From the NCBI RefSeq assembly GCF_036588685.1, contig NC_086386.1, positions 44,082,001 to 44,146,000 of the forward strand: a stretch of DNA of 64,000 bases. The letters are read 5' to 3'. The stretch is from Mytilus trossulus. Taxonomy: Eukaryota. The translations under genes were made by a program, and so were the position numbers. Under the pieces are notes generated by a model. It was not told the origin of the DNA. It made no database searches and saw nothing but the letters and a program-made list of their open reading frames with translations. Shown piece after piece: positions 1 to 64,000 of this stretch (its first letter is position 1; the number at the start of each line of letters is the position of its first letter).

Positions 1-2470
1 TGCCAAAAAATTTACGATGGAATTTCCAAAAAGGCCACCGTTGCCATGGAAACTGCAAAAATATCAAAAAATTTAAAAATGCTTTCAACTTAATGAAACT
101 TGATATTACTGTTAACTGGAATGTATAGATGAGACTTATGACTTTGAAAATTCAAAATGGCTGCCGTTGCCATGGAAACGGCAGAAAGGAAATTTGTTTT
201 AAAATGCTCTAAATGAACTAAAAAATTTACAGAAAGATGTATAACCATGTTTATTTGTGCATTCAATTTTAAACTTTTTTTCAAATGGCTGCCGCTTAGT
301 AGCAATAGGGGGGAGGGTGACATCCGCTATTGCTTGCAATGGCAATTCTAGTTAAAGTTATTTTGTCTTAATAAAAGATGAAGCAGAAAATACATGGTTC
401 GTGGCTCCAATGTCTCGTATACATTTTTTCACATAAATTCATTGTAGTATTTTAATGCCTCCGAATACAAATCGGGTGCACGTCACCTGTCTTATAGGTA
501 AAAGTTAAAGTGACAGGAAGAAAATTTTAACTTGGGATAAAGAGACTCAAATTCCAGATCGAAGTTACCAAGAAAAGGAGTTGTTTTTGAAAAATTTGTT
601 TCCGAATATTAATTTGAATACTGAAAATCGAACTGTATATTGATGTGAGATAAAAGAGTCGAGGAAATGGGAAGAGTTATATTATTTTTAGACCACTAGG
701 TCAAAGGTCAAACTAAGAGACGCTTAAAAGACCGAAAATTTGGTTGATTACTGTGGATTCATTTATTTTCGTGGGTATCAATTTTCGTGGATTGCTGAAA
801 ACTTGCATATTCGTGGATACTTGATTTCGTGATTTAGGCAATCTCCGTATACAAAGCCTATCGAAAATATGACATTCGATGAAAATTTGAATTCGTGGTT
901 CACCTGTACCCACGAAACCCACGAAAATTGATATACAACGAATAATAACAATGGCCATATTCCTGACCTGGTACAGGACATTATAAGAAAAAAATGGTGG
1001 GTTGGGCTTGGTTTTGTGGCATACCAAGCCGCCCGCTTTTATGGCAATGTTAAATATAACATTAAACTGACAACATTACATGACAGGACTACAATACAAA
1101 TAGGACAGAAACACACGAATAATAGCTAACAAAAGGTACCAGGTTTAAAATTTAATACGCTAGATGTACGTTTCGATCACACTAGACTTATATTACATTT
1201 ATTAATAACAATAAAAATTACAATACAATATCAAAATGTGGTAATACAAATGTAATAAGATAATTTATTGTATTATCTAGCTATGTCGGTGTTTCTTCTG
1301 AATCAAACTGTAAACCAAATATATCATATAAATTTGGTTGAATCAAACTAAAATCTAATAAACGAAGGGGTGATTTATTATCTTTGATATAACACAAGAA
1401 TATACTAGTAACAGAGAAGACGTTAATTTACATCAAAACTAAATACATGAATTTGGGACAAAAAAAAGTACCGTGACACGTCTTATAGGCTTATTGCAAT
1501 GCGAAGTCACACTCAGCAAAAGTCACAATCGGTAAGTAAAAGATCAGACGATGTAATGACAAACCACTGAGGTACACTATTTGAATGATTATAAAAAAAC
1601 TTGTTCTTAAAGTAGATTTGAAAACCCCAAAAACAATTTCAAATTTGTTCCTTTCGAATGTCTTCTGTATACTAAGACTCCCCCTGTTTTTACAATCAAT
1701 GCTTTTGACTTGTGGACTCAGGGGCGGATCCAGGACTTGATGTTAGGGGCGCATATTTTTGTAATCGCCGAGCGGAGCGAGTCGAAAATGTTTTTGAGGT
1801 AAAATTATTAGAATATTCTTATAAGGGGGTTGTTATGTAGATATCTCGAACTATTGTGTGTTAAAATAGCGAGAAATTAAAGTTTCTAGCTGAAATCGCC
1901 TAACACCATCCCTGAACACAATATGTGAGCTTTTATTCATTGAGACTACCCCATTTATTTCCCAGAAAACGGGACTAAGACAATAAGGATAGAGACTGAC
2001 CTCAGTCCGGCATGTCCGGAGTACACAAGCTGACCCTTCATTTAAAAAGATCTAGCAAATGATATGTCAATGGTTACAGGGAAACTGGGGTTGCATATAT
2101 TCATATAAGCCAATCGAATATATTCAGGGAAAAAATACAATAATCACGTTATAGATTTGTATGCGTCATAACTTGGACACCTCTGGGTGCGGGAATTTCT
2201 CACATTGAAGACCTGTTGGTGACCTTCCACTGTTGTTTTTTCTATGGTCGGGTTGTTGTCACTTTGATACATTCCCCATTTCTATTCTCAATTTTAGGAT
2301 AAATGACAACACAATAATATTATGATGTGATTATGAGAGTAAAGTCACTTGATGCATTATCATACAAATCTAAATATTTTCAAAATGATGTTCTAGTATA
2401 CATAAAAAAAAAATTTTGAGTGCATAAATAAAACAATGAGGAAAACTTACTTGAGCACCGATCTATTTAA

Positions 2471-2695
2471 GAGGCCCCTCATGGGGGGGTCCAAGTAATC
2501 ACATAATCACCATTTTTTTGCCAATATAATAACATAATCATTAAATATTTGCTTATCTTTAGTAATCAAATAATCATAAACTAAAAATACAGTCATAGGT
2601 AATCAAATAATCATGAAATATTTGGCTTAATAATCAAATAATCATTAAAAAAACGGCCAAGTAATCACATAATCAAAAACCCCATGAGGGCCCTC
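2471..2695. mobile_element. MITE with internal TAATCA repeats
   Basis: TIRs gaggcccctcatggg / cccatgagggccctc. Confidence 0.7.
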
Positions 2696-3022
2696 ATTTA
2701 AAAAAAAATCACTTAAAACAATTAATGTTCAAGTACTATAATTTAGATTACAAATCAATGTCTCCTATATTGTTAATTCCTAGTATATGCAAACAATTGA
2801 GATATCAAATATGTAAATGGACAACCTCACAGGTTTTTGTGAAATTTTGCACACAAATACAGCATATGTGCCTATGAATAAAATGTATATATATGTAACT
2901 TTTATAATTCCAATCATGTCGTATAGATAATTAATATTCTTCATAAATAACTTCAAATGTATAAAATGCAGATCAATATTGCAAACAATATAGATTAAAT
3001 TAATTTTGAATTGCCTATAAAA

Positions 3023-4762
3023 ACTAGAGGCTTTAAAGAGCCTGTGCCGCTCACCTTGGTCTATGTGAACATTAAACAAAGGACGCAGATGGATTCATCA
3101 CAAAATTGTGTTTTGATGATGGTGATGTGTTTGCACATCTTTCTTTACTGGACATTCTTGCTGCTTACAATTATATCTATTTATAATGAACTTGGCCCAG
3201 AAGTTTCAGTGGAAAATTGTTAAAAATTGACTGTAAAGGACAGTAACTCCTTAGGGGATCAATTGACCATTTCGGTCATGTTGACTTATTTGTAAATCGT
3301 ACTTTGCTGAACATGATTGCTTTTTACAGTTTATCTGTATCTATAATAATATTCAAGATAATAACCAAAAACAGCAAAATTTCCTTAATATTACCAATTC
3401 AGGTGCAGCAACCCAACATGGGTTGGTCGAATTGTCTGAAAATATTGAGGCAGATAGATCTTGACCTGATAAACAATTTTACTTCATATCAGATTTCTCT
3501 AAATGCTTTTGTTTTTGAGTTATAAGCCAAAAACTGCATGTTACCCCTATGTTCTATTTTTAGCCATGGCGGCCATCTTGGATGGAAAGCCGGGTCACCG
3601 GACACATCTTTTAAACAAGATATCCCAAAGATGAATGTGGCTAAGTTTGGATTAATTTGGCTTAGTAGTTTCAGAGGAGAAGATTTTTGTAAAAGATGAG
3701 TAAGATTTACGAAAAATGGTTAAAAATTGACTATAAAGAGCAACAACTCCTAAAGGGGTCAACTGACCATTTCGGTCATGATGACTTATTTGTAAATCTG
3801 ACTTTGCTGAACATTATTGCTGTTTGCAGATTATCTCTATCTATAATAATATTCTAGATAATAACCAAAAACAGCAAAATTTCCTTAAAATTACCAATTC
3901 AGGGGCAGCAACCCAACAAAGGGATGTCCGATTCATCTGCAAATTTCAGGGCAGATAGATCTTGACCTGATAAACAATTTTACCACTGTCAGATTTACTC
4001 TAAATGCTTTTGTTTTTGAGTTCTAAGCCAAAAACAGCATTCTAATATGACATGCTTCTTTAGCTTTGGGTACAAAGCCATGTTCTAATTCAAATAGAAC
4101 AAGGGCTGCAGGTGATTGACGTCACAATTGAAATTGCAACGTTAGATGAATTTTTAAACAACATCAGAGATCCAAATGGGACATTTTTGTTGGTGTTATG
4201 CGCTAGGAAATTAAATAAAAACATTCTAAAAGTAAGTTACAATTTTTCTGTTCTTATTTTATTAATAAATTGTTGATTTTTCTATAACGTTTTTGTTCAT
4301 CAATCAAATGGTGACGTTTCGAGCATCTACTATAGGTCCGCTTCGAAGTACAAAGTTCAAAATATTCCTATTAGAATAGAAATAATTCTATCATGCCATG
4401 CTCTATGCTCATTTTAACATGGGTAGGCATTTTATTTGTTTACATTTAATACCTCGCTAACGCTCCGTATTAAGATATTAACAAATATAATGCCTACCCA
4501 TGTTAAAGAATTATTTCTTAATTTTACCCCTTTGATCTATTTTTAGCCGTGGTGGCCATCTTGGATGGATGACCGGGTCACTGGACACAATTTTTTAAAC
4601 TAAATACTCCAATGATGATTGTGGCCAAGTTTGGTTTAATTTGGCCCAGCAGTTTCAGAGGAGAATATTTTTGTAAAAGTTAACGACGACGGACGCTGGA
4701 CGCCGCCGGACGCCAAGTGATGGGAAAAGCTCACTTGGCCCTTTGGGCCAGGTAAGCTTAAA
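3023..4762 (+). mobile_element. Helentron/HINE-like non-autonomous element with ~505-bp internal tandem units and a nested insert (~4042-4520)
   Basis: Internal duplication (3220-3725 vs 3721-4040), (gac/gacg)n microsatellite, and a terminal hairpin agctcacttggccc..gggccaggtaagct followed by an A-run. Confidence 0.7.
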
Positions 4763-5227
4763 AAGGTAATTTATAAAGGTGTCATAAAATAAGATTTTAA
4801 GTCAGAATGACACAATTACATTTGCCATGCTATATAATTCAGTAACCTCTTTCAATTTAAGTTTAAAAACAGAAATTTTAGTACCCAAAACATCATAAAA
4901 AGCATGCACCAGATTGTTTATTATATTTGAAGTCAAAGCTTAAAAATATTTTCACAATTCCTATGAGCGTTCTACACATTTCCTCCTGATTTCCAGAAAT
5001 TTAATTTGCTATGTATCAAAAGTATCAAAGTCATACATTTAATTTTTTCAATGTTTATGTGCAGTTCCTCCTGCTCTTGTTGCAAGTAAATTTCGTAAAT
5101 TGTGTGAGATAAAATTTACATTCATGATACTGTAACCTGATTTTTACATGCACTCAATATTTCTCCATCACAAACAAATGTCAAAACAAAGCTTTTTCAT
5201 GTATAGAACAAATGGTGTTTTTTTCTC

Positions 5228-5472
5228 AGTGTTGAAGGCCATACAGTGACCTATAGTTGTTAATTTCTGTATCATTTTGTCTCTTGTGAAGAGTTGCCTT
5301 TTTGACAAACATACCCCATCTTTTCTTTTATCATTTTGGGGCCTTTTATAACTGACTGTGTGGTATGGGCTTTGCTCATTGCTGAAGGCCATACTGTGAC
5401 CTAAAGTTGTTAATTTCTGTGTCATGTGGTCTCTTGTGAAGAGTTGCCTTTTTGACAAACATACCACATGTT
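5228..5472 (+). repeat. Dispersed SINE-tail-like repeat, two tandem units
   Basis: gaaggccata..gtgacct..agttgttaatttctgt..gacaaacatacc occurs twice. Related copies at 6530-6650, 2183-2295, and (inverted) 49110-49250 and 18280-18330. Confidence 0.6.
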
Positions 5473-5474
5473 CT

Positions 5475-6232
5475 TTTTGTCGAGCCTTCGACTTTAGTCG
5501 AAAAAGCGAGACTAAGCGATCCTACATTCCGTCGGCGTCGGCGTCAACAAATATTCACTCTGTGGTTAAAGTTTTTGAAATTTTAATAACTTTCTTAAAC
5601 TATTCTTGGTTTCTAACAAACTTTGACAGAAGCTTGTTTATGATCATAAGATAGTATCCAGAAGTAAATTTTGTAAAAATAAAATTCCATTTTTTCCGTA
5701 TTTTACTATAAATGGACTTAGTTTTTTCTGTGGGGAAACAAAACATTCACTCTGTGGTTAAAGTTTTTAGAATTTTAATAACTTTCTCCAACTATCCTGG
5801 GTTTGTACCAAACTTGGACAGAAGCTTGTTTATGATCATAAAATAGTATACAGAAGTAAATTTTGTAAATAAATAAATCCATTTTTTCCATATTTTACTT
5901 TTAAATGAACTTAGTTTTTCTGCGGGGAACCATTACATTCACTCTGTGGTTAAAGTTTTAAAAATTTTAATAACTTTCTTAAACTATCCTGGGTTTGTAC
6001 CAAACTTGGACAGAAGCTTATTTATGATCATAAGATTGTATCCAGAAGTAAAGTTTGTAAAAAGATTACTCCGTTTTTTTCTGTAATTTACTTTTAAATG
6101 AACTTAGATTTTCTTACAATCATAAAATAGTAACAAGAGGAATAATTTTATTGATTTCTTTCCTCATTGTTGTTGAGCCTGCGATTTACAGCAAAAATAG
6201 GCGAGACACTGGGTTCGCGGAACCCTTACAAT
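5475..6232. mobile_element. Non-autonomous element with ~190-bp internal tandem repeats (3 copies)
   Basis: cattcactctgtggttaaagtttt.. recurs at ~5553, 5744 and 5936. T-rich ends. Confidence 0.6.
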
Positions 6233-6648
6233 TTTTTTATATAAAAGATCTTACAGTTTAGACAGGTTCTAATCTATCAGTTTTTTCAATGCATCACCAG
6301 CTTAATCTGGCCTTTATGCAAATATACTCACTATACTGTTCCATGTTAAAACAAAATCTGGAGAACTGCTTTTATTAAAATATGTGACATAATACTGAGT
6401 ATGGATAAAATTAAAACTTCATGTGTGTGTTAAAATGGGACAGCCATTCTATCTTATTAGCACAATGGATCAGATAATTAGCTATGTATTTATACCAAGT
6501 TACTTCCTACAAGGAAACAAACTGCTGTTTGGTGTGAGCCAAAGCTTTGTGTTGAAGACCATACTTTGACCTATAATGATTTACTCTTACAAATTGTGAC
6601 TTGGATTGAGAGTTGTCTCATTGGCACTCATACTGGTCCACATCTTCT

Positions 6649-6681
<33 letters not shown>
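6649..6681. repeat. (TA)n/(CA)n microsatellite just 3' of the NARS2 stop codon
   Basis: Seen directly in the sequence. Confidence 0.85.
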
Positions 6682-6757
6682 CATTTAATAGACATGGCCA
6701 TGTTTTACAAGACAAACATCATAAAAAAACAATTTACATTTAATAAATAATACTGCA

Positions 6758-9700
6758 TCAAAGTTTACAATGTTTTGAAGATCTAGGAAATGGTATAGTG
6801 TCACGTATATTGTTAATGCCTAGTATAAATTGTAGTAATCTCTCAAAACCTAACCCAAATCCTCCATGTGGAACACTGCCAAATTTCCGCAGATCCAAAT
6901 ACCTGTAAATTATAATGTGTATAAAATATTATAAGCACAGCATAATTTATTATTTCTGATTGGTATAACATCTGTTACTGTAAATTCAGAAATTATGCAT
7001 AAATTATTGTAATTGTTGAACACTCGACAAAAATGTGTGATTGATTTTTGCAAAAATCAGGCAATGCTGAATAAACATGATAAAGTTATGCTGTTCAAAT
7101 TTAGAAAATGACAATTTTCTAAATATTAAAAACATAGCCTATATTTTTGAAAATACATTTTCTCCTTCTTTGTCAAGGGACATAACCCAACGAAAATTTC
7201 ATTGACCATCAAGAGCAAAACTTAACTATAACTAACTATATTATATTTTTCAACATGCTATTCAAACTCCAGTTTGTAAACATACCGGTACATAAGTTTA
7301 TAAGTATTTTTTGTGTGATTTAATTTATTTCAACACTGGTGAAGTTTTCTAGAATTATTTACAAGCAGTTTCAACTTTTATTTAATGACAATAGTTAGGT
7401 TATGACTGGAATGAAGTGCAAGAAAGATGGCTAATGCAAAACAATTGCACTTCAGATAGGTCAGAATTTTTGTTTGTAACAGGCATCCTATAGAAATTTC
7501 AACGAGTTGTTGCAAGGATTCCTTTGATATGCAAGGAGCCTGGTTCTCTCTCTAAACTAGGCATTATATCAAACAAATGTCCCTATTCTGACAATCTGTT
7601 GCTGAGAATTTACACTTCCCACAGTGAAATGAATGCTGCACTTTGGCAAGGGTATTACTGCCAGCAAGGGAAAGACCAAGACGACCATACTTTTACCTGG
7701 CAGTCCTCTTTTAAGTTTGTGATAGTTGAAAATTTTGAGGCAAGTATTAAGAAAATTCTAACCAATTCAAGTTCTCCAGAAGTTCATGTTGTTGCAGTTT
7801 ATTTCTAAGTACATCATATCTCTCCTCCCTCATTGTCCCTCCTACTAGCTCTCCTACTTCAGGTACCAATAGATCTACAGAGGATACCTGTATAAAATAA
7901 GGGGAGATAATAATTTTAGCACATTTGCTAGTATTAATTTTGTGGATAGAGGATACATGTATTTTTGTGCATATTTTATTTCTTGGTTTCAGTAAAGTCT
8001 GCATAGAAGCCTATAGAAAACAAGTAATTGAACATATACATTTGTGTTTCACTGTTAACAATAATAATAATGAATTCACAGTATGTCAGTCAGGGGTCCC
8101 ACTTGTACAGGTTATTTGTATTTACTAAAAGAATTAAATATGTATAGACTTAATTACGAAAGTTGTAAGATACTTATACTAGTGTATTTTATTTACTTGT
8201 ATAGGTAATTTATCTTAACGATTATGTTATATCCTTTAGACATTCAGATTTGTTTTTTACTTATACAAGTAAAAAGGTTATACAATCTTTCTTTCTTGAA
8301 TTTCTCAGGACTTCTTTGCTTGAATAGAGTGTTTAATTGTCTGTCCTTTGCAGATGTCTCTACTTATCAATTAAATGTAATTTCATGAACAATGACCATG
8401 ATGACAATCTTATGTATTTGTTTTCTCGAAAACACTGCTATTTACAAGCCACCAAGGCACAATTTTTTAAGGCATTGCATAATTACTTAAGATCTTTGCT
8501 CAATTTGTTTCTTAGTTGCATTAATGAGATGAAACATTGAACTTTAATAAAAAATTATGAGCTCACCAAAGATAATTGTTTAAAGCATGTTTATACATCC
8601 CAAAACTTGAGAATTTGGGGATTGTCAAAAAAACAAATACTCTGAGTACATATTTTTAGGAAATAATGGGGAGATTATTCAAACCTTATAAGAATATTTA
8701 TTTATGACAGATTTGCTATATACAAGTTTATTAATCATGTTAATATTTACTTCTCCAAGTAGATAAAAAATCACTTGTACTAGTAGTAACCCTGACTATA
8801 AGGTATACAAGTTTACTAACTGTTTGTGTATCATCGTTATCCCTGGCATAGAATGGTTTTATAGCGGCAGGAAAGTCTGTTACAAAAACTGGTATATTGT
8901 TGTTATATTTCACCAGATATCTCTCATGTTCCCTCTTTAAATCTTCTCCCCACTGAAAATAAGATCAATTCATTTTCATATTTTTCTCCTCATAAAAACA
9001 AGTATTGTCATATGATTGTTTCTTTATAATTGTAAAAGCTTGTAATGTATTGAAACCTAATCATGGGACTTACTGCAAAGCAGTAAATTTACGACCAAAC
9101 ATTAAAACAAAAATTTGTTATACAATATAAAACACAATTTTTAATTCTAAAAACATATTTGCTATATATATAAAAAAAATCTTGCAATTGAAAAATCTGT
9201 AAATAAATGCAATTTAAAAAAACATATCTGTTTCAAGCAAAGAGAAAAAACTTACTCTTATTTTAAATTCAAACTTTTTGTTCTTCTTTTCAAGAATCTT
9301 TACTGCATCTGTATATGGTATTCTGTAAAATATTAAAGATAATAACCAAACACTGCAAAATTTCTTTAAAATCATCAATTCAGGGGCATTATACCTGAAA
9401 AACCAGTTACCCAATTCGGCTGAAAATTTCAGGACAGGTAGACCTTGACCTAATAAATACTGTAACTTCTTGTCTTATTTGCTCTAAATGCTGGAGTTTT
9501 TGAAATATAAGCCAAAAACTGCATTTTACCCTGTGTTCTATTTTTAGCCATGACGGCCAATGTTTTTTAACGAAATAGAAAATAAAACACAAACTTTTCT
9601 TTTATACACCCTACTGATCATTCAGTTGAAGTTTGGTTGAATTTGGTTGAGTAGTTTTAGAGGAGAAGATTTTTAAAAGTTAGCAAATATGATGAACAAA

Positions 9701-12700
9701 TTGTGAAAAATTGTCATTAAAGGACAATAACCACTTAAGGGGTCAATTGACAATTTTGGTCATGTTGACTTTTTTGTAGATCTTACTTTGCTGATCATTT
9801 TTTGCTGTTTACAGTTTATCTTTATCTATAATAATATTCAAGATAATGACCAAAAACTGCAAAATTTCCTTAAAATTATCAATTAAATGACAGCAACCCA
9901 ACAATGGGTTGTTTGATTGATCTGAAAATTTTAGGGCTGATAGATCTTGAACTAATGAACATTTTTACCCCGTTAGATTTGCTCTAAATGCTTTCGTTTT
10001 TAAGATATAAGCCAAGAACTGCATTTTACCCCCATGTTCTATTTTTAGCAATGGCGGCCATGTTTGTTGATAGATCAAAACTTCGGATACAATTTATAAA
10101 CTAGATACCCTAAGGAACATTCAGTTAAAGTTTGGAAGTATTTCGATGACGACGGACGCCAAGTGATGGCATAAGCTCACTTGGCCCTTCGGCCCAGGTG
10201 AGCTAAAAATCTGACAAAAATGAGGTGTAAGAGAGCTAACAATGCAATTTTCATCATTTAAATTATATTTCAAAAGGAAACTAATTCTGTACAAATACTT
10301 GATTGACACTGATTTTTAAGCTTGATGTTATTTGTTCAACACTTTATTTTGCAACAAAAAATGCTGCTATTTGGGCACAAAATAATTGTAATATGGAAAT
10401 GATCATAATTAATCAGAAGTGGGTTTTTTTTCACTTTTTTAACTTATTGGTAGTTGTCTGTTAAAGAATGAGTGTTGAAAAGAAAGACTGGCAAAGAATT
10501 TTGAATATTGCTGGAAAATATAGACATATTGTGTGCAGGGTTATACATTCTATCCTACAGAGAGCAACCTAATGAATTTTTACATAGTTTATTATACAAT
10601 GGTTCTTTAACATGTTCAGCTATCATCTAACACATATCTTAAGATTAAAAGTACCTTGTAAAAGCCTTATCTAGAGCTGTTTGAACTGTTTTCTGAAATA
10701 TAAATGACACCAATATCAAAATGTGAAACATAAATGTAATAAATTTAATGCTACAAATCACTTAACAAATTGCCTTTTTTAATGTATAAATTCCCAAAAG
10801 GTTCACATTTTTGGCATTTTATTGTAATCCTGCAAATTGAATATACATTTTTTAATCTGACAGTTTGATGTACTTTTAAACAAATGGTGTGTGTTCAACT
10901 GAAAATGATTTTATGCAAAGGGAGATAACTCAATATTTTCTAATCAGAAGAAGAAAAATGATCAAATTGTGATTGTTGCAATAACCCTTTTTAAATCACA
11001 GATAATTGTGACTGCTATATCTATCCTTTATCTGTGTGGCCGTTATAGATGCAGGGACAATTTATCCCACAAACATCTTATTCCTCATTTATTTTCAATA
11101 ACCGCTGTTACATACATTAATGGCCAAATCATTAGTTTATTTTAAAACTTGGACATTTAGAAAGAAATCTCTGGCCTTATTTTGACTGAATTTCATTCAA
11201 AATATCTTTATAAAATGGAGATTTTTTTACTAGTATAGCACATAATAAACTCAACATTATTAATAGTCCATGGATATGATGTCAAGGTCAGATGAACCAT
11301 GCCACTTTATAATAATTGAATACAATTGACATATTGCTTATAGTATATAAGAATGGACCTAATCTTAAAAATATCCCAAGATTAACATCCATTTGCTTTG
11401 TCTCACATTCTTCAACATTTATCCTAAACGAGATAAATATAAACAACATTAATTCTGACTTACTTGTTGATCTTTAGGAGCTACATATTTATAATAGAAC
11501 TGTAAATCATCATCACAATTAGTCTGTAATTCTTTGATGGTAAACTTTACTAGACTTTCTATCACCTGTTAAAATAACCAAGAAAAAACAAAAGATATGT
11601 TCATGATGTTCAATGTTGTATTCATTCTTTCAGATCTTTATATTTCTTCAAATAAAATTCATCTCATTTCAGACTTGGTGTTTAAAAGTGTCCAGAGGCA
11701 ACCAAATGTATATATTCAGGATGATACATGTTATGAGAATAATTCTGCATTGTATTTAGACTGACAAGCTGATTCATTATTTCTAAATGGACTAGTTCAC
11801 ATGGTAATATTATGTATGAAGACATGTCAGCCTTCATGGAAACATTATTCTGACAATGAAATGACAAGGATTTGCTCTTACTCCTAAATTCTGTATACTT
11901 AGCGCACAACAGATAATATCATTGTTTAAATCTTTGATTTAACATGGCTTAACATTCATGACATTATAAATAAGTATTATAACTGGCCTCACGGTCATAA
12001 AACTTTCGAGCATGATTTTTGTACTCAGACTCGAAAATCAACCAATCAAATTGCTGGATTTCATGTTTCGAGCATGATTTTTGTGCTCCGAGCACTGAGC
12101 AAAGTTTTATGCCTTCAAGGCCTGGTGTTACATTAAAATGTAAAACACATCTTTAGTGGTTTGAAAATGATACAAAATGACAAAAGATGAAACAGTCTAA
12201 TCCAGTCTTTAGTCAACAAAGTAAACAAGAATGTGTCCATAGTAAAATTTGAGAATCTAAATCTGTTAGAAGATTCTTAATTAAATATCGCTTCTATATT
12301 TACATCTCTTTGTGACTGAAATAGCAGAACATTAGTTAAAATAACACAAATATTTACCTCAAGAACATCTTCTAATGATTGTGTAAATGCCATTTCAGCC
12401 TCTACCATGTAAAACTCTGCCAAGTGGGTTCTATCTACTGACATGTCAGCACGAAATGTTGGACCAAAGTTGTAACATCTTGATATTGCACTAAAAATAC
12501 AAATTGGAATTCAACAATATAAACACATGATACAAAATGATGGAATAAAATATTTTATTTACCAAATGAGGGCCTATAGCATACAAAGAATATAATACAT
12601 TTTGTAATAAACAATAACACATACATGTACATTGTATAACTTAAAGGAAATAAAGCATCACCACAACGCAACAAATGACATTGAAAAAAAAATAACTTTA

Positions 12701-15700
12701 TTTTTTTATGCGAAATGTGATGCTATCCAAAATTTCTGGGGAGAACACTGAATTCATTATCATTGTATAGCAACATAAAATATCCAGCAGAATGAAATGA
12801 AAAGTTTGAGAGCAATATTACTTCATATTGCACTAGTTATTGCAATTAAAGCTCCAAATTATCTACCTTATCAATGAAAAAAAGTGTTAAAATTACATAT
12901 TTTTTCAAGCTAGATGAATAGGGTTATTGCATGAATATTGATGAATTTAATAACTTGTAGAATATATATTACACTGCTATTATTTAGCATTTACAAATAG
13001 AAAAAGAAAAAATCTGTACTTTTGATAGGAAAATTAAAATTAGCATCAATAAAATTTGATATAAAAAGTAAACTTACCTACCCTGTTATAGTTTCTAGGT
13101 GAAGTTGTCCTGACACTGTTAAATTAGCAGGATTTCTGAAGAATAACTTTGGTGTCTTGTTTTCTTCTTCACTGTCTGAAAGTTCAGGTATGAGATCTTT
13201 ATTCTGTGGCTGAAATAAAACATTCTAAAATTGATACTTATTGTGTTTAACCTAATTTGTTGATGCTTACCGTCAATATCTGTAACTAATGTAATTTAGG
13301 CCTTTTTTTAATCATAAAAATACATTTTTAGTTAAGTTTATCATACCACAGTTACCGTTCATCTTTTATGTGATTCTGACAAAAATTATACACTTCTCTC
13401 TGGTATACAGCCCCAAACCAATCCGACCCAAGTCAATCCGGCCCAAAGTCGATTTGGCCCAAGTCGATCCAGCCCCATAAAAAATATGAAATAACTTTAT
13501 GGGGCTGGATGGACATGGGACGGATCGACTTGGAGCGGATAGACGTGGGGCCGGATCAACCTGAAAGCTTCTCTCTTCTATTATTGTAAATGTTGTAGGA
13601 AGAATACTTTTTTTTTAAAATACTAATGATTACAATCTGATTAAAGTACAGTTCATAAGTCCAAATTTTTCTTTCAAGATCTGTCAATTCTCCATTCAAC
13701 TTTCCTTTTTATAGATTTTTTGTAGTACTAAGGTTCTGTGGTAATGATGTACATCTTTAAAAGTTTAGAGGCAATCAATTCATTGGTTGATGTAATATTT
13801 TATCAAACCAATAGAAGAAGGGAGCAATGTCATCAGAGTTGGCCTCCTCCTTATGAAGTAAATCAATAATTTAATGCATTTAATTCGTCACAAGTGTAAT
13901 ATACCCCCTAAATTTTTAAACGTCCTAGTTCTGCATCTGGTGAGATCCTTATACATGTAAGTAAAGTATAGATAACACAAGACATGAGTTTAAATCAGAG
14001 ATTGTGGAGAGAGGTTATGATAGCAGGCAGCTGAAACATATAATGCAATTAAGGTGGTACCCAACACCTTTCACTAAAATCAATGTGGCTTGTTTAATTT
14101 TCATAAATTTTTAAAAAGTATTTACTTTGACCCTTTGACAAAAATATAAAAATTTCAAAATATTTGAACCAACCAATTTATCAGAAAAATTACTCTGGTT
14201 ATATAGCTGTTTGACAAACAATAGTTTTGATCATTGAGAAGCTTAATATTCCGTTAACAACACAACGTAATTAAAACGTTGAGCTGATTTTACAGAGTTA
14301 TCTCCCTGTAGTGTTAGGTACCACATTAATTGCAACAAAAAAAAAATCTTTCGAATAAACATAGAAAAAGTCTTGCAGGTACATGTGATCTAGTTTTTAC
14401 ATTCTTTTCCTATATCGTTTATTAGTTTAGTTTAAAAATATTTATTTATAGTGGATTGGGAAACAAGTTTTGCAACATATCGTAAACATAAGAAATGACA
14501 ACCAACTTTCCTAAATGTGTTTCAAAATATTTGTTTTTAAAGCAACTGTTCTGATAATCTCCATGACCTTTACACATTTTAAGTGAATGTAAAAAAAATC
14601 ATCATTTACCTGCATTTAAAAAGGAACCATCATCAAATTGCGAAATACGGTAAATGATAAAATTACCTCCACACTGAAGACTTCTCCACCACCTTCACAA
14701 TCATTAGATGTCAGTATTGGTGTGTGTATAAATAGGAAATCATTGTCCTGAGAAAAAAAAAGGTGTAAAAATTCAGCAAATTTTGTCCAATAATAATAAT
14801 TGTGTTTCTCATCATCATCCTGTGTTTATCTATCATTGAAAAGAAACAATACCATAGAAAAACTGATGAATGTGTAGGGGAAATAAACACCAAAAGTTAG
14901 TTTTAGAATGAAGGATATATGATCAAGATGTGAAGGCCTGTAGAAATAGATGTCTTGTTACTATTTTGATTACTGGTATTGTGTTGTTGGGCTGCTGTCT
15001 AAATGTTTTCCCACTTTTCCCACCCATCCAAAGTACTTGACAAATTTTAAAATTGGTAAACTCTTTTATTCAATCTGGCAACAGCATAAACAGTGTGATT
15101 CTATTTCAACTAAAAATAACTCTACTGAATAGAAATACTGGTACCTGAAAGTATTTATGAATGGCATTTGTTGTAGCATTTCTCAGTCTAAGGAGACTGC
15201 TGAAGAAGTTTGTTCTGGGTCTCAAATGTAAATAGTCTCTAACATACTCAACTGGTATCTTACTTCTGGACTGAAATGGAAACTCCTGCAAGAATAGATG
15301 ATATGAAAAAGGCATACAGATCAATAGAACACACATACTAGAAATACAACTGGCATGTCATTAAAAATATAATTTGTGACATTGTGGAAAAATCACTATT
15401 TATTGTCTAAGCATGTACATGTAAGTATAGAACTACCATCGGTAGAAATCCTGAAATGCTAAAAAATACAAATATTTACCATGTTTACATACATGACATA
15501 ATACCGGTAATTTGTTTTCCTTCTATTTTTTTTTAACATATTTTTCTTTCTTTTCAGAAAAATGTCACATGACCTAGATAGGTAAACTGGTCTATCTAGT
15601 CTGTGTGTGTTTCATTATTGTATATGTACATTGTATTTCACTATCAAGACATATATGGTCTATATCAGTAACTGTGAGTTTGGATTCAAAAAGCATATGA

Positions 15701-18700
15701 TCATGATGATTGTGTGTTGCAGAACCTGACTATTTTGTATACAAATTGAAAATATATCTGCCATAATTTTTTTCAGATGTGATTTACTTTGAATTTCAAC
15801 ATAAAAATACAAAAAAATGTTTTAGTGTTAAATTATGAATGGTTTTTAAGATAAATAAAAAATGGACAATGGGAGACAACTCTTAACAAACCTCAGGATT
15901 ACATGTTCCACACACAGATATTTTTTCTGCTAACAGTTCATAATCTTGTCCCTGTCCTGGACTTTCTATCATCTTCCCTTCTACTGACACACTGCTACCA
16001 AATGTTATTTCACTGAAAATACATACATAAGTTTTCTAGTCTTAAAGGAGCACTAGCTACGATATATATACAAAAATAAAGTATGATTTTTTTTAGATTA
16101 ATCATTAATTGAATTGGAATAATGAAATAATAATTTGCTTTTAGCAATCAATTTGCTTTTATTTTGTTGAAATAAGCGATTATACATAATTTTTGACGGA
16201 TTCACTTGCAAGTGAATACGTCATCATCATTCTAACCGATATTCATGTGAACTCAATTTAACCCCCTAGCTAGAGACTGACAACGCATGCATTGTACGTG
16301 AACTGGTTATTTAAAGAAACAAAATGTCAACAATGAAAGTGAAACTACGGTAAATCATTTTATTACTAATTCGATCCACATAAATCATTCTTATACGGTT
16401 AAAAACAATAAGAAACTTATATTTTTAATCTATAAATTCAAATCAAACAGACCTATAAAAATCCAATTGCACGTGCTGGTTTAACCTATACATATCTTTA
16501 TTTGTGTTTACATCGCTTATATGGTCATCTGAGGTCAAATCGATAGTTAATTAGATGGCATCTGGATTTTAATACACACGAAACGAACCTACATATCATC
16601 TACCCCATGCTCCGTAAACTGTTTATTTTAAACGTTTGATAGATTGGATAAATGTTTTACATTGTTATTAATCAAATGTGAGAATTTGAGTCAAATTGGT
16701 GACCATGAATTTGACAGCTAGTGCCCCTTTAAGTGAAAAAGTTTGTTTCATTGTCAAAATGATTGTAGCATAAAGTTGCCTCGACTTTTATTAAAATTAT
16801 ACAAGTTTTGTACAATTTAAGAACAAAGCCTTCATTTAAGAATTTCTCATCTTTGAAGGTAAATTACTTGTTATTGAGCTCTGGAGGTATTATAACTTGT
16901 AGTGATGACAATGATGATAACTTACTCATTATTGAGTTCTGGAGGTATTATAACTTGTAGTGATGACAATGATGATAACTTACTCGTTATTGAGTTCTGG
17001 AGGTATTATAACTTGTAGTGATGACAACGATGATAACTTACTCGTTATTGAGTTCTGGAGGTATTATAACTTGTAGTGATGACAATGATGATAACCTACT
17101 CGTTATTGAGTTCTGGAGGTATTATAACTTGTAGTGATGACAATGATGATAACCTACTCGTTATTGAGTTCTGGAGGTATTATAACTTGTAGTGATGACA
17201 ATGATGATAACTTACTCGTTATTGAGTTCTGGAGGTATTATAACTTGTAGTGATGACAATGATGATAACCTACTCGTTATTGAGTTCTGGAGGTATTATA
17301 ACTTGTAGTGATGACAATGATGATAACTTACTTGTTATTGAGCTCTGGAGGTATTATAACTTGTAGTGATGACAACGATGATAACTTACTCGTTATTGAG
17401 TTCTGGAGGTATTATAACTTGTAGTGATGACAACGATGATAACTTACTCGTTATTGAGTTCTGGAGGTATTATAACTTGTAGTGATGACAATGATGATAA
17501 CTTACTCGTTATTGAGTTCTGGAGGTATTATAACTTGTAGCGATGACAACGATGAACCATCATTAACTTTGATGAAAGTTACATTCTTGTGGACTTGTAA
17601 TGTCTTCACCCAACCCTACAAAAAAAATGTTCATTCCATTCGATCATTTCTATTATTGTGAAGTACATGTACATATTTTATTATTTACCATAAAATAATA
17701 AAAGTTCTGAAGTTTTCTAGTAATATACATGAAAAGAAAATGCTTCTGTTATGTGAGCAGTGTCAAATAGAAATTGACTTCATGTAATCATATACATTTA
17801 ATTGTTTACGACTTTGGTTATTTTAGAACATTCAAATACGAAATAAAGAAGAATATATGGTTCTTATAACAATTGTATTTTCACACAGTTACCATAGTTA
17901 CAGTCTTTCCACAGATTTTTTTCAACCTGATATAAGTTAGAATATGTATTCATATTCATTTGAAAATTGCATAAGGTAGATTTCTATCTGGTGGGTCTTA
18001 TTTGGGTCTAAGTGTGAAGCGGGATTGTTGATTTTTTGTAAGAGTGACACATGAAAGTCAAATTATTGTGTTGTGAAAACCAGAAATGAGGTCTAGCAGG
18101 ACCTGGGAAATGACAAAAAAATGAGAATTACTTACATTTGTTATTGTGGACCAAAAAAATCGAAGAACTGTGATAACATACGTATGTTACATGTTTCAAA
18201 GGGACAATATAAATCATTACTTATAATGACTTAAAGTTAAAATGTATAAACATGATAAAAGTTCTATTGTCTCTATAAAATTGAGAATGGAAATGGGGAA
18301 TGTGTCAAAGACACAACAACCCGATCATAGACTTATCTATAACAGCTCATAATTTGACATTTTGTCTAGTTCACCTACAATAAATGTATGTTATTACAGA
18401 AAAAAATTTGCCTGTAATAACTAAAAGGGTGTTATCATAGCTTCTCTGTATCACTTCAAAGCATTTGCTCAGGCATACATCATGCTAAATTACAATGTAC
18501 TCTAGTTTATTTTACATGTTGTAAGAAATAATGACCAGAGCATGTAATGAGGTTCTGCACAATTTTCTCGTTAATTCCCAAGTGTCTTATATAATATATA
18601 TATATATATATAAGTTACATTCTTTTAAGAACTAAGCCTTGTTATCACAGCTATAGCTTATCTCTTCTAAATTTTGCACAGCCTTGGTAACTGATTTTTT

Positions 18701-20514
18701 TATTAGTACATTTTTGATTTACCATAGTAAATTAATGAGACAAGGCTAACCCTTTCCTCCATTGAATTCTTTTTTTTGCATACTTGATTCGCATAGGATT
18801 TTTTTGATAAAATGCTGAACTTATGCTTTGAGGTATTAAGGCATTGTGAAAAACAACTATTACATCAAATAAATTTAAGTCAGATATTCCTATGATATTC
18901 CTTTTCATATTGGATACAAACTTTATTAAGTCAACTGCAGACACTTTGTAGTCAAAGTGTTTCAACTGAGGTACTACACAGGTGTCAAAAGGCGTCATTA
19001 TGGAGTAAGGGGGGTGGCGTCAAAAGGCGTCATTATGGAGGAAAGGGGTAAATCAAAAATGTACTAATAAAAAAATCAGTTACCAAGGCTGTGCAAAATT
19101 TAGCTTCTGCACAAAACCTCAAGAGTTCCCTAGAGCCCACTATAAATGAAATAATTTTACAAATAACAAACATATGTTATTACAGATTTAGAAAAAATAA
19201 GGAATAAAGAGTAGACAACTCATGAAAGTATCTGTAATAACACACACAAGTTATTTTCTGTAATGACCCTTTAGAGTTATGTCTCTGACTGGCTTAATTA
19301 ACGTTACAACTAAAATTCCTAACAATAGAACCAAAATCAGCAGCGTTATGGTATTTTAGAATATGTTTGACTTAAAAATAAGAATCCATACAGATTTCAT
19401 CCACTTTCACAAGTAGTGCCTGATTCTTATTATCATTGTGTAATGTGTTTTCGTACTACATTGTAATAACAATTTTCACTGATTACGTTTTATACTGTAG
19501 AGTTTTTATTCCGGTGTTTACTAAAATTTAAAAAGCATGTCATGTAGATTGATTTTAGGTATCTAGTTTTTTTTGTCAAGGCTTACTACAATTTTTTACT
19601 GTTTCTGACTACTTTGCGATTTTAGTATGCCAAAAAAACGTATTTTTTTGTATGAAATAAAAATTGGATCAGTACACGGACAGGAAATGACTATAAAATT
19701 CAGAAATGAATATTTTCTAAATTTGTGGTTCTGGTGATACATGTAGCTTGAATCATAAACAAGTTATTTAATACTTTTCAGTACTAAAAATTACTACATA
19801 AGAGTTTTAGGTTGGTGTTTCATGTGCTGAAATTGTTTAGATTTTCATGATTTTTTGATTAATTTCAGATTAGCACTTGGTTTGTGCAAAAAATGTAATT
19901 TTTTTCTTAACATGCTTAAATAAAATGCAGTTTTCAAATTTTAGGATTATACATAAAAAGTTAAGACTGTATACACCTTATCGCTATTTCCCTACTCGGC
20001 CGCTCGACCTTTTGACGCATACAACAATCACTTTTCAATTGTGGCGTCAGATGTTTTGTTTTGTTTTATGACGTCAAAATTTCACGAGAACCTGTGTGAT
20101 ATCCAGTAATGGCGGACAAATAGCGATAATGTGTATTTAACTTAATGTCTCGAGCTCAAGGATATTGATACAAAAACATATGACAAGTACATAAATAACA
20201 AAAATGCACAACACAAATCTCTTTTACAATGCAATAATGCATTATGAAATAAAAAGTCTGACCAAAATGATTTCTATTACATGGCCGAAACAACCTAGGA
20301 CGAATCCACCAAGGCCGAACTGGCTTTAGTCTTTATGACCGAAACCTCTTGTAAGTTTCTGCCTAAGTTAAATTACCGTTGCATTGACTGTTACATCACT
20401 TTGTTTACATTTCAAAATGTCTTTAATTGTATTTCTAATTAATCTGTACTGAGTAAATGATAAAGATCTGGAGAGAAAGGATCTTTTTAGACCTCGAAGT
20501 GCAAATGTTGACAT
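6758..20514 (-). CDS. NARS2: Mitochondrial asparaginyl-tRNA synthetase (13 coding exons, 486 aa)
   Basis: Exons read by hand, all GT-AG and phase-compatible: 20514-20377, 17615-17506, 16012-15892, 15285-15145, 14747-14667, 13209-13082, 12490-12358, 11565-11464, 10692-10655, 9322-9256, 8952-8821, 7887-7763, 6902-6758 (sum 1461 nt). N-terminus is an Arg/Ser/Leu-rich presequence ([20 protein letters not shown]). OB fold: [13 protein letters not shown]. Class IIb motifs: [94 protein letters not shown]. Confidence 0.96.
9395..10208 (+). mobile_element. Helentron/HINE-like element, same family, in NARS2 intron 9
   Basis: Same internal units and terminal hairpin agctcacttggcccttcggcccaggtgagct. Confidence 0.7.
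11983..12125. mobile_element. Small MITE
   Basis: ggcct..ggtcataaaacttt / aaagttttatgcc..aggcc inverted ends. Confidence 0.55.
13408..13563. mobile_element. Foldback-like MITE made of inverted short tandem units
   Basis: Units of aagtcgatccggccc on the left arm are mirrored on the right arm around cagccccataa/ttatggggctg. Confidence 0.65.
14049..14329. mobile_element. TTAA-flanked MITE
   Basis: TIR ggtggtacc(c/t)aacac with TTAA at both ends. An inverted second copy lies at 28900-29167. Confidence 0.8.
16042..16732. mobile_element. TTAA-flanked non-autonomous DNA transposon
   Basis: TTAAaggagcactagct ... agctagtgcccctTTAA. A decayed inverted partial copy lies at ~41815-42195. Confidence 0.75.
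16863..17555. repeat. 58-bp tandem repeat, ~12 copies, made of the 3' end of NARS2 exon 2 plus its splice donor
   Basis: Unit cttactcgttattgagttctggaggtattataacttgtagtgatgacaatgatgataa, starting at 16921, 16979 ... 17501, plus a variant copy at ~16863. Confidence 0.97.
18667..19103. mobile_element. MITE with ~57-bp near-perfect TIRs
   Basis: ctaaattttgcacagccttggtaactgatt...tttacc / ggtaaa...ccaaggctgtgcaaaatttag, flanked by CTT on both sides. Confidence 0.8.
19971..20135. mobile_element. Small MITE in NARS2 intron 1
   Basis: TIRs tacaccttatcgctattt / aaatagcgataatgtgta. Confidence 0.6.
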
Positions 20515-20833
20515 TTTTTATTTTTGAATGGAGGCAGACATCTTGTAGATCGGAAATGAATATCCGAATTCACATATCAAAAAAGTACAAAATTTACTTC
20601 TCTTCTATCTTGATACAAACAATAATTGAAATCGAATAGTTTTATCAAATGAATTAATTTTTGAATCACATTTTAAACAAATAAAATTAAATATTACCCA
20701 ATCAGAATCAACCAATTTCACAATTTCCTCCTATCTGTCATGTGAGTGCCTAAGGTCAAGGATTTCTACAAATAAAACCGAAAAAAGCAACAGATCTGTA
20801 TATAGGTTCAAGAAAGTAACAAACCCATTAAAT
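20515..20833. promoter_or_regulatory. Bidirectional promoter / 5'UTRs between NARS2 and LAMTOR1
   Basis: The two start codons diverge with only 319 nt between them. Confidence 0.75.
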
Positions 20834-23800
20834 ATGGGATGCTGCTTTAGCAGCGAAGATGATAAAGACACACTGGTGAACATTCCCTCTTTTTTAAAAC
20901 TTTTAATAGATTCAAACTGAAAGCATTTATAAATGAACCCTCCCCCTCTTTATCTATAATACAGGTTTCTATACTAAATTTCGTTCATGTCAATATGTAT
21001 GTATGTTCTGTATCTTCCTTCTTTAGTAGGAGCACCACCATGGGTTATGGTGTAAAAAGGAAGACATTTAACACACTGTATTGGTACAGATTTAATGTGC
21101 GCATTTGCCTATCCAGTCTCCCAGCCTGGCCGTGACTGGTCTTACTACCAGAAAGTTAACCTTTCCCAAAACAACAAGTACAATATAATAAATAAAGAAT
21201 ACGAACACACCCACTCACCTGACTCGCTCATCCTCAAAAATATAAAAAATGCTTAATTTAGAAACACATTATATACAAAATAAAGGATAAGGTCACCCCG
21301 GATGCCGCACAAATGCCTAGACAACGAATGGGAAACTGGAGAGGACATACTTGGAATCCAAACCTATACCGCTAAATGCCCAGCTGTATTCCTGGTAGAG
21401 GAAAGCTGAAAATCCTATGAGAAAGGATCTCGGAAAGAAACTACTGATCCATTAGGAGAACAGCTAAAACCCTCAGACATCAAATAGATTGGTCTGATAG
21501 TTTCCCACATGGAAACTACTAATGGACCCCATCTGACAACATGTCTCAAACAAACCTGAAAATATCTGCAGAAACCTTTCTCAACAAAAAAATATAATCC
21601 AAATCAAAAAATATAGGATGTAAGGATAATAATATTTATCCATGAAATCAATTTGACAAAACAATTTCAATGATGTTGAAGGATTGTCTCTGCAAAAATT
21701 TTCACGTCTACTCTCATCGGCATGCTCGACTTGGTTTATACTATTTATCATTTGACTGTTGAGGTCTGGGATATATTTAACATGGTAGCTATTCAAGTTT
21801 CGCATAGCACTCAAAAATGATAAACCTTATTTTAACCTCAGATTGCTGCCAGTCGTATTTTAAGGTTGCATTCCGTGTGCAAGAAAATATGACATGTCAA
21901 TGTCTGTGACTTCAGATGTCCAACAATGATGTCATTTGATATATGACTTAACGCCATGATGTCCGTTACATTCGGGACATATTGAAGAAAAATATAACAT
22001 TGTTTAATCTTTGGTCTTTTATTTGAAAAAGATACAGCAATGATAAGAAGCTTGCATACATGTATGTTAAAACATGGACAGATGTGTCCCTTCGGCACAG
22101 TCTGTGTGGAAGCATGTGTTAAAAGGGTTAAAAGGTGGTAAAAACTAATTCAAGCTTATCATCTTCTCATCATTTCCTCCTTGGTTTTCATGCTGTTAAG
22201 AATGCATGAATTTGTGATGTCACAATTTCCCATGAATAAGGATGCACAATAAGAATTCATCATGTTCATATGTCGTATGAAAACATATGATCTGACCATT
22301 TATTTTTTTTTGTAATTTATTTTTATTTCATCTGAAAATACACCAAGTATATATTGTGATATATAGTTATATAGTTATTTCATAATACATATATTGATAT
22401 TAAATTTTCCAATAACAGTCTAAAATTAAAAAGTTAGTTATGCTATGCTAATTAGTCTAAATTTTCTACCAGATCATACACATCTTTTATCACTCTGGAT
22501 TAGAATACCGGAATATGTTGATAAGGTTAATGATGGCATCAGCCTTCTCCTCTAGCCACATGCATCACTCCCTATACAATGATGTTGAACATGAGAGGTA
22601 CCAGGAGAGGCCACCAGAGATCATTAACAAATAACATATTGGACAACATGTTGGACAGAGTCACATAAATAAATGTCAACCTAAGTCAAGGGGAGATAAT
22701 TCAAATACAATCAAACAAAAATTAGTATATCAATATATATAACATGTATAACAATAGCAATAAACATAGATAGTACTTTTAAGATGCACACAAATCACTG
22801 TCCAGTTGTGATGTGCATCAACATATAATTAATTCTACATGAAATATTATAAAGCCTTAAGTAAGTACAAAATAGAAAGATCTCTCCTCACATGTGAACT
22901 ATGTTTTTAATTAATTCCCATTTACAATCAAATTTCTCTCTTGCTCTAGGGGATCTGTAAAAGGAGGTAGATATTTTTTCTATTTGGTAGGAATTTTTAA
23001 TCATAGCTATGACACCCGTTAGAGTCGGTAATGAATTATTAAAGCGACATGTATAAATGTAATATTTAACCAGAATAGTGAATAAGTTTAGGGAAATATC
23101 CCAAGACTCTGACCCAAGAACAATGTTTTCCACATTAAGAATTAAAGTTATATTATTTTCAACTTGAAAAAGTGCTGCAATTTCTAACCACAAATTTCTA
23201 ACTAGGTTACATTCCCAGAATAGGTGACTTATAGTTTCTTTAGTTTCATTACAGAAACTACATAAATTAGTTTCTTTTAACCCATATTTCTGCAATAATG
23301 CATTTGTAGCGAGAGTTCTATGTAAAATCTTAAACTGGAACATACTAAATTTGTTGTTTTTAGTGCAACAAAAGGGTAAACTATAGATGAAATCCCAATT
23401 TTCTATATGAGTGCCTAGTTCCTTACACATTTTGTCTTCTTGTTTTGTAGGACGTTCTGTATACATTGACAAGAATTTTTTATAAAAGAACTGACATGAC
23501 TTTTTATTGTTTTTTATAAATTCAAATTTATCGTTAGATATGTGCATAATTTTCTCCGAAGTAGTGATTAAATTTTTCCAGTCTTTTGGTATCATATGCA
23601 GCAAAGAGTGGTATTCCAAGAAATTAATATTAAGATTATATTTTTCGCAGAATTCCTTTAAAGTAAAAAATTTGCTATTTTCATCAAGTAAATCACCTAT
23701 AAAGAAAACTCCTGATTCAACCCACCTCTGGTAAAAGATAGTTTTATTATTAATTTTCAAACTCTTGTTTAGCCATATGGATTGTTTCATGATCCCTTCA

Positions 23801-26800
23801 GCAGTGTCATTAGTGGCAGTGTTTAGGATATTCCAGTTTAGTAAAATATCTTTCCAGAAATTATTAAAATTTGAAGAAATCTTCTGGATACCATCAGGGG
23901 TCATCAACCATATTTTGTCTGCTCCTAATCTGTTGTATTGATCTATTAACAATGTTTTCCATGGGGATATATTCAAGGGGTCTAAAAGTTTATTTATCCA
24001 TGTCATCTTTAATGAATAACAAAAGGATCTTATATCTGGCATTTTCAACCCCCCATTTTCAAATAACCCTATCATAACTTTTCTTTTAATCTTGTCTGGT
24101 TTTCCTGACCACAAGAAACTAAAAAAAATATTTTGGATTTCTTTTATTTTATCATCCGGCGGGTTTGGCAAAACTGTCAATGATTGAATAAGAATAGGTA
24201 GAGCAAGTGATTTAATGACAGTGATCTTTCCCATATATGTTAAATCTCTATAAACCCAGGAATTTAGCAGGCTCTGTATTTTTTTAATTTTTTCTTCAAA
24301 ATTTACAAGCGTTTTATTTTCACTGAACAGATCAAATTTTATTCCTAAAAGTTTAAATTTTCCTGAATGATTCCAGTTTAAATTTCTTGTAGTTGTTAAT
24401 TTATCCCTTGAGTGAATCTTTGACCCAATCCATATGGCTTCAGTTTTATCAAAATTAGCCCTAAGTCCCGCACACTCAGAAAATTTTTCTAAAGTATATA
24501 AACATTTTTCTAAAGATTGCTCATCTTCATCTAATAAGAGACATGAGTCATCTGCATACTGGCTTAGTAGATACACAGAATCATTTATTTTCATACCATT
24601 TATATCTGGGTTATTTTTAAGTGCAGCACTCATAAGTTCTAAAGATAATATAAAGAGATATGGAGATAGAGGATCACCTTGTCTAACACCCCTCCCAATA
24701 TTAAAAAATTGAGAGCAATGTCCATTATTTATAATACAGCTCTGAGAATCTGAATATAAGGTCTTGACCCATCTACAAAAAATAGGACCAAATCCTAGAA
24801 AAGACAAAGCCAAGTCTATAAATGACCACTCAAGAGTATCAAAAGCTTTCTCAAAGTCTAATAAAAGTAAAAGACCTGGTAGATTATCATCTTCTGCCTT
24901 TTCCATAATGTCAAAAATAAGCCTGGTACATTCTCCAATATACCTACCCTTTATGAAACCTTGCTGTGTTTCACTAATTATATCCCCAAGAAAAGGTTTT
25001 ATTCTATTTGCTAATGCAGCTGATGCAATTTTTGTATCAACATTTAATAAAGTGATAGGTCTCCAGTTTTTTAATTGAAATTTTGATTTACCCTCTTTTG
25101 GAATGCATGTTATTACTCCCTGTTTCTGACTAACCGAAAAAGATCCAGTTTCTAAGCTATAATTAAAAGATTTTATAATAAACTCGTGGAGGTCTATCCA
25201 AAAAAATTTATAAAATTCTGTTGTAAATCCATCCATTCCTGGAGATTTACCATTTTTCATATTTTTCAATGTTTTTAAGCATTCATTAGTATTCAACTTA
25301 CCCTCTGCCTGTAACCTCTGTTCATCGGAAAGTTTGCGGATAAAAGGATTATTTTCATCAAAAAATAGATTTTTATGTTCTTGTTGAAGAATAGGATTTG
25401 TAGTGGAGTACAGTTTTTCATAAAATGATTTTTGTTCTTCTAAAATTTCACTTTGATTGAAAATTTCCTCCCCATTATTCTTAATTAATTTTGGAATTAT
25501 CTTTTCATTATAATTTCTTTTTTCAAGATTACAAAAATAGTTAGTACATTTTTCACCTTCTGCTACCCATCTTGCCTTTGCTCTTGCCATAATACCTGTT
25601 ACTATTTTCTCTCTGTGTTGAACAAGTTCATTTTCTAAAGTTTTAATTTCTGAATTTAATAATTCTGAGGGGTCCATTTCATAATTTTCAAGTAATTTAG
25701 CTAACTTGAGTTCTAAATCATTTTCAGTTTTTGTGTTTTTCTTTTTTATATAACTGGCATATGATATTGTTTTCCCTCTTATCATACATTTTAAGAGTTC
25801 CCAAAACAAGTGTGGGTTTACTGATAGTTCTGTTTCCAGGTCATTCCCAGGCAGAGAGTATTGATTTATAGTTTCCCTAATGCAATTTTTTATTTCAGTT
25901 ACATATACCATATCATGTAGTAAGCTATTATTAAACTTCCATGTGCCTTTACCTTTAATTTGATTGTAAAACTGTAAGGTCAGGTACACTGGAGAATGAT
26001 CAGACCTATAACTTATATCCATGTCTACATTTTTTACAAATGGTTCAAGATCAGATGAAATCAAAAAGTAATCCAAACGGCTTTGCTTAAGCCCAGGACC
26101 ACGCCATGTAAATCTTTTTGTATCTGGATTTAATGCTCTCCATATATCAACAAGGTCCAGGGACTCTATCATATCTAAAATTTTATCATGTGCTCTTATA
26201 TTGTTTTTTGCACTATAATTTGAGGTGTCCTTATCAAAGTCTTGCACCACATTCCAGTCTCCAGCCATAATTATGGAGCTATTTTTTATACCAGACACTA
26301 GACCTTTTATATTTTCAAAAAAAGTTGGAGAGTCCCCATTGGGACCATATATTGCAACAAGAGAAAGTCGATAATCTTGAATGGTCATATCTAGAATGAT
26401 AAAATTGCCTTCCTGATCCTTTTTTTCTTGGTGAATAGTAAATGTAAAACTATTTTTTAATAGAATTGCTACCCCTCTTGATCGGCTAGAACCAGAGCTA
26501 AAGAATGCCTTATACCCCCACTCATGTGCCCACTGCTTTTCTTTTTCTTTAGTACAATGTGTATCTGTTAATATAATTATATCATATCTTATCCTATATC
26601 TTGAAAAAAAATCTCTTCTCTTCACCTCCTCTGACAGACCCCTACAATTAAGAGATCCTATTTTTAAACTAGTCATTTCTCAACCAGTTCAATAGGTGTA
26701 ATATGTAACTCTATCCAACAGTCAAATGTTTTAAGTATAATATGATGGTATGTCATTCCTGATTTTTCAACATACTGATAAATAAACAATATCATACATT

Positions 26801-29800
26801 TAGACATCTGTAAACAATATATAAAGTAAATAAGATCACAATAAGCTTGGTAGCAATTCAGGGTTTTCAAAATGATAACTCCCCACCCTTTAGAATTCCC
26901 TCCCTTTTTACTCCCTCCCTTCCAAGTCATTATAAATAGTAACCAAATTTGCAAGACCATGAATAAGTTGTTTAAATTCATAATAATTCAGTAATAGTTA
27001 TGGTCCTGGTATAGTAAGAATTTTGATAACAGATCTGCAGGTAAATCATTTTCTCCTCTTAAACTGTAGAACACTATATACATGTAGCCAAAATTTATTA
27101 AACATATATACAATTCCCCTGAATCCCTAATATTGTTGGTATAACATAGTACAAAATTCACTTTATAATGAATGTGCAAATTTTTACAAGCCCCTTAAGC
27201 ATTTATTAAGGCCATGTTTTAATAACTTTTGAACTAAACAGTGAATTTTGAACAAAGCAAAGACATGTAAAATATGGACAATACACACATGTAAACAGAA
27301 CTTTACTACTACTCGTCATGCATGAGTAACAAACAGTTAAATAAATCATAAGCATAGCATGCAGCAAGCAAATAAGCATATCAAGCAACATGCTAACACA
27401 AAAACAAAGCTTAAACTAAAGTAGCGAAAGCAGAAAACAGCTCCGCATTTTGTCAACATTAAAACAAAAGATAAATACTGCATTTAAGCACCAAAAGCAG
27501 TCAGCATGCTCAACATTGGTCTAAGCTGCCATTCAATGTAGGAGTTGATTTTGAGAAAGTTCTAAATGTTTCTAGTTACTAACTATATATTATGGTGTTG
27601 CAGCTCACTCCAAAATTGGAAGCATAATGCGTAAATTAACGGAGACCATACCTTGTTACCTAGATTAAGTTTTATCTGTAATCTGATTGTATCTAAAAAA
27701 AGAAAATCTGTTCATTTTAGTATTGAACAAATCGTATAAATATAATTTACACTTTAATATTGCATGAATTCGGGATCTGAAATTTGAAAAAATAATTAAA
27801 TCAAAAGTTGCATGTATAGGACTTGTGGAAGTGTAAACCCTGATATTATTGCTTTTACCACTACACAGCACTTATGTGACGAGACTTAGGATTAAATAAT
27901 AACATGTGTTTATCCACGGAGGCTTCCATTGTGTTGTATTATGTCCATATTTGTATACGCATTAATTAACAGAGTTCGAGAACAATTTTGTTGACCAATC
28001 TGTCATGGGACCGTCAAAGTAAGATTATTTGTCAGTCCTACAAATTCTGTAAACTTTATACTAAAAGAAAATTAATAACATATTTTATCATATTTATCGA
28101 AAATATAACTTTATTATTATTAATATTAGTTAAATTTATCACAGCCACTGGCAAATGAACAATGAAGGACCAGTTCTGGTCTTCTGATTGTTCTTATTTA
28201 CAGTCATCTTCACAGTCCATTTCATTATCTGAATCACTTTCTCCGATATGATATATAAGGGTTCAATGAACTTCAATCGCTTATTGTTTGCCAGGGACGG
28301 CTCCTTTAACAAATTTAGAAGGCCATGTGTAGATCGCCGCTTTGGTTTGTTTATTATAAATTCGTAAGCCAGTAACAGAAATTAGAAGAGGTTACATCTG
28401 ATGACGGATGTAACCATGTACTGGAAATACACTGTAGTTGCGGTACAAATTATTATAAAAAAAAAAATAATTTGTATTTGCTGCCTCTCACTTGAGCATC
28501 AAAGATTGTGAGTAAGAGCATGAAGAGCAAAGACTCGGTGGGCTCAGTCAGAAAAATACAGATAGGTTCGTTGAAAATCATGTTCACTCACATTTTTATT
28601 ATGTAATCAGGATTTCTATTGTGGATTATCTTGACGAAATGGATAAGGAATATTATCATGATGATGCAAAGACCAAGTCATTCGTCTTAAAGGCTGCAGA
28701 ATTAAGATTCCAAACAGTTATCAAACTAGTCAAAAACTGTTTAAAATAATTATCAGTATTTTTTCATTCAAAATCTTCATTGTATTTTATCCTACAACAT
28801 TGTACAAAGCTTGCTACATCATGTATTTGTACCTGCATTTTACTATCCACCACACACAGAACAATAAAACGAAACTAGCTTTGTTAATACATGTACCAAT
28901 TAAGGTGGTACCTAACACTACAGGGAGATAACTCTGTAAAATCAGCAGAACGTTTTAATGATGTTGTGTTCATGAGGGAGTAGTAAGCTTCTCAATGATC
29001 AAAATAAGTGTTTGTCAAACTGCTATATAACCAGTGTAATTTTTCTGATAAAACGGTTGGTTCAAATTTTTTGAAATTTTTAAAGTCAAAGTAAATACTT
29101 TGTCAAAATTTTAAGAAAATTAAACGAGCCAAATAAATTTTAGTTAAAGTGTTGGGTACCACCTTAACAGTAATCTTCAATAAATAAATGAAATAATTAT
29201 TAATTAAATAATCACCATAAGACATAATCACAATAAACATTTCATTTATAAAATTCACAAATTTTATTTTTGAAAATATAATTATTTTGATATACACAAT
29301 GTAAACATCTAGAAAACATTTTTCAATTCAACCAGTATTTTAATAAGAAAACGTTGTTAACAGATCCAAGAGTTTTCCTGATGAATACTTTAAAATATAA
29401 AATCAAGCAGAATAAAACTTCAAAATACATAAGGCAATATTAATCATGATTATTGACAAGGGGGTCTCATTGGGGGTTCTGATCCTGGATCCCACTTACT
29501 GTTTTGTCAGATTCCTGTATCCTGCTTACACTTTGTACAGTTACGTATTAAGCAATTTTCATTTTTTTTTAAGTTCCTGTGTCCCAATAGACTTCATTTT
29601 ACGTTTTCACAGTACATGTACAATAATTTAACTCTCACATGTTACGCTAACAAAAAAATCTGCAATCCCATGTCATAGCGCTTAGACCTCAATAAGACCA
29701 ACTGACAAGAACTTATGAGGCATTGCTGAAAAAAAACAAGCATGTGATAATGTTACTTTGAATGTTTCAGGAATGAAGTCCTGCTAAATGACAAATGGAA

Positions 29801-32800
29801 TAAATGGTGACAATAATAATAGCATTAAATGTAACGATGTATAACAACAGTTTTATTTCTTTGAAAACTGCAGACTGACAGTTTCATCTTCCATTTAAGA
29901 TATCCATGATATTAGAACATATGTTTGTAATGTGCATACTTTTATTTTCAGACTAATGAGCCTGATGAAACAACTAGACTTATAAACCCTGTACAAAATC
30001 ATTCACCAAGATCTGTGTAAGTAAAATGCATGATTGATACACTTTTATAGGTACATTTTGTAATTACCGTATATATAACTTGCATTATAACACATCATGT
30101 GTAGGAGGCACTATTACCATGATTACATGTATTATATATGTTTGAGATTTATCTTACACATAACATATACACATGATGTAATTGACAACTTTCGAGTTCC
30201 ATGCATTTCCTTCAAAAACTCTGGTTTTAGTAAACGTCATTTGTGCGTTCAGAGGCGTCATCACTTCCATTCTGATGTTAAGCGAGTGGTTGGAAAACTA
30301 TAATTCTATACTGTATGAATTATTCAGCTAATTGATTTCTCAAAATTGACAATCAGCATTGCTGTCATAAGGGAATTGTCATTAACATGATTAAGTACCT
30401 ACAGAACAACCATTATTTCTAGTTTATCCTGCACAATGATGATCCCTAAGACGCTTGATGAACGTAAATAGTGCAGGGATACAGACGACCCCCTCTATCT
30501 GGTAAATGACGTCAGAAAGGCGTGTATAATTAACAAGTTTTTTCTGGTGACGGATGAACTCGAAAGTGGTCTATTGACAGTGCTTAGCAATAATTTCCTG
30601 GATAAGTTCACTTTTACATACATGTACAAAAATGTATAACATTCAAACTGCTACAACATGTACAAGATTTGGGTGGAATATTTTAACAATACAACAAACA
30701 AACAACCAATATAATAAACATGATAAAATAAAACCTATCAATTCATGCAATTAGTCAAAACAATTCATCATATTTGGTGTGTTTATTGGAGAAATACAAA
30801 ATGTATATATTTGACATTCATTATCGCTTTAAACATGACAAAAGCAAATTTTACTGGTTTTTTTTCAACATAAGATTGACCTTAAAGCTTTGAACAAGTT
30901 AACATTGGAGTGACTGATTATCATGATTATTGGTGATTTGTCAGTTTTAGTTGCTGCTGTTGTTATGGTATCAAAACAGAAGAACCGAAACCAGTGTTTA
31001 CAGAACCTCCCCAGCCCTATAATCCACCTCCTATAATACAAACACTACCTAGGTAAAGTTTGGTACGGCATGAGCAATCTAAAGCAAAGCACTGGTATAA
31101 ATTAACATTGCTAAAATTTGAAAAATGTCTTTTACCATAAAATATCTACATGATCTATGAACAGTTTGTTGCTTCACTTGAACAGTTGTCTTTAGATATA
31201 GCTTTAACCTTTAATCATTATGAACAGTTTGTGGCTTCAAAGTGGACTTGAAATATAGCTTCCACAAACCCTACTTGCATGACTTAAAATAAAACTATGA
31301 ATGCAGTAATGCCTCCTTCTTATATATGTATTGATAACTACCATGTCTACTGAAGGATGATTTTGTGGGCTATGCATTCACATGGATTCACTTATTATCT
31401 GGTTGGTTAGATTTGATTTCCTGAAATATTAAACAATAACTTGTTTTGAGGTAATTGCAATGAATTCTGTAATTTCAAACATGATGTGATTCTGCAGGTT
31501 TGATATCATAAACATTTGAAGGGTCAGTGATTTGGGTCTTGAAAAATATCAATAAATCATTTTAATTAAATTTGAATTTAAATTTAAACTGATGCTGATT
31601 TTTGACAATCAGACAAACCTGTTTTCAGTATGTTGATTTGATTATTTGGAAATATTCTCAGTGATGACTTCTGCAACAATCTGCAAGTTAAATTCAACAT
31701 CCTCCAATTAAAAAAAAAACGTAATGATAATTCAAACATTTCTAGAAAATTTAGTCATGTTAGTGTTTACCTTGTACAAATATTCTGAAGGAGAATTTCA
31801 GGGTATGCTTTTATATTTAACAATAAGGCCAAATAAAAATATATGTGTGGTTCCAGTTACCCTACCTACCCTGCGTTTTAGTCTTAATAATAGCCTACCC
31901 TAAAGTTTTTTTTGACATTTCTCAGTAAGCACTGTTAAAGTCAGAATGTTGCTCCCATAGACTCAATGTAAAAATTAAATATAAAATTTAAAAAAAATCC
32001 CTACCTACCTAACCTAATTCAGTTTAGGATGTAACTGGAACCACACATACTATTTTATTTGGCTTAATCATCATTTTAGTGAAAATGTATTTGTACAGTG
32101 CATTCATAACCTGTACACCATAGGAATTTAACAGACATATGTAAAATTCATGTCTTTCATCATGTTGATTTTGAAACATTTTTAGCTTGCAGAAAGATTT
32201 TTGAATTCTCATACTTTATTTTCGTCCTTGCTTGTATTTACAGTGTACAATTTCATAATACTATATAACTACCTAAAAAGTGAATGCTTTTCCATTCTTG
32301 TCAAATTCTTAGTGATAAACTTAATGAAAATCATGACACTCTGTCAGTTCTGTATTTTTTTCCTGAAATTAATAAAATGATAAAATAAAGAGTAAACTAC
32401 ATGTATCTCTTATGCATTATTTTATAATATTTCTTTTCACTAAGCATCTGTCCATGATGGACTACTGTATGAAATGTATGGTTACACCAAAAAAGCATGA
32501 CTAATATAGACAAAATAAACATAGATGAGGTTGTTATGTCAAATTGAAGGTTAAGATAATTAAAGATTTTTTTTCAATAAATATAAAGTATGTTGGCTAT
32601 AAATGAAATAATAGTTTCTAGTATGTTATTTCAAAACTGATTGATTTGCCTAGTTTACAACATGTACAAATGACTTACACATACTTTTTTCATGTATTTG
32701 TTCAATGTATTCAAATGTTTATATCTCCCAAAATGATTAAATGTCCATTGTTAATTTTATGTTAATGTTGACAGTGGTCCAAGCAGTGAGCCAGCAATAA

Positions 32801-35800
32801 TAAGCCATCCAAAAGGAGATGAACAGTCAGCGTTAGAAAGAATATTACAGAAAACAGCAAGGTTGGTTCAAACTGTGTTTTGTAAGGTGTAAATACAGGT
32901 TTTAAAAGATGGTACATTCTGTGTAGGAGTAAAATGTACATTTGAAATAAAGGAGTAGGTCCAGTAAGGGCCGATATTGGCCTCAAATTTCAGGTTCATT
33001 TAAAGAAAGATTTTGGACACTTTTCAAACACTTAAATGTCTACTTCATGATTCAATTAGCTTATGTGAAAGATTTTAACTGATTTAATCATTAAAAACGC
33101 TTCGAGTGAAGCTTAAATATGAAAAATCTATCAAATATGCCAAAAAATGTCACTTTTCAGATGGTTTTTGTAAAAAATTAAAGTGTCCGCATCCGTGTTC
33201 ATTCTCAACCTTTATATATGTTATGTATTATCATTAAATACAACTTACATTTCAATATTATGAATGAACATGTAAATGCTGCCACTTTCATTTAGGACAG
33301 AAACCGTCTAAAATTTAACTAAAATGCTAAAATTGTGAAGCTTTCGGTAATTTAGCATGACTTTATGATGCTAGTACAGATATATATGCATTATATTGTC
33401 AAAAACAGCCCATATTTATGTAGCGGAAGCTTTCTACTGTCTAGTAAATAGCTAAAAGATTACATTTTCACAATTTTGTAAAACTGCTATATTTTGGTGC
33501 CCAAACTGGGTCTTACTGAACCTACTCCTTTTATAAGCCCAAGCAAACTAAGTTTTTGGGTATACAGAAATCACCCTGTCAGTCCATCTGTTTATCCATG
33601 TGTATTGAAAATTTGTGCAAACTAAGCATGCTAAGTTGCTTACCCTAATATGAAAAAAACCCAAAAACTTAAAACATAAAACACAACAGTACAGGATACA
33701 GGAGGATTTGATAAAACATAATATCATGACAGGCCTCTACAATAACCATGATCACTATTATAATTTTTTTTAACAAGTTGCTTTTTTATGCCCCACCTAC
33801 GATAGTAGAGGGGCATTATGTTTTCTGGTCTGTGCGTCCGTTCGTCCGTCTGTGTCTGTTCGTTCGTCCGTCTGTCCATCTGTCCTTTCGTCCGTCTGTC
33901 ACTCTTCAGGTTAAAGATTTTTGGTCAAGGTAGTTTTTGATGAAGTTGAGGTCCAATCAACTTGAAATTTAGTACACATGTTCCTTATGATATGATCTTT
34001 CTAATTTTTAAACCAAATTAAACTTTTGACCCGAATTTCACGGTCCACTGAACATAGAAAATGAAAGTGCATGTTTCAGGTTAAAGTTTTTGGTCAAGGT
34101 AGTTTTTGATGAAGTTGAAGTCCAATCAACTTGAAACTTAGTAAACATGTTCCTTATGATATTATCTTTCTAATTTTAATGCCTTATTATATTTTTTATC
34201 CAATTTCATGGTCCATTGAACCTGGAAAAGGATAGTGTGAGTGGGGCATTCATGTACTTTTGACACATTCTTGTTTCAAATTTAAACAAAGCATGGTGAA
34301 CAATTGGGAATGATGTGCTTCTAGCATGAAAGCACTTGAAATAAAAATTGAAAATATGTTGCTAAAAATAACATTCTACCAACTGCTTTTAGAACATACC
34401 TCATGGCTGTAGATTCAACTTACCCCAAATGATTAACAAACACAGATAATTCTTCTTTTCTTTTTTTCAGGGATGTGATAGATGTTACAAATGAAAGTAA
34501 TTTAGTAGAACAAACAGAGTATCAAGAGAGAACTAGACAGTATAGGTAATTAACACCTCTGGGTACAATATTACAGCATGTAGGGAATCAGTATTTCAAT
34601 AAAAAAATTCTCCATTATGATACTAATGCCTTTATCAAACAGTGCAACTTTTTTCTCATAAATAGTAGCATAACTCTTTGGTACTCAACTAGTACAATGT
34701 CATTAGATATTTATTCAGCAACGATAAATCAATCTTAAGCTAGTAATATTTGAAAACATGTTGAACATTGAATGAAAACTAGACACACCCCTGGAAATTT
34801 AAGTGTTTTAGAAAGGATTAATAAAAAGCTGCTAATATGGCTTAGTGTTCCTTGTTAAATATTGAGAACAAGGTTGTTAGGAAATATCTTCTTTTTATGT
34901 ACTAATTATGTCCAATATATCCTCGTACATGTCATATGAAACATTGGCTTACACAATTAGGTATCAAATGTTTTACTGCAGTGTTCTCCCTAGGTTGTTA
35001 TAGTGCTGCTGTATTTAGCCCTATATACTGCTACAGCATTTTAGCACTGTGGTATTTGGATAAAGAGCAGTGGTATCCAATCTCAAAACAGTGCTATTTC
35101 ATGATCAATTTTCAAAATTTCAATCTTGTTTACCTGTAGAGTTTTGATCACATGATCGCCTGACTGTTTTGTATGAATGTCAGATAGATGTACATGTGTT
35201 CACCAAAAATCTAATTAATTTATATTTTATTTTCTTATTCAGCAACAGAGTTAACATGGTAGTAGGTGGCAGTAGTCGGTTAAAGCAGAAACCAAATCTA
35301 CCTAATTGTGTTACAGCTCCACAGTCAGTGCTAGCCAGTAAACCTATTTCATTACATGATATTCAGTTGGTAAGTGATTAGGCAGCAACCATTGCATATT
35401 AATAATAATAGACTCCTTGAAACTCATCAAAGGATTGTTAAACAAAATGTCAGACAAACTGCAATGATTCATATATAATCTATCAAAAATCCATCAGACT
35501 AAAAAAATGTTTAGGAAAAACCTGTAATTGGTTAAATTGAAAAAAAATAATACTAATGTTCCAATAAAAGGGTTCAGGTTTACACTCTGTTCTGGCAATA
35601 ATATACTGGCCAGCAATACATACAAATTCCATTGATTAAATTCTATAAGTACATTTTACATGGAGTATATACTTTACTTATAAACAGTTTGTAAAGATTC
35701 TTTGTTCAAACAACAGTCATATCCGTATAAAGGTTACCCCTAAAACCACTAACTTTATAAATGTACTAACTTTATAAAATGCTTAAAATACATGGGTTTA

Positions 35801-36340
35801 TCTACAGCCACAAGAGTGAGACTAACAGAAGGTGACCTCACATGACAGCTTTTTGTCTTATTAGGATTACTTTTATAGAAGGTTTGATTCTATCTTGATT
35901 TAGAAAAAAAACATGCACACAGAGCGTTCTATTTTAGAAACAGCACATCATGATTTTATACAAAGTAAGAATATTAGTATGATGTTATATAATTAAATCT
36001 TTTGCAGAGATCCCAATGAGTTTCAGTAGACCAACACATTATTGTTCATCCAGGCTGAATAATTATCAGCTGACAGAACCTTAACCAATGAAATTATTTC
36101 TATTTATAGATAATAAACTCAGGCTGAATAATTGTCAGCTGACAGCATCTAATCCAATGAAATTATTTCTTTTTATAGATAACAAACCCAGCCTGAATAA
36201 TTATCAGCTGACAGCACCTAATCCAATGAATTTTTTTCTATTTATAGATAACCAATGCTACAGAGAAAGCATCTAGATGCATAAAAGAGATTAAGGTTCA
36301 GCATAAAGAGAATTTAGTCGTACCGTTTGGTGTTCCATGA
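20834..36340 (+). CDS. LAMTOR1: Ragulator complex subunit LAMTOR1/p18 (6 core coding exons, 162 aa)
   Basis: Exons 20834-20875 (MGCCFSSEDDKDTL, myristoyl/palmitoyl signature), 29952-30016 (ETTRLI dileucine-like motif), 32775-32861 (DEQSALERILQKTA), 34471-34545 (DVIDV..EQTEYQERTRQY), 35243-35369 (PQSVLASKPISLHDIQL), 36248-36340 (IKVQHKENLVVPFGVP*). All GT-AG and phase-compatible, 489 nt total. Matches the remembered vertebrate LAMTOR1 along its length. Confidence 0.93.
22300..27660 (-). mobile_element. L1/Tx1-type non-LTR retrotransposon, antisense in LAMTOR1 intron 1
   Basis: ORF2 plus a ~580-nt 3'UTR ending in AATAAA and an A-rich tail at ~22300-22330. The 3' boundary is confirmed by the second copy at 63341+. 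The 5' boundary is uncertain and no ORF1 is visible. Confidence 0.85.
22888..26676 (-). CDS. LINE (L1/Tx1 clade) ORF2: APE endonuclease + reverse transcriptase + C-terminal CCHC zinc knuckle, 1262 aa, intact
   Basis: Endonuclease motifs SLNCRGL, GDWN, SRLDYFLIS, SDHSPV. WKFNNSLL linker. RT motifs KSPGMDG, WRPITLLNVDTKI, LDFEKAFD, GVRQGDPLSP, QYADD, LGI. C-terminal CSFC..ETISHLFWEC. Confidence 0.96.
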   Translation of the reverse strand: MTSLKIGSLNCRGLSEEVKRRDFFSRYRIRYDIIILTDTHCTKEKEKQWAHEWGYKAFFSSGSSRSRGVAILLKNSFTFTIHQEKKDQEGNFIILDMTIQDYRLSLVAIYGPNGDSPTFFENIKGLVSGIKNSSIIMAGDWNVVQDFDKDTSNYSAKNNIRAHDKILDMIESLDLVDIWRALNPDTKRFTWRGPGLKQSRLDYFLISSDLEPFVKNVDMDISYRSDHSPVYLTLQFYNQIKGKGTWKFNNSLLHDMVYVTEIKNCIRETINQYSLPGNDLETELSVNPHLFWELLKCMIRGKTISYASYIKKKNTKTENDLELKLAKLLENYEMDPSELLNSEIKTLENELVQHREKIVTGIMARAKARWVAEGEKCTNYFCNLEKRNYNEKIIPKLIKNNGEEIFNQSEILEEQKSFYEKLYSTTNPILQQEHKNLFFDENNPFIRKLSDEQRLQAEGKLNTNECLKTLKNMKNGKSPGMDGFTTEFYKFFWIDLHEFIIKSFNYSLETGSFSVSQKQGVITCIPKEGKSKFQLKNWRPITLLNVDTKIASAALANRIKPFLGDIISETQQGFIKGRYIGECTRLIFDIMEKAEDDNLPGLLLLLDFEKAFDTLEWSFIDLALSFLGFGPIFCRWVKTLYSDSQSCIINNGHCSQFFNIGRGVRQGDPLSPYLFILSLELMSAALKNNPDINGMKINDSVYLLSQYADDSCLLLDEDEQSLEKCLYTLEKFSECAGLRANFDKTEAIWIGSKIHSRDKLTTTRNLNWNHSGKFKLLGIKFDLFSENKTLVNFEEKIKKIQSLLNSWVYRDLTYMGKITVIKSLALPILIQSLTVLPNPPDDKIKEIQNIFFSFLWSGKPDKIKRKVMIGLFENGGLKMPDIRSFCYSLKMTWINKLLDPLNISPWKTLLIDQYNRLGADKIWLMTPDGIQKISSNFNNFWKDILLNWNILNTATNDTAEGIMKQSIWLNKSLKINNKTIFYQRWVESGVFFIGDLLDENSKFFTLKEFCEKYNLNINFLEYHSLLHMIPKDWKNLITTSEKIMHISNDKFEFIKNNKKSCQFFYKKFLSMYTERPTKQEDKMCKELGTHIENWDFIYSLPFCCTKNNKFSMFQFKILHRTLATNALLQKYGLKETNLCSFCNETKETISHLFWECNLVRNLWLEIAALFQVENNITLILNVENIVLGSESWDISLNLFTILVKYYIYTCRFNNSLPTLTGVIAMIKNSYQIEKISTSFYRSPRAREKFDCKWELIKNIVHM
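28900..29167. mobile_element. TTAA-flanked MITE (same family as 14049-14329, opposite orientation)
   Basis: TTAAggtggtacctaacac ... gtgttgggtaccaccTTAA. Confidence 0.8.
30180..30575. mobile_element. MITE
   Basis: TIRs aattgacaactttcgagttc / gaactcgaaagtggtctatt. Confidence 0.55.
30951..31052 (+). CDS. Candidate alternative in-frame cassette exon of LAMTOR1 (CCCCYGIKTEEPKPVFTEPPQPYNPPPIIQTLP)
   Basis: Bounded by TTTTAG and GTAAAG, 102 nt, phase 2-2 like the flanking exons, no stop codon. A second AG 6 nt upstream is also in frame. It is not required for the canonical-length protein. Confidence 0.5.
31824..32067. mobile_element. MITE
   Basis: TIRs ccaaataaaaata.atgtgtggttccagttac / gtaactggaaccacacata..atttttatttgg, with (ccta)n inside. 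Confidence 0.75.
32950..33530. mobile_element. MITE
   Basis: TIRs aaggagtaggtccagtaag / cttactgaacctactcctt. Confidence 0.7.
33785..34275 (+). mobile_element. HINE/DINE-1-like element
   Basis: Starts ttttatgccccacc with a hairpin, followed by a (gtcc/gtct)n microsatellite, two ~170-bp internal repeats and a subterminal inverted gtggggcat. Confidence 0.7.
36051..36256 (+). repeat. 69-bp tandem repeat, 3 copies, spanning the acceptor of the last LAMTOR1 exon
   Basis: Units start at 36051, 36120 and 36189. Each contains ...tttct(a/t)tttatAG|ataa. Confidence 0.93.
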
Positions 36341-39300
36341 TAGTTATTTGTTATATTAGGATTTATTGTTAAAAATTCATTACTGCACATATGTACATAT
36401 ATGTATTTATGTATATAAATGTATGAGAGGGTGTATAAACTGTGAGATAGATTTACAATTGGAGAGAAGAATTGTTGTATGTTTGTATGATTTGAAGGTC
36501 GGAGTTCATCATGTTTATTGAGTGAAAATCTAATGATCGAAAATGTTTATTTTGTTCCATAGTCACTATTGTTTATGCACATTTAATTAATGGAATTAGA
36601 ATTAATTTATTTATTGTATATGAAATCGGGGTACAATTTTTAATTCACCAATTTTTACAATCGAAAAACAAACAAAAAACATATTAACAAATAAATATAT
36701 TTACTTTAGGACCTAGATACTTTGTGTTCCCAATATGAAATTTCATGGTTTATTCTGTGGAAGTTCTTCTGGACACACACCAAAGTTCTCAAAATATCAA
36801 ATAATTTTTTTTTTCTATAAGATAGATTCTGATTGGACTACATGAAATTGTATGAGATCCTTAATTATTGTGTTCTAGTAATGTTCATGCATGGTGAGCA
36901 ATATCAAGGCAGGATGAAAGCAAATCTTGCTCAAATGTTATAAAATATGTTTTCTTTCAATATTTGACAACGTCAAATGCAAGATTTTATGATTTCAAAA
37001 TAAATGTTTACTAGGTCCTTTAGATCGAATGAGTGCATTTATGTGTTTACATCATTCTTTTTTACTCTTACATACTACTATTGTTACTTGCCTTGATTTA
37101 GAACTTTTACCTATTTTCGTTTTGTGATACATGTATTGAAATGTCTAAAGAGTAAAAGTTCTTTCAGAAGAAAAATTGTTTATGCATACAACTTGCCTTT
37201 TAGTTACTGCATGTCATTAAAATGCCTTACTTTGGATTCATATAATTTCATGGATGTCAAATTTTGTGAATTGAAGAAAAATGTATTTATTTTGAACATT
37301 TAAATTAGAAGTCCACTTATGGCAACAAATTTGGTACCTCACTCTCACTAATATATATAAATTAACCCACTGTAATTAATTTCAGTGCTGTATTTCACAT
37401 CTCCTTCAATTTCAATCTTTGTTTGAGAGGTGAAAGGTCAATCACAAATAACTTTAATCATAAGATGTTCTATCAATGCTATTTTAATAATCTTGTATCA
37501 ATAACCTTGGCTATGTGGGGGTAAAATGGCAGGCTACTCTAGATCTTTTGCCATCATTTGTAAACCTTTTTGGTTGCTATTAGTTGTTTGGCTACTGTCT
37601 CCAATGATATTTTCTATTTACTTTTATTCATTTGATAACATTTCATTGGTTAAAGGTATGATGAATCAAATATATAATTCTAAACATTTAAAGGTGTATG
37701 TTAAAAGGTTATTTACAGAATATATATTTTTTTTTCATTAATTAGCTTATGCCTCATATATACAAATGGAAGTAAATGATGTTGTTACTATATACAATGT
37801 TTATCAGAACGTATTGTCATACACATAAGGAATGGTAGCTCTAAAATTAACCAGAATGTAATTGTCAAATAACCTTTCGGCCAAACATGTGCATGTTCAC
37901 TTTATGAAGAGCTTTAGATACTTGGTGCATATAAATAAGTGCTGCTCATATGTGCAATTAATTATAATTTAGTTGTTTTTGTATATTGAAATGATAAATT
38001 TTCTGATTCTGTGTCCTTACTTTGCTAACAAGGATCTGACAAACACTTCTTTTTTTTGAAGACCCTTTGGGGTCGTCTTGATTTGTCCTAATGCTACATA
38101 ACTGCAAAAATTTGAAAGGCGAAATTTTATTGGCTAACTTAATATTTACTGGAACAGAAAGTAAAATGGGGTTTGTCAAGTCTTTGTAAGCAAAATGATG
38201 ACACATGATCTGTAGTTTTATTATCATATTGTTTTTATATCTGCCTATTTTGTTATAGAAAATGTGTAATGATGGATACTGTATTTATGATTGAGATACA
38301 TTAAAATGGGTTAATTCCTTAGATTTTAAGTTTCCTGATTCAAAAGACCAAACCATATTTCAAGGATTTAGTTGTGTATTTTTTGTTGTCTTTTATTCTG
38401 TTCTTTCTTCAAGATGAGATTTATGTGGGGATATTTTTGGAGATTTATTCTGAATCTTCAAAATTCCCTGCTTACCAATAAAGGAGAAGTGAAAATGTAT
38501 TTAATATTAATATAACCTTTTCTCAAAAGCTGAAAGAATGAGTTGGTGAAGGTTCCTACAATTCAAATGCTTAGCTATCATTTTTTTGAAGGGTTCCCAT
38601 CCAATAGCATTTAATTTATTTCTAAGTAAGAAAAATAGTTGAGTATACATCCAATGCTTAAGACTATATGACTTTCTCGATAGTTTCCTTATTTCATTTG
38701 TTTTCTTGTTATAGCACAAACTATTAATTACAAAATGAAACTACAACAAAAAGAGATAAAGATTATTTTCATTTAAGTTTTATTAAAATGAACATTCCAT
38801 CACTTGGATATAAGAATTTTGAAACCAACTTGTTGATTGTAACTTATTTTAGGATAAGATATAGATGTGAAATAATAACTTAAAGTAAATTGTAGATATT
38901 ACCAGAATGTTGCCATTTACATGTGCAATATTTTGTGTGATTAATTGTTCTATTTTTTATGTCTACATCATAATCTGTGCTTGAAATGTATGTTGGAAGA
39001 TGGACATTTTCACAAACATTATTATGAATAAAGACTTCTTATCAATTAATGTTGGGATTTTCTCTAATAATTGTATTCAACAAAATTTGACAACTCCATT
39101 AGACACAAACACATACTCCTACACGTATATACACCACACATTGCTTGATATAAGAAAAGCCAAGCATTAAATCTAACATTAATATATATGATGTTTACCT
39201 TATAGTAGAAATGGTTATTAATGTTACAAAATTCAACTCTATTATGAGAACAAATACTGAAAAGAGAAATGTGAAAAAATTGAGGTACAATTGTGACGTA

Positions 39301-39827
39301 TATATTTCTAGAAAGATTTGCTAAACTATTTATATGTGATATACGATTTTGCATTTTACGAGTCATTTGAATAAACTTGTATGAAACATTTCTGAATTTG
39401 GTGAGTGATTTGAGATATTTTCTAAGTAGCAGAATTATAGATCATCGTTACACCGGTTTTTAGGAAAAGATTTCATGAAATGCATTCAAAACCTTATGGG
39501 ACTGACTTGATATCTAAATGTTCCAAGGCTGATCACTACCTTTTTTGATGCACAAAACATAGTGCATTGATAATAACACTTTATACATACTATCCATTAA
39601 CACATTGTAACATTTCCCAAAATTTATCGATGTAATAAATGCTCTGATATTCAAGACACAAAATGATGTTTCACTTGTCAAGAAAATTACAAAACTTTTG
39701 CAAGGTGCAGGAATCTTATATCTGTTCTAAAAATATGAATTATGTCATTGTTAACCTCATCTTTAAAATTGGAATTATCTTCCTTCGTCTAGAATAGCTG
39801 TTAAATGAGTAACAACCAATGCAATAT

Positions 39828-40799
39828 TTAAGGTAGCACAATACAAACCTTTTAAGCTCACCTGGCATAGCCATGTGAGCTTATGCCATCACTTGGCGTC
39901 CGTCGTCGTCCATCGTCGTCTGTCGTCGTTGTAAACTATTTCATCTATCAGCCCTGAAATTTTCAGATGAATCTAACAATCCATTGTTGGGTTGCTGCCA
40001 CTTAATTGGTAATTTTAAGGAAATTTTGCAGTTTTGGTTTATTATCTTGAATATTATTGAAGATAAAGATAAACTGTAAACAGCAAAAATGTTCAGCAAA
40101 GTAAGATCTACAAAAAAGTTAACATGACCAATATTGTCAATTGACCGCTTAAGGAGTTATTGCCCTTTAAAGACAAATTTGCTCTATTTGTTCATCAAAC
40201 TTGCTTAAATTAAAAAATCTTCTCCTCTGAAACAACTGGGCCAAATACTCTCAAACTTAAAATGAATAGTATCTACTTTCTAAATTGTATCCGAAGTTTT
40301 GATCCATCAAGAAACATGGCCGCTATGGCTAAAATTGAACATAGGGGTCAAATGCAGTTTTTGGCTTATATTTCAAAAACTAAAGCATTAAAAGCAAATT
40401 TGTCATGGTTAAAAATGTTCAATAGGTCATGATCTATCAGCCCTGAAATTTTCAGACGAATCTAACAATCCATTGTTGGGTTGCTGCACAAATCTTAGAC
40501 ACGGTTTTGGAGGTCAAACTGTGTTGTGCAAGAAACTATAAAATATTTTGGGATGCTATGAAGAACAAAGACGCTAAATTCATTCAAGAGTGAACATCAC
40601 AATATATCAACTAATTACATAACAATTAATTATGTAATAATAATGTCATAGTGAAATTATCACAATTTGAAAGATTAATCTTTCTTCTTTCTTTTGGTAC
40701 CTCATTTATAAAATATAAAGAAGGATGAAATGAATTACATCAGTTTAAAGTTGTCTGATTGGGAGTGAACAAATCTTTGTATTGTGTGTGCTACCTTAA
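39828..40799. mobile_element. TTAA-flanked non-autonomous DNA transposon (Kolobok/piggyBac-like)
   Basis: TTAA-ggtagcacaatacaaa ... tttgtattgtgtgtgctacc-TTAA terminal inverted repeats. Confidence 0.65.
39850..40487 (-). mobile_element. Helentron/HINE-like element (inverted copy) nested within a TTAA MITE
   Basis: Reverse complement of the 9395-10208 family, with (gtc)n tract and terminal hairpin at 39855-39880. Confidence 0.7.
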
Positions 40800-40999
40800 T
40801 TTTACTTCCCACTGATAAATTGAAGCAATTTTTACCGTTCGATGCTTTCAAGCACTTTGATTAACATCATGGGACAGATCCAGTCATTTTTAAAGGGTGC
40901 TTTCGAACCCAGGATAAAAGGGGTCCAACTGTGTGTCCCTATTCAAAAGCATTGATCATAAAAAAAAGGGGATGTGCCCAATCCCTGGATCCTCCACTG

Positions 41000-41730
41000 A
41001 GTACAATAGGAACGATACAGAAGTCTTGCAGAGTGAGAAGTCAAGAAAAGACAAAATACCATATTAAAAGTTAAAAAAGAGGATATACATTTTGCAAAAT
41101 CTTCATATCTGTATGATGAGCCACAGATGCAACACAATGACTCAGTTCGAAAGACTGAACTCATATTTCCAAGCTGTATTCCATATGCCAATAACTGCAA
41201 CAAAACTCACTGAAAAGCTAAAATACGACAAAAATTGGCATGTCTCATCCACTCATAGCAATGTCTTTATGTCATTTAATAGATTACCGTTGTAACAACA
41301 AGGTTTGAATGGATCGTTAGATTGTTAAAAAATTATAACAAAACCAGATTTGAAACGGATTGTCAAAATGTTTTTATTTTATAACACAACCAGGTGAATG
41401 GCTAAACATACTATCAACAATACGCAATGATCCTTATTTGGTTTCTCTGATAGTTCTAATCTTTCAGGTTGTGATTGATAGATGCATGCTGATGTCAGCA
41501 TTTATTATGCAGCACGTATGCACGATCAATAAAACATTAGTTTACTTAAACGACTTACTTTTATCCCTTCAAAATGTCCACTTAGTAGGTATAGCCTAGT
41601 TGATACAACTTTGCACTAGTAATACTATTTTAAATATACCTTGTTACAATGGGTTGACTACTGTCATCACATTTACCTTTTTATGTGTTCTTTTGTGTTT
41701 GTTATAACAATTATTGATTCTTTGGAAACA
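41000..41730 (+). pseudogene. Decayed paralogue fragment of the C-terminal half of the 44.6-47.8 kb gene
   Basis: KCFYFITQPGEWLNILSTIRNDPYLVSLIVLIFQVVIDRCMLMSAFIMQHV aligns with LCLQYIRQPHEWLNIPVIVRNLMFIISLIVLAYEAVKDDSVLMSAFIMQYL. KSSYLYD/TATKL/FMSFN align with KSSFIYD/TATKF/LMSFN. Contains frameshifts and deletions. Confidence 0.8.
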
Positions 41731-42659
41731 GTAGGTAAATACGTTTTTCCCGAACAACCGAACAACCAATTGATATTTTTTTACTTTCAAGGTTTAAAAA
41801 AAAATGACTTGAAGTGACACTAGCAGTCAAATTCATGTTCACCGATTTGACTCAAATTCTCATATTTAATTTATAACCATGTAAAGCATTTGTTTTCAAA
41901 GTATAAAATAAAGAATTAACAGGGTATGGACCCGATTATATGTAGCTCCGTGTCGTGTGTATTGTAGTCTTGACGTCTTTTCATAACCTATCGAGTTGAC
42001 CACCGAAGGTCTTCGATGGTCATATAAGCGATATTAACATAAATACTAACTAGTACACAAATAGAAAGTGCACTCGTGTAAGTGGATTTTTCTAGGTCTG
42101 TTGAGATTTATAATATATATTAAAATTATATGTTAATCATCGTGTTTACCTGTATAAGAATAACTTTTTATGTGGATCGAATCATTCAATCAAATGACTG
42201 TTCATTCACAAAAACTAAAAAAAAAAATGTACAGTTATTGCATATTCTCATAATGAAATTAGCCTAACATATTATTAACAAAATGAATTTATCTGAATTA
42301 AATGATTGAAGTTTATGTTTCTTGTATTGCCACAATAATACCCAATTGCATCTGAAGTTTAAAAGAAAGGTGTAGATTTAATCCTGGTATCTATGATGAG
42401 TTTATGTACATGTCTATGATATAAATACTTTCACCATAACTGGATACTATGTGAATTACTTTTGTGATGCTGCTCTGAATTTGCGCCTTGCTATTCTGTA
42501 TAACAAGTCATTCATTGATTTATTTCTTCTTGAATAGAATATTGAATATAAAGTCTTTTTCACTGTCGAATAGTTCATACTTTTCGCCTACAAGAGAAAT
42601 TTCGCTGACGTGCTGACAGATGTATATTACTCCAGTAGACCTATATGTAAAGTGAGTAA

Positions 42660-42940
42660 ATGAACTTATCATAAATACCAAGATAATTATTTGTACACCA
42701 GACGCGCGTTCCGTCTACAAAAATGATCAGCGACGCTCGAATAAAAAAGTTAAGAAATAAAGTAAAAAAGAAAAAGAAAACAAAATAATGTACAGAGTTA
42801 AACCATATTGGACCACCATTCTGAAAGGTTTCGCCAAATACAGTTACGGTAGTATTTTTGGATGGCAGAAAACCTTATAATTTAGTTTAAAAATTTGATG
42901 TATAATTGTGACCATATCAATGACAATTCATGTCCACATA
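42660..42940 (-). mobile_element. Retrozyme-like repeat with a degenerate hammerhead core
   Basis: Reverse complement of 42695-42740 is tcgagcgtcg-CTGATCA-tttttgtagac-GGAA-cgcgcgtc-tggtgt. Confidence 0.6.
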
Positions 42941-44661
42941 ACAATACATATAAACTTCATATGCAATCTAACGGATATGGCATCATTTATAAGATTCAGC
43001 GTCTTAGTGGGCACCTTTACTTTTTTTTGATAACTCCAGTTATACTGCCAGTAACTTGTGAGGAAAATTTACCAATAAACGAATTGTAAGTTGTAGATCC
43101 ACAATCGCACAGTTACCTGGATAACTGAAGGTGTGCAATGAGATACTTCCTCTCTCGTGCACCTCTCAGGTCAAACAAGTTTAAAAATGAAAAATAAAAG
43201 TAAAATGATAAAACTACACTCCTACACCATGTACACCTATAGGTACTTAGGCCGTATACTTTTTGCTTATGAAATGATAGAAATGATGTGACAAATTAAA
43301 TGAAAAAGTCATTTCACTACAGCACAGTGTTAAAGAGTCCGATTTAGTCAAGGATCTTATTGCAATAAATTTCAAAACCTTCATTGTTATAAACAAAATG
43401 AACCTAACAAGTATTGATTATAATATTTATCATACATTAATAATAAAAATTATCTTATAAGCTAAAAAAAAAGGAACACAAATAACAATTAAAGAGAGGA
43501 ACATCATTGTACTTCCCGCCCTCAAAAGTAATAATGTAATAATAGAGAAACAGCAAACCATTGATATCTCAGTCCAGCGTGTTGGTGCATGCATCAAACG
43601 ATTTATTTATAGAACATAAGTCATTTGTATCTACATCGTCATTGGAAAATAAACCATGGATCAGGCAAATAACACTGAACATTTTATAACATATGTATTA
43701 CTTGAATAATAAGACATAGCAGACAAAATATGTTGATACTTCGAACATTTTAGAATATCGATCATTATTATTTATTGTGATTTTAGCATGGTCCTATACC
43801 TTAACAGTTGTAAATATACACGGTAAAATATGTTGATAATATGTACATCGATGACGCTGACATTACTGTTGTGGTATATATGCAATTATTGTTACAATAG
43901 TATCAAATGATACAATATCAAAGTATCAAAATTGTTTTTTTTGGTTAAAAATAACTTAATTCAAAATATTCAAAGCCCTATAATCCAAATTATACAGTAG
44001 TTTTGGTTGATCGAGTTAAGTTTTAACGTATAATTTTGTATTTTAAACCTGAAATTTGATCATATAACCATGTCGATAAAATAATATGTGAATAAAATGA
44101 AACAGTATGTAGCATGTGTAGTAAGTAAACACAAAAACATCATGCATTACGTCTCTGAGATATTTCGCTAAGCAAAGGAGGTCTTGGTCACTTTATTGAT
44201 GTAAAAATGTATTAAAAACAGGTAAAGAAACACAAACTTTTCTTCAGCTTGTTTACATAAATTTTATTTGGATAGTCAAACAAATGTGCATCGAAATGTA
44301 GGATAAAAATGGTGTATGTTATTGTATAAAATCGCAGTCCCATTCAAAATACAATGATCGAGTCTTGGGATATTCGTCAACTGTAAGTCTGTGTTAATTT
44401 TCTAATTGTTTAGGAATTGACTAGAAATATTTAGAGACAATGTAGCCCTGCATGTAGTTTAACTTTATTAACAACACAATCCGACATACACTGTGGTTTC
44501 ATTTTAATTCCAATTGCACATGGCATTCAATAACCAGAAAACATTTGTATAAGTATATTGAAGTTTTATAATTGATTTTAATACGAACATTATGAACAAA
44601 TACATATCATTGAGATGTAAAATTCAACAACATGAAAATGCATTTGTTAAAATATTTCTAG

Positions 44662-47600
44662 ATAACTCAAACGAAGGAAACAGTCAACAGCCTTAATTTT
44701 AACAGTGCACCGAAAGCATGTCCTGATAATATCGCCAAGTTTTGGAAAAATACCACCGGAGACCTGCAGGCCCTAGGAATGCATTTAGATGACACCATTA
44801 CAGTAACTTTTGGAATAAAGAAATCTCCAGTAATTGACACAAAAAAATCAAACCCTGTACAAGCAGCAGCCAATAATTTAGGTGGCGGTCACCATGCAGT
44901 GATTTTAAAACTAGAAGATAAAGACAAGTGCACCATTTTCTACATTTGAAAATGCCTGTACCAAGTCAGGAATATGACAGTTCTTGTCCATTCGTTTTTG
45001 ATGCGTTTTGTTTTTTGATTTTGCCATGTGATTATGGACTTTCCAAATTGATTTTCCTCTGAGTTCAGTATTTTTGTGATTTTACTTTTTAAACTTGAAC
45101 TTATAGTTGACGAAGACGTATGTTCTGTTAAGAAGAACTTCAAATGTCCGAATGAGGAATGTAACTTTCAAACCTCCTTTTTTTCAAAACTGGCCAACCA
45201 TCATTTTTTGGAACACGTCGGTCCAGAAGGAGAAAATATTCATTACGAGTGTTGTGGTCATGCATTTAGAAATTTTCAGTCTTATTGTCAGCATCAATAT
45301 ACAAATCATTCAACTAAAGGGGAAATACAATTAAAATTTTATCACATTCGGGAAAACAATTTTGAGAATTTTCTAGATCATGTTCAGTATTTTGGAGCAT
45401 ACAAGAAAAACACAACTTTAAGACAGGTGATGCAGTGTGCAGTTGACATTATTTTAAACTTTGGTAGATATTGGGTCTACTGCTGGAACTGTCAGGATTT
45501 TGCAACTTGGTTGCTTGTCCTAGTTGGAGTTCCTCTGAGAAATGTAGATCCTACATTAGCAGACAAACTTACAGGATCTGGTACAAAAATTAATGCAAGG
45601 TCAATACAGCAAAGTAAGGAATCGTATTTATAAAAAACACACAATGAACTTGAGATGCATGATTTAACAGACTGGAAAGGAGGTACTATTTGCGGTGAAA
45701 GCGGATGTAAATTTTTACCACCCATGTCACTGGAAGCATTAATACGGCATACAAAGGTTGCACACAATGGCGACAATATATCAGGTTTGCAAGCCGTATA
45801 ATACCATTTATTTTAGAACTATTAAGATAACAAAATTAAAATATATTCATTTAGAACTAAGTTTTTTTTATGCATAATGATACATTCTGTTGCAACGTTA
45901 TTCTTTTTTAAAATAGATCTTTAGAATTTCTTTTATTGTGCAAACATGAATAAAAATCCGCTAAATTGAATATAATTAAAAATACGCCACATTGTACAAA
46001 ATGTTTCAGGTTCATCAATGGATGATATGTTCGATGATTTCCTGTACACTGTGTCTGGGAGTCATATGGACATTAATTTAGATGTTAAATTAAAAAGAAA
46101 ATATTCTCTCTATCAGCTCCGTGGTACTGATATATGCTCCCATACGTCGATTGTATTTAGTCCATGGACTTCAAGCATTGAATCTAACATTCACAAATAC
46201 GATTTTTATCACACAGCAGAAATGGTAATAGATGGTACAAAACGCAAACCTCTGGTGAGACCAATAACTGAAGAACGCCATGTAGAAAACTTGAGGTACA
46301 TTTGTCATATAGATATTTCGACGGAAGAACTCTTAGACTATATGAATGTGATTTACAAAATAACATTTAAATATTCATCAGATGAAAGTTGTATGGCATT
46401 TTTTGTGAACTTGCTGGCTGCTTTGAGATACTTTCGTGAAAGGAAAATTGTAGTTTCATCAATTAACGAGGGTCTTTTGGCAGAATATGAAAATTACAGA
46501 AGACTGACAGACATTAAAAAACGACGAAATGCTTTATTAAAAATAATTGATTTTTTTTCACTGAATCAAGAGTTTCAAGGGGAGATACAAGTTTGGAAAT
46601 CTTCCTTTATTTACGATTTTCCGAAATGCAGCACAAAAACGTCGTCCGAAAAGTTAAAAGTATATGCAAATGCTATAAAACATTTAACTGCAACAAAATT
46701 CAATGAAATGCAAAGATCAGGTAGAGAAAAATGGGTAAGTCTTCATCCACTGATATCAATGTTTTTGATGTCATTCAATACGATAGGAGAGTTGTTTTTG
46801 TCCATGTATTTCGTTTTCACTGTACTTCTTATACTAAGCTTTGGATTACCGTTGCTACCAAAAAAGGATATGAATGGATTAAAATTATGTTTACAGTATA
46901 TAAGGCAACCTCACGAATGGCTAAACATACCTGTAATAGTACGTAATCTTATGTTTATAATATCACTAATAGTTCTAGCATACGAAGCTGTAAAAGATGA
47001 CTCAGTGCTAATGTCAGCTTTCATTATGCAGTACTTATGGATAATTTGCATTACATTAGAATAAGATGTATCTAAACGAGTTCTCACTATCCATGAAATG
47101 ACCCTTAAAAACGTCCCTAAGCGTATAGTTCAGTTGATACATCTTGGCATAAGGAACAACATTTTCAGATTCCCTGTTGCTGTTGTCTTAGTCATACCCT
47201 TATCACCTTGTCCGTATGTGATTTGCTGTCTTATTATTTTGATAATAATAATTTGTTCTTTAAGAAAAGTTGGTGAATATCTTCTCACTGGGGGACTCTC
47301 AATTAGTCTTTTTACATGTCAATATGTAAGAATAACAAATCATTGCATTGTATTCCTATATATGTTGGCAATCGCCAGCATTGGTATCCAAGGAGTCATT
47401 CGTATAACGGTTTTTCAATTCTCAAATTATCACTGTTTTGCTATTTATATATACACAAGTTTATCATGGTATAGACCACAGAAAAATAACTTAATCATCT
47501 GTAGAAATATGGCCACTACTTATAATACTGCTGTTGAAAGAGATATCATAAAATCACATGAAAAGAAATTGCTTAGTTCATGGTTATCAATTTTTCACTC

Positions 47601-47832
47601 ATCAGTATTATTTTCAATGCTCACGCTCCATGCGATTTGTTTAGTACCAGTTATATGTGTATGCATTTTTGATGTACATACTTGTTTATGTATCACATTT
47701 ATTACCCTTTATGTGCATTGTCTCTTGCTTTATTTCACTATTGACCTTCGATATGTTATCAAAGAGCTTTTCAGTGGTCCGTTAGAAAAGTACACACTTC
47801 TCAATCAAACAGATAAAACTAAAATTTCCTAA
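44662..47832 (+). pseudogene. Disrupted gene: two permuted papain-like (NlpC/P60; PPPDE/LRAT-like) domains + 3 C2H2 zinc fingers + multi-pass TM domain (~930 codons)
   Basis: One reading frame starts at the acceptor at 44662 (..GGGHHAVILKLE), crosses a SINE-like insert (44931-45090), continues as ORF 45076-45633 (two C2H2 fingers, YWVYCWNCQDFA), passes an in-frame TAA into a third finger (CGESGC..LIRHTKVAH), and splices through a phase-1 GT-AG intron (45785-46009). It then reads ORF 46018-47064, a second in-frame TAA, and ORF 47098-47832. Upstream exon(s) not identified. Confidence 0.75.
44931..45090 (+). mobile_element. 5'-truncated SINE-like repeat inserted in a coding exon
   Basis: Closely matches 57067-57227 (aaatgcctgtaccaagtcaggaatatgacagtt...cagtatttttgtgattttactttt). 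Confidence 0.88.
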
Positions 47833-48017
47833 CCCAGTGTATTGAAAAATCTTATTCCAGAAATTGAAATTGCAAGCAAGAACATTTGTTATAAAGTTAA
47901 TGGATGATGCAAGTTTAATAGTACGAATATGAATGTATAGCAAAGTCAGACCCTCAAAATGATGAATTTTCATTCCATTTTGTTACAATTTCTGTAATTA
48001 CAGCCAAAACTTTTCTA

Positions 48018-48570
48018 TAAAAGAGGGACGGAAGATACCAAAGGGATAGTCAAACTCATACATCTAAAACAAACTGACAACGCCATGGCTAAAAATGAAA
48101 AAGACAAACAGAAAAACAATAGTACACATGACACAACATAGAAAACTAAAGTATAAACAACACGAACCCCTCCAAAAACTAGGGGTGATCTCAGGTGCTC
48201 CGGAAGGGTAAGCAGATCCTGCTCCACATGTGGCACCCGTCGTGTTGCTTTTGTGATTACAAATCCGGTAAATAGTCTAATTCGGTAGGTCACATTCATG
48301 AAAGGGAAGGGGATTGTAGTTACGACGTAAGGAACATATCCGATATCATTTGTGAAATGGTTATTCCATAACGGTCAACCAACTCGTGATGGCGTCCGTA
48401 AAATTTACGAAGGGATGATTTCAACTTCACCATTTGGAACTCTTGGTTTAATAGCTTCCTTGTAAGCAGCAACCCTCTATCAAGAAAATCATGCAAGCAC
48501 GGGAATATCGTATCAATTGGGAGATATATACCCCGTATGCAGGTGCTGCTGGAATGTTGCTACTTAGAAG
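48018..48570 (-). mobile_element. Penelope-like element fragment (RT C-terminal region + 3' tail)
   Basis: Reverse translation gives LLSSNIPAAPAYGVYISQLIRYSRAC, then after a small deletion FLDRGLLLTRKLLNQEFQMVKLKSSLRKFYGRHHELVDRYG, as recalled for PLE RT C-termini. Shorter tail copies lie at 54229-54420, 55490-55680, 57530-57720 and (inverted) 49615-49812. Confidence 0.7.
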
Positions 48571-51500
48571 ATTCAATACTATTTTTATGATATTAGCATA
48601 ACAAATCTCATTAAATTACATTCGAACTATCTATTTAAAACATGTATGTATTTATCCTGTAAGATGTATTTATACGATGTGAATGAAGCAGTTTTCAGAA
48701 AGAAAAAAAATCAAGAATGACTGGATTGCTCAACACGTATTGTGAGTTTATATAATAAAGTATTAATCATTACGTGTTTTTTTTATGAATGGTACATAAT
48801 TTTGTGTAACAAACATTTTTGCTAACTACTCGACATACAGTGATGTAAGACCTATATATGTATAGGCTTATGCACTGCTGAAGCCCGTGCAATTTCCCCG
48901 ACAATATTGAGGATAAACCTGAACGTGAGGCGTAAGCTACGATCTTAATAACCTTGACCCTTTTTTGAACCAGTTTTCAAGTATTGAAAGGATTGAGTAG
49001 AATATCATTAACGGTAATCATATTAATGCACCAGATGCGCATTTCAACACTTAATATCTCTTCCGTGATGCTCAAGAACCAAATTCTTTTAAAAATCAAA
49101 GAAACCGTAGATAAAAAAAGAAGCTGTGGTATGATTGCTAATGAGACAACTCTCCACAAGAGACCAAATGACAAAGAAATTAACAAGTATAGGTCATTGA
49201 GCAAAGCACAAACCGCGTAGTCAGCTATAAAAGGCCCCGAAATGACAAATATAAACGCACATTACCAAAAAGGACAAAAATGTAAAGCCAAAGTCGGGAA
49301 AGGAATCAGAGCTTTGCATTAGGATGATATATTCCTTAACTTTAAATAACTTCTAATCATATGTAACAGCAAATTTTGATATCAGAAAATCCGTATTTTC
49401 ATGTCAGTACCAAAGTACTACCTCCTGTGCTGGTGATACCATCGGGGACTAACAGCAGAATACGTTTGTTATCAAGAATATTTGTATAGTAAATATGTGA
49501 ATCAAGCACAGCTATATATGTGCCATTTAATATTTCAGTGGCTCTCATATTTGAATTTTTAAGTTACCAAAAAAAAAACCAACCCCATTAGTTAAATATA
49601 TCCATGTAGAGATAAAGCATGATCTGCATTCCCTTCTGGAACACCTGAGATCATCGCAGGTTTTTGTTGGGGTTCGTGTTGTTCATCATCTAGTTTTCTA
49701 TGTTTATTGTTGATGGTCTTTTAGTATTTTTCTTTTTGTTGTTCATTGGATTGTCAGATTTTTTCGACTGATGATTTTGGATGATTCTTTGGTATATTCT
49801 GCATCTCTTTCAGATGTCAGATAACAACAAAGTAAATGATAAAACTTGAGAAAAAGGCTACAGTAGTTTACCAATGTTTTTATTGAAACCTTCAACCGGA
49901 AAAATAACTCCAGGTCACAAACTGACTGAGGGAATTGCATTAGCTATAAAAGTTACGAGACCATTTAATTTGCGTTGACAGGGTTAGTGTCTCCCGAATA
50001 GGACACAGCCGGCAAAATTACAAATCAGAAAGATACTGCGCTTGTGAGTTGATAGGTGGTCGGAAACCGGAAACATTATGAAGTGTCCATCTCCTCGTGG
50101 TGTGATGTTTTGTATCAGGATCACTTACACATGCTACATGACAATTAAGTCTTAGTAGGGTAAACATGAACAGTAGCGTATCAATTGAAATACATATAAT
50201 CTATACGATAGTGCTGATGGAATGTAACTGTTGAAAAAATGGAAATAATTTATTAACAATAATATCGAACAATTCAAGAAACGGTAAGTCAATAAAACAT
50301 TAAAGATTTTAAACACCCGACTAAAACAACCAACTGAACAGCTGAGACAAAATAAAATCCTTCATAAATGACCATAAGCCTTGTTTTATTGCAGCTCAAC
50401 TATACTTTTTATGTATTTATTTAACTTACATGTAAATACCATTGCAATACACACGTACTTATGTAATCTGGCACTATTCGTCTTTCAAATTATTACTGTC
50501 TTATATGACAATGTATGAATAATAATAAAGATAAACCTGGCTAATATATAATTATTCCATAATTTCTTTAAAAAACAAACGTAAACTAGAAACATGTAGA
50601 AATTGATAACGGTTTATAGGATCCTGTTTATCTGCCTGAAGATTCCCTGAAATTCGGGTACTAATAAAACGCAGATCTTCATTGAGACATGATATAATAT
50701 GACACTAAAAAGAAAACATGCGTCAAAATCGCAAACTTACACCATACAGCTTCTGAACGCAAATCGTCTTTCATATAAGTCGAAGATAATAATTTGAAGT
50801 GTATTGGCCTATGTGATAATACTGAAATAGGGATAATTGAGTGAAAAGATATCATAATCATTAATATTTCAAAAAGAGAAATAAAAATCTTTGTATAATG
50901 TATCTCAAATCAAATTGGCAAGTAGGTGCGATCAAAGAATAAGGTCTATTTGTTGAAATATCAATCTACAAGACTTAACATCGATGTTGTTGATCAATTT
51001 ATTGATTGTTTGTTGGTTGCTTGACGTCCAGTGTGTTTTTAATAAATAAGTCAAACATGTTGGTGGTGTTATATTCGTTGTATCAATGCGAATCAATTAA
51101 GTACAATTTTTTTTATTTTAGTTTTCAATTGACCTTATACATGCTTCCGTTAACAGCACTCTGAGCCCAAAATGTCTTGAAATATTGCATATTACATAAA
51201 TTGAACAAAATTCTAACAGTCATGTTTGATTTGTAAAACATACAGTTTAGAAGTTATGAGCAAATAAGATAATATGGAATGTTCTATATCGGGACCAATA
51301 AAAAAAGGATATGCCACCAACATACATTCTACAAATGAAAAAAATATAGGATATGACATAAGATATATTCTTCGCATAAAACTTATAAAGAATAAGTGTT
51401 GTTTTCAATTTTTTGCATCAATTGATCCTTATTGCTGCTGGTATTTCCGACGTACTTTCAAGTCATTTTCATACAGCTAGGTACAGAATAGCGTTGCATG

Positions 51501-53960
51501 AAGATAATGTTTTGAGCAATGTCAATGACATCGTCATACATGTCAGTACTTATAAACAAGAATGTATCTTCCGTTTAAATAAATAAATCAGAAAATTGAT
51601 AATAACCTCTGAATATTTCAATTCCAATCGTTTTCCAATATTAGTAAGACAGTTAATTTTTCCAACTCTATTAAGCAAACGACAAAATTGAAGGGCACAA
51701 CTACTAAATATGTTTGCTTCATTACTTATATTTCAAAAGACAGCTGGGCTTACAGAAATCTTGTTTTTTTACCGCAACGTTACATTTTCATGGAAAATCC
51801 ATCGATGTATTTGTTTGAACATTTATTAAAACGTATAAATAGCTAATGCTATAAATAAACCCATCATATATACGATGATTGAAAATTTGTATGTGCGCCA
51901 GACGCGCTTCGACTATAAAAGACTCTTACATATTGTTATGATACAATGTTTTAGTAATAAAACTATAACGTTCATAGACAGTATATCCCTTTTTATTAGT
52001 TATTAATATCATACAAACGAAAAACGAATACCTTTAAAGAGAAGTCTATATTTTACTATCTTTTCACTTTTTAAGGAAGAAAAATAGTATTAGTAAGGAA
52101 ATTTCTTACGTTGGTTAACAAACAATTATACATATGGATGACGATAGCCATTATAATTGTTAAATAAAGGTATATATAAAACAATATCTGTCAGGTTCTC
52201 AGCATCTAAATTACGTTGATGAAAAAAAACCCCAAACATTCCGCTCAATATTAAATGCATATATTTGCATAAATCACTACATGTGTTTATCAAAATCAAT
52301 GCAGCTATTGTAAATTTTATATAGATGAACATATAAAAATCATTGTGTGCCTTTATTTTTGCGATTATTCAAAAGAAACATAAACGATTGAGAAATATTA
52401 TACAACCAATATTTCAAACACAGACATAATTGCAAAGTCTGCTTATTCTACATATAATTTTGCATCTACAAAACAGCATACACATGTATGCAGATAATGT
52501 TCATTTATTTCCGATCGTATTGAGATAGCATTTAAATGATATAAATAATGACTCAACTACAAAACCCTTTCATATGACGTTGTCATATTTTTATCGTTGG
52601 GGAAGTGTGGTTTTATATGGTGAAAGTTGGTGTAGGTCAATACAGATTTGCGGAAGTTAGACATATATATGGTAAGAACGAACAGATTAAACAAAATTAG
52701 AATATTCTCTATTGATATCTCACCCTAATCCATATATTATGATTATTTTGGTGAAAACAACCCAAACTGAAAAACAAGGATGTTATATATATACCTGTTT
52801 TATCAATGTAGGTCGAATATAATCATATAAGTTTATTTCGATGGATTTGGATTTTCCTGCATGTTCATCCGCATTTTTTACATTTTTACCTATTATGTCT
52901 ATTTGGTTATTTTTCACACATCGTTGTCAATATAATGGAATTTCATGCGAATGTCATGCAAGTGAGAGTGATAGGTTTAGCTCGCTATAACACCAATTTT
53001 AATCCATCATTTTCAACATAAGAAAATTCCTGTTCTATGTCAGGAATATGGCTTTATCATTTATTATCTTTTGATATTTCCATTTGACTACGGACTTTCC
53101 GTTCTGAATATTTCTCGGAGCTCGGAATTTTTGTTATTTCACCTTGTAGTGCCAAATATTTAGACAACTTTTATCAGTATGTTTTACAAGAAGAGACGTA
53201 GGAATTCTAGAAACAAATAATGAACACTATCATAATTCCCTTGACGGTAAATTACGGTTCGAGCACAAGCATATCTACGTGTTTCGGAGCTTTCCGTTTT
53301 GAACTTTCCTCGGAGTTCAGTATTTTTGTGATTGTACTTTTTTCTATCTAAGGGAAGGTCAACTGTACATTAAATATGGATAGTCTACCTCCCTATTGAC
53401 AGAAACAAGTGCATGTTGGTACGAGTTGTCGACGGTGATGAATCTCAATGTATATTCATAATTGCTCTTTTGTCAAAATGTGAATTAAATTCAACTGTAT
53501 TGGTTTTGTTTGCACTTTTTTATAAACCATGAAATGTTTGCCACAGCAATCATTCGCAATCAATTTATAATACATGTAATTCAGATAAACTAATCAAATG
53601 GTAACTGAATGTGTCTATTTTAAAATGTTTTAGTTGAAACCTTATTCCTGATATTAAATTATTACACAATTTAGCATCTACACAGTTTCAATAGGGATAT
53701 GAAATTATAGTTGCAAGTACTGATAGTTCACCAGCATGCACAAATTGAACCGTTACTATTGATATAAACTCGACTACTGACTCATAGACTTTACATAAAA
53801 GTCATTAGAATTTTTTTGCAGTTTCTGAGTTATTGGTATAATAACCCAGTCGGTCCTAATTAACACACACTTAAACGCTTACTTCTAGTGTTTAATATCA
53901 TTTTGAAAAAGCAGAATCATTTCAGGTTGTGCCCATGTCATTCAATGAAAAGAGTTAAAT

Positions 53961-56900
53961 ATGAATATCTCAAAACCAACCAAGTTCCAGCACAACATAC
54001 ATGCTACCTTCGACCCACACATTGGAGATGTTGTTCTTTGTAAATCTAAATCCCTACTGACAGATGTCAAAGAAATGAACATCTCGGGACCAACTGAGTT
54101 TAAGCACAATATCCATGCAAAGTGTGATCCAAGAACTGGGAAGGTTGTTATGTTTTCACCGACAGTAGAATCATCGTAAGTAATATATAGTGGTTAAATT
54201 GTTCACTGATATACTGTTAAACTCGTCTAAAAGAGGGACGAAAGATACCAGAGGGACAGTCAAACTCATAAATCGAAAACAAACTGACAACGCCATGGCT
54301 AAAAATTAAAAGGACAAACAGATAAACAAAAGTACACATGACACAACATAGAAAACTAAAGAATAAACAACACGAACCCCACCAAAAACTAGGGGTGATC
54401 TCAGGTTCGAAGGGTAAGCAGTTTTTTAAGTGTTTAAGTAAAATGATATTTTCAAAACTGACATAAACGTAGCATCCAGATTTCAGTGTGCACATTCCTC
54501 GCTTAAATGTGTTTTAAAAAACTGTTCAGCACCAACCCAAAATATATAACTGTATAGTTTTAAACACTTATGGTCCTACATCCTCATATTTCAATTTAAT
54601 GTTGGCACTTTTTGAGCTAAAATTTGTGTCTTTTTTATTTTTGTTATTTGTTGGGTACTTCATAGTACCAATTTGATACATCAAGTCCCTTTCATCTTAT
54701 TTTAATCGTTTGATCTTAAGTTTTGTTTTAATACCACTGTTATATGTGAAAAGTGTAGCGCTCCAGACTTACTTAATCCTGCCACATTCTTCTTGTCTAT
54801 CAAAAGAAACAAAAGACTATCATTACACGAACACCCGAAAGACACAACTAATACAATGATTCGAATTAATCCTATTTAATACGTTTAGGTATATCCTGAC
54901 TTATTACATGTCTGAAATGTTGTAGGTTTCAACCAGTTTTACCTGCAAAAGACCCTCTTCTGTTTATCTTGACCTTTATCGTAAAACTTACACCCATATA
55001 ATTAAAACTAGCACGTACAAGATACCAACACGATGACCAATAACAGTAACAATTGGAAGCTAGTGTAAATAGGAAAGTTTTAGGTTGAACACTGTTAAAG
55101 CTGGGTGTTTTGTGAGCAACGTCCCTTATAGGTTTTGATGACGTATAATAATAGATATGCGGTGCACGTATGTACATGCTGTATGCATGGAATACTGTGA
55201 ATATGTTAACCTTAAACAATGTTGCTTATGCTATTTTTATAACATCTCTGTTTAAGGAAAAACCAGGATGACGAAAGTTATGACTGCAACAATTGCAATG
55301 AACTGTTTTACCAGTGGAAGAGGGATCAAGTCAAAATCAAGTACCTTTTATTCTCATATTTAAATTGTATCGTCAACTTTCTGTTTGATCTAGAATACAA
55401 CTTATTGTACGCAATATAGATATTTTAATAGCATCAAACTATAGCGTGTACGTCACAATTGTAGAGAGTTAGGATGCATTTTTATATTTAAAACAAACTA
55501 ACTATGTCATGGCTAAAAAACGAAAAACGATAAAAAGACAAACAACAGTACACAAAAACAACATAGAACAAAATGCTAAAGACTGAGCAGCACATACCCT
55601 GCAAAATAACTGTGGGGTGATATCAGATACTCCGAAAGGGTGCGTTGCTCCATATGCAAGACCCGTCTTATTACTCCTATTAAATAAACTCATCATAGAT
55701 ACAAGGATTAAATTTTATATTTAAGCCAGACTAGCGTTTAAGTTATATAAAGTGTGCCTGTTTCATACAATAGGGATTGGTAATTGTCTGATATATTATC
55801 CTATTAGTCAGACATCTCCAAATTTATAAACCCTCGGTCTTGTATATTTTCTAACCCTGAAACTTGACCGTATAAGAAAATTTGTAATAGAGACATATAT
55901 AAAACATTCAGTGAAAAATTAAAAAGAATTTAAACTTAATCAATACCAAAAACAAACTGATCTAAAACAAAACAACTACGAGAGATATCAGGTTCTCCTA
56001 AAGATCCACCTCAACAACGTGTTAATCATGTAAAATCTGATATTTAATGAAATCTGCAAATTTCTAGAGAAATACATAATTTCTCTATTTTTTGTATGTA
56101 TAGAAAAAAACACATCATAGATACCAGGATGGAAATTTTGCATTTGTGTCAGACGCGTGTTTCGTCTACAAAAGCATCATTAGAGACGCTCGAATCAAAC
56201 AAAGATAGAAATGCCAAATAAAGTGTGAAGTTGAAAAGCATTAAGGACCAAAAACTCCTTAAGTGCACAGCTAAGGTAGTCTATTCCTGAGGTAGAAAAG
56301 CCTTAGTATTCCAACAATTTACAGTTTTGGTTTTGTAAACAGTTAACTTATAATTATGACCATATCAATGATCATTCGTTTCAACACAGAAGTGCTTAAT
56401 CGTGTTTTAAAGCTTTATCGATTTCATATCATTCAAATTTTCTTCTTCTAGAGAATTGCAAGAAGAAAATCATTTTATGCTTGCAATGGCTGCTCGATTA
56501 TGCTTATTGGCAAGTAATACAGACGGATGCAGTGCATATGATAATGAATTTGGGTATTCTTCGTACGGAAACTTGAAAATGAGAGAATTTACAGAAAGCA
56601 TGAATTTCATTGCGCAGGCCCTAATAACTATGGAAAATGATAAGTAAGTATGACGTTAACTCAAACTCCGAAAACACTACGACATAAGTTACCGATCTCT
56701 TCAGGTTTGGAGCACTACATGTGATGTCTAGATTTAGCTATACCTTAAATCCTTTTTCGTTTGATCAGCTCTTCAACATTCGTATATTAAGTACTGATTG
56801 TTCAGATATTTCGAGCATCACTATAAAGACATTATTTGTCGAAACGCGCATCAGGTGTAGTAAAGTTAGCTGTTAATGTTAAACTATATCATGCCCTGCT

Positions 56901-59900
56901 GTTTATACATTTCGAATTATTGTTATACGATGATGACTGATGTACCCATATTTTGACTATTTTATTTATTGTGTCTGTTTATTTAACGCATCAATGTAAA
57001 TATAACAGAATTTGATGAGACTGTCATTAAAGTGAGAGGGTTAGCACTATAGAACCAGGTTTAATCCACCGTTTTCTACATATGAAAATGCCTGTACCAA
57101 GTCAGGAATATGACAGTTCTTGGCCACTCGTTTTTTATGCGTTTTGTTATTTGATTTTGCCATGTGATTATGGACTTTCCGAATTGATTTTCCTGTAAGT
57201 TCAGTATTTTTGTGATTTTACTTTTTATTCAAACTAGTAAGCCTATCTTTTAATTTCCAAAAAGACGTCTGATATCGCGATATCATTGCTGAAACAATTA
57301 ATACGTCTTTGTTGACAGTCGGAAACTATTTTCTGTTTGAATACAATTTTTATTACGTCCATATAAATGTTCTACAAGTCGACAAAGAACTAAAATATAT
57401 TAAGTCATTACTTTTTTTTTGTTAAAGAAAACAGCTTTATACGGTATAACTATTATTAGATTACTTACCAATTTAGTACATGTTATTTACATTCTTTAAC
57501 TATATTGAAAAGTCAATAAAAAAGAAAAAGAGAGGCCAAAGGTACCAAGGGAACATTCAAACGCATAAGTCAAAAATAAACTGAAGACGCCATCAAAATA
57601 AAAAGACCTTTTAGACAAACAACAGTTTAGAAAATACAACATAGGTATCTAAGATTGAGCGGCACGAACCCAATCAAAATCTGGGGGACATCTCATGTTC
57701 TCCGGGAGGATGAGCAGAAAAAGTGAGGGATACACACGAGACAACAGTTAATGAATTTGGAGGGAGTGAATCGAGCAAAATCGACACGAAGGCGTTTTAA
57801 TTTCTTTATTCTCCTTCAGTTAAGTTTCTGTCGGGGATGATCAAAGAGCTTTAAAATTTCAGTAGTTATGAAGTAAATTTACTATATTTACATGTAATTT
57901 ATAAAGGCGATGGGGTGATGAAACGATGCTTGAAGAAATAGATGAATTGAAGAACGAAATATCAACGCTTCAGAAACAATTAAAAGAATCTCGTCTTAGT
58001 AAAATAAAAGAAGTTAAAGCTACAATTGTCCAGGCACAGCACCAATTTCATTCCGCAAAACAAGATTTTGAACTAAGGTTAGTCTCGTTAAAAAAACATG
58101 TTCGTCATTACGTCATTAGATACATAAATTGATATGTGTTCAAAGTATTTTCACTTGTATTAGAGAAGATATTGAATAAGAACCATTTATTAATTTTATA
58201 ACGCAATTAAACTATGATAAAATTGAAAAAATGAAGTTTAAATTACGTTTTAGCAAACAGACTACTTTTATAAATATCTAGACTTGAAACACAGGCTGAG
58301 TAGGCATATCAGCAAGTAGATACACACTAAATGCACTTCCTGTATATATATATGTGTGTTTATGCAGGGTTGGTGCTTTATAGTTTCATGCACTCTGTGA
58401 GTACAATTGTCATATGTATGAACTATTCCACGGAAAACTTTAGATTTAGCAATTCGAACGCCAAACTCAAGCTTTGAGTGAACGAATGTTTTGCCTTATG
58501 TGTTGCTCATTGACGTACAAATCCGGTATAATGACTCATTTGGTTCTTACAATCGATGAAAAGAGAACGGGATTGTTGTTACAACTGAAACATATCCGTG
58601 ATCATCTGTGATACAGGCATAATATAATGGTCAAGCAACGAATGAAAACGTCAGTTAGATTAGATTTTTAGATTTTAACAGCCGTCCTTATTCTGTCGAC
58701 ACACCCCAGTCTCTCACTTTTGAAATTCATTAGTTTTATTCGGTCTTTCTAACTTGATTGTTTTGTATCTTGATCATGGATTTATGAGATTTGAACACTG
58801 GTCAACTACTTGTGTCTCTCCATAGCTCTGTTTGATGGATAGTTTTGTCTACACACAAATGATTAAAATTTGAACCTAAAGTTCAGTTCATATGTAACTA
58901 CTGCAAATGTATACAACAGTAAGTTTGTTTTACAATATTGACTTAATTGAGAATTCTTAAATCTAAACGAAAACTTTACATGTTCGTTTTGTCAGGAAAA
59001 TGACAGTTTGATAAGTGACTTTCGGTTTTGAATTTTCCATAGAGTTTGGTAATTTTGTCAATTTACTTTTGTACAATAAGTCATATTTGAATATTCTATT
59101 AAAGAGTTGAGAAAACAGAAAAGGAATTATACATGCTGAAATCACATCTCATTGATCTTCAGGCTGAGAACGAAAGTCTGCGGCAGAAAATGAGGAATGC
59201 AAAACTTCTTTTTACAGAATGGCACTCCACAAGCTCAAGGTACACACACGTTATATTTTGTTTTAGTTCGCATTGGTAAGCCAATGTATGCCCATTTTGT
59301 TTTCTGGAGGTAAATATGCCGTATGACATGCATCCCTTTTCTTGATACTGCCGTTCCTAATGTTCTCTATGATAAAATCGGACTTAAATCAATTTCATGT
59401 TTGAAACTGATGTCACATTATAGTGATTGCTATTGCAATGAAGCCCAGATTATAACGGCACGCTCTTTAGGTGAATCAACAATACCATGCTTTACTTTAC
59501 TTTATGTAATTCCGAATTTAAGTTTGAAATTTTACCTTGACAAGTTCCAATCGAAAAAATTCTACAAAGCATTTATTCGGAGATATACTTAGTATAAATA
59601 AGAAACGGTAGTCGAATACAAACTGATAAAACCATGAACAAACAAAGCAGTAAGAAAAAAGCCAACAGTTTTAAAAAAACACTTTAAAGAAGACTTAAGA
59701 CTGAGAAACATAAACCATCGCAACTTGGAGTATTCAATACTTTAAACTGAATAAAAGGACAAATACAAGTGTCATTTCATTAAGTATAAAACCGTATATC
59801 GAAATGGTTAACTATTTGCATAATCTTAAAAAAGAGATATTTATACAGTTTTATAAGTACCAATATATGTATTTTTTATGATTTTTTCAGGGTATCTTCT

Positions 59901-62333
59901 GCCTTGAATCAAGACATGTCTGTTTTTGAGTTGAAGAAAGAAAATGAGCTACTGAAAAAAGATCTGCAACAGATTGATAGTGACAGAAACCGTTTGAAAG
60001 AGGAAGTAACGACAACCATGCATCAGCTGTTGAGGACAAGTAATAGCTCTCCAAGGTTAAATTACAGTTCTACATACTATATAAAAATAATACTAGCTCA
60101 CACTTGAATATGATAAATAAACGTAGAAACTATTAATCCTACAATATTTGTGCATGGAAAACTGTGTGCATACTTGACTTCGTGTGCTTAGAGTTAATTT
60201 GAATCAGATAAAATCTCAAGCTTTTCACTATTGTGAAAACAAATATTCAAACTTGCATTGGGTATCAACGTTTTTTCTTCTTCTAAACCATTTACCAAAA
60301 ACATATTAATTTTAAAGTGTTTTGAAATTTAGGCCTACAGTTGGAGACATTTTTGATTCAGAGGACAATGACAGAAATGGAAATGTAGATTGCAGGAATC
60401 AGAACACGTACGTAATATATATGAGCTATAATACAAATAACAATATGAACATATAGAATACAAATCAACAAAACTTCAAATCAGAAACAAATGTAATGAA
60501 AACTAGTTATTTATGTGTGAACTTGCAAATGAGTAAAGGGAATTATATGTGTTTTTTTGTTTTTGTTTATTTCTTGATACATTTGTAGGCACTATCTGTT
60601 TGCAATATTCCCCAAATAAACAAAGAATTGAGATTTACAAAGAAGAAAAATTACTGAATAAATTCAAGAAAGCGTAAAAAGATGTATCTAAAAAATTAAT
60701 AGAGTTACAGAGACAACTAATAAACGTTATTAAAAACTAAGTCATTGGTGTTACGTTGATAATATTACTTAAACAACACCAATAAAGAGTAAAATAGCAA
60801 GACTACAGAACTCCAAAGGAAATTGAAAATTCAAGTGCTCAAACATGATAGAAAATAAAACCAAAGACATCTACCTCATAAATTATCGACCCATCTCACA
60901 GTTAAAATTGCGTTATAATTCATCATAGTTTTCATGCATATCATTAAGTACCTTGTCAGGAATATGACAGTTGTTACCCATTCGTTTGATGTGTTTGAGC
61001 TTTTAATTTTGCCATTTGATTAGGGAATTCCGTTGGGTGTTCAGTATTTTTGTGATTTTACATTTTAGTACATCAGACGCGCATTTTTTTATCAGGTGTT
61101 CATCAGTTGCGCTCGATTAACATCCGAAAAATATGCTATATATCATTTGTGTAAATCGGTGATCATAATAAAATATGTTGTCTGGCTTTTAATTTTACAC
61201 TGAAATCATGCAGTGACATATGTTTATATATTTACCACTGGAATATATTGCTCATGGTATATTTTACATAGTTTCAGGATTAAAAAAAATTACTTCATCA
61301 ATGATTTATTAGTTTGATGATGTTTATGATTATATTAGAGTGAATAACTAATCTGTCACGTGTGAGTGATACTAAATCATATGATATCGACATATTTTCC
61401 AAAAGTCACTCGACGGGTGTCCCATTTTGAGCAAAATGAGTTTATCTCTACGGACATTACTCTTTGAATTTGGTGGTGTTCATGTTGCTCCTTTTGTAGG
61501 TTGTGTTCTGTATACTGTTTACATGGTATTTTCAGTTCGTTTTCGTCTGTTTGATTGATCCTTTGATATTGTTCACCTCTCTGTTATTATGTGTTGATGC
61601 ATTAGTGAAACAAAATTTAACTGAATCTGTTTTTTTCTTTTTATCTGTAAAGTTCTTTAGAGAATGAACAACAAAATATTTTAAAAGTCATGTTCAGTCA
61701 TTCAGGGGATTGTCAGATTATTTCACTACGACAAATTCAGTATCATTTGGACTTGCAGTCTTTCAACATATGATAGGTCTTTGTTTAAATGTTTTAGTAG
61801 CTGTTGTTTAACTGTAACATGCAACTACATATAGAATTGTTTGAGGAGCTAGTTTTTGATTGACTACGGGTCAAATGTACTGAGTTTATAGCAGGCAAAT
61901 ATCTTCAGAAATACCTTATGTTCCTAATCAAACTGGATAGGTTCCCACTTTTCAGATGATGTCAAACTGACAGGATAAGTCCAAAATGTCCCCATTTTAA
62001 TTCTGTCATCACATGATTCTACATAAACTTTGATATAGTTCTCAAATTAAAAATACAGAGGCACTGTATTCAGTACAGTCAGATGTACAGTGATAGTTTT
62101 GGATCTTTAGTCTCGATGTTTTTATTTTAATTTCGTAATTATGTTAATGGTATTAAGCTGCATAAACTTTCGTCTCTTGCACACTGAAATAAGCAATTAA
62201 TGCTTTATATTTCAGCACATCTTCTGGAAAACAAGTAAGCTATACCATAACAGCAGGCGCAGTAAATTTTATCGACAAATCAAGTGTGAAATATGATCAT
62301 AGAGGAGGGGAGATAAGCGAAACAATTATTTGA
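53961..62333 (+). CDS. Uncharacterised tandem-CRIB / coiled-coil protein (7 coding exons, 356 aa)
   Basis: Exons 53961-54175 (ISKPTKFQHNIH and ISGPTEFKHNIH), 56452-56643, 57907-58077, 59105-59239, 59891-60055, 60333-60407, 62216-62333. All introns are GT-AG and phase 2. Total 1071 nt with no internal stop. Heptad-rich exons 3-5. The start codon is uncertain. Confidence 0.8.
56108..56397 (-). mobile_element. Retrozyme-like repeat with a degenerate minimal type I hammerhead ribozyme
   Basis: Reverse complement of 56145-56193 is tcgagcgtct-CTAATGA-tgcttttgtagac-GAAA-cacgcgtc-tgacac. Homologous to 42660-42940. Confidence 0.65.
56930..57227 (+). mobile_element. SINE-like dispersed repeat (longer copy)
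   Basis: Same family as 44931-45090, 52880-53140, 58990-59070, 60950-61065 and (inverted) ~950-1145. Copies share the 3' end and vary at the 5' end. Confidence 0.75.
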
Positions 62334-63340
62334 AACGAAGACTTACAAAATGATAAAAAATGAATAGCATTTTTCTTTATTACATATAGTTTTACAGTAG
62401 TGTTGTAAATGCTCGATTGTAAAAAAATGTATTGTATTTAAAAATCGAAAATAACATTCATGTCATTCATATTTACATATAGTGAATAGTGTGTCATTTG
62501 TATATAAAATATTCGTAGCAAAACGTATTGTTCTTGTGTATTTTTGATGATCAAATGTAATTAAAGGTCAGAATTAATATGTATTGGGATGCCTAAAGAA
62601 ATAGTTGGATATTTTGTTTTTAAATTCTTTATTGCAAAACAAACAATAAAAAACTATTTTGGTCAATGCAATACAAGCACAAAAGAAAACTAAACAAAAA
62701 AGATAAATAGATATTGAACACGACAGTTCATGTAAATTATAATTATCAAAAGCGAAACTGTTTGACATACAATTTATTTTCCCCTGGCAACACACTATGA
62801 GTTACATAGTATGCTGGTGGCCTATACGCTATATATACGGATGTAAGTGAATTCCGTATCCGCTGAGAGCCAAAATATAATGCAGATACGTAATATTTGG
62901 CAAAGGATAAAACGGTGTATTGCAACTTCAATAGATAAACACGGGTATACCAAGATGGGTACTTACAAGTCGGGTTGGTTGTTCAGAATGTGTTACCATA
63001 GTATGCTTGTGACATATATGTTATATACGGGGATGAGTCAATTCCATATACGTTGAGAGCAAACAACGAAATATAATGCAGATATGAGATATGTCCCAAT
63101 ACCTGTATAGTAGCCAATGTAAAAAAAACAAACAAACAGAATATGCACAGTAAAACTCAGTTTAAAGGAAGTCCGCGTCTGATGTCAGAATAGGTAAAAC
63201 AAGAACTATCTTTAAAAAAGATATCTGAAGTATTTAAATTTGAGTATATCTATCATTTCGATAACCTTCAGAAGCACAATGACTTAATGATGCAGGGCCT
63301 CTTTAATAAAATCTCCATTTGAATATAACTACAAGAAATT

Positions 63341-64000
63341 CTTTTTATTTTTATTTCATCTGAAAATACACCAAGTATATAATGTGATATATAATTACAT
63401 AGTTATTTCATAATACATATATTGATATTAAATTTTTTCAATAACAGTCTAAAATTAAAAAGCTAGTTATGCTAATTGGTCTAAATTGTCTACTAGATCA
63501 TACACATCTTTTATCACTCTGGATTAGAAAACCGGAATATGCTGATAAGGTTAATGATTGCATCAACCTTCTCCCCTAGCCACATGCATCACTCCCTATA
63601 CAATGATGTTGAACATGAGAGGTACCAGGAGAGGCCACCAGAGATCATTAACAGATAACATGTTGGACAACATGTTGGGCAGAGTCACATTATAAATGTC
63701 AACCAAAGTCAAGGGGAGATAATTCAAATACAATTAAACAAAAACTAGTATATCAATATATCTATAATTATATATATATAACAATAGCAATAAACATAAA
63801 CATAGATAGTACTTTTAAGATGCACTCAAATCACTGTCCAGTTGTGATGTGCATCAACATATAATTAAGTCTACATGAACTATTATAAAGCCTTAAGTAA
63901 GTACAAAATAGAAAGATCTCTCCTCACATGTGAACTATGTTTTTAATTAACTCCCATTTACAATCAGATTTCTCTCTTGCTCTAGGGGATCTGTAAAAGG
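63341..64000 (-). mobile_element. Second copy of the same L1/Tx1 element (3'UTR and ORF2 C-terminus; runs off the window)
   Basis: Nearly identical to 22315-22963 (tttatttttatttcatctgaaaatacaccaag...ctaggggatctgtaaaagg) with scattered substitutions and indels. ORF2 stop at 63924-63926. Confidence 0.95.

What the first reader, a model, noticed from the sequence alone, without database searches (positions are those of the whole stretch)
44662..47832. Hidden ~930-codon gene: tandem permuted papain-like domains with embedded zinc fingers fused to a multi-pass membrane domain
Seen: three ORFs from the track and two unlisted stretches join into one frame through a phase-1 intron. Domain 1 has GGGHHAVIL..FKLELIVDE..YWVYCWNCQDFA, and domain 2 has SHTSIVF..HTAEMVIDG..KYSSDESCMAFF. 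Known: His-before-Cys order with a Y-x(4)-NC-x-x-F motif is the signature of circularly permuted NlpC/P60 thiol enzymes (PPPDE/DeSI isopeptidases, LRAT/PLAAT acyltransferases). Seen: two C2H2 fingers sit between the putative catalytic His and Cys of domain 1, a third lies between the two domains, and roughly 9-12 hydrophobic segments follow. Inference: a membrane-anchored double thiol hydrolase/acyltransferase with an architecture I do not recognise, possibly a lineage-specific family.
Basis: partly seen in the sequence, partly recalled or inferred. Interest (0 to 1): 0.85.

Follow-up and report, generated by a model that had tools for sequence, protein, structure and literature searches.

The report
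Broken mussel gene for membrane thiol enzyme
This stretch is a damaged copy of a real, expressed mussel gene of about 930 codons; the gene belongs to an undescribed animal protein family that joins two papain-type cysteine-enzyme domains, three zinc fingers and a many-pass membrane anchor.

Summary
Window 44662-47832 (+) is one reading frame. It is broken by a 155-bp high-copy repeat with in-frame stops, by two TAA codons, and by a phase-1 intron.

It is the counterpart of intact, annotated but uncharacterised proteins: Mytilus galloprovincialis, 931 aa, 95.5% identical; M. californianus LOC127714607, 926 aa. Distant full-length relatives occur in a pearl oyster and in horseshoe crabs, so the family is not mussel-specific. 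No Pfam family reaches threshold.

Four public runs (three RNA-like, one DNA-like) lack the insert. They read GAA at the second TAA and GT where the window has a GC donor after a newly found 9-nt first coding exon (43656-43664). The window therefore carries a null haplotype of an expressed gene.

- **Domain 1:** conserved His78/Glu96/Tyr220/Cys227 parallel the catalytic residues of CLN5 and PPPDE1. Its best structural matches are DeSI-1, CLN5, TseH, a picornavirus 2A protein, BcPPNE and YiiX (Z 5.9-2.5), all of the NlpC/P60 superfamily. LRAT is the recurrent sub-threshold Pfam hit.
- **Domain 2:** conserved His/Glu/Cys, the right strand-helix order, and a weak in-register profile match to domain 1. 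Its fold could not be searched alone.

Most likely function: a membrane-anchored Cys-His acyl-thioester hydrolase or transacylase.

The scan noted other LRAT-like multi-domain families elsewhere in this genome, but not this one.

The parts
43656..43664 (+). Probable first coding exon, ATG GAT CAG (Met-Asp-Gln). It is followed by a GC donor at 43665-43666.
   Evidence: Orthologues start MDQ|ITQ. The pattern hit lies 1 kb upstream on the right strand. Other individuals read T at 43666, which gives a canonical GT donor. RNA-like run X1 covers 43601-43768 while the rest of the intron has no depth.
43665..44661 (+). Intron 1 (inferred), ending in the AG at 44660-44661.
   Evidence: RNA-like runs X1, X3 and X17 have zero depth over 43794-44528, while the DNA-like run X22 has about 20 over most of it. 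The sequence context is shown.
44662..45784 (+). Exon 2: domain 1 (a permuted NlpC/P60-like domain) with two embedded C2H2 fingers, followed by finger 3. It carries the insert and the first TAA.
   Evidence: It aligns to residues 4-325 of P0029 and P0047.
44890..44892 (+). Codon of the conserved domain-1 His (His78 of the orthologue P0044).
   Evidence: This His is present in every homologue that covers the site. It lies at the start of a predicted strand.
44932..45086 (+). A 155-bp fragment of a very high-copy interspersed repeat, with in-frame stops. It replaces the 2 bases (GC) that complete Cys-Ala-Phe in intact alleles.
   Evidence: The joint 44931>45087 with 'GC' between is seen in all four runs. 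Depth in the insert bins is 3e3 to 2e6. Loose ends show that longer copies exist elsewhere. A second copy lies at about 57070-57235. The own-genome DNA search skipped it, probably as too common.
45139..45216 (+). Zinc finger 1 (C-x4-C-x12-H-x4-H), inserted in the domain-1 sheet.
   Evidence: Read from the sequence. The PDB profile search hits C2H2 fingers. The model shows a beta-beta-alpha unit at residues 120-135.
45244..45309 (+). Zinc finger 2, atypical (CC-x12-H-x4-H). The Limulus relative has C-x2-C here.
45469..45501 (+). Active-site motif YWVYCWNCQDF. The Tyr codon is at 45469-45471 and the Cys codon at 45490-45492 (Tyr220 and Cys227 of P0044).
   Evidence: Y220, W225, N226, C227 and D229 are nearly invariant across 22 sequences. 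The Pfam LRAT alignments end here, at profile position 114-115 of 120.
45631..45633 (+). Premature TAA where the orthologues have Tyr.
   Evidence: P0044, P0045, P0047 and P0005 read SYLYKTH, and P0029 reads SYFYKKH. The state of this codon in the four runs was not shown.
45691..45765 (+). Zinc finger 3 (C-x4-C-x13-H-x4-H), between the two domains.
   Evidence: It is conserved in Pinctada, Limulus and Tachypleus. The model has a helix at residues 307-318.
45785..46009 (+). Intron 2, phase 1, GT..AG. Retaining it gives the 329-aa soluble isoform that ends GLQAV.
   Evidence: The spliced forms P0029 and P0047 read NISGSSMDD. The retained forms are P0028, P0044 and P0045. Depth drops here in X1 and X3.
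46010..47832 (+). Exon 3: domain 2, a helical linker, the multi-pass membrane region, and the stop at 47830-47832.
46093..46440 (+). Domain 2 core. The codons are His at 46141-46143, Glu at 46219-46221 and Cys at 46390-46392.
   Evidence: H44 is invariant, and E70 and C127 are nearly invariant, in 14 sequences. The model has five strands, then a helix, then the Cys at a helix N-terminus. An hhalign comparison with domain 1 is in register.
46747..47748 (+). Membrane region, about 8-10 hydrophobic helices.
   Evidence: Hydropathy scan. The region is conserved in P0007, P0013, P0032, P0025, P0043 and P0048.
47062..47064 (+). Premature TAA. Other individuals read GAA (Glu).
   Evidence: T>G at 47062 in all four runs. 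P0047 reads ITLEEDI.
39163..41641 (+). Decayed relic of the tandem paralogue (the type of M. californianus LOC127714713). It comprises domain-2 and first membrane segments, with frameshifts and a gap of about 1.5 kb.

Best explanation
Gene structure: the region is a three-exon mussel gene with coding parts at 43656-43664, 44662-45784 and 46010-47832. It is the orthologue of M. californianus LOC127714607 (926 aa) and of a 931-aa hypothetical protein of M. galloprovincialis.

Protein: it has no signal peptide. About 590 residues are therefore presumed cytosolic, followed by about 8-10 membrane helices.
- Domain 1 is a circularly permuted NlpC/P60 (PPPDE/CLN5/LRAT-like) cysteine-enzyme domain. 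A pair of C2H2 fingers is inserted between its strands.
- A third finger follows.
- Domain 2 is a diverged second copy of the same kind of domain.

Function (inferred, not shown): Cys227, activated by His78 (held by Glu96) and with Tyr220 at the oxyanion position, forms an acyl-thioester intermediate. The enzyme would remove or transfer acyl groups from S-acylated proteins or membrane lipids at the cytosolic face of a membrane. The fingers would serve as substrate- or partner-binding modules. Retention of intron 2 gives a soluble isoform of domain 1 plus finger 3.

State in this assembly: the gene is a null haplotype with four lesions. These are a GC splice donor after exon 1, a 155-bp repeat insertion with stops inside domain 1, and two TAA codons.
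For: Identity and intact orthologues:
-.
- Piecewise identity is 95.5% to P0047 and 86% to P0029, with no frameshift.

Expression and null state:
- All four runs skip 44932-45086, read G at 47062 and read T at 43666.
- Three of them cover exons but not intron 1.

Domain 1:
- H78, Y220, W225, N226, C227 and D229 are conserved.
- LRAT PF04970 scores 13-18 bits in the window piece and 7 of 10 relatives, always ending at the NCxxF motif.
- The AF2 model has pLDDT 69.9 and pTM 0.74.
- In the VIA-wide search, six of the top 16 rows are NlpC/P60-superfamily proteins, most of them permuted. They are 2wp7 DeSI-1 (Z 5.9, 121 aa, rmsd 4.4), 6r99 CLN5 (Z 4.9), 6v98 TseH (Z 4.6), 7zv6 Aichivirus 2A (Z 3.4), 3kw0 BcPPNE (Z 3.0) and 2if6 YiiX (Z 2.5).
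- The His-to-Glu spacing of 18 and the Tyr-to-Cys spacing of 7 resemble CLN5 (His166/Glu183) and PPPDE1 (Tyr101/Cys108) (PMC9012467, PMC3142127).
- CLN5, PPPDE1 and PPPDE2 are reported Cys-based palmitoyl thioesterases (PMC9012467).

Domain 2:
- Conserved H/E/C and the predicted topology.
- hhalign score 19.75, P 0.02, with His on His and Cys on Cys. None of 40 column shuffles reaches that score.
- PPPDE clusters appear among the language-model neighbours at 0.91 and 0.89.
Against: - All structural Z scores are under 6. The tool warns that Z under 8 may reflect only a common arrangement. Foldseek found nothing.
- No Pfam family reaches its cut-off, and PPPDE PF05903 is not hit at all.
- The model has pLDDT under 50 at residues 221-225, just before the Cys.
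- Glu96 is replaced by Gly or His in two relatives.
- Domain 2 lacks the Asn before the Cys and has no conserved Tyr. Its fold search was swamped by the helical tail.
- Substrate, membrane, topology and zinc binding are all inferred.
- The runs are only guessed to be RNA.
- The state of the first TAA in other individuals was not seen.
Confidence: 0.7

Rival explanations
1. Same gene and fold, but the enzyme is an isopeptidase for ubiquitin or a ubiquitin-like modifier. It would be a membrane-anchored DeSI-like deconjugase, and the zinc fingers would bind the modifier.
For: The best structural match is the deSUMOylase/deubiquitinase DeSI-1, 2wp7. The C97/PPPDE proteins are classed as deubiquitinases/desumoylases in PMC10318531. 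From my own knowledge, zinc fingers next to papain-like deubiquitinases have precedents such as ZUP1.
Against: PMC9012467 reports very low peptidase activity but efficient palmitoyl thioesterase activity for PPPDE1 and PPPDE2. Permuted NlpC/P60 enzymes have hydrophobic S1 pockets (PMC3142127). LRAT is the only recurrent Pfam hit. The multi-pass anchor fits lipid chemistry.
Confidence: 0.2
2. One or both domains are catalytically dead, and the protein acts as a membrane scaffold or receptor.
For: Domain 2 lacks the NC motif and the Tyr. In the same genome the scan noted 'double-LRAT' genes whose second domain has Ser in place of Cys. Model confidence is low near the domain-1 Cys.
Against: His and Cys are kept in both domains from mussels to horseshoe crabs, at 20-35% overall identity.
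Confidence: 0.15
3. The lesions are assembly errors, and the gene is intact in the assembled animal.
For: All four runs examined and all annotated orthologues are intact at the insert and at 47062. One high-copy repeat could be misplaced by an assembler.
Against: There are four independent lesions of different kinds. They sit on a haplotype that also differs from the runs at roughly 2% of sites. Base substitutions are not the usual long-read error. An older M. edulis gene model of the same gene (P0005) is also broken.
Confidence: 0.1
4. The ORF chain belongs to a transposon or virus-derived element, not to a host gene.
For: The top language-model neighbour of domain 2 is a cluster of giant-virus hypothetical proteins. 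PPPDE domains also occur in viruses. The family's distribution is patchy.
Against: It is single-copy in the 1.3-Gb genome apart from the adjacent relic. It has introns and RefSeq isoforms that are conserved between mussels.
Confidence: 0.03

Closest known systems
PPPDE/DeSI proteins (MEROPS C97, Pfam PF05903; PDB 2wp7, 3ebq)
   Same: Both have the permuted order His .. Glu .. Tyr-x6-Cys with an NCxxF-type motif. This family gives the best structural match (Z 5.9, 121 residues). Both are cytosolic thiol enzymes.
   Different: There is no Pfam hit to PF05903. DeSI proteins are small and soluble, about 170-200 aa, with one domain, no zinc fingers and no membrane region. The match has rmsd 4.4 A and 7% identity.
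CLN5 (PDB 6r99), a Cys-based S-depalmitoylase
   Same: It is the second-best structural match (Z 4.9, 148 residues). The pattern His166/Glu183/Tyr258/Cys280 parallels His78/Glu96/Tyr220/Cys227.
   Different: From my own knowledge, CLN5 is a soluble, glycosylated lysosomal lumen protein. The mussel protein has no signal peptide and has a polytopic anchor. There is no detectable sequence similarity.
LRAT/PLAAT (H-rev107) family, Pfam PF04970
   Same: It is the only recurrent Pfam hit, aligned through the NCxxF motif. Both are membrane-anchored acyl-enzyme chemistry on lipids.
   Different: All scores are below the 24.3-bit cut-off. LRAT uses a Cys-His-His triad (PMC10318531), whereas the residue at that place here is Glu. 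From my own knowledge, LRAT/PLAAT proteins have a single C-terminal helix, not 8-10.
YaeF/YiiX/BcPPNE lipid amidases (C92; PDB 2if6, 3kw0)
   Same: Both have the permuted fold with a His/Glu/Tyr/Cys arrangement (PMC3142127). Both appear among the structural matches (Z 2.5-3.0).
   Different: These are bacterial, single-domain proteins, and the Z scores are very low.
Other multi-domain LRAT-like families noted by this scan in the same genome (s1-820565, s1-826801)
   Same: They are tandem permuted thiol-enzyme domains. One family also sits on a polytopic anchor, and they are arranged in tandem arrays.
   Different: They are not close relatives. Domain 1 of this gene finds only itself in the genome at E<=0.001. 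Those families are described as true LRAT/PLAAT (His-His-Cys) domains without embedded fingers. I did not inspect their sequences.

Membership tests
Permuted NlpC/P60 superfamily (PPNE sensu Xu et al. 2011) | The catalytic His lies N-terminal to the catalytic Cys, and the Cys is at the N-terminus of a helix that follows a five-stranded sheet. | tested here: met
   Domain 1: His78 is before strand 80-85 and Cys227 is before helix 230-237. Domain 2: His44 is before strand 45-51 and Cys127 is at helix 127-143.
Permuted NlpC/P60 superfamily (PPNE sensu Xu et al. 2011) | A polar third residue on the strand after the His. | tested here: inconclusive
   Domain 1 has Glu96 in FKLEL in most sequences, but Gly in Tachypleus and His in P0016. 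Domain 2 has Glu70 nearly invariant, though hhalign pairs the domain-1 Glu with Asp64.
Permuted NlpC/P60 superfamily (PPNE sensu Xu et al. 2011) | A conserved Tyr shortly before the Cys (the oxyanion position). | tested here: met
   Domain 1 meets this: Tyr220 is nearly invariant and lies 7 residues before Cys227, as with Tyr101/Cys108 in PPPDE1. Domain 2 does not: it has no conserved Tyr.
Permuted NlpC/P60 superfamily (PPNE sensu Xu et al. 2011) | Structural similarity to solved members. | tested here: inconclusive
   For domain 1, six superfamily members are among the top 16 rows, but Z is only 5.9-2.5 and Foldseek found nothing. Domain 2 was not tested alone.
LRAT family (Pfam PF04970) | The Pfam gathering score of 24.3 bits. 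| tested here: not met
   The best score is 17.8 bits (P0032). The window piece scores 17.2 bits, E 0.0067.
LRAT family (Pfam PF04970) | A Cys-His-His triad, with His as the third residue (PMC10318531). | tested here: not met
   The aligned position is Glu, Asp, Gly or His, and it is Glu in nearly all sequences.
PPPDE / Peptidase_C97 (Pfam PF05903) | A match to the Pfam model. | tested here: not met
   No hit at E<=1 in the 5 window pieces or the 10 relatives. The only links are a structural match and language-model neighbours.
C2H2 zinc finger | The spacing C-x2-4-C-x12-H-x3-5-H and a beta-beta-alpha fold. | tested here: met
   Finger 1 is canonical. Finger 2 has adjacent CC. Finger 3 has x13. 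The PDB profile hits are all C2H2 (best ZNF410, E 0.0068). The model shows beta-beta-alpha units. The Pfam zf-C2H2 cut-off is not reached. Zinc binding was not tested.

The most novel reading that the evidence does not exclude
This is an undescribed animal enzyme family: polytopic membrane proteins that carry two permuted papain-like thiol domains, with a C2H2 finger pair built into the first catalytic domain. Such proteins would deacylate or transacylate membrane-bound substrates. The family is kept in bivalves and horseshoe crabs, and in mussels it segregates as natural null alleles as part of the 'dispensable' gene set.
Probability: 0.35. Interest if true: 0.6.

Novelty: new variant of a known kind. 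Interest (0 to 1): 0.5.

Why it matters
Cysteine-based deacylases of the PPPDE/CLN5 type were recognised only recently, and the known ones are small soluble proteins. A family that fixes two such domains to a many-pass membrane anchor, and builds zinc fingers into the catalytic domain, would extend that enzyme class to a new architecture. It would also give a Pfam-less family a testable function.

The window offers a natural knock-out allele next to intact, expressed alleles in the same species group. That is useful for genetics in an animal where gene presence/absence variation is already known to be extensive (PMC7653742, found; I did not read its text).

Tried and rejected
- **Splicing out the insert:** by hand, the nearest GT (44928) and AG (45106) do not keep the frame. 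Other individuals simply lack the insert.
- **Foldseek against PDB:** no match at E<=0.001 for either model.
- **Sequence profiles against PDB chains:** only C2H2 fingers.
- **VIA-wide on the exon-3 model:** the list was filled by generic helical matches to residues 234-350, so domain 2 was not tested.
- **pdb_via on the domain-1 model:** only CLN5 again.
- **ESM Atlas on the membrane region:** no usable hit.
- **Own-genome DNA search with the insert:** empty, probably because its words are too common. Copy number was judged from read depth instead.
- **Shuffle controls for hhalign:** two long runs failed. A short one of 40 shuffles ran.
- **Joined conceptual protein:** Exons and pieces were searched separately by reference, and natural intact orthologues (P0044, P0029, P0047) stood in for the whole.
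- **Transposon or viral origin, and a chance ORF chain:** both rejected.
Full report
**What is in the sequence**

The window is AT-rich animal DNA, 29-40% G+C over the stretch profiled. It lies in a 1.3-Gb assembly at G000:C14:44082001-44146000. Translating 44662-47832 in one frame gives a continuous protein-like sequence. It has these interruptions:
- a TGA at 44947, followed by a stop-rich stretch to about 45087;
- a TAA at 45631;
- a GT..AG interval at 45785-46009, whose removal keeps the frame with a split Gly codon (phase 1);
- a TAA at 47062.

Each piece was searched by reference, and natural intact orthologues were used for whole-protein questions.

**It is a known-but-unnamed gene, and its family is wider than mussels**

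The exon-3 piece finds Mytilus proteins only.

An exhaustive HMMER search with the M. coruscus relative P0004 finds 24 representatives. Cluster look-ups name the following:
- M. californianus LOC127714607 isoform X1, 926 aa (P0029);
- its retained-intron isoform X2, 329 aa (P0028);
- Pinctada imbricata, 868 aa (P0007);
- Limulus polyphemus, 871 aa (P0013);
- Tachypleus tridentatus, 915 aa (P0032).

Further searches add these:
- M. edulis isoform X3, 329 aa (P0044);
- Limulus isoform X2, 340 aa (P0046);
- an M. galloprovincialis 'hypothetical predicted protein' of 931 aa (P0047).

The five window pieces align to P0047 end to end at 95.5% identity, and to P0029 at 86%, with no frameshift.

The full architecture is kept in the oyster and the horseshoe crabs. 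It consists of domain 1 with two fingers, finger 3, domain 2 and the membrane tail. None of these proteins carries a Pfam domain in the precomputed tables, and none has a functional name.

**The copy in this window is a null haplotype of an expressed gene**

I laid contigs of four public runs on 43500-47900.
- Runs X1, X3 and X17 cover the exons but have no depth in 43794-44528, and reduced or no depth in 45852-45998. They behave like RNA, although the tool only guesses their kind.
- Run X22 covers most of the introns at even depth, like DNA.

Findings common to all four runs:
- Each has a contig that joins 44931 to 45087. In X22 the letters GC stand between the two sides, which restores TGC GCT TTT (Cys-Ala-Phe). 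Every orthologue reads the same.
- Each reads G at 47062, turning TAA into GAA (Glu). P0047 also has Glu there.

X1 and X22, the only runs that cover the place, read T at 43666.

The skipped 155 bases have a depth of 3e3 to 2e6 and many divergent loose ends. A second copy lies near 57.1 kb. They are therefore a fragment of a very abundant interspersed repeat. Other copies extend further on the 5' side.

The first TAA (45631) stands where all Mytilus relatives have Tyr. One search did not show its state in the four runs.

The first coding exon is probably ATGGATCAG at 43656-43664. It encodes the MDQ that precedes ITQ in the orthologues. Its donor in the window is GC, and T at 43666 in other individuals gives a canonical GT. 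Its position is supported only by the sequence match and by one low-depth contig in X1.

In total there are four lesions on one stretch and no frameshifts, so the inactivation is recent or allelic. An older M. edulis gene model of the same gene (P0005) is also broken, in different places. This hints that null alleles may recur, but it is only a gene model.

Just upstream, at 39163-41641, lies a much more decayed relic of the tandem paralogue, with frameshifts.

**Domain 1**

Across 22 sequences, Y220, W225, N226, C227, D229 and W233 (P0044 numbering) are nearly invariant. The His of the G-H-x-(A/S/T/D)-V motif is present in every sequence that covers it.

Pfam gives LRAT (PF04970) as the only recurrent hit. 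It appears in the window piece (E 0.0067) and in 7 of 10 relatives. It always ends at profile position 114-115 of 120, which is the NCxxF motif, and it is always under the 24.3-bit cut-off.

An AF2 model of the M. edulis 329-aa isoform, built with a 22-sequence alignment, has pLDDT 69.9 and pTM 0.74. Foldseek finds nothing for it.

The exhaustive VIA-align search puts NlpC/P60-superfamily proteins at ranks 1, 2, 3, 5, 6 and 16:

| Rank | Protein | PDB chain | Z | Aligned residues | rmsd (A) |
|---|---|---|---|---|---|
| 1 | DeSI-1 | 2wp7 | 5.9 | 121 | 4.4 |
| 2 | CLN5 | 6r99 | 4.9 | 148 | 4.8 |
| 3 | TseH | 6v98 | 4.6 | 108 | 4.1 |
| 5 | Aichivirus 2A | 7zv6 | 3.4 | 105 | 4.0 |
| 6 | BcPPNE | 3kw0 | 3.0 | 112 | 5.2 |
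| 16 | YiiX | 2if6 | 2.5 | 110 | 4.8 |

These Z values are low in absolute terms. The argument rests on four things that agree: the enrichment of one superfamily at the top of the list, the recurrent LRAT hit, the motif, and the residue pattern.

The residue pattern H78/E96/Y220/C227 compares with published catalytic residues as follows (PMC3142127 and PMC9012467):

| Protein | His | Glu | Tyr | Cys |
|---|---|---|---|---|
| This family, domain 1 | 78 | 96 | 220 | 227 |
| CLN5 | 166 | 183 | 258 | 280 |
| PPPDE1 | 38 | 47 | 101 | 108 |
| BcPPNE | 49 | 64 | 127 | 154 |

The two fingers fall between strands of the sheet. The model folds them as separate beta-beta-alpha units. Among PDB chains, the sequence profile finds only C2H2 fingers.

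**Domain 2**

In 14 sequences from mussels to horseshoe crabs, His44 is invariant, and Glu70 and Cys127 are nearly invariant (numbering of the exon-3 piece).

The AF2 model (pLDDT 63, pTM 0.49) shows five strands, then a helix, then Cys127 at the N-terminus of the next helix. That is the core order Xu et al. describe for permuted members.

A profile-profile comparison of domain 1, with the finger columns removed, against domain 2 gives a score of 19.75 and P 0.02. It places His on His and Cys on Cys. None of 40 column-shuffled controls reaches that score; their maximum is 17.9.

The language-model neighbour search lists PPPDE clusters at 0.91 and 0.89. By the tool's own calibration this is only a lead.

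The structural searches of this model were swamped by its helical tail.

Domain 2 lacks the Asn before the Cys and has no conserved Tyr. It may be a weaker or regulatory copy.

**Membrane part**

Hydropathy gives about 8-10 helices between 46747 and 47748. The region is conserved in the full-length relatives and in proteins that have only domain 2 plus the tail (P0022, P0043, P0025, P0048). It matched nothing known.

**How it most likely works**

What is shown:
- the gene structure and the intact orthologues;
- coverage in RNA-like runs;
- the lesions in the window copy;
- the conserved residues.

What is inferred: there is no signal peptide, and zinc fingers need a reducing compartment. The N-terminal 590 residues should therefore face the cytosol, next to the membrane. 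The two nearest structural relatives, DeSI and CLN5, are reported Cys-based palmitoyl thioesterases (PMC9012467), and LRAT/PLAAT enzymes form acyl-Cys intermediates on membrane lipids. I therefore commit to a Cys227-His78 acyl-thioester mechanism that removes or transfers acyl chains at a membrane surface.

My rough odds are:

| Reading | Odds |
|---|---|
| Domain 1 is catalytically active | about 0.75 |
| Substrate is a lipid or an S-acyl group | about 0.45 |
| Substrate is a Ub/Ubl isopeptide | about 0.3 |
| Other substrate | the rest |

**Comparison and novelty**

This is a new family and architecture inside a known superfamily. It is not a member of the LRAT family: the score is under the cut-off and the third residue is Glu rather than His. 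It is not a member of Pfam PPPDE, which gives no hit.

The scan's notes list other multi-domain LRAT-like families elsewhere in this genome. Domain 1 finds only itself in the genome, so they are not close kin. I did not examine them.

In the papers I searched and read I found no description of a permuted papain-like domain with embedded C2H2 fingers on a polytopic anchor. That is a limited search, not proof of absence.

**Limits**

- Only contigs were laid, not raw reads, and the run kinds are guesses.

Noticed in passing
window 39163-41641 (+): A decayed relic of a tandem paralogue, closest to M. californianus LOC127714713 (P0002) and M. coruscus P0004. It keeps pieces of domain 2 and of the first membrane helices, in shifting frames, with a gap of about 1.5 kb. 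No domain 1 was detected.
   Followed up: partly
window 57070-57235 (+): A second copy of the high-copy repeat that interrupts the gene. It extends further 5' than the copy in the gene. Read depth implies thousands of copies or more in mussel genomes.
   Followed up: partly
P0028, P0044, P0045 (Mytilus) and P0046 (Limulus): A soluble isoform of about 330-340 aa that ends just after finger 3 is annotated in both mussels and Limulus. In the mussels it arises by retention of intron 2 (ending GLQAV). An anchor-less form of domain 1 may therefore be a conserved product.
   Followed up: no
P0022 / P0043 (unnamed source): These relatives lack domain 1 and instead end in a Cys-rich C-terminal stretch after the membrane region. 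It may be a further zinc-binding module. Their taxon is unknown.
   Followed up: no
window 44693-44698: A 6-bp in-frame indel relative to the other individuals and the orthologues (NSLNFNSAP in the window, against NSLTNAP or NSLTSTP). It is harmless and marks the divergent haplotype.
   Followed up: no

Follow-up and report, generated by a model that had tools for sequence, protein, structure and literature searches.

The window analysed here, a stretch of 64,000 nucleotides from the mussel Mytilus trossulus, carries two copies of the CRIB motif in one exon, and this locus raises the question of whether the motifs belong to a genuine protein and, if so, what such a protein does. The first part can be answered plainly: the locus is a real, spliced gene of an unstudied protein of 384 amino acids. 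Its product is identical in 384 of 384 residues to XP_063413293.1 (P0001), the gene is already listed in RefSeq as the uncharacterised M. trossulus LOC134695807, and a record also exists in UniRef, where the close relatives are named 'CRIB domain-containing protein'. Searches by six accession numbers and by titles on Mytilus CRIB or RHIM proteins yielded no paper on the gene among the matches listed; supplementary expression tables could mention it. As to function, the protein is likely a lineage-restricted adaptor for Cdc42/Rac, with a putatively bivalent binding unit and predicted oligomerisation.

The gene model consists of a 5' non-coding exon and eight coding exons on the forward (+) strand, with seven coding introns that are phase 2 throughout. 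The first-pass annotation had proposed seven exons and six introns, all of phase 2; the phase holds for every coding intron, but their number is seven, and both the coding exon at 60333..60407 and the non-coding exon ending at 52671 had been missed. In contigs from four runs of four studies, five of the eight exon-exon joints were found in 4/4 runs, two in 3/4 and one in 2/4; eight of 24 listed runs were examined, and their kind was guessed, with none on record as RNA. A single contig of 1199 nt spans the CRIB exon, the helical exon and the coiled-coil exons, which confirms that these are spliced to each other, as had been proposed. The non-coding exon is placed at 52588..52671 (start at about 52580 or earlier; contig piece 52588-52670) and is joined via a GT..AG intron to the next exon (52670/1 to 53925/6), in 4/4 runs in one contig comparison and in 2/4 in another. 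An N-terminal extension through an upstream frame in this exon was considered and rejected: the frame is in line with the CRIB motifs, but it stops at an in-frame TGA (53946-53948), at which no changed letter is listed in the covering contigs. Contigs of three runs have a 1-nt gap at 52629/30. The 5' exon region is read as a 5' UTR with upstream ORFs.

Exon 2 (53926..54175) contributes 35 nt of 5' UTR, the ATG at 53961 and both CRIB repeats. Exon 3 (55257..55340), whose joints were found in 4/4 runs, encodes an acidic patch, a CxxC motif (C82 and C85; 55285-55296) and the start of a conserved helix, and exon 4 (56452..56643) a helical segment without a known family, as judged by contig joints, Pfam and the structure model. 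A predicted coiled coil is encoded by exon 5 (57907..58077; 57 residues), exon 6 (59105..59239) and exon 7 (59891..60055), all three being backed by contig joints and the structure model. Exon 8 (60333..60407) adds 75 nt for a poorly conserved linker of 25 residues, is present in P0001 and is bounded by joints found in 4/4 (60053/5 to 60331/3) and 3/4 runs (60407 to 62216). The coding part of exon 9 runs from 62216 to the stop codon at 62333, carries a tail motif and is followed by a 3' UTR to at least 62605. It had been suggested that internal exons can be skipped in frame. This is possible, and in M. galloprovincialis the gene model P0002 is missing precisely exon 5 with its 57 residues; however, no skipping joint occurs among the joints listed, besides which there are 573 more.

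The evidence for two CRIB motifs comes from sequence patterns and from profiles. ISKPTKFQHNIH begins at position 53967 and ISGPTEFKHNIH at 54081, which places them 114 nt or 38 codons apart in the same exon, each followed by a PAK-like (F/C)DPxxG, as first described. Across all six frames of the window, the pattern IS-x-P-x(2,4)-F-x-H-x-x-H has two matches, against none in 40 shuffles taken together. Repeat 1 with its PAK-type β-hairpin (residues 3-26; 53967..54038; 23.2 bits) and repeat 2 with its hairpin (residues 41-65; 54081..54155; 22.7 bits) each pass the Pfam PBD cut-off (PF00786, 21.3 bits) singly; both together reach an E-value of 1.2e-10, and the whole protein scores 35.8 bits. Repeat 2 is identical to repeat 1 in 17/25 residues and 52/75 bases. 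Within the CRIB segments, the transcript contigs show 20 letter differences; 15 are synonymous if each is considered by itself, and the other five all miss the core residues. Measured against the consensus I-S-x-P-x(2,4)-F-x-H-x-x-H-V-G, both repeats keep six of the eight positions (I-S-P-F-H-H), and these are the residues that carry the binding energy in ACK, according to the relevant part of one study (PMC5500802).

Several features of the repeats count against their use in an adaptor. V-G is replaced by A-T and A-K, although seven of seven classic CRIBs read from the genome keep the glycine; the linker between the repeats has only about 13-14 residues; and an ACK GBD truncated just past the CRIB binds with an affinity of only 4.8 µM, as stated in part of PMC5500802. 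The match to the PBD profile covers just positions 2-26 of 59, with no PAK inhibitory helix after the hairpin. The hairpin strands of repeat 1 (15-18 and 23-26 in both structure models) have pLDDT values below 50. Each CRIB site may be weak alone, given that it lacks both V-G and the PAK helix. CRIBs with one or two departures from the consensus still bind, according to a section of a review (PMC8847673).

Modelled in complex with a Cdc42 stand-in supplied in two copies, residues 1-70 scored 0.53, compared with 0.00 for the best of three controls, with a contact agreement of at least 71%, contacts not being broken down by repeat, and a partner pLDDT of at least 59. In calibration, the mark was reached by 51/78 solved complexes and 2/108 mismatches; passing scores of 0.60 or less were obtained for only five of the 78 solved complexes and by all four passing mismatches of 180, and scores in the range of 0.53 are, by the tool's own account, wrong in most cases except where the proposed pairing was already likely. 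The score may also reflect memory, because PAK-Cdc42 structures exist. The modelling that had been proposed as a check, here done with a stand-in GTPase, lends weak support; taken with the motif and its conservation, it suggests that the repeats bind GTPases.

Conservation is unevenly distributed over the protein. The distant relative P0017, with 46-48% overall identity, retains 17/25 residues of CRIB1 and 19/25 of CRIB2, compared with 6/13 and 3/13 of the linkers; in addition, it is identical in 32/41 residues of the CxxC-helix block (77-117) and in 12/18 of the tail (356-373), as against 2/26 of the exon 8 linker. I3, S4, P6, H11, H14, I41, P44, H49 and H52 are invariant in 9/9 aligned sequences. 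As far as these alignments go, conservation is thus selective for both CRIBs, for the CxxC-helix block and for an as yet unclassified motif at the C-terminus. The last of these reads I-T-A-x-x-V-x-x-I-[DE]-K-S and is encoded at 62247-62288 in exon 9. Furthermore, P0021 and P0027 are CRIB-less relatives with the same coiled coil and tail, and the tail match to P0021 was equalled by 2/5000 shuffles. Between the conserved blocks, residues 170-318 form a helix in the first structure model (pLDDT blocks of 77-93), which is continuous and confident in both monomer models; the predicted coiled coil is long and would likely pair with itself. The protein contains no known catalytic or actin-nucleating domain: a Pfam scan of the full-length sequence gave 16 rows at E≤10, none of them a kinase, WH1, WH2 or Borg family, in keeping with the first description of a protein without kinase, WH1 or WH2. 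Foldseek against the PDB returned nothing at E≤0.001 with a low-confidence model as query (pTM 0.24; the second model was no better), the ESM Atlas gave no match at ≥0.9, and when the family profile was run against PDB sequences, nothing came up besides the PAK6 CRIB (E 0.004) and generic coiled coils.

We consider it moderately probable that this kinase-less protein binds GTP-loaded Cdc42/Rac through each of its two CRIB-hairpins and is paired by its coiled coil, thereby acting as a high-avidity adaptor on membrane patches of active GTPase. Each repeat would fold upon binding, forming an intermolecular β-strand and a hairpin as in PAK; a single site would be weak, and the duplication would make up for it through avidity. 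Dimerisation of the coiled coil would provide up to four GTPase sites, so that the adaptor could dock on and hold active Cdc42/Rac patches at membranes, and its output might pass through two conserved parts, the CxxC-helix block and the tail motif. A precedent is provided by engineered proteins: in the experiments described in parts of PMC12048676, a 2xCRIB construct enriched Cdc42 at its activity zones and a single CRIB did not, and effector valency alone sufficed in vitro to enrich active Cdc42 at membranes with a tandem CRIB. Like the mussel protein, 2xwCRIB has tandem CRIBs, which in this construct raise avidity and enrich active Cdc42 (parts of PMC12048676 and PMC10234108), but it is synthetic and uses the WASP GBD in full, with a linker of 19 residues, whereas the natural mussel unit is shorter and placed on a predicted coiled coil. 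As a putative natural and conserved version of this design, the mussel protein would make it possible to test directly whether tandem CRIBs have been used in evolution as a means of avidity, and residues 1-70 are a compact (70-residue) candidate biosensor.

Among natural CRIB proteins, the closest likeness is to PAKs of groups I and II, in which the CRIB is followed by a [FC]-D-P-x-x-G hairpin; the best PDB matches are CRIB peptides of PAK6, PAK4 and PAK1, and that of repeat 2 is the PAK6 CRIB 2odb_B (E 0.004). Unlike PAK, the mussel protein has two CRIB copies, no V-G, no inhibitory helix and no STE20 kinase, and its transcript ends in a stop codon and 3' UTR. It also lacks the WH1, proline-rich and WH2/VCA regions of WASP/N-WASP (contig C1 carries a WASP-like CRIB) and the kinase domain of MRCK, ACK and MLK; a CRIB on contig C3 is presumably MRCK-like, as labelled by its motif. 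The kinase-less CRIB proteins CEP/Borg, SPEC, yeast Gic1/Gic2 and plant RIC are likewise thought to be adaptors; however, they carry one CRIB, according to the family descriptions in part of PMC8847673. CEP/Borg, with Borg homology segments, and SPEC, a very short chain with little but its CRIB, further differ from the 384-residue, two-CRIB mussel protein, which has no Borg family hit, and SPEC-like and CEP-like CRIBs occur at other loci of the genome with low scores against the repeats. The earlier statement that effectors carry one CRIB therefore stands for the classic families but is not universal. Dictyostelium GnrC (Q551I6) has two consecutive N-terminal CRIBs, as reported in a section of PMC8847673, but it is a gelsolin-related actin-binding protein rather than a coiled-coil one, and no sequence hit links the two. 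The Brachionus plicatilis model RNA24270.1 (P0025) has two CRIBs spaced by 32 residues; however, it ends after the second CRIB and matches only mussel residues 1-61. Its N-terminus, with a proline-rich motif, is one that we take to be PAK-like, and its CRIB pair is probably an independent duplication. Tandem CRIBs are thus rare but not unique, and the novelty first claimed was somewhat overstated in view of these proteins and of the RefSeq and UniRef records, although the protein is not an orthologue of a classic effector.

A first alternative, in our judgement a real but minor possibility, is that the protein is a buffer or competitive inhibitor, which masks active Cdc42/Rac from PAK, WASP and MRCK by avid binding and uses the coiled coil for location or avidity only. 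The Pfam scan, free of catalytic and actin-binding domains, would fit such a role, as would the finding, in part of PMC10234108, that directly tandem WASP CRIBs pre-localise to the plasma membrane in unstimulated cells, which implies a sticky unit. However, the CxxC-helix block and the tail are conserved as much as the CRIBs, and the tail is retained in the CRIB-less relatives, which points to a positive output.

It is doubtful, too, that the CRIBs have diverged so far that the protein is effectively monovalent or prefers an expanded mussel Rac-like paralogue over Cdc42. Such a reading would draw on the loss of V-G in both repeats, on a cluster of at least five Rac-like first exons on contig C11 (13.3-13.8 Mb), and on the M. 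californianus isoform P0005 and the M. edulis model P0004, which begin after CRIB1, so that one-CRIB forms may exist, a point against the adaptor. Yet the two repeats are equally conserved, and P0017, P0019 and P0022 each contain the pair.

Quite improbable is an immune guard that would detect abnormal Cdc42/Rac activation by its CRIB pair, gather its chains through the coiled coil and polymerise through its tail as a RHIM-like amyloid seed. Hosts do monitor Rho GTPase activity (part of PMC8084149), and divergent RHIMs of invertebrates are found in immune proteins, where profile searches easily overlook them (part of PMC4262963); the tail is short, β-prone, conserved and placed behind a disordered linker, and by eye it falls into the register of a mussel RHIM. 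Its core, however, would read VNFI, VNII or VYMI instead of the RHIM tetrad (V/I)-Q-(V/I/L/C)-G given in part of PMC9444067. Pfam RHIM (PF12721) found none of three tail peptides at E≤10, whereas the mussel control scored 20.5 bits, above the cut-off, and the ungapped score against the mussel RHIM was equalled by 426 to 1800 of 2000 shuffles. RHIM family membership of the tail is therefore rejected. A related version, to which we likewise give little credence, would make the protein a new mussel Rho-GTPase sensor, with a tandem-CRIB avidity module on a coiled-coil rod and a tail of an undescribed amyloid type, in which clustered or pathogen-forced Cdc42/Rac activation nucleates a signalling polymer.

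Finally, a fragment or diverged orthologue of MRCK, PAK or CEP/Borg is very improbable and largely refuted: MRCK combines coiled coils with a CRIB and the repeats are PAK-like, but the transcript begins with a separate 5' UTR that includes an in-frame stop and closes with a stop codon and 3' UTR of its own, no ORF of at least 100 aa lies within 10 kb past the window, PAK1-, PAK3-, PAK4-, WASP-, MRCK-, SPEC- and CEP-like CRIBs have separate loci in the genome, which upholds the original view that the gene is no orthologue of a known effector, and a profile search of 1.84 billion representatives gave ten proteins, among which the sole known-effector match is the rotifer PAK-like fragment, by its CRIB pair.

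For the preferred adaptor, the remaining question is that of origin. Full-length relatives among named organisms come from five Mytilus species only, with others in further assemblies, and the gene seems confined to mussels and a few other relatives, which limits its reach; even so, it would join the few families of CRIB effectors in animals. Paralogue searches of the M. trossulus genome found this locus and a PAK3-like CRIB only, and the gene is single-copy; a multi-CRIB array at 89.248 Mb of contig C3 (G000) resembled a paralogue but was discarded, being a non-coding repeat of the 65-bp type within an intron of a PAK1-like gene. The origin of the repeats is probably a PAK-type CRIB-hairpin module that was captured upstream of an older coiled-coil protein and duplicated, and the gene would thus illustrate how a coiled-coil protein can acquire a signalling input by capturing a module. 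Within the genome, the repeats score best against PAK1-like and PAK3-like CRIBs, and in the PAK1-like and WASP-like genes an exon ends directly after the hairpin.

The two CRIB motifs of LOC134695807, ISKPTKFQHNIH beginning at position 53967 of the window (forward strand) and ISGPTEFKHNIH beginning at 54081, lie 38 codons apart in a common exon, where the first-pass annotation had placed them. The strict CRIB pattern occurs twice in the window versus 0 times in 40 shuffles, and the Pfam PBD scan proposed by that annotation places each repeat, scored alone, above the cut-off of 21.3 bits (23.2 and 22.7 bits). I-S-P-F-H-H is retained in both repeats and V-G is substituted in both. Among 20 letter differences in the CRIB segments of transcript contigs, 15 are synonymous when each is taken singly, and the remaining five leave I, S, P, F, H and H unaffected. 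Since the repeats share 17/25 residues and 52/75 bases and no similarity between them was found upstream of the CRIB segments, the duplication is old and restricted to the CRIB plus hairpin.

The splice evidence is drawn from the contigs of four runs, one from each of four studies; none of these runs is recorded as RNA in the run listing. Seven of the eight exon joints are shown as GT..AG; at the eighth, from 56640 to 57907, three letters lie between the two sides, which is consistent with a donor at 56643. Support comes from all four runs for five joints, from three runs for two joints and from two runs for one. The CRIB exon is indeed spliced to the coiled-coil exons, as a single 1199-nt contig spans the CRIB, helical and coiled-coil exons. 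The seven exons originally described are joined in the contigs; however, that model overlooked two exons shown by the contigs, one non-coding with its end at 52671 and one coding, 75 nt long (60333-60407). In corrected form the gene has eight coding exons and seven introns rather than six, all of phase 2 as claimed, and its 384-residue product matches P0001, the RefSeq protein XP_063413293.1 (uncharacterised LOC134695807, Mytilus trossulus), at 384/384 residues. At general intron-phase frequencies, the chance of seven introns sharing one phase is about 0.1 to 0.5%, which fits a gene enlarged through the addition of symmetric exons. One M. galloprovincialis gene model lacks exactly the 57-residue exon, and no exon-skipping joint is found among the joints listed for the transcript contigs. 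An in-frame TGA 15 nt upstream of the start codon is unaltered in the contigs that span it from another set of four runs. Short upstream ORFs occupy at least two frames of the 5' UTR (52617-53960, forward strand), and one of them stops 15 nt before the start codon; translational control by these ORFs is possible.

Whole-protein Pfam scans return PBD and sub-threshold coiled-coil noise only, in agreement with the initial view that kinase, WH1 and WH2 domains are absent. Two AlphaFold2 models, overall poor (pTM 0.24) and mutually consistent, have low-confidence termini, a hairpin behind each CRIB, helices of medium confidence at residues ~85-120 and ~140-165, and a confident one that starts at 170 and extends to about 316-318. 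Conservation against P0017, the most distant full-length relative (46-48% identity), is uneven along the chain: CRIB1 and CRIB2 are identical at 17/25 and 19/25 positions, the CxxC-helix block at 32/41 and the tail core at 12/18, whereas the linkers retain 6/13, 3/13, 11/47 and 2/26.

In ACK, the binding energy is reported to come mostly from isoleucine, proline, phenylalanine and the two histidines (PMC5500802); according to another source, the CRIB consensus tolerates one or two departures (PMC8847673). The repeats score best against the PAK1-like and PAK3-like CRIBs of the mussel's own genome, find their best solved-structure match in a PAK6 peptide and end where PAK1-like and WASP-like exons end; they stop before the point at which, in PAK, an inhibitory helix follows the hairpin. 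A complex model of residues 1-70 with GTP, Mg and a Cdc42 stand-in in two copies (identity to the mussel exon 98% over 60 residues) scored 0.53 versus 0.00 for the best control, a score rated weak by the tool, with contact agreement of at least 71% and partner pLDDT of at least 59. The tool's mark is passed by 51/78 solved complexes and 2/108 mismatches; scores of 0.60 or below comprise just 5/78 solved complexes, yet all 4 passing mismatches. Because similar complexes have already been solved, the score may reflect memory. An engineered tandem CRIB enriches Cdc42 where a single CRIB does not (PMC12048676), and WASP CRIBs placed directly in tandem pre-localise at the membrane (PMC10234108).

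The retained CRIB residues, the likeness to PAK, the complex model and these engineered precedents lead us to favour, with some reservation, a bivalent and probably dimeric adaptor. Two CRIBs per chain would offset weak single sites by avidity, and either the CxxC block or the tail would carry the output. The complex model gives no contacts and is silent on bivalency. That the protein instead acts as a competitive buffer is unlikely; a monovalent or paralogue-specific binder is a shade more doubtful than a buffer.

An immune guard with an amyloid tail is very improbable. The tail shares its register by eye with a mussel RHIM; however, RHIMs are defined by a tetrad with glycine (PMC9444067), and the tail has isoleucine at this position. 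None of three tail peptides was matched in Pfam at E<=10, and the real score did not exceed shuffles in tests against RHIM, so the tail was rejected as a RHIM. The control, the exon of this mussel RHIM on contig C12 (11337223-11337279), scores 20.5 bits when scanned alone, above the Pfam cut-off for RHIM. The amyloid-tail idea is kept as a possibility because divergent invertebrate RHIMs are reported to be difficult to detect (PMC4262963).

Five Mytilus species supply the full-length relatives with a named source. A profile search of 1.84 billion representatives yielded 10 proteins: the query and P0017, three fragments aligning to the coiled-coil exons, three tandem-CRIB fragments (P0019, P0022, P0023), the coiled-coil protein P0021, which has no CRIB, and the rotifer model P0025 (RNA24270.1) with two CRIBs. 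The first 100 residues of P0021 and its close relative P0027, whose records are possibly truncated, contain no CRIB-like histidine pair; both are 33% identical to the studied protein over residues 204-374, including the tail motif, where their match was equalled by 2/5000 shuffles. P0003 of M. galloprovincialis clusters with an M. californianus protein (98/100), a grouping that hints at either a deep allele or a second gene copy; searches of the M. trossulus genome find the gene in single copy. The PBD scan of this genome finds other CRIB translations at separate loci, which by their motifs look PAK1-, PAK3-, PAK4-, WASP-, MRCK-, SPEC- and CEP-like. Orthology to the PAK, WASP, MRCK, SPEC and CEP families, each represented elsewhere on this reading of the motifs, is thereby removed, and a fragment of a known effector is scarcely credible.

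The protein is a real, conserved, lineage-restricted CRIB protein whose architecture is unmatched among described effector families. A CRIB pair within a single protein has precedents: PLD2 is reported to have two. So do Dictyostelium GnrC (PMC8847673), coronin 7 (PMC4585930) and the rotifer model P0025. The gene is already in sequence databases; no publication on LOC134695807, and none on a natural tandem-CRIB coiled-coil adaptor, was found in the literature searched, which comprised the main texts of mainly open-access papers.

Among the other CRIB loci, a PAK1-like gene has its CRIB exon followed by an intron in which the 3' end of that exon recurs seven more times, with stops (C3:89248367-89248950); the first four of these copies have a 65-bp period. 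In the PBD scan this non-coding repeat registers as many separate matches. An MRCK-like locus (C3:13279158 and 13280559, reverse strand) encodes a CRIB in two separate segments, 1.4 kb from each other, which may be alternative exons. A cluster on C11 (13.34-13.76 Mb) comprises at least five Rac-like first exons that are nearly identical, which suggests a local expansion of Rac-like GTPases. Many intronless Ras-like genes with long C-terminal extensions (on C1, C2, C7 and C13) resemble the RASD/Rhes type.

Elsewhere in the window, two long in-frame ORFs of 362 and 255 aa (45976-47829, forward strand), without Pfam match and hydrophobic in the second half, are interrupted by a TAA at 47062. Since contigs of 3/4 runs read G at its first base, the assembled copy carries a premature stop, and the region is probably a single multi-pass membrane gene. 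The forward strand at 44662-45630 carries a 95-aa ORF and then a 193-aa ORF; a contig connects 44931 with 45087 across a 155-bp repeat, and the 193-aa ORF has a weak, below-cut-off LRAT-like match (PF04970, E 0.0074). An unbroken 1263-aa ORF at 22891-26679 (reverse strand) is presumably a LINE endonuclease/reverse transcriptase.
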